The translations under genes were made by a program, and so were the position numbers. Of a stretch of DNA of 27,528 nt, positions 1-27,528 are shown piece by piece. The DNA comes from a virus. Its lineage: Duplodnaviria > Caudoviricetes. Position 1 is the first letter of the stretch; each line of letters starts with the position of its first letter. The DNA lies in the IMG/VR virus record IMGVR_UViG_3300030372_001675, positions 1 through 27,528 of that record. The stretch is one strand, 5' to 3'. The notes below the pieces were generated by a model. It saw only the letters and a program-made list of their open reading frames with translations, did not search any database and had not been told where the DNA came from.

Positions 1-26
1 AAAGATATAAAATATGCAAGGAATTA
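1..26. repeat. 26-nt terminal overlap identical to 27503-27528 (circular assembly junction)
   Basis: aaagatataaaatatgcaaggaatta occurs at both 1-26 and 27503-27528, and a CDS reads in frame across the join. Confidence 0.95.
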
Positions 27-425
27 AAACACAAAGAAATTGATTGTGTAGTATTAGACCTATCAAAAGAAGAAGAAAGAGAATTAAATATTAGACTAAA
101 TAAAAATACAGGTGATTTTGATATGGATATACTTGCTAATGAATTTGATATTGATGAGCTTGTTGATTGGGGTTTTAAACACATTGACCTTGATATTAAT
201 ATAGATAAGCTAGATGATAAATTTACTTTAGATGATAGCGACAAATCACCGTTTCAACAGATAACATTTACTTTAGCAGATAAACAAGCTGAATTAATAA
301 GAGGTAAAATTAAAGAAATAAAAGAAACAGAAGAATATAATTATGTTGAAACATTTGGAAATGAAAATAGTAATGGAAATGCTTTATATTTATTAGTATC
401 ACAATGGGTAGAGCAAAAGAAATAA
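3..425 (+). CDS. C-terminal part of ParB/Srx-like N-terminal domain protein (starts at 27340 and wraps the junction; ~195 aa total)
   Basis: Frame 3 is open from position 3 (RYKICKELKHKEIDCVVLDLSKEEERELNIRLNKNTGDFDMDIL...) into track ORF 123..425. Joined to 27340-27528 it gives typical ParB-like motifs: YNPR, FGLVDPII, IIGGHQR, LNIRLNK. Confidence 0.85.
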   Translation, partial: RYKICKELKHKEIDCVVLDLSKEEERELNIRLNKNTGDFDMDILANEFDIDELVDWGFKHIDLDINIDKLDDKFTLDDSDKSPFQQITFTLADKQAELIRGKIKEIKETEEYNYVETFGNENSNGNALYLLVSQWVEQKK

Positions 426-1084
426 TACTAAAAGTTATACCAAGTAATAGGGCTAATGATTTTGTAAAAAAACATCATTATTCTGCTAAAGTTGTGCCTA
501 ATAGTCAGCTTCATTTTGGGTGTTTTTTAGATGGTAAATTAGGTGGTGTTATGAGTTATGGGGTTTCTATGGATAAAAGAAAAATGTTATCTTTAGTAGA
601 AACACAAAATAAAACAGAAGCAACAAAATGGAACGAATTTCTAGAATTAAACAGAATGGCTTTTAGTGATATTTTACCTAAATATGCAGAGAGTAGATGT
701 ATCTCAATTAGCATTAAATTATTAAAAAAAAACGCACCTCATATTAAATGGATTGTAAGTTATGCTGACGCAACTCAATGTGGAGACGGCACAATATATA
801 GAGCAAGTGGGTTTTTATTAACAAGTATTAAAAAAAATTCAACAATGTTAAAAATGCCGAACGGTCAAATTATTGCAGACAAAACATTAAATAATTCAAA
901 TTATAAAAAAATTGGACAAAGTGCAGGATATTGGAAAAAAAAAGGTGCAAAACCTATTAAAGGGTTTCAATTAAGATATATTTACTTAATTGATAAAAAA
1001 AGTAAATTAAATGTTCCTGTAATGCCCTTTTCTAAAATTAAAGAAATGGGTGCAGGAATGTATAAAGGAAAAATGCGAGTATAG
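404..1084 (+). CDS. mom: Mom-family (GNAT-like) DNA adenine modification enzyme
   Basis: Motifs FVKKHHYS, HFGCFLDGKLGGVMSYG, LELNRMAF, AESRCIS, WIVSYADATQCGDGTIYRASGF and QLRYIYLI match my recollection of phage Mu Mom homologues. Confidence 0.8.
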   Translation: MGRAKEIILKVIPSNRANDFVKKHHYSAKVVPNSQLHFGCFLDGKLGGVMSYGVSMDKRKMLSLVETQNKTEATKWNEFLELNRMAFSDILPKYAESRCISISIKLLKKNAPHIKWIVSYADATQCGDGTIYRASGFLLTSIKKNSTMLKMPNGQIIADKTLNNSNYKKIGQSAGYWKKKGAKPIKGFQLRYIYLIDKKSKLNVPVMPFSKIKEMGAGMYKGKMRV

Positions 1085-1146
1085 CTTAATTGGCTAAAGC
1101 GTTATGCAACCAGCATAAAGATGGGGTTCGAATCCACCTACTCGCT
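1075..1146 (+). tRNA. atypical tRNA-Gly-like RNA (anticodon ACC), CCA not encoded
   Basis: Cloverleaf: acceptor GCGAGTA(1075-81)/TACTCGC(1139-45) with discriminator T1146. D-stem GCTT/AAGC with GG in the loop. Anticodon stem TTATG/CATAA with loop CA-ACC-AG. Variable region AGAT. T-arm GGGG-TTCGAAT-CCACC. Confidence 0.85.
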
Positions 1147-1173
1147 CTAATTATAATAGATTAAATAATACAA

Positions 1174-1527
1174 ATGGGACAGAATAAAAAAGAGAAACTA
1201 TTAAAAGCGTTAGAAGAAACACAAGGCTTAATATATCACGCTTGTAAAAAGGCAGGTAATATAAGTAGAAGTACATACTATAGATACTTAAAAGAAGATG
1301 AAGAATTTGCTAAAGCAGTTGAAGATATTAAAGAAGCACAGATTGATTATGTAGAAGGGCAGTTAATAAAAAATATATCTAGTGGAAAAGAAACAAGCAT
1401 AATCTTCTATTTAAAATCAAAAGCCAAAGATAGAGGTTATACAGACAAATCATTACTAGATATTACAAGTGGTGGTAAGTCTATTACGGATATTAAAATT
1501 GAAGTTATTGACACAGGCAAAGATTAA
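1174..1527 (+). CDS. terS: terminase small subunit (N-terminal HTH)
   Basis: HTH-like ACKKAGNISRSTYYRY, IIFYLKSKAKDRGY and LDITSGG motifs; lies directly upstream of TerL. Confidence 0.8.
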   Translation: MGQNKKEKLLKALEETQGLIYHACKKAGNISRSTYYRYLKEDEEFAKAVEDIKEAQIDYVEGQLIKNISSGKETSIIFYLKSKAKDRGYTDKSLLDITSGGKSITDIKIEVIDTGKD

Positions 1528-2665
1528 AACAACGAATGTATTTAACAAGGCGTATAGGTCTAAAACTAGAATAACTTGTTTGCAAGGGGGCACAAGGAGT
1601 TCAAAGACCTATTCGCTTTGTCAATTGTTTATTGTAAAATGTTTAGAAGATACAGGCAGGACTTTTACAATAGTTAGGAAAACATTACCTGCATTAAAGG
1701 GTACTGCATATAGAGATGTATTAAACATCTTAAAAGAGATGGAGCTTTATTCAGAAGAAAACCACAACAAATCAGAACTATCATATTTACTTAATGGTAA
1801 TTTAATAGAATTTATTTCAGTTGACCAACCACAAAAAATTAGAGGGCGTAAGCGTGATTATTTATGGCTTAATGAGGCAAATGAATTAACTTATGAAGAT
1901 TGGACACAACTGATATTAAGAACTACAGAACAAATATATTTAGACTATAACCCTTCAGACCCGTACTCATGGATATATGAAAAAGTTTTAACTAGAGATG
2001 ATTGCACCTTTATAAAATCAACATATAAAGCTAATCCTTTTTTAGATGAAGATACTATTGCAGAAATAGAAAGACTAAAAGATATAGACCCTGATTATTG
2101 GCGTGTTTATGGATTAGGTGAAATTGGTTCTATACAAACAATGATATTCAGGAACTTTAATTTGGTTGATGATGTACAAGGTAAATTAATTGGTTATGGT
2201 TTAGACTTCGGGTTCACTAATTCACCTACAGCATTAGTAGAAGTAAGACAATTAGATGATAACCTATATATCAAAGAACTGCTATATGAAAAGAGATTAA
2301 CAAATACAGACCTAGCAAATAAACTTAAAGAATTTGGTATTGATAGACAAACAGAAATTGTAGGTGATAGTGCAGAACCAAAATCAATAGAAGAAATATA
2401 TAGACAAGGTTTTAACATTAAACCTGCTAAAAAAGGTGCAGGAATACATCTAGGTTTGGATATAATGAGGCGTTATAAAATACATATTACAAAAGATAGT
2501 TTGAATGCTATTAAAGAGTTTAGGGGTTACAAATGGTCTACAGATAAAAATGGTGATGTATTAAACACGCCAGTTAAAGTCAATGACCACTTAATTGATG
2601 CAACTAGATATTTATGCTTAAATAAATTATCTGTTAATCACTCAGGCAAATACTATATACTATAA
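1508..2665 (+). CDS. terL: terminase large subunit (PBSX/Terminase_3-like)
   Basis: Walker A QGGTRSSKT, Walker B WLNEANE, coupling motif DYNP, and nuclease motifs GLDFGFTNSP and DHLIDATRY. The in-frame TTG at 1508 is a more plausible start than 1469. Confidence 0.95.
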   Translation: MTQAKIKTTNVFNKAYRSKTRITCLQGGTRSSKTYSLCQLFIVKCLEDTGRTFTIVRKTLPALKGTAYRDVLNILKEMELYSEENHNKSELSYLLNGNLIEFISVDQPQKIRGRKRDYLWLNEANELTYEDWTQLILRTTEQIYLDYNPSDPYSWIYEKVLTRDDCTFIKSTYKANPFLDEDTIAEIERLKDIDPDYWRVYGLGEIGSIQTMIFRNFNLVDDVQGKLIGYGLDFGFTNSPTALVEVRQLDDNLYIKELLYEKRLTNTDLANKLKEFGIDRQTEIVGDSAEPKSIEEIYRQGFNIKPAKKGAGIHLGLDIMRRYKIHITKDSLNAIKEFRGYKWSTDKNGDVLNTPVKVNDHLIDATRYLCLNKLSVNHSGKYYIL

Positions 2666-2668
2666 GAA

Positions 2669-2695
2669 AAACGAATTATTAACTTTTATATTTAT
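2669..2695 (+). promoter_or_regulatory. putative phage late promoter, copy 1 (AAAC-N14-TATAYTTAT)
   Basis: AAAC GAATTATTAACTTT TATATTTAT; same motif and spacing at 11076, 12112 and 14538, all at gene boundaries. Confidence 0.65.
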
Positions 2696-2697
2696 TA

Positions 2698-3282
2698 ATG
2701 ATGAAAGAGATTAAATTAACAATACCTGATAATTGGTCTGATATAACAATAGAAACTTATCAGAAATATGTTAAAATACAAGAAGGAAAAGGAAGTGAGA
2801 AAAACAAGGTTGTAAAGAGTTTAGCGTTATTATGTAACACTACACCCTTTGTTGTAAAGAAAATGGATTACAAGGACTTATTAGAGATAATGAGTATAAT
2901 TAAAACCATGATTGATACAGAACCAAAAGAAGAAGAATTTAGAAAGACGTTTGTATTTAAAAAAGAAGAATATGGCTTTGTACCTAATTTGAGTAAATTA
3001 AGCACAGGAGAATATATAGACCTAGAAACTTATTGCAAACAACCTATTGAGAATCTACATATTATTATGTCGATACTTTATAGAAAAATAACTTTTAAAA
3101 GAAATGAAAGATTTGCTATTGAGAATTATGATCCTGATGAGTTCAAAGAAGAACTATTTAAGGACTGTCCAATGGATATAGCACTTTCTAGCTTGGGTTT
3201 TTTTTTGACTTTAGGAAGCGTATTAGCTCGGACTTCGCAGCACTTTTTACAAGTACAGGAAATGAAACAACAAAAGGTGTAA
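2698..3282 (+). CDS. putative tail assembly chaperone (G-like, zero-frame product)
   Basis: Slippery G GGT TTT TTT TT near the 3' end with an open -1 frame beyond it; lies at the head of the tail gene block. Confidence 0.65.
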   Translation: MMKEIKLTIPDNWSDITIETYQKYVKIQEGKGSEKNKVVKSLALLCNTTPFVVKKMDYKDLLEIMSIIKTMIDTEPKEEEFRKTFVFKKEEYGFVPNLSKLSTGEYIDLETYCKQPIENLHIIMSILYRKITFKRNERFAIENYDPDEFKEELFKDCPMDIALSSLGFFLTLGSVLARTSQHFLQVQEMKQQKV

Positions 3283-3446
3283 CAATGCAGTCGAAATGGG
3301 GTTGGTATAATGTACTCTATTCTTTGTCTAATAGTATTTTAGATATTGAAAAAATTACAAGAGTACCAATTTTAGAAGTACTTACATATCTTGCATATAG
3401 TCAAGATTATAACAATAAACAAAGAAATAATTATGATAACATTTAG
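3195..3446 (+). CDS. -1 frameshift extension of tail assembly chaperone (GT-like)
   Basis: After GGGTTTTTTTTT (3195-3206) the -1 frame is open: FDFRKRISSDFAALFTSTGNETTKGVTMQSKWGWYNVLYSLSNSILDIEKITRVPILEVLTYLAYSQDYNNKQRNNYDNI, TAG at 3444-3446. It fills the gap to the next gene. Confidence 0.75.
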   Translation, partial: GFFFDFRKRISSDFAALFTSTGNETTKGVTMQSKWGWYNVLYSLSNSILDIEKITRVPILEVLTYLAYSQDYNNKQRNNYDNI

Positions 3447-3924
3447 AAATATCGTAGAATACCTAGAAACAGTAGCTACAAAGCACTATATGATTAATTC
3501 TTTCCATTCTGGAATGATGGACGAAGTAGATATTAATAAGTTAGGTGCATCTGATTATGTTATACTTTATGCTGAACCTGGTAACGCAATTATTAATACA
3601 GGCGTAATGACATATTCATTCAATTTATATATTCTAGATATGATTAATAATGAAGTTGGTGATGCTCCAAACAAACAAAGACTAGGGCGTGTAGATACCT
3701 ATTCTGAAAACCTACAAATCTTACAAGATGTTATAAATGAATTTAAACAGAATCTATATTCTACATCTTGGATTGCTGATGAAATAGTATTAGAAACACC
3801 AATAAATGCAGAACCTTTTACTGCTAGGTTTAATAACCTTTTAACTGGCTGGACAGCAACATTAAGCATACAAGTAAATAACACTAACAATCTTTGTATT
3901 GTACCAATAGTACCTAATTCATAA
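3433..3924 (+). CDS. putative tail terminator/completion protein
   Basis: ATG at 3433 in an A-rich context (MITFRNIVEY...) is preferred to the track start at 3391. Size, position and C-terminal GWTATLSIQV strand fit. Confidence 0.5.
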   Translation: MITFRNIVEYLETVATKHYMINSFHSGMMDEVDINKLGASDYVILYAEPGNAIINTGVMTYSFNLYILDMINNEVGDAPNKQRLGRVDTYSENLQILQDVINEFKQNLYSTSWIADEIVLETPINAEPFTARFNNLLTGWTATLSIQVNNTNNLCIVPIVPNS

Positions 3925-4466
3925 TGGAATTTAAAAACACAATACAATCATTACAAAAATTAGGCTCTAATGTAGTTAGTGAGGGTAAGTCTATTCTTAA
4001 AAAGAAGAAAAAAACCACAAGTGGAAATACACTCTATAATGAGTTTGATTATATGGTAACTTCATCAAAAGATTCTGTTACGTTAGAATTTGAATTTGGA
4101 AATGCTGATGACTATTGGATGTTTGTTGATGAAGGTGTGCGTGGTGCAGGTGGTTATAAAGGAAGTGGAAAAATGCGTGGTCAAGGAAGTCCTTTTAAGT
4201 ATACTACAAAAATGCCACCTAGAAGATTCATAGACCAATGGATAGTTAGAAAACCATTAAAGGCAGCTAGAGATAAGCAAGGGCGTTTTATAAAAAGAAA
4301 AAGTTTAGCATTTTTAATACAGCGTGCTATTTATCAAAGAGGTTTAGAAAGAACACAATTCTTTAGCAAACCTTTTACGCAACAATTAAAAAAACAAACA
4401 GACAAAATTACAGAAGCATTTGCTAATGATATAGAAGCTATGCTAGAAAAAACTTTAAAAGATTAA
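3924..4466 (+). CDS. putative neck/tail-completion (virion morphogenesis) protein
   Basis: Basic protein with TSGNTLYN, YWMFVDEGVRG, KMPP and IQRAIYQRG motifs typical of HK97 gp10-like proteins. Confidence 0.55.
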   Translation: MEFKNTIQSLQKLGSNVVSEGKSILKKKKKTTSGNTLYNEFDYMVTSSKDSVTLEFEFGNADDYWMFVDEGVRGAGGYKGSGKMRGQGSPFKYTTKMPPRRFIDQWIVRKPLKAARDKQGRFIKRKSLAFLIQRAIYQRGLERTQFFSKPFTQQLKKQTDKITEAFANDIEAMLEKTLKD

Positions 4467-4469
4467 ATT

Positions 4470-5933
4470 ATGGGATTAGCATTCGTACAAGAACCCGTTA
4501 ACACAGCAGACAAAGTGCCTGTTATAACAAATTGGACACCACTGATAGGATATATGCTATACAGAGATGCAAGTATTGCTGCTTTATTTTATTATAAATT
4601 AGTATTAGAAATAAGATTAGATGATGCTAGTGGAACCCTATTAGGAAAAATAAAACAAAGAAGAAATGGTTATAGTGTAGATGTTAATGCAAATTTAGCT
4701 AGAGCATTCTTTGATGTAAGAGATATTATTAATTCTAGTTTAACAGACACTATATTTGACCAAAATGATGCAGGTCAACCATTTAGAACAATACATAAAA
4801 TTGGAGTTAATACTGCTGCAAAACCATATAGTATTAATGGTGATAGAACTACAGATGGAACACAAGTACAAACTATATATGTAAAAGGATATGAAAACTA
4901 TTCTTCTAGTGCTACATCTGTACCACAAGATGAAACTGGTGATGCAGTAAATGACACTTTAGTTTATATGGCTGCTTCATTACCCTTAATGACTATTAGA
5001 GATACTGATTCAGATTATGTACAAGGAACAGAATTTCAACCTTATCAAGCAAGTTCTGCTACAGATAAATTTTTAAGTGACTTAGAAACAAGCTCAGGCG
5101 AATACAACATTAGTGGGTATATAAATTATATAAGAGAATCAGACTATCACACAGTTGGATTTTTAAATGATTTTACAAATTTCACAAGTGATGTAGATTA
5201 TATTCAAATTGCATATTATAATTCAGCAGGTGAACTAATTAATGATGCAGAATACATTGCTAATGTAACAGCAAATGGTGGAATCGCACCTAATGATGGA
5301 AGTTTAGCAGACAATGGTAGATTATTGTATTTTGGTTGTGGTACTGCTAATTTAGAAGCACAAAGTGACAACACAGATGCAAAACCATCAAATAATTCAG
5401 GATGGGCATATTATACAATTAGAGGCACAAGCACAACAAATGTTGATCCAACAGCAGCAACCTTTGAAACAGCACCCTATTACTTTATAAAACAAGACGG
5501 AAGTTGCAAAGGTTTTAAAGTTAGAAGATTAGGGTGGAGAAATAGTCTAGGGTGTTATGATTATTTTAATTTTAAAATGAAGTCTACACAAACTATAGAA
5601 GTAAACAGAGATAACTATAATTCAATGCTTGGGACATTCAATAAAAGTAGATGGCGATATAACAATACACAAAGAGGCAAAACAACTAGACAAACCACTG
5701 CTATCTTAAAAGAAACAATACAGACAGACTGGATAAGTGAGCAAGATGCAAACCTATTAGAGAAATGTATTTATTCAACAGATGTTTATGTTGTGGAAAA
5801 TGCAGACACGACCTACACAGAGGGTGTTATTGTAACCGATTCATCATTTGTGAAAAAGACTGTTGCAAATGACAGGCTAATTCAATATACAATTAACATA
5901 GAATACGCTAATCCAATAAATACAAATAGCTAA
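4470..5933 (+). CDS. putative tail structural protein
   Basis: 487 aa, rich in Thr/Asn/Asp and predicted beta; C-terminal WRNSLGCYDYFNF motif; translationally coupled to the large tail gene. Confidence 0.55.
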   Translation: MGLAFVQEPVNTADKVPVITNWTPLIGYMLYRDASIAALFYYKLVLEIRLDDASGTLLGKIKQRRNGYSVDVNANLARAFFDVRDIINSSLTDTIFDQNDAGQPFRTIHKIGVNTAAKPYSINGDRTTDGTQVQTIYVKGYENYSSSATSVPQDETGDAVNDTLVYMAASLPLMTIRDTDSDYVQGTEFQPYQASSATDKFLSDLETSSGEYNISGYINYIRESDYHTVGFLNDFTNFTSDVDYIQIAYYNSAGELINDAEYIANVTANGGIAPNDGSLADNGRLLYFGCGTANLEAQSDNTDAKPSNNSGWAYYTIRGTSTTNVDPTAATFETAPYYFIKQDGSCKGFKVRRLGWRNSLGCYDYFNFKMKSTQTIEVNRDNYNSMLGTFNKSRWRYNNTQRGKTTRQTTAILKETIQTDWISEQDANLLEKCIYSTDVYVVENADTTYTEGVIVTDSSFVKKTVANDRLIQYTINIEYANPINTNS

Positions 5934-8900
5934 TGAATGTTAGATTAGTAGCATATAGAAAAGCCACCACAGGTGCAACTTCAGATAGCACCTATCAACT
6001 AGACTTGCAAGAAGCACCCAATATATCTTTAAATTTTCAATTTAGTGATATTAAAGAACCTGAAACTAGAAAAGGGAGTTATACGCAAACTTTTAAATTA
6101 CCTTTTACGGATAACAATAATGAGTTCTTTCAAAATTGGTTTAATGTCAATCTAACCACTTTAGTATTTAGCACAAGAAAGAAATTCAATGCAGTTTTAT
6201 ATGTTGGAACTGTACCACAATTTGACGGGTTTATTCAGCTAAAGGCAGTCTATAAAAAAGCACAATGCTATGAGATTGTATTAATGTCTAATACTTCAGA
6301 TTTGTTTAGTGCTATTGGAGAGCAAAGATTAAAGGATGTTTTTTTAAATGAAAATGGTAGTTACAGTACAGAATTAAACCACACTTTCAATGAAACTAAT
6401 TTATTAAATTCTTGGAATGGTGGTAGCAGTGCTTTTCAAAACACATCAGGCGTTTCATTAAGAGATACAGATGTGAATGTTCAAAAGGTTATGTATCCTA
6501 CATCATTAACAAAACCAAACTTCTATTATGACCCTAATGACACTACAGAGGGTGGTCATAATAAATACCTCTTAATGGATTCAGGAGATATTTCAGGAAT
6601 GGGGGTAGAGGATGCCTTAAATTATATAGTACCCCTGACACAATTTAGACCATCAATCCAAATAAAAACATTATTCAAATTAATTTTAGCTAGAGCAGGT
6701 TTCTCATATACCTCTAATTTTATAGATGGTTCATATTTTGGTAAAATCTATATGACCACAGGTAATGAATTAGCAGGAGTTGGTTTGCCTACACTAACTA
6801 CACAAACGGCACCTGAGGGCAGTACAGTAGCAGGTCAAGATGGTACTGCTTGGGGTGAATGGACTTTACCTCAAGGCTCTGCAGGTTTTGAGGCGTGTCA
6901 TAGTGTCGACTTTACTATTATGCCTATTAGTGATGTGGTTACTGATGATACTACAATATGGAGTACAACAGCAAATACTTTTACAAAGATATATCCAACA
7001 ATGGAAACTTTGACCATTAGACACAAAACTTTTACACAGAATTTAAAGTCCAGTGAATTATGTGATAGTGATTCTATAAAATTTGATGTTATTGTGCTTG
7101 ATAGTGGTGCTAGTCCAAATGTGTGGTCATATATCACCCTTGATGTACCAAACTCATCACAACAATCAACTTATGAACATGAGTATAGTTTAGATATTAC
7201 TGCTATGCCTGTTGGTTCTAGTGCTAGGATATTAATGAGGCGACACGCTTTTGAGCCTGTTAGTTTAGTGCAAGATATGAAATTTAATCTTTGTACTGAT
7301 GAAAGTTACACAAGTGATGACCTAGACACAAAATTAGTTATAGATTGGGGGGAATTTAATCAAGGTATCTATGGTGCAACAATTGATGTTCCTGCATGTA
7401 TTGATAGCACAATAACACAGAAAGCGTTTTTAAAGGACTTAATAGAACGTTTTAACCTTGTAGTTATTGCAGACCCAGATGATGCCTCAAATATCATTAT
7501 AGAGCCTTACAATGACTATTTATCACAAAGCACATTGAAAGATTGGACAAATAAATTAGACACATCAAAAGAGATAATTGTAAAAGACACAACCTCAATA
7601 CAAAAAAAGAATATAAACTTAACAGACCTTGAAGATGTTGATTTGTGTAATAAAATAATAAAAGAAGAACAGCCAAATGCAAATGTATTCGGTCATCTAA
7701 ATATCCAAAATATAAATAATGATTTTGCAACTGGTGAAATGGCTAACAAACCCATCTTTTCACCATACATCAATCAAAAGGTATTTAGAGGTGATGATAA
7801 TTTACAAGATGCGTCCTATTTAGTTAATATGGCTGTTCAATATGAATTTACATACACACAAGTTGAGGGTGGTTATGAAAACCCTACAGAAGCAACAAAA
7901 CCAAAATTGTATTGGTATAATGGTTTAGCAACAACAGTAAAAGATTCAGCTGATAATACCAAAACATACTATTTGCATCATAACATATCAAATAATATAA
8001 CAGCATATTCTTTTACAACGTACCCCGTTTGTACCCCTTTTGATATTACACCATCTAGTGATGCGTATACATTAACACAAGCAAACAAATCTTTATATTG
8101 GAATAGTACACCCCCTATAGTTGGCGAATTAGATATATTTAACTATACGGAAGAATCTGGTAGTTGGTTTCCTAATACTTTATATGGTTATTATTGGAAA
8201 CAATATTTAGATAATTTCTATAGTGAAGATGCACGAATTATGGATTGTTACCTTAACCTGAATGAGGTGGATGTATTTAATTTTAAATTTAATGACGAAG
8301 TATTTATAAAAGACACATATTGGAGAATTATAGAAATATCTAATTATCAAGTAGGTGAAAAAGCATCAACAAAAGTAAAATTATTAAAATCACTAGATAC
8401 TCTTTCAGCAGGTCTTGAATGCAATTATGTATTAGGACAATTAGGTGGAACAAATACATGGTGGAACAATTACTATTATTGGTGTCCTAGTGATGATGCA
8501 GGATGCACTCCTGTTGCTACAGTTGGAGGCAGTTATTTAGGTTTATATGCACCTGAATCTTGCTGTATTGGTGTTGGTGGTTATCCAGAGTCAAATTCTC
8601 CTTATGCTGCTCAAGGTTTATATTTATGTGGTGTGAATGCAGGGAGTATTCCTATTAGGTATCAAAATATACTAGGCTTTAGAACATTATTTAATATAGG
8701 TCAAGTAAAGAGTATTTTTTATGAAAAATTAGGTGGTTTAAATAAACCCCTAATGATTGGAACGGGTAATACGAAATATGCTACACCATTAATTAATTCA
8801 TTTGGTAATGATATAGCAATTAAATATACTAATAAAAGAAAAGGATTACCACCTATTGAGGGTGAATCACACCGAATGGTTTTAACAGGATTCACAGATG

Positions 8901-9373
8901 GAAATACTAGAGGTTATTCCTATCCTGAAGGAACTAAAAATGCTAGAAAAATATATTTACCACCAGACTGCACAACTATAATAAGGGTAAAAGGTACTGC
9001 AACTGTTGTAGGTGGTACGAGCTCCACTTATGTTGTAGGATATACAGAAGGCTTTGCTTATTATACTGCTTTTAAGAACATCAGTGCTAGTGTAACACAA
9101 TTAAGTACAGCAGGTGGTCAACAAGAATTTAGTATTCGTGAGGGTGCTAATCCTACAACTTGCACATTATATATATCAACAGGTGATGGTGGTGAATTAA
9201 AATTTGGATTAGATGACAGCCAAACAGACACAAAAAGAGTGTGGTCATTGAGCGTTGATATTGATGTACAACAAGTTTATAGTATGGGTTTACCTCATGA
9301 TGAAAACTGGGCGTTATATCAAAATGGTGAGAATATACAATTTCAAAATTACAAATTAATGATATGGAACTAA
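5933..9373 (+). CDS. large tail tip/baseplate hub or fibre protein
   Basis: 1146 aa with N-terminal ISLNFQFSDIKEPETRKGSYTQTFKLP and internal FLKDLIERFNL and DWTNKLD motifs, resembling siphophage tail-tip proteins. Confidence 0.65.
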   Translation: MNVRLVAYRKATTGATSDSTYQLDLQEAPNISLNFQFSDIKEPETRKGSYTQTFKLPFTDNNNEFFQNWFNVNLTTLVFSTRKKFNAVLYVGTVPQFDGFIQLKAVYKKAQCYEIVLMSNTSDLFSAIGEQRLKDVFLNENGSYSTELNHTFNETNLLNSWNGGSSAFQNTSGVSLRDTDVNVQKVMYPTSLTKPNFYYDPNDTTEGGHNKYLLMDSGDISGMGVEDALNYIVPLTQFRPSIQIKTLFKLILARAGFSYTSNFIDGSYFGKIYMTTGNELAGVGLPTLTTQTAPEGSTVAGQDGTAWGEWTLPQGSAGFEACHSVDFTIMPISDVVTDDTTIWSTTANTFTKIYPTMETLTIRHKTFTQNLKSSELCDSDSIKFDVIVLDSGASPNVWSYITLDVPNSSQQSTYEHEYSLDITAMPVGSSARILMRRHAFEPVSLVQDMKFNLCTDESYTSDDLDTKLVIDWGEFNQGIYGATIDVPACIDSTITQKAFLKDLIERFNLVVIADPDDASNIIIEPYNDYLSQSTLKDWTNKLDTSKEIIVKDTTSIQKKNINLTDLEDVDLCNKIIKEEQPNANVFGHLNIQNINNDFATGEMANKPIFSPYINQKVFRGDDNLQDASYLVNMAVQYEFTYTQVEGGYENPTEATKPKLYWYNGLATTVKDSADNTKTYYLHHNISNNITAYSFTTYPVCTPFDITPSSDAYTLTQANKSLYWNSTPPIVGELDIFNYTEESGSWFPNTLYGYYWKQYLDNFYSEDARIMDCYLNLNEVDVFNFKFNDEVFIKDTYWRIIEISNYQVGEKASTKVKLLKSLDTLSAGLECNYVLGQLGGTNTWWNNYYYWCPSDDAGCTPVATVGGSYLGLYAPESCCIGVGGYPESNSPYAAQGLYLCGVNAGSIPIRYQNILGFRTLFNIGQVKSIFYEKLGGLNKPLMIGTGNTKYATPLINSFGNDIAIKYTNKRKGLPPIEGESHRMVLTGFTDGNTRGYSYPEGTKNARKIYLPPDCTTIIRVKGTATVVGGTSSTYVVGYTEGFAYYTAFKNISASVTQLSTAGGQQEFSIREGANPTTCTLYISTGDGGELKFGLDDSQTDTKRVWSLSVDIDVQQVYSMGLPHDENWALYQNGENIQFQNYKLMIWN

Positions 9374-9537
9374 AGAAATATATAGAAAGCGTTGCAAAGG
9401 TTATTATTCCTGCAATAGACCATTTGCAGTTAGTAGAATACAAAGACAAAGAATTAGACTTTGCTTATGGTATGCAAGAATATCACACAAGTTTTAGAAA
9501 AATGTTTAAACAAATAAAACGAATAATATATAGATAG
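9364..9537 (+). CDS. small hypothetical protein (57 aa), not in ORF track
   Basis: MELKKYIESVAKVIIPAIDHLQLVEYKDKELDFAYGMQEYHTSFRKMFKQIKRIIYR; fills the gap between 9373 and 9539. Confidence 0.65.
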   Translation: MELKKYIESVAKVIIPAIDHLQLVEYKDKELDFAYGMQEYHTSFRKMFKQIKRIIYR

Positions 9538-9538
9538 T

Positions 9539-11077
9539 ATGGCTACAGAAAGGACAATAAGACTAAATATAGACGGAACAAAAGCAATAACAGAATTAAG
9601 AAGGGTTAGGGGTGAGATAGATGCTTCTTATGCTGAATTAAGAAAAACCACTCCTATAGAGTTAGATGGCTCTAAAGCTAAAACTGTTTTAAAAAATTTA
9701 GATAGTGATATAAATAGCACAGCTAAAAGTACTAAAGAAATAGGAAAAAATGCAGAAGGGTCTGTTGGTGGCTTTAAAAAACTTACAATTTCCACAAAAG
9801 CATTTGGAGCAGCATTAAAAGCAGCAGGTATTGGTTTAGTGTTAAGTGCAGTTGTGAAACTGGGTGCAGCACTTGGAAAAAACCAAGTTGTAATGGATGC
9901 TCTTAATGTAGTAACAGAAACTATTAGCATAACTTTTCAAGAGCTAGTTAATAAAGTGGTAAAGACTACCCAAGTTGCAGTTAAATTTTTTAATAAAGTA
10001 GGTGGTGCTATTCAAAAATTTGTTAAAAAAGATTTGGACGGATTAACCTCATCTTATGAAGCAAATAATGAAGTTGTAGAAACAACTATTCAAAAAAATA
10101 GAAGATTAGCAAAAGAGATAGTACTTTTAAGAAATGAAGTAAAATTAGCAGACGCACAACAAAGAGGTTTACAATTAACATACCAGAAAGATGCAGAATT
10201 ACAAAGACAATTAAGAGATGATGTAAGCTTAACATTTGAAGAACGTATCGCTGCTAATGAAAAATTAGGAAGAATACTAGATGAACAATTTTCTAAAGAA
10301 CAAGAATTAGCAAACAAAAAGCTATTATTGGCTGAAAAAGAATTAGCTAAAAATAAAGATAATATAGATTTGCAAGTTAATTTACAAAATGCTAAAAATG
10401 AAATGTTAGACCTTGACGAAAGGATTACAGGGCAGCGTTCAGAGCAACTTATAAATTTAAAAGCATTAGAAAAAGAAAGATATGATGTACTTCAGGCAGG
10501 TATAGAAAAAACAATTACCTTAACTAAAAAAGGTACAGAAGAAAATAAAAGTGCTAGTGCTAATGCAATTACATTAATGAACCAGCAACTAGCTGCTCAT
10601 AAAAACACATCACAAGCAGATGTTGTAATTACTAAATTAACACAAGCACAGAAAATAGATATTATTTCAGGTGCATTGGGTCAAATATCTGGTGCATTAG
10701 GTGAAAATAGTAAAGCAGGAAAAGCTATGGCTATTGCACAAGCATTAATGGACACTTATGCAGGTGCTAATAAAGCATTAGCTCAAGGTGGTATATTTGG
10801 TGCTATTTCAGCTGCAGGTATTGTAGCTGCTGGTTTAGCTAATGTTGCTAGGATCAAATCAACAAACCCAGAAACAGGTGGTGATGATGGACCTAGCCCT
10901 GATACTAATGTACCACAACCAACAGGATTAGGTGGTTCAGGATTAATACCTAATTTAGAAAACATTAATCAAAATGACTTGGGAACACCAGAACCTGTAC
11001 AGGCATTTGTAGTTGAAAATGATATATCAAACGCTCAAGCATTACAAGAAGAACTAGAAATACAAGCTACATTATAA
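9539..11077 (+). CDS. tape measure protein (short, 512 aa)
   Basis: Helical/coiled-coil and Ala/Gly-rich segments (AFGAALKAAGIGLVL, KAMAIAQALMDTYAGANKAL); follows the tail genes. Confidence 0.75.
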   Translation: MATERTIRLNIDGTKAITELRRVRGEIDASYAELRKTTPIELDGSKAKTVLKNLDSDINSTAKSTKEIGKNAEGSVGGFKKLTISTKAFGAALKAAGIGLVLSAVVKLGAALGKNQVVMDALNVVTETISITFQELVNKVVKTTQVAVKFFNKVGGAIQKFVKKDLDGLTSSYEANNEVVETTIQKNRRLAKEIVLLRNEVKLADAQQRGLQLTYQKDAELQRQLRDDVSLTFEERIAANEKLGRILDEQFSKEQELANKKLLLAEKELAKNKDNIDLQVNLQNAKNEMLDLDERITGQRSEQLINLKALEKERYDVLQAGIEKTITLTKKGTEENKSASANAITLMNQQLAAHKNTSQADVVITKLTQAQKIDIISGALGQISGALGENSKAGKAMAIAQALMDTYAGANKALAQGGIFGAISAAGIVAAGLANVARIKSTNPETGGDDGPSPDTNVPQPTGLGGSGLIPNLENINQNDLGTPEPVQAFVVENDISNAQALQEELEIQATL

Positions 11078-11102
11078 ACAAAAATAAAAACTTTATACTT
11101 AT
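11076..11102 (+). promoter_or_regulatory. putative phage late promoter, copy 2
   Basis: AAAC AAAAATAAAAACTT TATACTTAT upstream of the protease gene. Confidence 0.65.
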
Positions 11103-11109
11103 AAGTGTT

Positions 11110-12105
11110 ATGGAGAAAAAGAAAAAACTAATAGAATTAATAATAGATGAAACTGCTGATTTCTTTGGAGTAGATGCAATTTCAGTTGTAAAATTTCCTG
11201 CTATTGAAGAAAACTTTGTATTCTTTAATAATGACTTTTTAAGTCTAGCTAAAGTAGATGAAGAGCAAAAGCAATTAATAGGAGCTATTCTAATACCTGA
11301 TAAAAAGATACCAAGACTAGACAAAGAAACTAATGAAGAATATGATGTATTCTTTACTAAAGAAACTATTAAACACGCACAGAAGCTGTTTATGTCTAGT
11401 TTAAACAACAATAATCACACTCTTGAACATAAAGAACCAATACAAGGTTTAACAGTAGTTGAATCATGGATTAAAGAAGATAAAAAGTATGACAAATCTA
11501 ATATGTATGGTTTTAAAAATATGCCTGTTGGAACTTGGTTTGTACAAGTAAGTGCAGAAAATAATCCTGATATATGGGACAAAATAAAAAATAAAGAAGT
11601 GCGTGGTTTTAGTATTGAGGGGTATTTTACAGACAAATTAATTGAAGCCTCTAAAAGCAAAGATATATTAGATGAAGTTTGTGAAGATTGCCCTGATGAA
11701 GTAATGATGGGAAAAATTAAAGATATTATATTAGAAAATGAATTAAGACCTGTAGGTGCATTAGATGGTGAGCCTTTATTTAGAACAAAAGAAGAAGCTG
11801 AATTATATGCTGAAATGTTTAAAGGTTGTGCAGGTAGTCATGCTCATAGTGTAGATGGTGTAAAATTATTCATGCCTTGTTTAGACCACACTTCAGCAAC
11901 TATGCGTGAAGAACATTCTGAAAATGGTAGAAAAAAAAGAAAAAGAAAATACAAGATGCTAGAATATGTAGCTTATGCAAAACGAAAAGCGATGCTAAAG
12001 TATTCTTGGGACGATTGCATGAAGGATCAAATGAAAGAATATGGAAATAAAGAAATAGCTGCTAAAGTGTGTGCTGCTATCAAAAATAAGACAGTTAGAC
12101 GATAA
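11110..12105 (+). CDS. prohead protease (XkdF-like) with C-terminal extension
   Basis: AISVVKFPAIE, GAILIPDKKIPR, TLEH, VVESW, PVGTWF and RGFSIEGYF motifs; lies upstream of scaffold and capsid genes. Confidence 0.8.
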   Translation: MEKKKKLIELIIDETADFFGVDAISVVKFPAIEENFVFFNNDFLSLAKVDEEQKQLIGAILIPDKKIPRLDKETNEEYDVFFTKETIKHAQKLFMSSLNNNNHTLEHKEPIQGLTVVESWIKEDKKYDKSNMYGFKNMPVGTWFVQVSAENNPDIWDKIKNKEVRGFSIEGYFTDKLIEASKSKDILDEVCEDCPDEVMMGKIKDIILENELRPVGALDGEPLFRTKEEAELYAEMFKGCAGSHAHSVDGVKLFMPCLDHTSATMREEHSENGRKKRKRKYKMLEYVAYAKRKAMLKYSWDDCMKDQMKEYGNKEIAAKVCAAIKNKTVRR

Positions 12106-12111
12106 AGAAAT

Positions 12112-12138
12112 AAACAACATTAACCCTTTTATATTTAT
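12112..12138 (+). promoter_or_regulatory. putative phage late promoter, copy 3
   Basis: AAAC AACATTAACCCTTT TATATTTAT upstream of the scaffold and capsid genes. Confidence 0.65.
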
Positions 12139-12146
12139 AGTTAGTT

Positions 12147-12824
12147 ATGGGAACAATAGAAAAAATTTTAAATATCTTGAAAATGAAAAATGAACCAAAA
12201 TCTTATTCTGTAAAATTTTATGCAGAAATGAAATTAGACGATGGACGTATTATTGCTACAGAAGATGAGCAATTTATGATTGGGTCTAAAGTATTTGCTA
12301 TTAATGATGATGGCGAGGCTTCTTCATTAGAAGCAGGAAGTTATACCATGGAAAACGGAAACAAATTAACAATCGGAGAAAATTCTGAAATTCTTGACTT
12401 AGGTGAGGAAAAAGAAGCAGAAGATGTTGAGGCATCAGAAGAAGAATTATCAGAAGAAGTTGAAGAATCTAAAGAAGAAGAATTAGCTGAGGAAGCAGAT
12501 GTTGCTGATTGGAAAGGTATGGAAATAAGAATAAAAAATTTAGAAGATGCTGTTGCTGACCTAAAAGCAGACAAAGTAGAAGCGTCTGCTGAATTATCTG
12601 AAGAAAATACAGAAGAAAAAACAGAAATGAGTTCAGAAGATGTTATAAGTAACCTTATGACAGAAGTTGAAGAACTTAAAAGCAAAATAGTTGAATTAAG
12701 TGATGAACCTGCAGACGAGGGAATTTCCCATAATCCAGAGGGTGAGTATTTTAAATCAGCTATTGATTTGAAAGAGATGTCTAATCAAGAACGGGCAGCT
12801 TATTACATTAATAACTTAAAATAA
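12147..12824 (+). CDS. capsid scaffolding protein
   Basis: Highly Glu-rich, coiled-coil, and located between protease and capsid genes. Confidence 0.7.
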   Translation: MGTIEKILNILKMKNEPKSYSVKFYAEMKLDDGRIIATEDEQFMIGSKVFAINDDGEASSLEAGSYTMENGNKLTIGENSEILDLGEEKEAEDVEASEEELSEEVEESKEEELAEEADVADWKGMEIRIKNLEDAVADLKADKVEASAELSEENTEEKTEMSSEDVISNLMTEVEELKSKIVELSDEPADEGISHNPEGEYFKSAIDLKEMSNQERAAYYINNLK

Positions 12825-12833
12825 TTTTAAAAA

Positions 12834-13811
12834 ATGGGAAAATATCAAATTTCAAAAAAGCGTGATTTTGCTACTGATATAACTATCAATGGAGATACTT
12901 ATGCAGGAGTCCACGCTATGCCCTATGTAACTGCTGTTGTCAGAACACCTGATACTGTTGCAAAAGGCTATGTGCGTACAATAGATGGTTTAACAAAAAG
13001 TGCAGTAATCAATAATATAGCTTCAGCGAACCCTGTTCAAGCTGCAGGTTGTGATTTTGATAATACTACAACAATATCTACTACAGAACAAGTATTAACT
13101 TTAACAGACTTAAAAGTTAATGAGCAAATTTGTAGAGGTACTGTATTCCCTACATGGATGGGGCAAGGAATGGACAGAAATGGTAATTTACCACAAGCAT
13201 TTTCAGACTTTGTTTTACAAGTTGTTGCTGGGAAAGCTGCTCAACAATTAGAGATAGGTATCTGGCAAGGTGCTGCTCCTTTCGGGGTTGGTTTCTTGTC
13301 TGATGATGGAACACAAGATCAAACAGGTGCTGATGCTTCTGCAATGAAAGACTTTACAGAAGTTGATTTTGGTGATGCGTTGGCTGCTAGTGATATCATT
13401 ACTGACTTAAATTCAGTATATGCTTCTGCTGCTGCTAATTTACCACAAATGCTGACAAAACCAGGTTTTGGTTTTTATATGAATGCTCAAACATACTCAT
13501 TCTATTGTCAAGCATTAGCAGCTAATACAACTTTCCAAAGTTTAGGTGCTGCAGGTAGTTTTGATTCATTAACCTACATGGGCTTTCCAATCTATGTTTG
13601 CCCAGGGATGTTTAATGATGTTATTATTGCGACTTATCCTGAAAACTTAGTATTTGGAACTAATAATTCTACTGACTGGACAGAAGTAAGATTGATACCT
13701 ACATATGAATATGATGGCTCTGACAATGTGAGAATCGTTATGAATTTTGCAGTTGGAGTACAAGTTGCAGTTGCAACAGATGGTGTATACGGTTCAACTG
13801 TTTGGACTTAA
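12834..13811 (+). CDS. major capsid protein
   Basis: 325 aa, follows the scaffold and precedes a terminator; KVNEQIC, EIGIWQG and NLVFGT motifs as in Bacteroidota phage capsids. Confidence 0.85.
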   Translation: MGKYQISKKRDFATDITINGDTYAGVHAMPYVTAVVRTPDTVAKGYVRTIDGLTKSAVINNIASANPVQAAGCDFDNTTTISTTEQVLTLTDLKVNEQICRGTVFPTWMGQGMDRNGNLPQAFSDFVLQVVAGKAAQQLEIGIWQGAAPFGVGFLSDDGTQDQTGADASAMKDFTEVDFGDALAASDIITDLNSVYASAAANLPQMLTKPGFGFYMNAQTYSFYCQALAANTTFQSLGAAGSFDSLTYMGFPIYVCPGMFNDVIIATYPENLVFGTNNSTDWTEVRLIPTYEYDGSDNVRIVMNFAVGVQVAVATDGVYGSTVWT

Positions 13812-13825
13812 TAGATACTTTAAAT

Positions 13826-13851
13826 GGGGGGTTGCAATATACCCCCTTTTT
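13826..13851 (+). terminator. intrinsic terminator after capsid gene
   Basis: GGGGGT-tgcaatat-ACCCCC followed by TTTTT. Confidence 0.8.
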
Positions 13852-13877
13852 ATTAACCTTATAATACAATAATAATT

Positions 13878-14477
13878 ATGGCTTGTGATATAACAAGAGG
13901 ACGATTAATAGACTGTAAAGATGCTATCGGTGGCTTAAAGGCTATATATATTTGTAAGAATTACAATAACAATATAGAAGCAGTTGCTACGATTGCTAAT
14001 ACTGAAATGACTACAGCAGGGTTTGCTACATGGTCAGGTCAATCTGGTAGTGCAACTACAGTATTTAAATATGACCTAGTGCCTAATTTAAGTTCTATGA
14101 CAGTTAATGTTAATTCTGATAATGCTAATGGTACTACATTTTTTGAACAAACATTATCTGTTACATTACAGAAAATAGACCACGATATGACTAATGAATT
14201 AAGATTGATGGCTTATAGTAGAGCTCAAATCTTTGTACAAAATTCTTTGGATAATGTATTCTTATTAGGAATGGTAAATGGCTGTCATGTTTCAGGTGGT
14301 ACAGTTATCACAGGAACTGCTAAAGGTGATTTGACAGGGTACACAATAGAATGGGCTGCAGAAGAAAAGGATGCACTTATTCAAATACCTCAAACAGCTG
14401 GTCCTGCAACTACAGATTATCCGTTTGATGCATTAGGTGATGCAGATGCTGCATTAACAATTACTGAGGGTTCTTAA
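13878..14477 (+). CDS. major tail tube protein
   Basis: MACDITRGRLIDCKDAIGGLKAIY, NGTTFFEQTLSVTL and TGTAKGDLTGYT motifs; 199 aa; followed by a terminator. Confidence 0.75.
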   Translation: MACDITRGRLIDCKDAIGGLKAIYICKNYNNNIEAVATIANTEMTTAGFATWSGQSGSATTVFKYDLVPNLSSMTVNVNSDNANGTTFFEQTLSVTLQKIDHDMTNELRLMAYSRAQIFVQNSLDNVFLLGMVNGCHVSGGTVITGTAKGDLTGYTIEWAAEEKDALIQIPQTAGPATTDYPFDALGDADAALTITEGS

Positions 14478-14498
14478 TCGTTACTCTAAATACAAAAG

Positions 14499-14527
14499 AA
14501 AAGAGGGGTTTTATTGCCCCTTTTTTT
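14499..14527 (+). terminator. intrinsic terminator after tail tube gene
   Basis: AAAAGAGGGG-ttttattg-CCCCTTTTTTT. Confidence 0.8.
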
Positions 14528-14537
14528 GTACACTAAA

Positions 14538-14564
14538 AAACAATTATGTTATATTTATATTTAT
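14538..14564 (+). promoter_or_regulatory. putative phage late promoter, copy 4
   Basis: AAAC AATTATGTTATATT TATATTTAT immediately after a terminator, at the head of the portal operon. Confidence 0.65.
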
Positions 14565-14575
14565 AATAAAACACT

Positions 14576-14740
14576 ATGACTTGGAAATTAAAAAAAGAGT
14601 GGAAAGGTAAAAGCATTGATTCAATTAGAATACCATTAGATGAGTTAACACAAAAGCAAATAGGTAAATTAAACGAAAGCGTTAGAGATACTCTATTTAT
14701 TAAAGAACAAGCTAAAAAGAAGATAAAGAAAGATGAGTAA
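14576..14740 (+). CDS. small basic hypothetical protein (54 aa), not in ORF track
   Basis: MTWKLKKEWKGKSIDSIRIPLDELTQKQIGKLNESVRDTLFIKEQAKKKIKKDE; first ORF after the promoter motif. Confidence 0.6.
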   Translation: MTWKLKKEWKGKSIDSIRIPLDELTQKQIGKLNESVRDTLFIKEQAKKKIKKDE

Positions 14741-14849
14741 GGAAGAAGAAAAAGAAAAAGAGGATTTGGTTTGCTTAGGTTATAATAAAAAAGATGGTGT
14801 TATTATATTTGGTGAAAGAATAGAAAACAATTTATTTATAATAAAATAA
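14733..14849 (+). CDS. small hypothetical protein (38 aa)
   Basis: MSKEEEKEKEDLVCLGYNKKDGVIIFGERIENNLFIIK; overlaps the previous stop and fills the gap to 14856. Confidence 0.4.
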   Translation: MSKEEEKEKEDLVCLGYNKKDGVIIFGERIENNLFIIK

Positions 14850-14855
14850 TCTATT

Positions 14856-15404
14856 ATGATACAAGCAACAATAAGTGATACTACTAGCACATCTTTCACA
14901 TTAAGCATTGCGTGGTATGTTAATGTTTCAGATTCAATTGTTGGAACACCTACTTTTGGCACATTTGATTTTAGTGGAAATACTTATTATTATATAACTT
15001 ATCCTTATTTTTTATTTAAACTAGAAAGCCAACAAACAGGCAAAATTAAACTATTTACTGATGAAGATGTAAATTACCCTGTAGGTACTAACATAAACCA
15101 CTACGATAGGTCAATTTTTTTTAATTTTAAATATAGTCCAAATCCTGCTGTTACAGAAGATTTGGTGAAAGGTGAAATTAGTGTTGGTGATAGTGAGTTT
15201 CCTTTAGGTTTTTATAATATGACTATATACCAAATAAACTCGCGTGGAGAATTAGACCCTAATAATGCAGAAGCAGTATTATACAATGGTGTGCTAAACA
15301 TGAAAGGTAGTACTTTTGCAGGGGCAGGTAATTTCCAAGAGGTTCAATATACCGAATATAATAACAATGATTCAGACAATGAAAATGTCTATTTAACAAA
15401 TTAA
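14856..15404 (+). CDS. hypothetical structural protein (possible head closure)
   Basis: Predicted beta-rich, GFYNMTIYQ...LDP motif, directly upstream of the portal gene. Confidence 0.45.
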   Translation: MIQATISDTTSTSFTLSIAWYVNVSDSIVGTPTFGTFDFSGNTYYYITYPYFLFKLESQQTGKIKLFTDEDVNYPVGTNINHYDRSIFFNFKYSPNPAVTEDLVKGEISVGDSEFPLGFYNMTIYQINSRGELDPNNAEAVLYNGVLNMKGSTFAGAGNFQEVQYTEYNNNDSDNENVYLTN

Positions 15405-15406
15405 TT

Positions 15407-17554
15407 ATGAATTTAGACTTAATAAAATTATCACATTATAATATACCACATCTAGTTGAGAATGCTAATCAGGACTGGATCAGTTTCGGTCAAGACAATT
15501 TATATCCAAATTATCTACTAGACTTATTTTTAGGTAGTGCTATCAATGGTGCTTTAATTAAGTCAATAGGTGCTATGATATATGGTGAGGGTTTGGCTGC
15601 TACTAATATTGATGATAATACAGATACAAAAGAATCATATTTACGATTAACAGAACTTTTAGAAAATTCTGGTGATGATGTGCTAAAAGACCTTGCTATG
15701 GACTTAAAGCTATTCGGGGGGTGTTATGTGAATGTGATATGGTCAAGAGATAGAAGCAGGATTGCTAAACTACTTCATATACCTGCACAATATATTAGAA
15801 GTGGTAAAATGATTGATGGTGAAATAGACACATATTATTATTCTGCTGATTGGTCTAAATGGAAAAAATCAGAATATAGACCTAGACCTTATTCTGCTTT
15901 TAATACAGAAGATAGAACACAAGCAAGTCAAATTTTAATGATTAGAGATAAAAACCCTGCATTATTTTATGGCTTTGCACCTGATTATGTGGCTGCTACA
16001 GATTATATTCAATTAGACCTTGAGATTGCTCAATTTCATTTGTCTAACATATCAAATGGTATGTTTCCATCTATGGCTATTAATTTTGCAAATGGTGTAC
16101 CTACAGAAGAAGAAAGAAGAACTATTGAAAGACAAATAAACCAAAAGTTTACTTCTAGTGGTAATGCAGGAAAAATACTCATTACTTTTAATGATGGAAA
16201 AGAATCAGCACCAGAAATTGTACCAATAGATAGTAATGGTGCTTCTGAGAAATATCAATTTTTATCTACAGAAGTTGTAAACAAAGTATTATCAGGGCAT
16301 CGAGTTACAAGTCCTTTATTATTTGGAATACGTGCTGAGGGTGGGGGATTAGGTTCTAATGCCGATGAGTTGCGTGATTCTTATAGTTTATTTAACAATA
16401 CAGTTATAATACCTTTTCAAAACGTGCTTTTAAAGGGTTTAAACAAGATATTTAAAGTAAACGATATAAACCTTGATTTGTACTTTAAAACGCTTAAACC
16501 TGCTGATTTCATTGATTTGGAAGTTACTAAAACACAAAGTGAAGAAGACCAAGAGAAAGAGGGTGTATCAAAAGAAGATATTGATGCTGATAATTTAAAG
16601 CAAGAATTTAAAGACCTACAAGATATAGATACAAGTCCGACACAAGGAATGATTGATGAAGCTAAAAAGGGTTTGGAATGGAGAAAAGAATATGGGCGTG
16701 GTGGTACACAAATTGCAGTTGCAAGAGCAAGGAACATTACAAATGGTGATAATCTTTCGTTTGATACTATTAAAAGAATGAATAGTTTTTTTGCAAGGCA
16801 TGAAGTAGATAAAAAAGCAGATGGTTTTGAAATTGGTGAAGATGGTTTCCCGAGTGCAGGGCGTATAGCTTGGGCTTTATGGGGTGGTGATGCAGGACAA
16901 TCTTGGGCAAAAAAAAAAGTTAAGGAAATAGAAGGTGTAAGAGATGATTTGTCTGATGACCAATTTTCTGAATTATTAGAAAACTTAAAAGGAGAAAAAA
17001 TAGACCTAGACAAATGGGAAGTAGTAGATGAGCAAGATTATGTTGAAGATTATGAGGATTGGGCAAATAGTTTAATTCAAGAAACTAAAAGTAAATTTGC
17101 AGATGAAATAAGAAGCAAAGAAGATGAGTTTAGTTATTTAGACAAATCATTTTATAGAGTACGTTTTAAGTATATTAAAAAGAGTAGAAAACCCAGCAAA
17201 TCAACTAGAACATTTTGCAAAAATATGATGAGATTAGCTAGAGCAGGGTTTGTTTACAGAATAGAAGATATAGACAAAGCAAGTAGGGAGGGCGTAAATA
17301 GACAATTAGGACACAAGGGCAGAGCATATGACCTTTTCAGGTTTAAAGGTGGTGTTTATTGCAGACACGCTTGGAAAGTTATTTTATATAGACTAAAAGA
17401 TGGTACAGAATTAAAAGATGCTGAAAGTATGGAGGATTATAAAAAAGTTGATTCTATACCTAAAACATACACACCAAAACCTAGAGGAATTAAAGATGCA
17501 GTAACAGCACCAGAAAATATGCCTAATCAAGGTCATTATCCTGGTGTAAAATAA
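15407..17554 (+). CDS. portal protein with fused C-terminal domains
   Basis: WISFGQDNLYP, NISNGMFPS, FTSSGNAGK, GHRVTSPLLFGI and VIIPFQ portal motifs in the first ~370 aa; two further domains follow. Confidence 0.85.
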   Translation: MNLDLIKLSHYNIPHLVENANQDWISFGQDNLYPNYLLDLFLGSAINGALIKSIGAMIYGEGLAATNIDDNTDTKESYLRLTELLENSGDDVLKDLAMDLKLFGGCYVNVIWSRDRSRIAKLLHIPAQYIRSGKMIDGEIDTYYYSADWSKWKKSEYRPRPYSAFNTEDRTQASQILMIRDKNPALFYGFAPDYVAATDYIQLDLEIAQFHLSNISNGMFPSMAINFANGVPTEEERRTIERQINQKFTSSGNAGKILITFNDGKESAPEIVPIDSNGASEKYQFLSTEVVNKVLSGHRVTSPLLFGIRAEGGGLGSNADELRDSYSLFNNTVIIPFQNVLLKGLNKIFKVNDINLDLYFKTLKPADFIDLEVTKTQSEEDQEKEGVSKEDIDADNLKQEFKDLQDIDTSPTQGMIDEAKKGLEWRKEYGRGGTQIAVARARNITNGDNLSFDTIKRMNSFFARHEVDKKADGFEIGEDGFPSAGRIAWALWGGDAGQSWAKKKVKEIEGVRDDLSDDQFSELLENLKGEKIDLDKWEVVDEQDYVEDYEDWANSLIQETKSKFADEIRSKEDEFSYLDKSFYRVRFKYIKKSRKPSKSTRTFCKNMMRLARAGFVYRIEDIDKASREGVNRQLGHKGRAYDLFRFKGGVYCRHAWKVILYRLKDGTELKDAESMEDYKKVDSIPKTYTPKPRGIKDAVTAPENMPNQGHYPGVK

Positions 17555-17563
17555 AATTAAAAT

Positions 17564-18145
17564 ATGGCGATACAACACACATTATACATATCAAGCACTA
17601 GATTAAAAAAGGACACTGCCTTAGGTGGTTCAGTAGATGACAATCTAATTATGCCTTATATATTATTAGCTCAAGATATGAATATACTCCCGATATTAGG
17701 AACAGACCTAGATGCTAAACTAAAAACTGAAATACAAGCAGGAACATTAGCAAATGAATATAAGACACTTGTTGAAACTTACATACAACCTGCACTTGTA
17801 CAATTTGCATTTTCTACTCTTGCCCCATACCTTAGACTGCGTTTTAGTAATAATTCTGTTGTGATTATGGGTGCTACAGAACAATCATCTAGTGCTACTT
17901 ATGATGATATTAAACCACTAATGGACACTGCAACTGATGCTGCTGAATTTTATCGTCAAAGAATGATTGACTATTTAAGAAATAACTCTAGTTCATTTCC
18001 TGAATATAGTAGCAATAGTGGTGCAGACCTAGACCCTACTACTAATAATTATTTTGCAGGAATACAATTAGAACCAACAACGCCAATGAGCAATAGATTA
18101 AGAAGTTTCTTGCAAGGTGCAAACATTACAACTTATGGGTGTTAA
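17564..18145 (+). CDS. putative head-tail adaptor
   Basis: Helical 193-aa protein after the portal; AQDMNILPILGTDL and AEFYRQRMIDYL...FPEY motifs. Confidence 0.6.
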   Translation: MAIQHTLYISSTRLKKDTALGGSVDDNLIMPYILLAQDMNILPILGTDLDAKLKTEIQAGTLANEYKTLVETYIQPALVQFAFSTLAPYLRLRFSNNSVVIMGATEQSSSATYDDIKPLMDTATDAAEFYRQRMIDYLRNNSSSFPEYSSNSGADLDPTTNNYFAGIQLEPTTPMSNRLRSFLQGANITTYGC

Positions 18146-18213
18146 GAGGCGTGAATATCCTTCTAGTAAGGAGAATTTTAAGAAATTAAAAAACTATATT
18201 AAAAAACTAAATT

Positions 18214-18747
18214 ATGGCTGGACAAAGACTAACCGACAAAACAGCACTAACACAACAAGCAGGTAGTGGTGACTTGCTTATGGTTGTAGATGTATCAGAC
18301 ACTACAGGTAGTGCAGAGGGTACATCTAAACAGATGGATTTTAAATATGTTATTCAAACAGACAAAATTTCTGTTTCTAATGCAGAAATACAAGCACTAG
18401 ATTCAACGCCTAAAACATTAGTGGGTGCATTGAGTGGTTATATGATAACACCAATATCTGCAACTTTTTTAGTTACTTATGCTGCCTCTACTGATAATGC
18501 AAATAAAAACATATATCTTGGGTATGATGATTCCACAACTACAAATTATTGGGATTTTTCAGAACGCTTTATGAGTGGTCAAACAACAGATAACGCTTAT
18601 GTATTTGGTGGGAATGTGCCTAGTAGATACCCAATAAGAACATCATCTATTTTAAACACACCTTTTATTATTTGGTCTAATGGTGCTTTTAATGGTGGTT
18701 TTACAATGGATGTATATATAACATATTCATATACAAAAGTATTATAA
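18214..18747 (+). CDS. putative minor structural (fibre/decoration) protein
   Basis: N-terminal RLTDKTAL...DLLMVVD resembles attachment motifs of phage appendage proteins; Thr/Ser-rich. Confidence 0.4.
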   Translation: MAGQRLTDKTALTQQAGSGDLLMVVDVSDTTGSAEGTSKQMDFKYVIQTDKISVSNAEIQALDSTPKTLVGALSGYMITPISATFLVTYAASTDNANKNIYLGYDDSTTTNYWDFSERFMSGQTTDNAYVFGGNVPSRYPIRTSSILNTPFIIWSNGAFNGGFTMDVYITYSYTKVL

Positions 18748-19766
18748 TGTTAAAGTATTTGTTGCTAATACCATTTTTGTCTTTCGGACAGTTTTATAAA
18801 TACTCTACTATTTATGCAGGTGGTTCATTAAATTCAACAATGACACCAATAGAAACCTACGATTATAATAATGGTCAGCTAATAAATACAACAAATGATG
18901 GTGGTGCTAATTATAGACTGCATATAGGACTTAAAAAATTATCAAGATATAAATTCGAAAAGAAACCAAAATTTTATTATGATGGAAATGAAGAAAATGC
19001 TACTATAAATAGGTCATCATTAAGTGGTTTTGAATACCTATTAGAATACGAAAAAATCAAAGATAGAGGAACAGAATTTGAAAATCATGAAATTTGGTTT
19101 AGATATTTAGGCGAACATACAAGCACAAAAATACAATCATCTAGCAACGGGTACATTGACCTGCAGTATAAAAGTATAGACTTTCGATATAAACACGATT
19201 ATAAGCACTTTAGAGCCACTTTAGGCACTTGTCTAAGGTATCATCCCATATATGGTCTAAACCCCTTTAAAAACGATTTTCCTAATTATAATGATTTTGA
19301 GGCAGTTGCACAAGAATTAGGTTACATAAAAGACTATTGGTTTATAGATGAAAACTACAATAATAATTTAGATAGGTTTGAGCAGTCATTTTACAGGTGG
19401 ATTTTGAATGGAGATACAGTCGCACAAAATACTGCACAATTTAAAGACTATTATGCTACTATACCTAGTAGATACAATAGAGAAAAATTAGCACAATTAG
19501 GAAACCAATACACATTATCTGGTGTAGCAGGGTTATCATATTACATATATTTAGATAAATTCTTTGTTTTAGCTTATGCTAATTATTTCTTTATAAACGG
19601 AAAACTGAGTGATTATAGCTCAGACACAAAAGATTATGATTTTGGCGTTATTGCAAATTGGAAATTGAATAGGTCATTTTCTTTATATTCTCAATTAGAA
19701 TACTTGAATTATTTTAATAGAGAAAATTATACAATCAATTTAGGAATTAACTTAATACTTATATAA
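18747..19766 (+). CDS. secreted protein, probable outer-membrane beta-barrel
   Basis: Signal peptide MLKYLLLIPFLSFG|Q; many alternating aromatic/hydrophobic strands (YDFGVIANWKLNRSFSLYSQLEY, YTINLGINL at the C-terminus). Confidence 0.6.
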   Translation: MLKYLLLIPFLSFGQFYKYSTIYAGGSLNSTMTPIETYDYNNGQLINTTNDGGANYRLHIGLKKLSRYKFEKKPKFYYDGNEENATINRSSLSGFEYLLEYEKIKDRGTEFENHEIWFRYLGEHTSTKIQSSSNGYIDLQYKSIDFRYKHDYKHFRATLGTCLRYHPIYGLNPFKNDFPNYNDFEAVAQELGYIKDYWFIDENYNNNLDRFEQSFYRWILNGDTVAQNTAQFKDYYATIPSRYNREKLAQLGNQYTLSGVAGLSYYIYLDKFFVLAYANYFFINGKLSDYSSDTKDYDFGVIANWKLNRSFSLYSQLEYLNYFNRENYTINLGINLILI

Positions 19767-19767
19767 C

Positions 19768-19968
19768 ATGGAACTTTTAAAAAGAATTTTAGATACATTT
19801 GAGGATGCTTTTCAATCAAAGAAATTTTGGTACGCAATAGGTACATTATTTGTTTTATTTTTTAGTGATTCAATTGGTATCAATGACCAAGAAATTAACA
19901 ATGTAGTTTTAATTGCATTAGCTCTTATTATTGCACAAGGTTTAGCTGATAAAAAATGTAACCGATGA
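19768..19968 (+). CDS. small membrane protein, holin-like
   Basis: SKKFW followed by two hydrophobic segments and QGLAD; 66 aa. Confidence 0.55.
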   Translation: MELLKRILDTFEDAFQSKKFWYAIGTLFVLFFSDSIGINDQEINNVVLIALALIIAQGLADKKCNR

Positions 19969-20243
19969 AACTAACTGAAAAGTCTGAATTAACACTAGAT
20001 ATTAAAACTATTGGAATAATTGTAGCTATGGTTATTTCTGTTTCAAGCACATACTTTACTTTAAAAGCTGATATTGATGAGAATAAGAAAGCATTAGAAA
20101 AGGGTAATTGGGTGAGTGCTACAGAATATGAATTAAAAGATGAATTAGTGCGAACTACAATTATGAGTAATAGTAAAAAACTAGATGCTATTGAAAACAA
20201 ATTAAATACAATAGACAACAGACTTTACAACCTTAATAAATAA
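19965..20243 (+). CDS. single-pass membrane protein with coiled coil
   Basis: TM segment IGIIVAMVISVSSTYF; C-terminal heptads KLDAIENKLNTIDNRL. Confidence 0.6.
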   Translation: MKLTEKSELTLDIKTIGIIVAMVISVSSTYFTLKADIDENKKALEKGNWVSATEYELKDELVRTTIMSNSKKLDAIENKLNTIDNRLYNLNK

Positions 20244-20246
20244 ATT

Positions 20247-20588
20247 ATGAATATAGCTTATCTATTGCAAATCTTAATTGCTATTTTATTTTTTTGTGTT
20301 GGTATTTGTTTTGGTCAAGTTTCAGTTATACAATTTAATAGTGAATGGAATGCAGATAATAATTTTGACATAACAGTTCTAAAAGATTGTGATGTTGATA
20401 GTGTTGTTATTTGTCATGACCCTGAGCTACAGAAAAAGCATAAAATCAAGTCTGTACCTACAATTATTATTTTTGATGAAGATAATGAAGTTACAAGATT
20501 TGAAGCTAATATAATGATGCAACTTGAGGCAACAAAAAAAGATATACAAAAAGAAATTGATAAAATCTATTTAGCTAAATTTGAATGA
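20247..20588 (+). CDS. secreted thioredoxin-like fold protein lacking CxxC
   Basis: Signal peptide ending CFG|Q; VIQFNSEWN sits where the F.A.WCxxC motif would be; KIKSVPTIIIF cis-Pro loop. Confidence 0.6.
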   Translation: MNIAYLLQILIAILFFCVGICFGQVSVIQFNSEWNADNNFDITVLKDCDVDSVVICHDPELQKKHKIKSVPTIIIFDEDNEVTRFEANIMMQLEATKKDIQKEIDKIYLAKFE

Positions 20589-21085
20589 GATTATCTAAAA
20601 ACTTTACGTTACAAGAGCTAATTTATTCATCAACTGCGATGAGATTAGGAATAGATAACAGTCCTACAAAAGAGGGCGTATTGAAATTGACCTTGTTAGC
20701 CACCGAATTATTGCAGCCGATACGGGAACGATTATCTGCACCAATAAGAATAACGAGTGGCTACAGGTCACCTCAATTATCAGAAGTAATAGGTTCAAGT
20801 GCAAACTCACAACACTGCAGATATGAAGCAGTAGATATGCAATTTGTTAAGCGTGGTAAAATGGATAACCTTTTAATATATCAAGCATTAATTGACTTAG
20901 ACTTAGACTTTGACCAGTGCATTCTTGAGTTCGGTGATAGTACACAATACTTAGACCCCACAAACCCTAATTGGATTCATCTAAGTTGGAAAGTAACAGA
21001 CAACAGAAAACAAGTCTTGATTGCTTATAAAGATGAAAATAACAAAACTAAATATAGACCAAAAATAAAATATAACTCAATATGA
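20585..21085 (+). CDS. endolysin, peptidase M15 family
   Basis: LSKNFTLQEL, ITSGYRS, SQH...AVD and WIH zinc-peptidase motifs. Confidence 0.85.
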   Translation: MRLSKNFTLQELIYSSTAMRLGIDNSPTKEGVLKLTLLATELLQPIRERLSAPIRITSGYRSPQLSEVIGSSANSQHCRYEAVDMQFVKRGKMDNLLIYQALIDLDLDFDQCILEFGDSTQYLDPTNPNWIHLSWKVTDNRKQVLIAYKDENNKTKYRPKIKYNSI

Positions 21086-21462
21086 AATTTTTAAAAACTT
21101 TATTTGGAAATGTAGGTTTAGATGTTAATAAGATTGTTGATGAAATTTCTACAACAGATGAAGAACGAAAGACTTTAAAGATTAAATTGAAGCAAGTTTT
21201 GACACAAGCTGAAAGTTCAGCACAAGAACAAGTGACTAGAAGATGGGAAGCAGATAGCAAAGCAGGGTGGCTACCTGCAAACATAAGACCCTTAACACTT
21301 GTTTTTTTAACATTGGTATTTGTAATAATATCTATGTTTGATGGTAATGTAGGTGGTTTTAAAATATCACCATCATATATACCAATCTATCAAACTCTAT
21401 TACTTTGTGTATATTCTGCATATTTTGCAGGTAGGAGTATAGAGAAAATTAAAAACAAATAA
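21082..21462 (+). CDS. holin (3TM/GTA-holin-like)
   Basis: RWEADS...WLPANIRPLTL, hydrophobic helices, AYFAGRSIEK. Confidence 0.8.
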   Translation: MKFLKTLFGNVGLDVNKIVDEISTTDEERKTLKIKLKQVLTQAESSAQEQVTRRWEADSKAGWLPANIRPLTLVFLTLVFVIISMFDGNVGGFKISPSYIPIYQTLLLCVYSAYFAGRSIEKIKNK

Positions 21463-21463
21463 T

Positions 21464-22186
21464 TTGAAAAGAGATTATCGTTTACGCTTAACTAAACCAG
21501 AACATGACCTGATTAAGAATATGCGTGACACTGATGCTAATAATATTCTAGTTATTGGAGATTTGCACGAACCCTTTTGTTTAGATGAATACTTAGATTT
21601 TTGCATTGAAAAATACTTTGAATTTCAATGTGATGAAGTTGTGTTTATTGGTGATATAATAGACAATCATTATGCAAGTTATCATGAAACAAATGCTGAT
21701 GGAATGGGTGGTGCTGATGAATTAGAATTAGCTATAAAAAGAATAGCAAGGTGGCGTAATGCGTTTCCTGTTGCAACAGTTATTATTGGAAACCATGATA
21801 GAATGGTTATGAGAAAAGCACAAACATCATCAATACCGAGCAAATGGATAAAATCATATAAAGAAGTCTTAGAAGTGCCTGATTGGAACTTTGTGGAAAG
21901 ATACGAAAAGAATGGTGTTCAATATATTCATGGTGAGGGTGGTACTGCTAGAACTAAGTGTAGAGCTGATATAATGAATACAGTACAAGGACACCTACAC
22001 ACACAAGCATATTGTGAGCATTATGTTGGTCAAAATTTTAGAGTATTTGGAATGCAAATTGGGGCAGGTATAAATTTTTCTGAATATAGCTTTGCGTATG
22101 CTAAATATGGAAAGAAACCTGCTATTGGTTGTGGTGTAGTTTTGAATAACGGAAAATTACCCGTAAATTTATTAATGGAATTATGA
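21464..22186 (+). CDS. calcineurin-like metallophosphoesterase
   Basis: GDLH, GDIID, GNHD, HG and GHLH motifs. Confidence 0.85.
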   Translation: MKRDYRLRLTKPEHDLIKNMRDTDANNILVIGDLHEPFCLDEYLDFCIEKYFEFQCDEVVFIGDIIDNHYASYHETNADGMGGADELELAIKRIARWRNAFPVATVIIGNHDRMVMRKAQTSSIPSKWIKSYKEVLEVPDWNFVERYEKNGVQYIHGEGGTARTKCRADIMNTVQGHLHTQAYCEHYVGQNFRVFGMQIGAGINFSEYSFAYAKYGKKPAIGCGVVLNNGKLPVNLLMEL

Positions 22187-22314
22187 AAAACGTATATAAA
22201 GAAAAGCTAGAGCTTGGTGCATATTATACATATAACAAAGACAATAAAAAAGTCTATGATATAAAAAGTATTCGCCAAGACTTCAAAGAGCTTATTAAGA
22301 AACTTAAAAAATAA
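22183..22314 (+). CDS. small hypothetical protein (43 aa)
   Basis: ATGA overlap with the upstream stop; MKNVYKEKLELGAYYTYNKDNKKVYDIKSIRQDFKELIKKLKK. Confidence 0.5.
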   Translation: MKNVYKEKLELGAYYTYNKDNKKVYDIKSIRQDFKELIKKLKK

Positions 22315-22370
22315 GAGGCGTAAATAAGGTATTTAAGATTTGGTCATCTCATACTTTAAATACGCCTTTT
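22313..22370. terminator. imperfect long hairpin between convergent transcription units
   Basis: AAGAGGCGTA...TACGCCTTTT outer stem with inner AAGGTAT/ATACTTT pairing; fills the convergence gap. Confidence 0.55.
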
Positions 22371-22373
22371 GTT

Positions 22374-22649
22374 TTATTTCCAAGTATTCGGGTCATATCC
22401 TAAAGTGGTTCGGTCTGTAATGCTCAAGCTATACCTTGCTACTTCCGTAAACACACTATCACCATTAGCTTTTGTAAACCTTGTTTTAACCTTAATCATA
22501 TCAGTATCTATATTGTAACCATCTTTTTTTAGTCGAAATATAGTATCAGATAGTCTTGTGTTTCCTAAGTCCCTAATGGCCTCTAAACTTGTAACGCTTC
22601 CGTAATTTTTAAGATAATCTAGTAATCTTGTTTTATGTGTTTCCCTCAT
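22374..22649 (-). CDS. winged HTH DNA-binding protein
   Basis: LLDYLKNYGSVTSLEAIRDLGNTRLSDTIFRLKKDGYNI...VARYSL. Confidence 0.75.
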   Translation of the reverse strand: MRETHKTRLLDYLKNYGSVTSLEAIRDLGNTRLSDTIFRLKKDGYNIDTDMIKVKTRFTKANGDSVFTEVARYSLSITDRTTLGYDPNTWK

Positions 22650-22897
22650 AGTTTATTAAATAATTTTTTAAAATAGTTTTCTAATTCTTCATCTTCTTCA
22701 TGTACTCCTATGACTTTAAAAGTGCTTTCATCATCATAAAGTTTTTCTAAAAATGAATCTAATTGCTTTTCAGTGCCTTTAAACTCTATACACCCACAAC
22801 TACACTTAATGTCTGTAAACTCTTTATTTGACAAATAAGTATCTTTAGTAATATAATTAAAGTAACCCTTTCCTTGTATTGTATATTGTTTAATCAT
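22646..22897 (-). CDS. hypothetical protein
   Basis: 83-aa ORF with coupled overlaps to both neighbours in the leftward operon. Confidence 0.65.
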   Translation of the reverse strand: MIKQYTIQGKGYFNYITKDTYLSNKEFTDIKCSCGCIEFKGTEKQLDSFLEKLYDDESTFKVIGVHEEDEELENYFKKLFNKL

Positions 22898-23163
22898 TAT
22901 GCAGTTTCTAAGTGGTGTTTAGTAATTATTTCACTATCTATTATATTAGCTTGTATTGACCTTAATGCTTTTAATCTTTCTTTTGCATTTTTAATACTAG
23001 CAGTCCACTCTCTAACATCTTGAGTTGTACCTGCACCATTAAGCTTTTCAAACCAAAAGTTAATAGATTCTATTTCATGTTCTATTTGTTTATCAATAAC
23101 AACTAATAATGTAGCTGATTCATTAACACTTAAATTGATTGTCTTATATAATTCTGTATTCAT
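22897..23163 (-). CDS. hypothetical protein
   Basis: 88-aa ORF, first gene after the leftward promoter. Confidence 0.65.
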   Translation of the reverse strand: MNTELYKTINLSVNESATLLVVIDKQIEHEIESINFWFEKLNGAGTTQDVREWTASIKNAKERLKALRSIQANIIDSEIITKHHLETA

Positions 23164-23194
23164 AATTTCTATACTTTATTTAATTAATATAGAA

Positions 23195-23202
23195 CAAATA
23201 TA
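23195..23202 (-). promoter_or_regulatory. leftward host-type promoter -7 element (TAnnTTTG)
   Basis: caaatata reads TATATTTG on the minus strand, ~30 nt upstream of the ATG at 23163. Confidence 0.65.
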
Positions 23203-23274
23203 TAAAATTATTTTAATATAACAATTAAATTCTTTATTTTTTTTTATATTTTTTTTATTTCAAATAAAATTTAT

Positions 23275-23282
23275 TATATTTG
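23275..23282 (+). promoter_or_regulatory. rightward host-type promoter -7 element (TAnnTTTG)
   Basis: TATATTTG ~20 nt upstream of the ATG at 23304; matches the Bacteroidota primary sigma -7 consensus. Confidence 0.65.
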
Positions 23283-23303
23283 TGCTATAATTTTAAATGA
23301 ATA

Positions 23304-23504
23304 ATGATGAATGAAAAATTAAAAGAGCAAATAAAGTTTGCTATGTATAAATATGATATTAATAAAAAAGACTTGGCTGATATGTTAGAATTGTCTTATC
23401 CTACAATGTTATTAAGGTTAAAAGACCCTGATACGTTTAAGGTAAAAGAATTAAAACAATTATGCTATATGCTTAATCAAGAATTGATTTTAAATATAAA
23501 ATAA
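23304..23504 (+). CDS. Cro/XRE-like HTH regulator
   Basis: INKKDLADMLELSYPTMLLRLKDPDTFKVKELKQLC. Confidence 0.75.
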   Translation: MMNEKLKEQIKFAMYKYDINKKDLADMLELSYPTMLLRLKDPDTFKVKELKQLCYMLNQELILNIK

Positions 23505-23505
23505 T

Positions 23506-23895
23506 ATGAAAGAAACTAAACAGGAGATTTTAAATAGATTGTTTATAGAAAACAATTTAACTGATGAAGATTATTTTAAACATAAATTTTACACTATAAT
23601 CACTAGAAGTGGTATTGATAAAATACAAGCATCTAATGACATTAAAATATGTTATAAATTAATCTATAATTCACCAGATACAAAATGTGTAATAATTAAA
23701 GCAACTGCAACAATGGGTGATAAGGTTATTGAAACCTTTGGTGAAGCAGCACCAATGAATAATCAAAATTCATATCCTATTGCTATGGCTGAGAAAAGAG
23801 CTATGAGCAGGGCGTGTTTAAAGTTAGCAGGGTTTTATGAAAACAATGTATTTGGTGAAATGGAAGCAGAAGATTTTAAAAGAAGTAATAATTAA
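23506..23895 (+). CDS. hypothetical protein, possible ssDNA-annealing protein
   Basis: ETFGEA...AMAEKRAMSRACL motif; adjacent to an SSB-like gene. Confidence 0.45.
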   Translation: MKETKQEILNRLFIENNLTDEDYFKHKFYTIITRSGIDKIQASNDIKICYKLIYNSPDTKCVIIKATATMGDKVIETFGEAAPMNNQNSYPIAMAEKRAMSRACLKLAGFYENNVFGEMEAEDFKRSNN

Positions 23896-23909
23896 TAAAT
23901 AAATAAATA

Positions 23910-24227
23910 ATGTATAAAATAAGAGGTAAAATAATAAGTGTTCAAAATTTAGATATTAACACTAAAAAAGGTGATTTTTTAAAAAAGCTAATCACTATTG
24001 AAGAAACTGAAACAGGTTTTGATAATCAAATGCAATTTGAGATATTTGGACAAGAAGCTATTAATGTTATTGAGCATGATAGAAAACTAACTGAGGGACA
24101 GTTTGTAAATATAGATTTTTATATAAAAAGTAGAGAATATAATACTAAATTCTATAATACTTTAATGATTAAAGAAGCTAGAATAGAAGATGATGAAACT
24201 CACTTAGGAAATAACCCCCCGTTTTAA
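23910..24227 (+). CDS. single-stranded DNA-binding protein (DUF3127-like OB fold)
   Basis: IRGKI, IDFYIKSREYNTKFYNTL, acidic tail ending PPF. Confidence 0.7.
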   Translation: MYKIRGKIISVQNLDINTKKGDFLKKLITIEETETGFDNQMQFEIFGQEAINVIEHDRKLTEGQFVNIDFYIKSREYNTKFYNTLMIKEARIEDDETHLGNNPPF

Positions 24228-24235
24228 TTATTCCT

Positions 24236-24296
24236 GAAAGTGCTTGTGTTTTTATTTTTTTCTATATTTAATTTACTTTTTAGCACAGGCACTTTC
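24236..24296. promoter_or_regulatory. 13-bp inverted repeat enclosing a T-rich loop
   Basis: GAAAGTGCTTGTG (24236-48) / CACAGGCACTTTC (24284-96), with one G-T pair. Confidence 0.6.
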
Positions 24297-24312
24297 TTAA
24301 TATAATACTACT

Positions 24313-24903
24313 ATGAAAAAAACATATTTTAACCACGATAGCAACGCACGAAACGATTATAGAATAATAAAACTTAGAGCTAAATTAGGTTATGAGGGTT
24401 ATGGGATATTTTGGTCTTTATTAGAAATGTTATTTATAGAAGAAAATAAAATATGTATTGAAGATTATGATGCTCTTGCATTTGGTTTGCAGTGCGATAC
24501 TAATAAATTAAAACAAGTAATTGAAGATTTTGATTTGTTTGTTATAGAAGATGATTGTTTTTATTCTAAGAGGTTAAATAATCATATAGAAGAAATAAAT
24601 AATAAGTCTATAAAAGCAAAAGAAAACGCAAATAAAAGATGGAATAATGCAAACGCAATGCAAACGCAAAGCGAATGCAATGCTAGTAAAGTAAATAAGA
24701 GTATAAGTAAAAGTAAAAGTAAAGTAAATAAAAGTAATTATTATAATGATATTTCTTTTCCTGATTATTATGATATTCATTATGCTAAAAGAATAGAGCA
24801 AGATGTCAATAAGACTAGAGAATACCACAAACACCTAGAATCATTAGGTTATAAAAAAGAAGTCAATAATTATAGTGGACAAGCAAAATGGGTTAAGAAA
24901 TGA
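24313..24903 (+). CDS. replication initiator-like protein (DUF4373/Lin1244-like N-terminus)
   Basis: YFNHDSNARND...LGYEGYGIFWSLLEML, FYSKRL and ANKRW motifs, then a low-complexity linker containing DNA repeats. Confidence 0.7.
   Translation: MKKTYFNHDSNARNDYRIIKLRAKLGYEGYGIFWSLLEMLFIEENKICIEDYDALAFGLQCDTNKLKQVIEDFDLFVIEDDCFYSKRLNNHIEEINNKSIKAKENANKRWNNANAMQTQSECNASKVNKSISKSKSKVNKSNYYNDISFPDYYDIHYAKRIEQDVNKTREYHKHLESLGYKKEVNNYSGQAKWVKK
24646..24737 (+). repeat. 11-bp tandem iteron-like repeats plus AGTAA-rich tract (putative origin)
   Basis: AATGCAAACGC AATGCAAACGC AAAGCGAATGC AATGC, then repeated AGTAA/AGTAT units. Confidence 0.6.
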
Positions 24904-25256
24904 AAGAATATCAATTACAAAAGGCAGTATGTAAATATCTTGACTTAAACAATGTTTTATATTGTGGCTCTATGGGTGGTCAATACCAGGCACATTTTAG
25001 TCAGCGTATAAAAGCTAAAAAGAGTGGTTACAAAAAAGGTTTTCCTGATTTGTTTATATATGAAATTTCTAAAATAGGTGATAAATTATATGCAGGGTGT
25101 GCTATTGAATTAAAAGTTGGATATAATAAAGCAACAAATGAACAAATATGGTGGCGTGACCAATTAAGAGATAGAGGGTATAAGGCAGAAATATGTAATG
25201 GTATAGATGAAGCATTAGCCCTTATTAATCGTTATTTAGAGGGAATAATAAAATAA
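24900..25256 (+). CDS. VRR-NUC domain nuclease
   Basis: EYQLQ, GFPDLFIY, IELK and EQIWW PD-(D/E)xK motifs. Confidence 0.85.
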   Translation: MKEYQLQKAVCKYLDLNNVLYCGSMGGQYQAHFSQRIKAKKSGYKKGFPDLFIYEISKIGDKLYAGCAIELKVGYNKATNEQIWWRDQLRDRGYKAEICNGIDEALALINRYLEGIIK

Positions 25257-25271
25257 TAAATACTTAAAATT

Positions 25272-25484
25272 ATGAGATTACCAATAGCATTTGACTTAAC
25301 GCCAAAAGGCAAAATAGTAGAAAAAAAAGAAATAGGAGAAGATGGCTACGCTGAAAATATACAATATAATTTGCAATTTAATGTTAATAAAAATGGTGTA
25401 GATATTTCTTATTATGGAGAAGATGATACTTATTTTGATGATGATAGAATAGATGAGTTAATTAAAAAATACAATGAAAGTTAA
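25272..25484 (+). CDS. hypothetical protein
   Basis: 70-aa ORF in operon context. Confidence 0.55.
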   Translation: MRLPIAFDLTPKGKIVEKKEIGEDGYAENIQYNLQFNVNKNGVDISYYGEDDTYFDDDRIDELIKKYNES

Positions 25485-25755
25485 ACCTACATTTTTTAAC
25501 ACAAGAACAGAAAGATTGCACTGGGACTATGTAGATACAAACAATCTATTGTTTATAATTTTATTTGATTCAGGTGCAGAGATGTCATTTGTTTTAAGAA
25601 ATTTGAAAAAAAATGATAATATAAAAAATTATATTTATAAGAAACTGCAAAACAGATTTTCTAATATAGCAGAAATAGAAATAAGTAAATTAAGCAGTGT
25701 AGAGTATAACCTAATGAAGCAGATGAATGTACCCTCAGTCATTAAAGTATGTTAA
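25474..25755 (+). CDS. hypothetical protein
   Basis: 93-aa ORF overlapping its neighbours. Confidence 0.6.
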   Translation: MKVKPTFFNTRTERLHWDYVDTNNLLFIILFDSGAEMSFVLRNLKKNDNIKNYIYKKLQNRFSNIAEIEISKLSSVEYNLMKQMNVPSVIKVC

Positions 25756-26252
25756 ATAAATACTTAATAGAAAACTACAACAAACTAAAAGATGTATCTT
25801 ATAACATCACAAATGGTGATGGTGATGATTTGCTTAGTTTTGTAATTGAAGAACTTTACAAATGCGACCAAGAAAGAATCAAAGAAATAATTGAAACTAA
25901 TAAAATGACTTTTTATGTCATTAGAATAATGCTTAATCAATACCACTCAAAGACAAGCCGATACTATTACAAGTACGATAAATATTATGAGTTTCACACC
26001 ACATCAACAATAGAAGCTATTACACCAGATATTATTGATTATACTATACAAGACAAGATATTACTAGAAGAAAGATTAGAATGGGTAGAAGATAAATTAC
26101 AGGATTGCTATTGGTTTGATGCACAATGTTTTAAAATTTATTATCATGAAGAACACTCATTAAATAGCATGGCTAAAGCAACTAAGATAAATAGAAACAC
26201 ATTATTTAAAGCAATTAATAATGTAAAGAAGTTTTTAATTAAAGAAAAGTAA
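25749..26252 (+). CDS. sigma-70/ECF-like transcription factor
   Basis: Region-2-like DDLLSFVIEEL...FYVIRIMLNQY; region-4 HTH SLNSMAKATKINRNTLFKAINNVKKFL. Confidence 0.7.
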   Translation: MLNKYLIENYNKLKDVSYNITNGDGDDLLSFVIEELYKCDQERIKEIIETNKMTFYVIRIMLNQYHSKTSRYYYKYDKYYEFHTTSTIEAITPDIIDYTIQDKILLEERLEWVEDKLQDCYWFDAQCFKIYYHEEHSLNSMAKATKINRNTLFKAINNVKKFLIKEK

Positions 26253-26253
26253 T

Positions 26254-26349
26254 ATGTTTAATGACCAAGAACAAGAAAAAATAGCAAACGTAATAGTCAC
26301 ATTGACTGTTATATTATTATTAACATTTTTAGCATTTGCAGTATCATGA
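26254..26349 (+). CDS. small single-TM protein (31 aa)
   Basis: MFNDQEQEKIANVIVTLTVILLLTFLAFAVS; fills the gap and has an ATGA overlap with the next gene. Confidence 0.5.
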   Translation: MFNDQEQEKIANVIVTLTVILLLTFLAFAVS

Positions 26350-26585
26350 AAAAAACCAGAATAATAAGGGCATTAAAAAATTGTAAAAGCACAGACTTTA
26401 AAACCGATAGTGTTTTATCTTTTAAAGATGAAAAGGGAAAAGAATACTTTTTAGCCGAGCAACCTCATTATATGAATATAATTACAAACTCAATTAATGT
26501 TATGTTGCAAAGAACTTTCAATATAATAGATGATGTTAAATTAAAAGATAAAATTTTAAAAGGTTTAAACGATGACAAAAAGTAA
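26346..26585 (+). CDS. hypothetical protein
   Basis: 79-aa ORF in operon context. Confidence 0.6.
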   Translation: MKKTRIIRALKNCKSTDFKTDSVLSFKDEKGKEYFLAEQPHYMNIITNSINVMLQRTFNIIDDVKLKDKILKGLNDDKK

Positions 26586-26946
26586 AGGATTAGGAGATTC
26601 AATAGAAAAGGTATTGAAAAAAACAGGCATTGATAAGGTGGCTAAAAAAGTTCTTGGTGATGATTGTGGTTGTGAAGAACGCAAACAAGTGTTAAATAAA
26701 CTATTTCCATACGCTAGACCTTTTACAAAAGATGAGTTGTCTATATATGAATCTGTAATGCCCAGAATAAAAGATGGTCGTATTAATGGGCGTGACCAAG
26801 ATATATTAGTAAAGCTATATAATAAAGTATTTAATGCTAATAAAAAAGCATCTAGTTGTGGTTCATGTGTACAACAAACACTTGCAAAACTAGCTAAGGT
26901 ATATGTTAATAGTTGTAAAGTAAATAATGATGAATCAGATATTTAG
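26572..26946 (+). CDS. hypothetical Cys-motif protein
   Basis: SKGLGDSIEK...TGI, DCGC and CGSC motifs suggest metal binding. Confidence 0.7.
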   Translation: MTKSKGLGDSIEKVLKKTGIDKVAKKVLGDDCGCEERKQVLNKLFPYARPFTKDELSIYESVMPRIKDGRINGRDQDILVKLYNKVFNANKKASSCGSCVQQTLAKLAKVYVNSCKVNNDESDI

Positions 26947-27079
26947 ATTTTGCTTAAGATGTGTAAGAGTGTCATTAATAGAAGATGGCTGTTGTAGTTT
27001 CTGTAATACTGATATGATTATAAAAGGAGAAAATGATAAACTAAAAAAAAGAGAAAAAGAAAATGCAGCACCATACTAA
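26927..27079 (+). CDS. small zinc-ribbon-like protein (50 aa)
   Basis: MMNQIFRFCLRCVRVSLIEDGCCSFCNTDM...; two CxxC motifs; fills the gap before the HNH gene. Confidence 0.55.
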   Translation: MMNQIFRFCLRCVRVSLIEDGCCSFCNTDMIIKGENDKLKKREKENAAPY

Positions 27080-27368
27080 AGTGTATTTCAACTTTTTTAA
27101 TTATGCAGAAGGTGATACTATTGCGTGTGAAATGTGCAATTTTCCTGCTGTTGATATACACCACCTAGAAAGAAGAAATAAAACCAAGAATGATTTTATT
27201 GAAAACCTTATTGGAGTTTGTAGAGATTGTCACATAAAAGCTGAAAGTGATAGCTGCTTTAATATGTATTGCAGAATAAAACACCTAGAAAATGTATGCG
27301 TTCAAGTTTACGCATTAATAGAATTAAATAAAAGATTAGATGAAAATAGAAAAAATACAAATAAATAA
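27063..27368 (+). CDS. HNH endonuclease
   Basis: CEMC...DIHH...ENLIGVCRDCH. Confidence 0.8.
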   Translation: MQHHTKVYFNFFNYAEGDTIACEMCNFPAVDIHHLERRNKTKNDFIENLIGVCRDCHIKAESDSCFNMYCRIKHLENVCVQVYALIELNKRLDENRKNTNK

Positions 27369-27528
27369 ATTAAAACCTGCTACTTATAATCCTAGACAGA
27401 TTAGCACAAAGCAATATAAAGACCTAAAGTCATCAGTTGAAAAGTTTGGTCTTGTTGACCCTATCATTACTAATAAAGATTTCACAATAATAGGTGGTCA
27501 TCAAAGATATAAAATATGCAAGGAATTA
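27340..27528 (+). CDS. N-terminal part of ParB/Srx-like protein (continues at position 3)
   Basis: MKIEKIQINKLKPATYNPRQISTKQYKDLKSSVEKFGLVDPIITNKDFTIIGGHQRYKICKEL. Confidence 0.85.
   Translation, partial: MKIEKIQINKLKPATYNPRQISTKQYKDLKSSVEKFGLVDPIITNKDFTIIGGHQRYKICKEL
27503..27528. repeat. 26-nt terminal overlap identical to 1-26
   Basis: Exact match to the window start. Confidence 0.95.

What the first reader, a model, noticed from the sequence alone, without database searches (positions are those of the whole stretch)
404..1146. Mom-family DNA modification enzyme coupled to its own, apparently translation-disabled, tRNA-Gly: candidate dedicated glycyl-donor RNA
Seen: the only tRNA-like gene I found sits on the 3' end of the Mom-like gene. 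It keeps G1-C72, C2-G71, G3-C70, U73, C35 and C36, plus the tertiary-core bases U8/A14, A15/U48, G18G19 and TTCGA. It also has A instead of the near-universal U33, a C32-G38 pair that would shrink the anticodon loop, anticodon ACC, and a T-stem with 4 nt (GGGG) opposite 5 nt (CCACC), leaving A63 unpaired. Established: the retained bases are the bacterial GlyRS identity elements. U33 forms the decoding U-turn. T-stem pairs 49-65, 50-64 and 51-63 set EF-Tu affinity. Gly-ACC tRNAs are essentially absent from bacteria. Staphylococci use non-proteinogenic tRNA-Gly with weak EF-Tu binding to feed FemXAB. Mu Mom makes N6-carbamoylmethyl-adenine, whose added group is glycinamide-like, and I recall Mom being reported to use Gly-tRNA-Gly as donor (verify). 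Inference: the phage encodes a private tRNA that host GlyRS charges but EF-Tu and the ribosome ignore. It would channel activated glycine to DNA hypermodification as a two-part protein+RNA anti-restriction system.
Basis: partly seen in the sequence, partly recalled or inferred. Interest (0 to 1): 0.93.

Follow-up and report, generated by a model that had tools for sequence, protein, structure and literature searches.

The report
Phage Mom's own rebuilt glycine tRNA
A marine phage carries, on the end of its gene for a Mom-type DNA-disguising enzyme (the Mu version takes glycine from charged glycine tRNA), a glycine-tRNA-like gene with a conserved kinked arm that is found almost only beside such genes, so it is likely the enzyme's private glycine carrier, predicted to be kept out of protein synthesis (untested at the bench).

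Summary
Confirmed. 404-1084 is a Mom gene (PF25680, E 9e-52; Mu Mom structure 8BV8, E 3e-19) in a complete 27.5-kb phage, and a tRNA-Gly-like gene (1075-1147) overlaps its stop codon. The oddities are family traits, not decay. Of 106 distinct copies beside Mom genes, 104 have a bulged A in the T-stem at a fixed distance from the acceptor end. The 32-38 pair covaries. CC stays in the loop (105/106) and U73 is kept (102/106), while U33, loop size and elbow vary, down to D-armless forms. Linkage runs both ways: bulged elements have a Mom gene nearby in 75/75, 113/120 and 74/76 loci, against 0/121 for canonical tRNA-Gly. Antisense copies carry their own promoter and terminator motifs, which points to action in trans. 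Mu Mom uses Gly-tRNA-Gly (PMC13219725). Best reading (0.7): a dedicated, non-ribosomal glycyl donor for DNA modification; charging, EF-Tu escape and transfer are untested. A34 is a minority variant. Mu and several lineages lack the RNA. A tRNA-Gly-like locus inside a mom homologue was noted in Dehalococcoides islands in 2011 without a function, and this scan reached the same idea on other DNA.

The parts
1..425 (+). ParB-like protein gene, 3' part; its start lies at the other end of the circular genome; overlaps the mom start
   Evidence: phrog_620 ParB-like E 1e-10; reading frame continues from the window's far end across the 26-nt terminal repeat
404..1084 (+). Mom-family GNAT DNA adenine aminoacyltransferase, 226 aa; H25, Y26, R84, S97, D122, Y132 match Mu H58, Y59, R111, S124, D149, Y159; no Arg at the Mu R151 position
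   Evidence: PF25680 E 9.2e-52; phrog_1384 E 4.4e-46; PDB 8BV8 E 3.3e-19 with alignment; residue columns
1075..1147 (+). Rebuilt tRNA-Gly-like RNA gene overlapping the last 10 nt of mom; G1-C72, C2-G71, G3-C70, U73, C74; CCA not encoded
   Evidence: ARAGORN, Rfam RF00005 43.7 bits, family model R1 80.1 bits (the window is in its training set)
1102..1118 (+). Anticodon arm closed by an extra C32-G38 pair, leaving the 5-nt loop A33-A34-C35-C36-A37
   Evidence: 32-38 is a Watson-Crick pair in 61 of 61 aligned sequences (CG 42, UA 18, AU 1)
1123..1138 (+). [quoted passage not shown]
   Evidence: Bulged A in 104 of 106 distinct Mom-linked copies; RNAalifold predicts this register unprompted; unbulged register only 60% paired
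1174..1527 (+). Terminase small subunit, next gene of the same strand (context, not part of the pair)
   Evidence: phrog_4044 E 9e-13

Best explanation
The phage encodes a Mom-family enzyme and, overlapping its stop codon, a rebuilt tRNA-Gly that likely serves as the enzyme's own glycine carrier: it is predicted to be cut from the late mom-terminase transcript, given CCA and charged by host GlyRS, predicted to escape EF-Tu and the ribosome through a bulged A in the T-stem and a closed anticodon loop, and so would deliver glycine to Mom for N6-adenine modification that protects phage DNA from restriction. Shown here: the gene pair, the conserved RNA structure and the two-way linkage with Mom. 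Shown in print for Mu only: Gly-tRNA-Gly is the donor. Inferred: processing, charging, EF-Tu escape, use by this Mom, and the modification itself.
For: (1) Mom to RNA: 124 of 152 Mom-anchored loci carry the element near the gene end, plus one copy 600 nt upstream (L050); 4 of the 28 misses have no downstream sequence. (2) RNA to Mom, from DNA-pattern scans blind to Mom: 75 of 75 bulged matches, 113 of 120 matches to the second bulged register, 74 of 76 full-length metagenome elements. Canonical-T-stem tRNA-Gly control: 0 of 121, of which 79 have at least 1500 nt. (3) Near-identical RNAs sit beside distant Mom clades and in three arrangements: 3' sense, 3' antisense, and 5' or inside the gene start. 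The tie is therefore to Mom, not to one position. (4) Selection on structure: 99.7% of cells paired, 18 of 21 pairs with compensatory change, 0 of 500 shuffles as high. (5) What is kept is the published glycine identity set G1-C72, C2-G71, C35, C36, U73 (PMC9976931); CC in loop 105/106 and U73 102/106, neither required by my parser. U73 also protects Gly-tRNA-Gly from DTD (same passage). (6) What is lost is decoding and elbow architecture: 7-nt loop with U33 33/106 against 86/86, D-loop GG 63/106 against 85/86, loops of 5-8 nt, D-armless copies in Psychrobacter phage Y8A and L382. (7) The bulge lies among pairs 49:65, 50:64, 51:63 that set EF-Tu affinity (PMC11231383) at a constant distance from the acceptor end in both 4-bp (61) and 5-bp (43) stems. 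(8) Antisense copies have a TAnnTTTG promoter motif within 24 nt in 21 of 27 and a hairpin plus T-run in 20 of 27; sense copies 2 of 79 and 1 of 79 (consensus from PMC6847099). (9) Anticodon base 34 does not track local glycine codon use (p 0.62). (10) Precedent: S. aureus non-proteinogenic tRNA-Gly bind EF-Tu weakly (PMC4574755).
Against: Nothing here shows expression, charging, EF-Tu binding or transfer. Mu Mom is fully active with all three ordinary E. coli isoacceptors, so no private tRNA is needed in principle. Mu, its close relatives and 18 of the 23 cultured-phage Mom loci I fetched show none, nor do four near-complete phage records of one branch inside the window's own clade. Those negatives are soft, since the default model search also missed the D-armless Y8A copies. 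L601 has the element before terminase with no mom within 1.5 kb, and the L426 record (83% complete) has no Mom hit. Actinobacterial phage copies (Appa, BarretLemon, Wyborn) and L387 have unbulged 5-bp T-stems, and Appa keeps U33 and looks nearly canonical. A few copies have lost CC or are decaying (L043, L395, L392). The window's Mom lacks Arg at Mu R151, which is essential in Mu. Loci are related phages and some contigs recur between sets, so counts are not independent events. The second Mom clade was seeded from RNA-linked proteins.
Confidence: 0.7

Rival explanations
1. The RNA is a regulator or decoy rather than the donor. It binds Mom or GlyRS, soaks up a host tRNA-cutting or tRNA-acetylating defence, or tunes mom expression because its excision removes the mom stop codon, while Mom takes glycine from host tRNA.
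For: 67 of 79 sense copies overlap the mom reading frame, so excision would truncate the message. Mu Mom needs only host tRNA. U73 and G71 are also the TacT toxin determinants (PMC9976931).
Against: 27 of 106 copies are antisense, mostly with their own promoter and terminator motifs, which a cis mRNA element would not need. A decoy would not have to sit beside Mom in three arrangements. The full charging set including U73 and C74 is kept.
Confidence: 0.13
2. It is a translation-competent supplementary tRNA-Gly that refills the pool Mom drains, with loop changes that evade host anticodon nucleases.
For: Many copies keep a full cloverleaf and UCC. The window's ACC matches its commonest Gly codon, GGT 273 of 485. 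Appa's tRNA-Gly(CCC) is near canonical.
Against: The T-stem bulge is in 104/106 and absent from housekeeping tRNA-Gly of the same genomes. Loops of 5, 6 and 8 nt occur in 40/106 and D-armless copies exist. Base 34 is unrelated to codon use.
Confidence: 0.1
3. It is a hitchhiker of the ParB-mom-terminase region, for example a processing signal or an integration-site remnant, with no functional tie to Mom.
For: Most copies lie just upstream of terminase small subunit; L601 keeps that position without mom.
Against: It follows Mom into non-terminase contexts (Arthrobacter and Microbacterium phages), into the gene's 5' end and across Mom clades. It is full length with covarying stems.
Confidence: 0.05
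4. Pseudogene decay or assembly error.
For: A few relatives are decaying (L392, L395, L043).
Against: The same lesion recurs in 104 of 106 distinct sequences with compensatory changes on both sides. Independent marine contigs agree.
Confidence: 0.01

Closest known systems
Phage Mu Mom with host Gly-tRNA-Gly (PMC13219725; PDB 8BV8; PF25680)
   Same: Same family; six of the Mu residues important for activity are kept; the window's clade is sister to the Mu branch in my tree.
   Different: Mu encodes no such RNA and uses any host isoacceptor. Here a rebuilt tRNA-Gly gene is attached and a ParB-like gene precedes mom. Mu R151, W48 and W181 are not kept.
tRNA-Gly-like 'pseudo-tRNA' inside the mom homologue of Dehalococcoides ssrA genomic islands (PMC3146451, 2011)
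   Same: parB-mom order with a conserved 76-bp tRNA-Gly-like locus overlapping mom, anticodon DCC. Probably the same RNA family in its 5' arrangement.
   Different: Reported for one island family, with no function in the passages I read and before Mom's tRNA use was known. It lies in the first 150 bp of mom. Whether it has the bulged A I could not see: the figure is a picture.
Staphylococcal non-proteinogenic tRNA-Gly (NP1, NP2, NEW) feeding FemXAB
   Same: Glycine identity kept; weak EF-Tu binding; G18G19/U55C56 lost; supplies a GNAT-fold aminoacyl transferase.
   Different: Chromosomal, for cell wall peptides; EF-Tu escape through changed T-stem pairs rather than a bulge; not gene-linked to a DNA-modifying enzyme.
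selC* tRNA-Cys and 8/4 tRNA-Sec with bulged A51a (PMC5389517, PMC7609411)
   Same: A 4-bp T-stem with an unpaired A.
   Different: Their bulge is on the 5' strand with an 8-bp acceptor stem, was dispensable, and they work in translation. Here the A is on the 3' strand with a 7-bp acceptor stem.

Membership tests
Mom (PF25680) tRNA-dependent DNA aminoacyltransferase | Profile match over the curated cut-off and homology to Mu Mom | tested here: met
   176 bits against cut-off 27.1; 8BV8 E 3.3e-19
Mom (PF25680) tRNA-dependent DNA aminoacyltransferase | H58, Y59, R111, S124, D149, Y159 equivalents | tested here: met
   H25, Y26, R84, S97, D122, Y132
Mom (PF25680) tRNA-dependent DNA aminoacyltransferase | R151, essential in Mu Mom | tested here: not met
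   Q125 or T124 depending on the alignment. The column is variable family-wide (Arg in 8 of 37 RNA-negative sequences, not among the five commonest residues in 114 RNA-positive ones), so it is Mu-branch specific rather than family-defining.
Mom (PF25680) tRNA-dependent DNA aminoacyltransferase | Forms 6-NcmdA on dsDNA from Gly-tRNA-Gly | not testable with these tools
   Needs LC-MS or modification-aware sequencing
tRNA-Gly (GlyRS substrate) | G1-C72, C2-G71, C35, C36, U73 | tested here: met
   Window sequence; family counts; identity set from PMC9976931
tRNA-Gly (GlyRS substrate) | C50-G64, an extra determinant of T. thermophilus GlyRS | tested here: not met
   G50-C64 in the window and in 91 of 104 bulged copies, A-U in 13; may lower charging by some dimeric GlyRS
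Canonical elongator tRNA | 5-bp unbulged T-stem, 7-nt loop with U33 | tested here: not met
   Unbulged register 60% paired, column 52-64 0 of 61; window has A33 and C32-G38
Non-proteinogenic tRNA-Gly (staphylococcal type) | Charged with glycine but weak EF-Tu binding | not testable with these tools
   Predicted only from the position of the bulge
Non-proteinogenic tRNA-Gly (staphylococcal type) | Loss of G18G19 and U55C56 | tested here: not met
   The window keeps both; across the family GG 63/106 and TTC 63/106. It works like this kind by inference but is not a member.
Dehalococcoides mom-embedded pseudo-tRNA-Gly | Sequence and structure match to the 2011 element | not tested
   Figure unreadable as text; no Dehalococcoides sequence was fetched

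The most novel reading that the evidence does not exclude
A widespread virus-encoded class of non-ribosomal aminoacyl-carrier RNA. The bulged A both blocks EF-Tu and is read positively by these Mom enzymes, making an orthogonal enzyme-plus-RNA pair that routes activated glycine to DNA hypermodification and shrinks in some phages to a D-armless mini-carrier.
Probability: 0.3. Interest if true: 0.92.

Novelty: new variant of a known kind. Interest (0 to 1): 0.8.

Why it matters
The Mom paper leaves open how the enzyme gets glycyl-tRNA during infection and which tRNA features it reads. This family gives a natural answer and a ready set of variants. If true, it is a dedicated tRNA for DNA modification and a viral counterpart of the staphylococcal cell-wall tRNAs, it gives a job to a class of odd phage tRNAs that annotation tools miss or call pseudogenes, and it supplies a one-nucleotide EF-Tu switch for tRNA engineering. 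Cultured carriers with harmless hosts (Salinibacter B2_17, Psychrobacter Y8A, Arthrobacter BarretLemon, Microbacterium Appa) make it directly testable.

Tried and rejected
No RNA holder listed among public runs, so expression is open. Sigma-70 promoter and terminator scan of 1-1500 was at chance level (10 sites against 8.2 expected; no terminator), and no exact TAnnTTTG lies before the window's copy; co-transcription with mom is inferred, not shown. blastn of the RNA against annotated phages gave only weak partial matches. Rfam missed the Arthrobacter, Y8A and other reduced copies among 13 loci. My parser's calls at L030 and L358 were dropped as spurious, and L032 and L056 were re-parsed from nhmmer coordinates before counting. 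The parser fixed G1 and limited positions 2-3, and the control pattern fixed its acceptor end, T-loop and unbulged stem, so those control columns are not independent. In the metagenome scan, 44 of 120 matches had no full acceptor stem (chance matches or cut contigs; 4 of them had Mom) and were left out of the 74 of 76 count. Codon-supplement idea: not supported. 'Never G34' holds in my sets only; the 2011 paper gives DCC. A phylum-wide bacterial scan was not run; a four-genome check replaced it. No structure prediction was run because the sequence match to 8BV8 was already clear. Literature: ten searches found no paper proposing a Mom-dedicated tRNA or this bulge; the library lacks most subscription journals.

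Full report
The window is a complete 27,528-bp phage genome with direct terminal repeats. The locus reads ParB-like gene, mom (404-1084), tRNA-like gene (1075-1147), terminase small and large subunits, all on the + strand. The ParB frame starts at the far end of the window and crosses the repeat. Relatives occur in marine metagenomes. A Bacteroidota host is inferred only from the promoter motif of related copies.

The protein. It matches Pfam Mom at E 9e-52, PHROG 1384 at E 4e-46 and the Mu Mom crystal structure 8BV8 at E 3e-19. Mu H58, Y59, R111, S124, D149 and Y159 are kept and are invariant or nearly so in 151 aligned homologues. R151, essential in Mu, is not kept and is variable family-wide. 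Mu Mom transfers glycine from Gly-tRNA-Gly to adenine N6, accepts all three E. coli isoacceptors and rejects Gly-tRNA-Ala (PMC13219725: I read the abstract, sections 10, 13, 14, 38 and keyword passages). Those parts mention no phage-encoded tRNA. Of its supplements, two text files were searched and one scanned file could not be read, and the supplementary figures it cites were not seen; they could bear on novelty.

The RNA in the window. It is the only tRNA ARAGORN finds in the genome. CCA is not encoded. Contigs of relatives in four public marine runs show no inserted base in the short T-stem strand, a G49-C65 to A-U double change in one contig, and A/U polymorphism at position 34.

From Mom to RNA. 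I fetched 70 viral loci with close Mom homologues (48-77% identity) and the best 80 of 580 loci of a second, distant clade (seeded from RNA-linked proteins, so biased). With the window and phage Y8A that makes 152 loci. 124 carry the element near the gene end (two spurious parses dropped, two re-parsed). Four of the 28 misses lack downstream DNA, and one has the element 600 nt upstream. Among 106 distinct sequences, 104 have an unpaired A on the 3' strand of the T-stem, always two base pairs from the acceptor junction, in a 4-bp (61) or 5-bp (43) stem. CC is in the loop in 105 and U73 in 102. Only 33 have a 7-nt loop with U33, against 86 of 86 canonical controls. Positions 32-38 form a Watson-Crick pair in 96, against 39 of 86. 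Loops run from 5 to 8 nt. D-loop GG is kept in 63. Base 34 is U 80, A 13, C 4. On a structure-blind MAFFT alignment of the 61 four-bp copies, RNAalifold returned the bulged T-stem and the 32-38 pair by itself. 99.7% of cells pair, 18 of 21 pairs show compensatory change, and 32-38 is paired in 61 of 61 (CG 42, UA 18, AU 1). The unbulged register is 60% paired. This is selection for one rebuilt fold, not decay.

From RNA to Mom. A pattern for the T-loop and acceptor end gave 119 viral loci: 75 bulged, 11 with a regular stem, 33 other. With broad Mom profiles all 75 bulged ones have a Mom hit, against 1 of 11 and 1 of 33, both of which are themselves odd Gly-like RNAs. A pattern for the five-bp bulged form gave Mom in 113 of 120. 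One miss has Mom just beyond the flank; four other records checked, all fragments, have none. In metagenome contigs 74 of 76 full-length elements have Mom; L601 is a clear local exception. Canonical-stem tRNA-Gly loci have Mom in 0 of 121. Housekeeping tRNA-Gly of three bacterial genomes that also carry a Mom prophage are regular, while the Mom-adjacent copy is bulged.

Arrangement. The RNA lies 3' sense (79 of 106), 3' antisense (27), or at the gene's 5' end, where its T-arm reads as the peptide GGSIPTSPLQ. Both orientations and both stem lengths are scattered over both Mom clades. Antisense copies carry the Bacteroidota -7 promoter motif within 24 nt of G1 in 21 of 27 (control windows 0-1, shuffles at most 4) and a hairpin plus T-run in 20 of 27; sense copies have 2 and 1 of 79 (consensus in PMC6847099, passages). 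So the RNA can be its own transcription unit, which fits action in trans. Sense copies such as the window's are probably cut from the mom transcript; 67 of 79 overlap the reading frame.

Cultured phages. Of 23 Mom loci I chose to fetch, five have the RNA. Salinibacter B2_17 has a bulged copy annotated as tRNA-Gly. Psychrobacter Y8A has two tandem D-armless bulged copies, unannotated. Arthrobacter BarretLemon and Wyborn have unannotated, unbulged copies with a 32-38 pair and no D-loop GG. Microbacterium Appa has an antisense, near-canonical copy with a G7-A66 mismatch. Mu, JD024, pAEv1818 and 15 others show none near mom, and whole-record searches of five of them and of four near-complete phage records in the window's clade were blank. 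That search also missed Y8A, so absence is not proven.

Mechanism. The kept bases are the published glycine identity set, and U73 also shields Gly-tRNA-Gly from DTD (PMC9976931, passages). The bulge sits among the pairs that set EF-Tu affinity (PMC11231383, passages). Its fixed distance from the acceptor end suggests it is read by a protein that measures from there, either EF-Tu (blocked) or Mom (attracted); I cannot separate the two. Decoding features drift freely, and base 34 does not follow glycine codon use (p 0.62). By analogy with staphylococcal non-proteinogenic tRNA-Gly (PMC4574755, passages), the simplest reading is a private glycyl donor that spares Mom from competing with EF-Tu (0.7). 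A regulator or decoy (0.13), a translation supplement (0.10), a positional hitchhiker (0.05) and decay (0.01) fit less well. No step of the mechanism was shown for this RNA.

Prior knowledge. A conserved tRNA-Gly-like locus inside a mom homologue was described in Dehalococcoides islands in 2011 (PMC3146451, passages; its structure figure was unreadable). The co-location is therefore partly in print. The breadth, the bulged-A signature, the two-way linkage and the donor interpretation were not found in ten searches (listings and abstract starts seen). I also saw keyword passages of PMC5389517, PMC7609411, PMC7824862 and the 2023 Mom preprint. Earlier scan notes reached the same idea on other genomes, and two found other odd T4-like glycine tRNAs not tied to Mom; these are unchecked notes, not support.

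Verdict: real, conserved and Mom-linked; a new variant of two known kinds (Mom, non-proteinogenic tRNA-Gly); interest 0.8.

Noticed in passing
L190:3162-3300: Cultured Psychrobacter phage Y8A has two tandem D-armless, bulged tRNA-Gly-like RNAs between mom and terminase, unannotated and missed by ARAGORN and Rfam.
   Followed up: partly
L079, L109, L129, L146, L439: Two Mom-family genes in tandem next to one RNA.
   Followed up: no
L081 and L133; L105 and L123: Near-identical RNA and flanks beside Mom genes of two distant clades, suggesting the enzyme is swapped within the cassette.
   Followed up: partly
L423, L435, L439, L442, L443, L445: The apparently conserved N-terminal peptide GGSIPTSPLQ of some Mom proteins is the translated T-arm and acceptor end of the RNA, which can mislead protein annotation.
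   Followed up: partly
L050:842-905 and 3410-3461: The RNA lies upstream of mom with a reduced T-arm; a twister-P1-like ribozyme match (45.5 bits, below gathering) lies further on.
   Followed up: no
window 1073-1084: The tRNA 5' end lies inside the last mom codons, so its excision would leave a mom message without a stop codon; 67 of 79 sense copies overlap the frame.
   Followed up: partly
L433 (G022): The RNA is separated from mom by a 435-aa ORF that looks like a glycosyltransferase by eye (not searched), possibly a second DNA-modifying gene.
   Followed up: no
L408, L404, L419, L405: Mom loci without the RNA often have a DNA methyltransferase or restriction endonuclease gene as neighbour.
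   Followed up: no
window 21464-22186: Metallo-phosphoesterase gene right after holin and endolysin (phrog_221).
   Followed up: no
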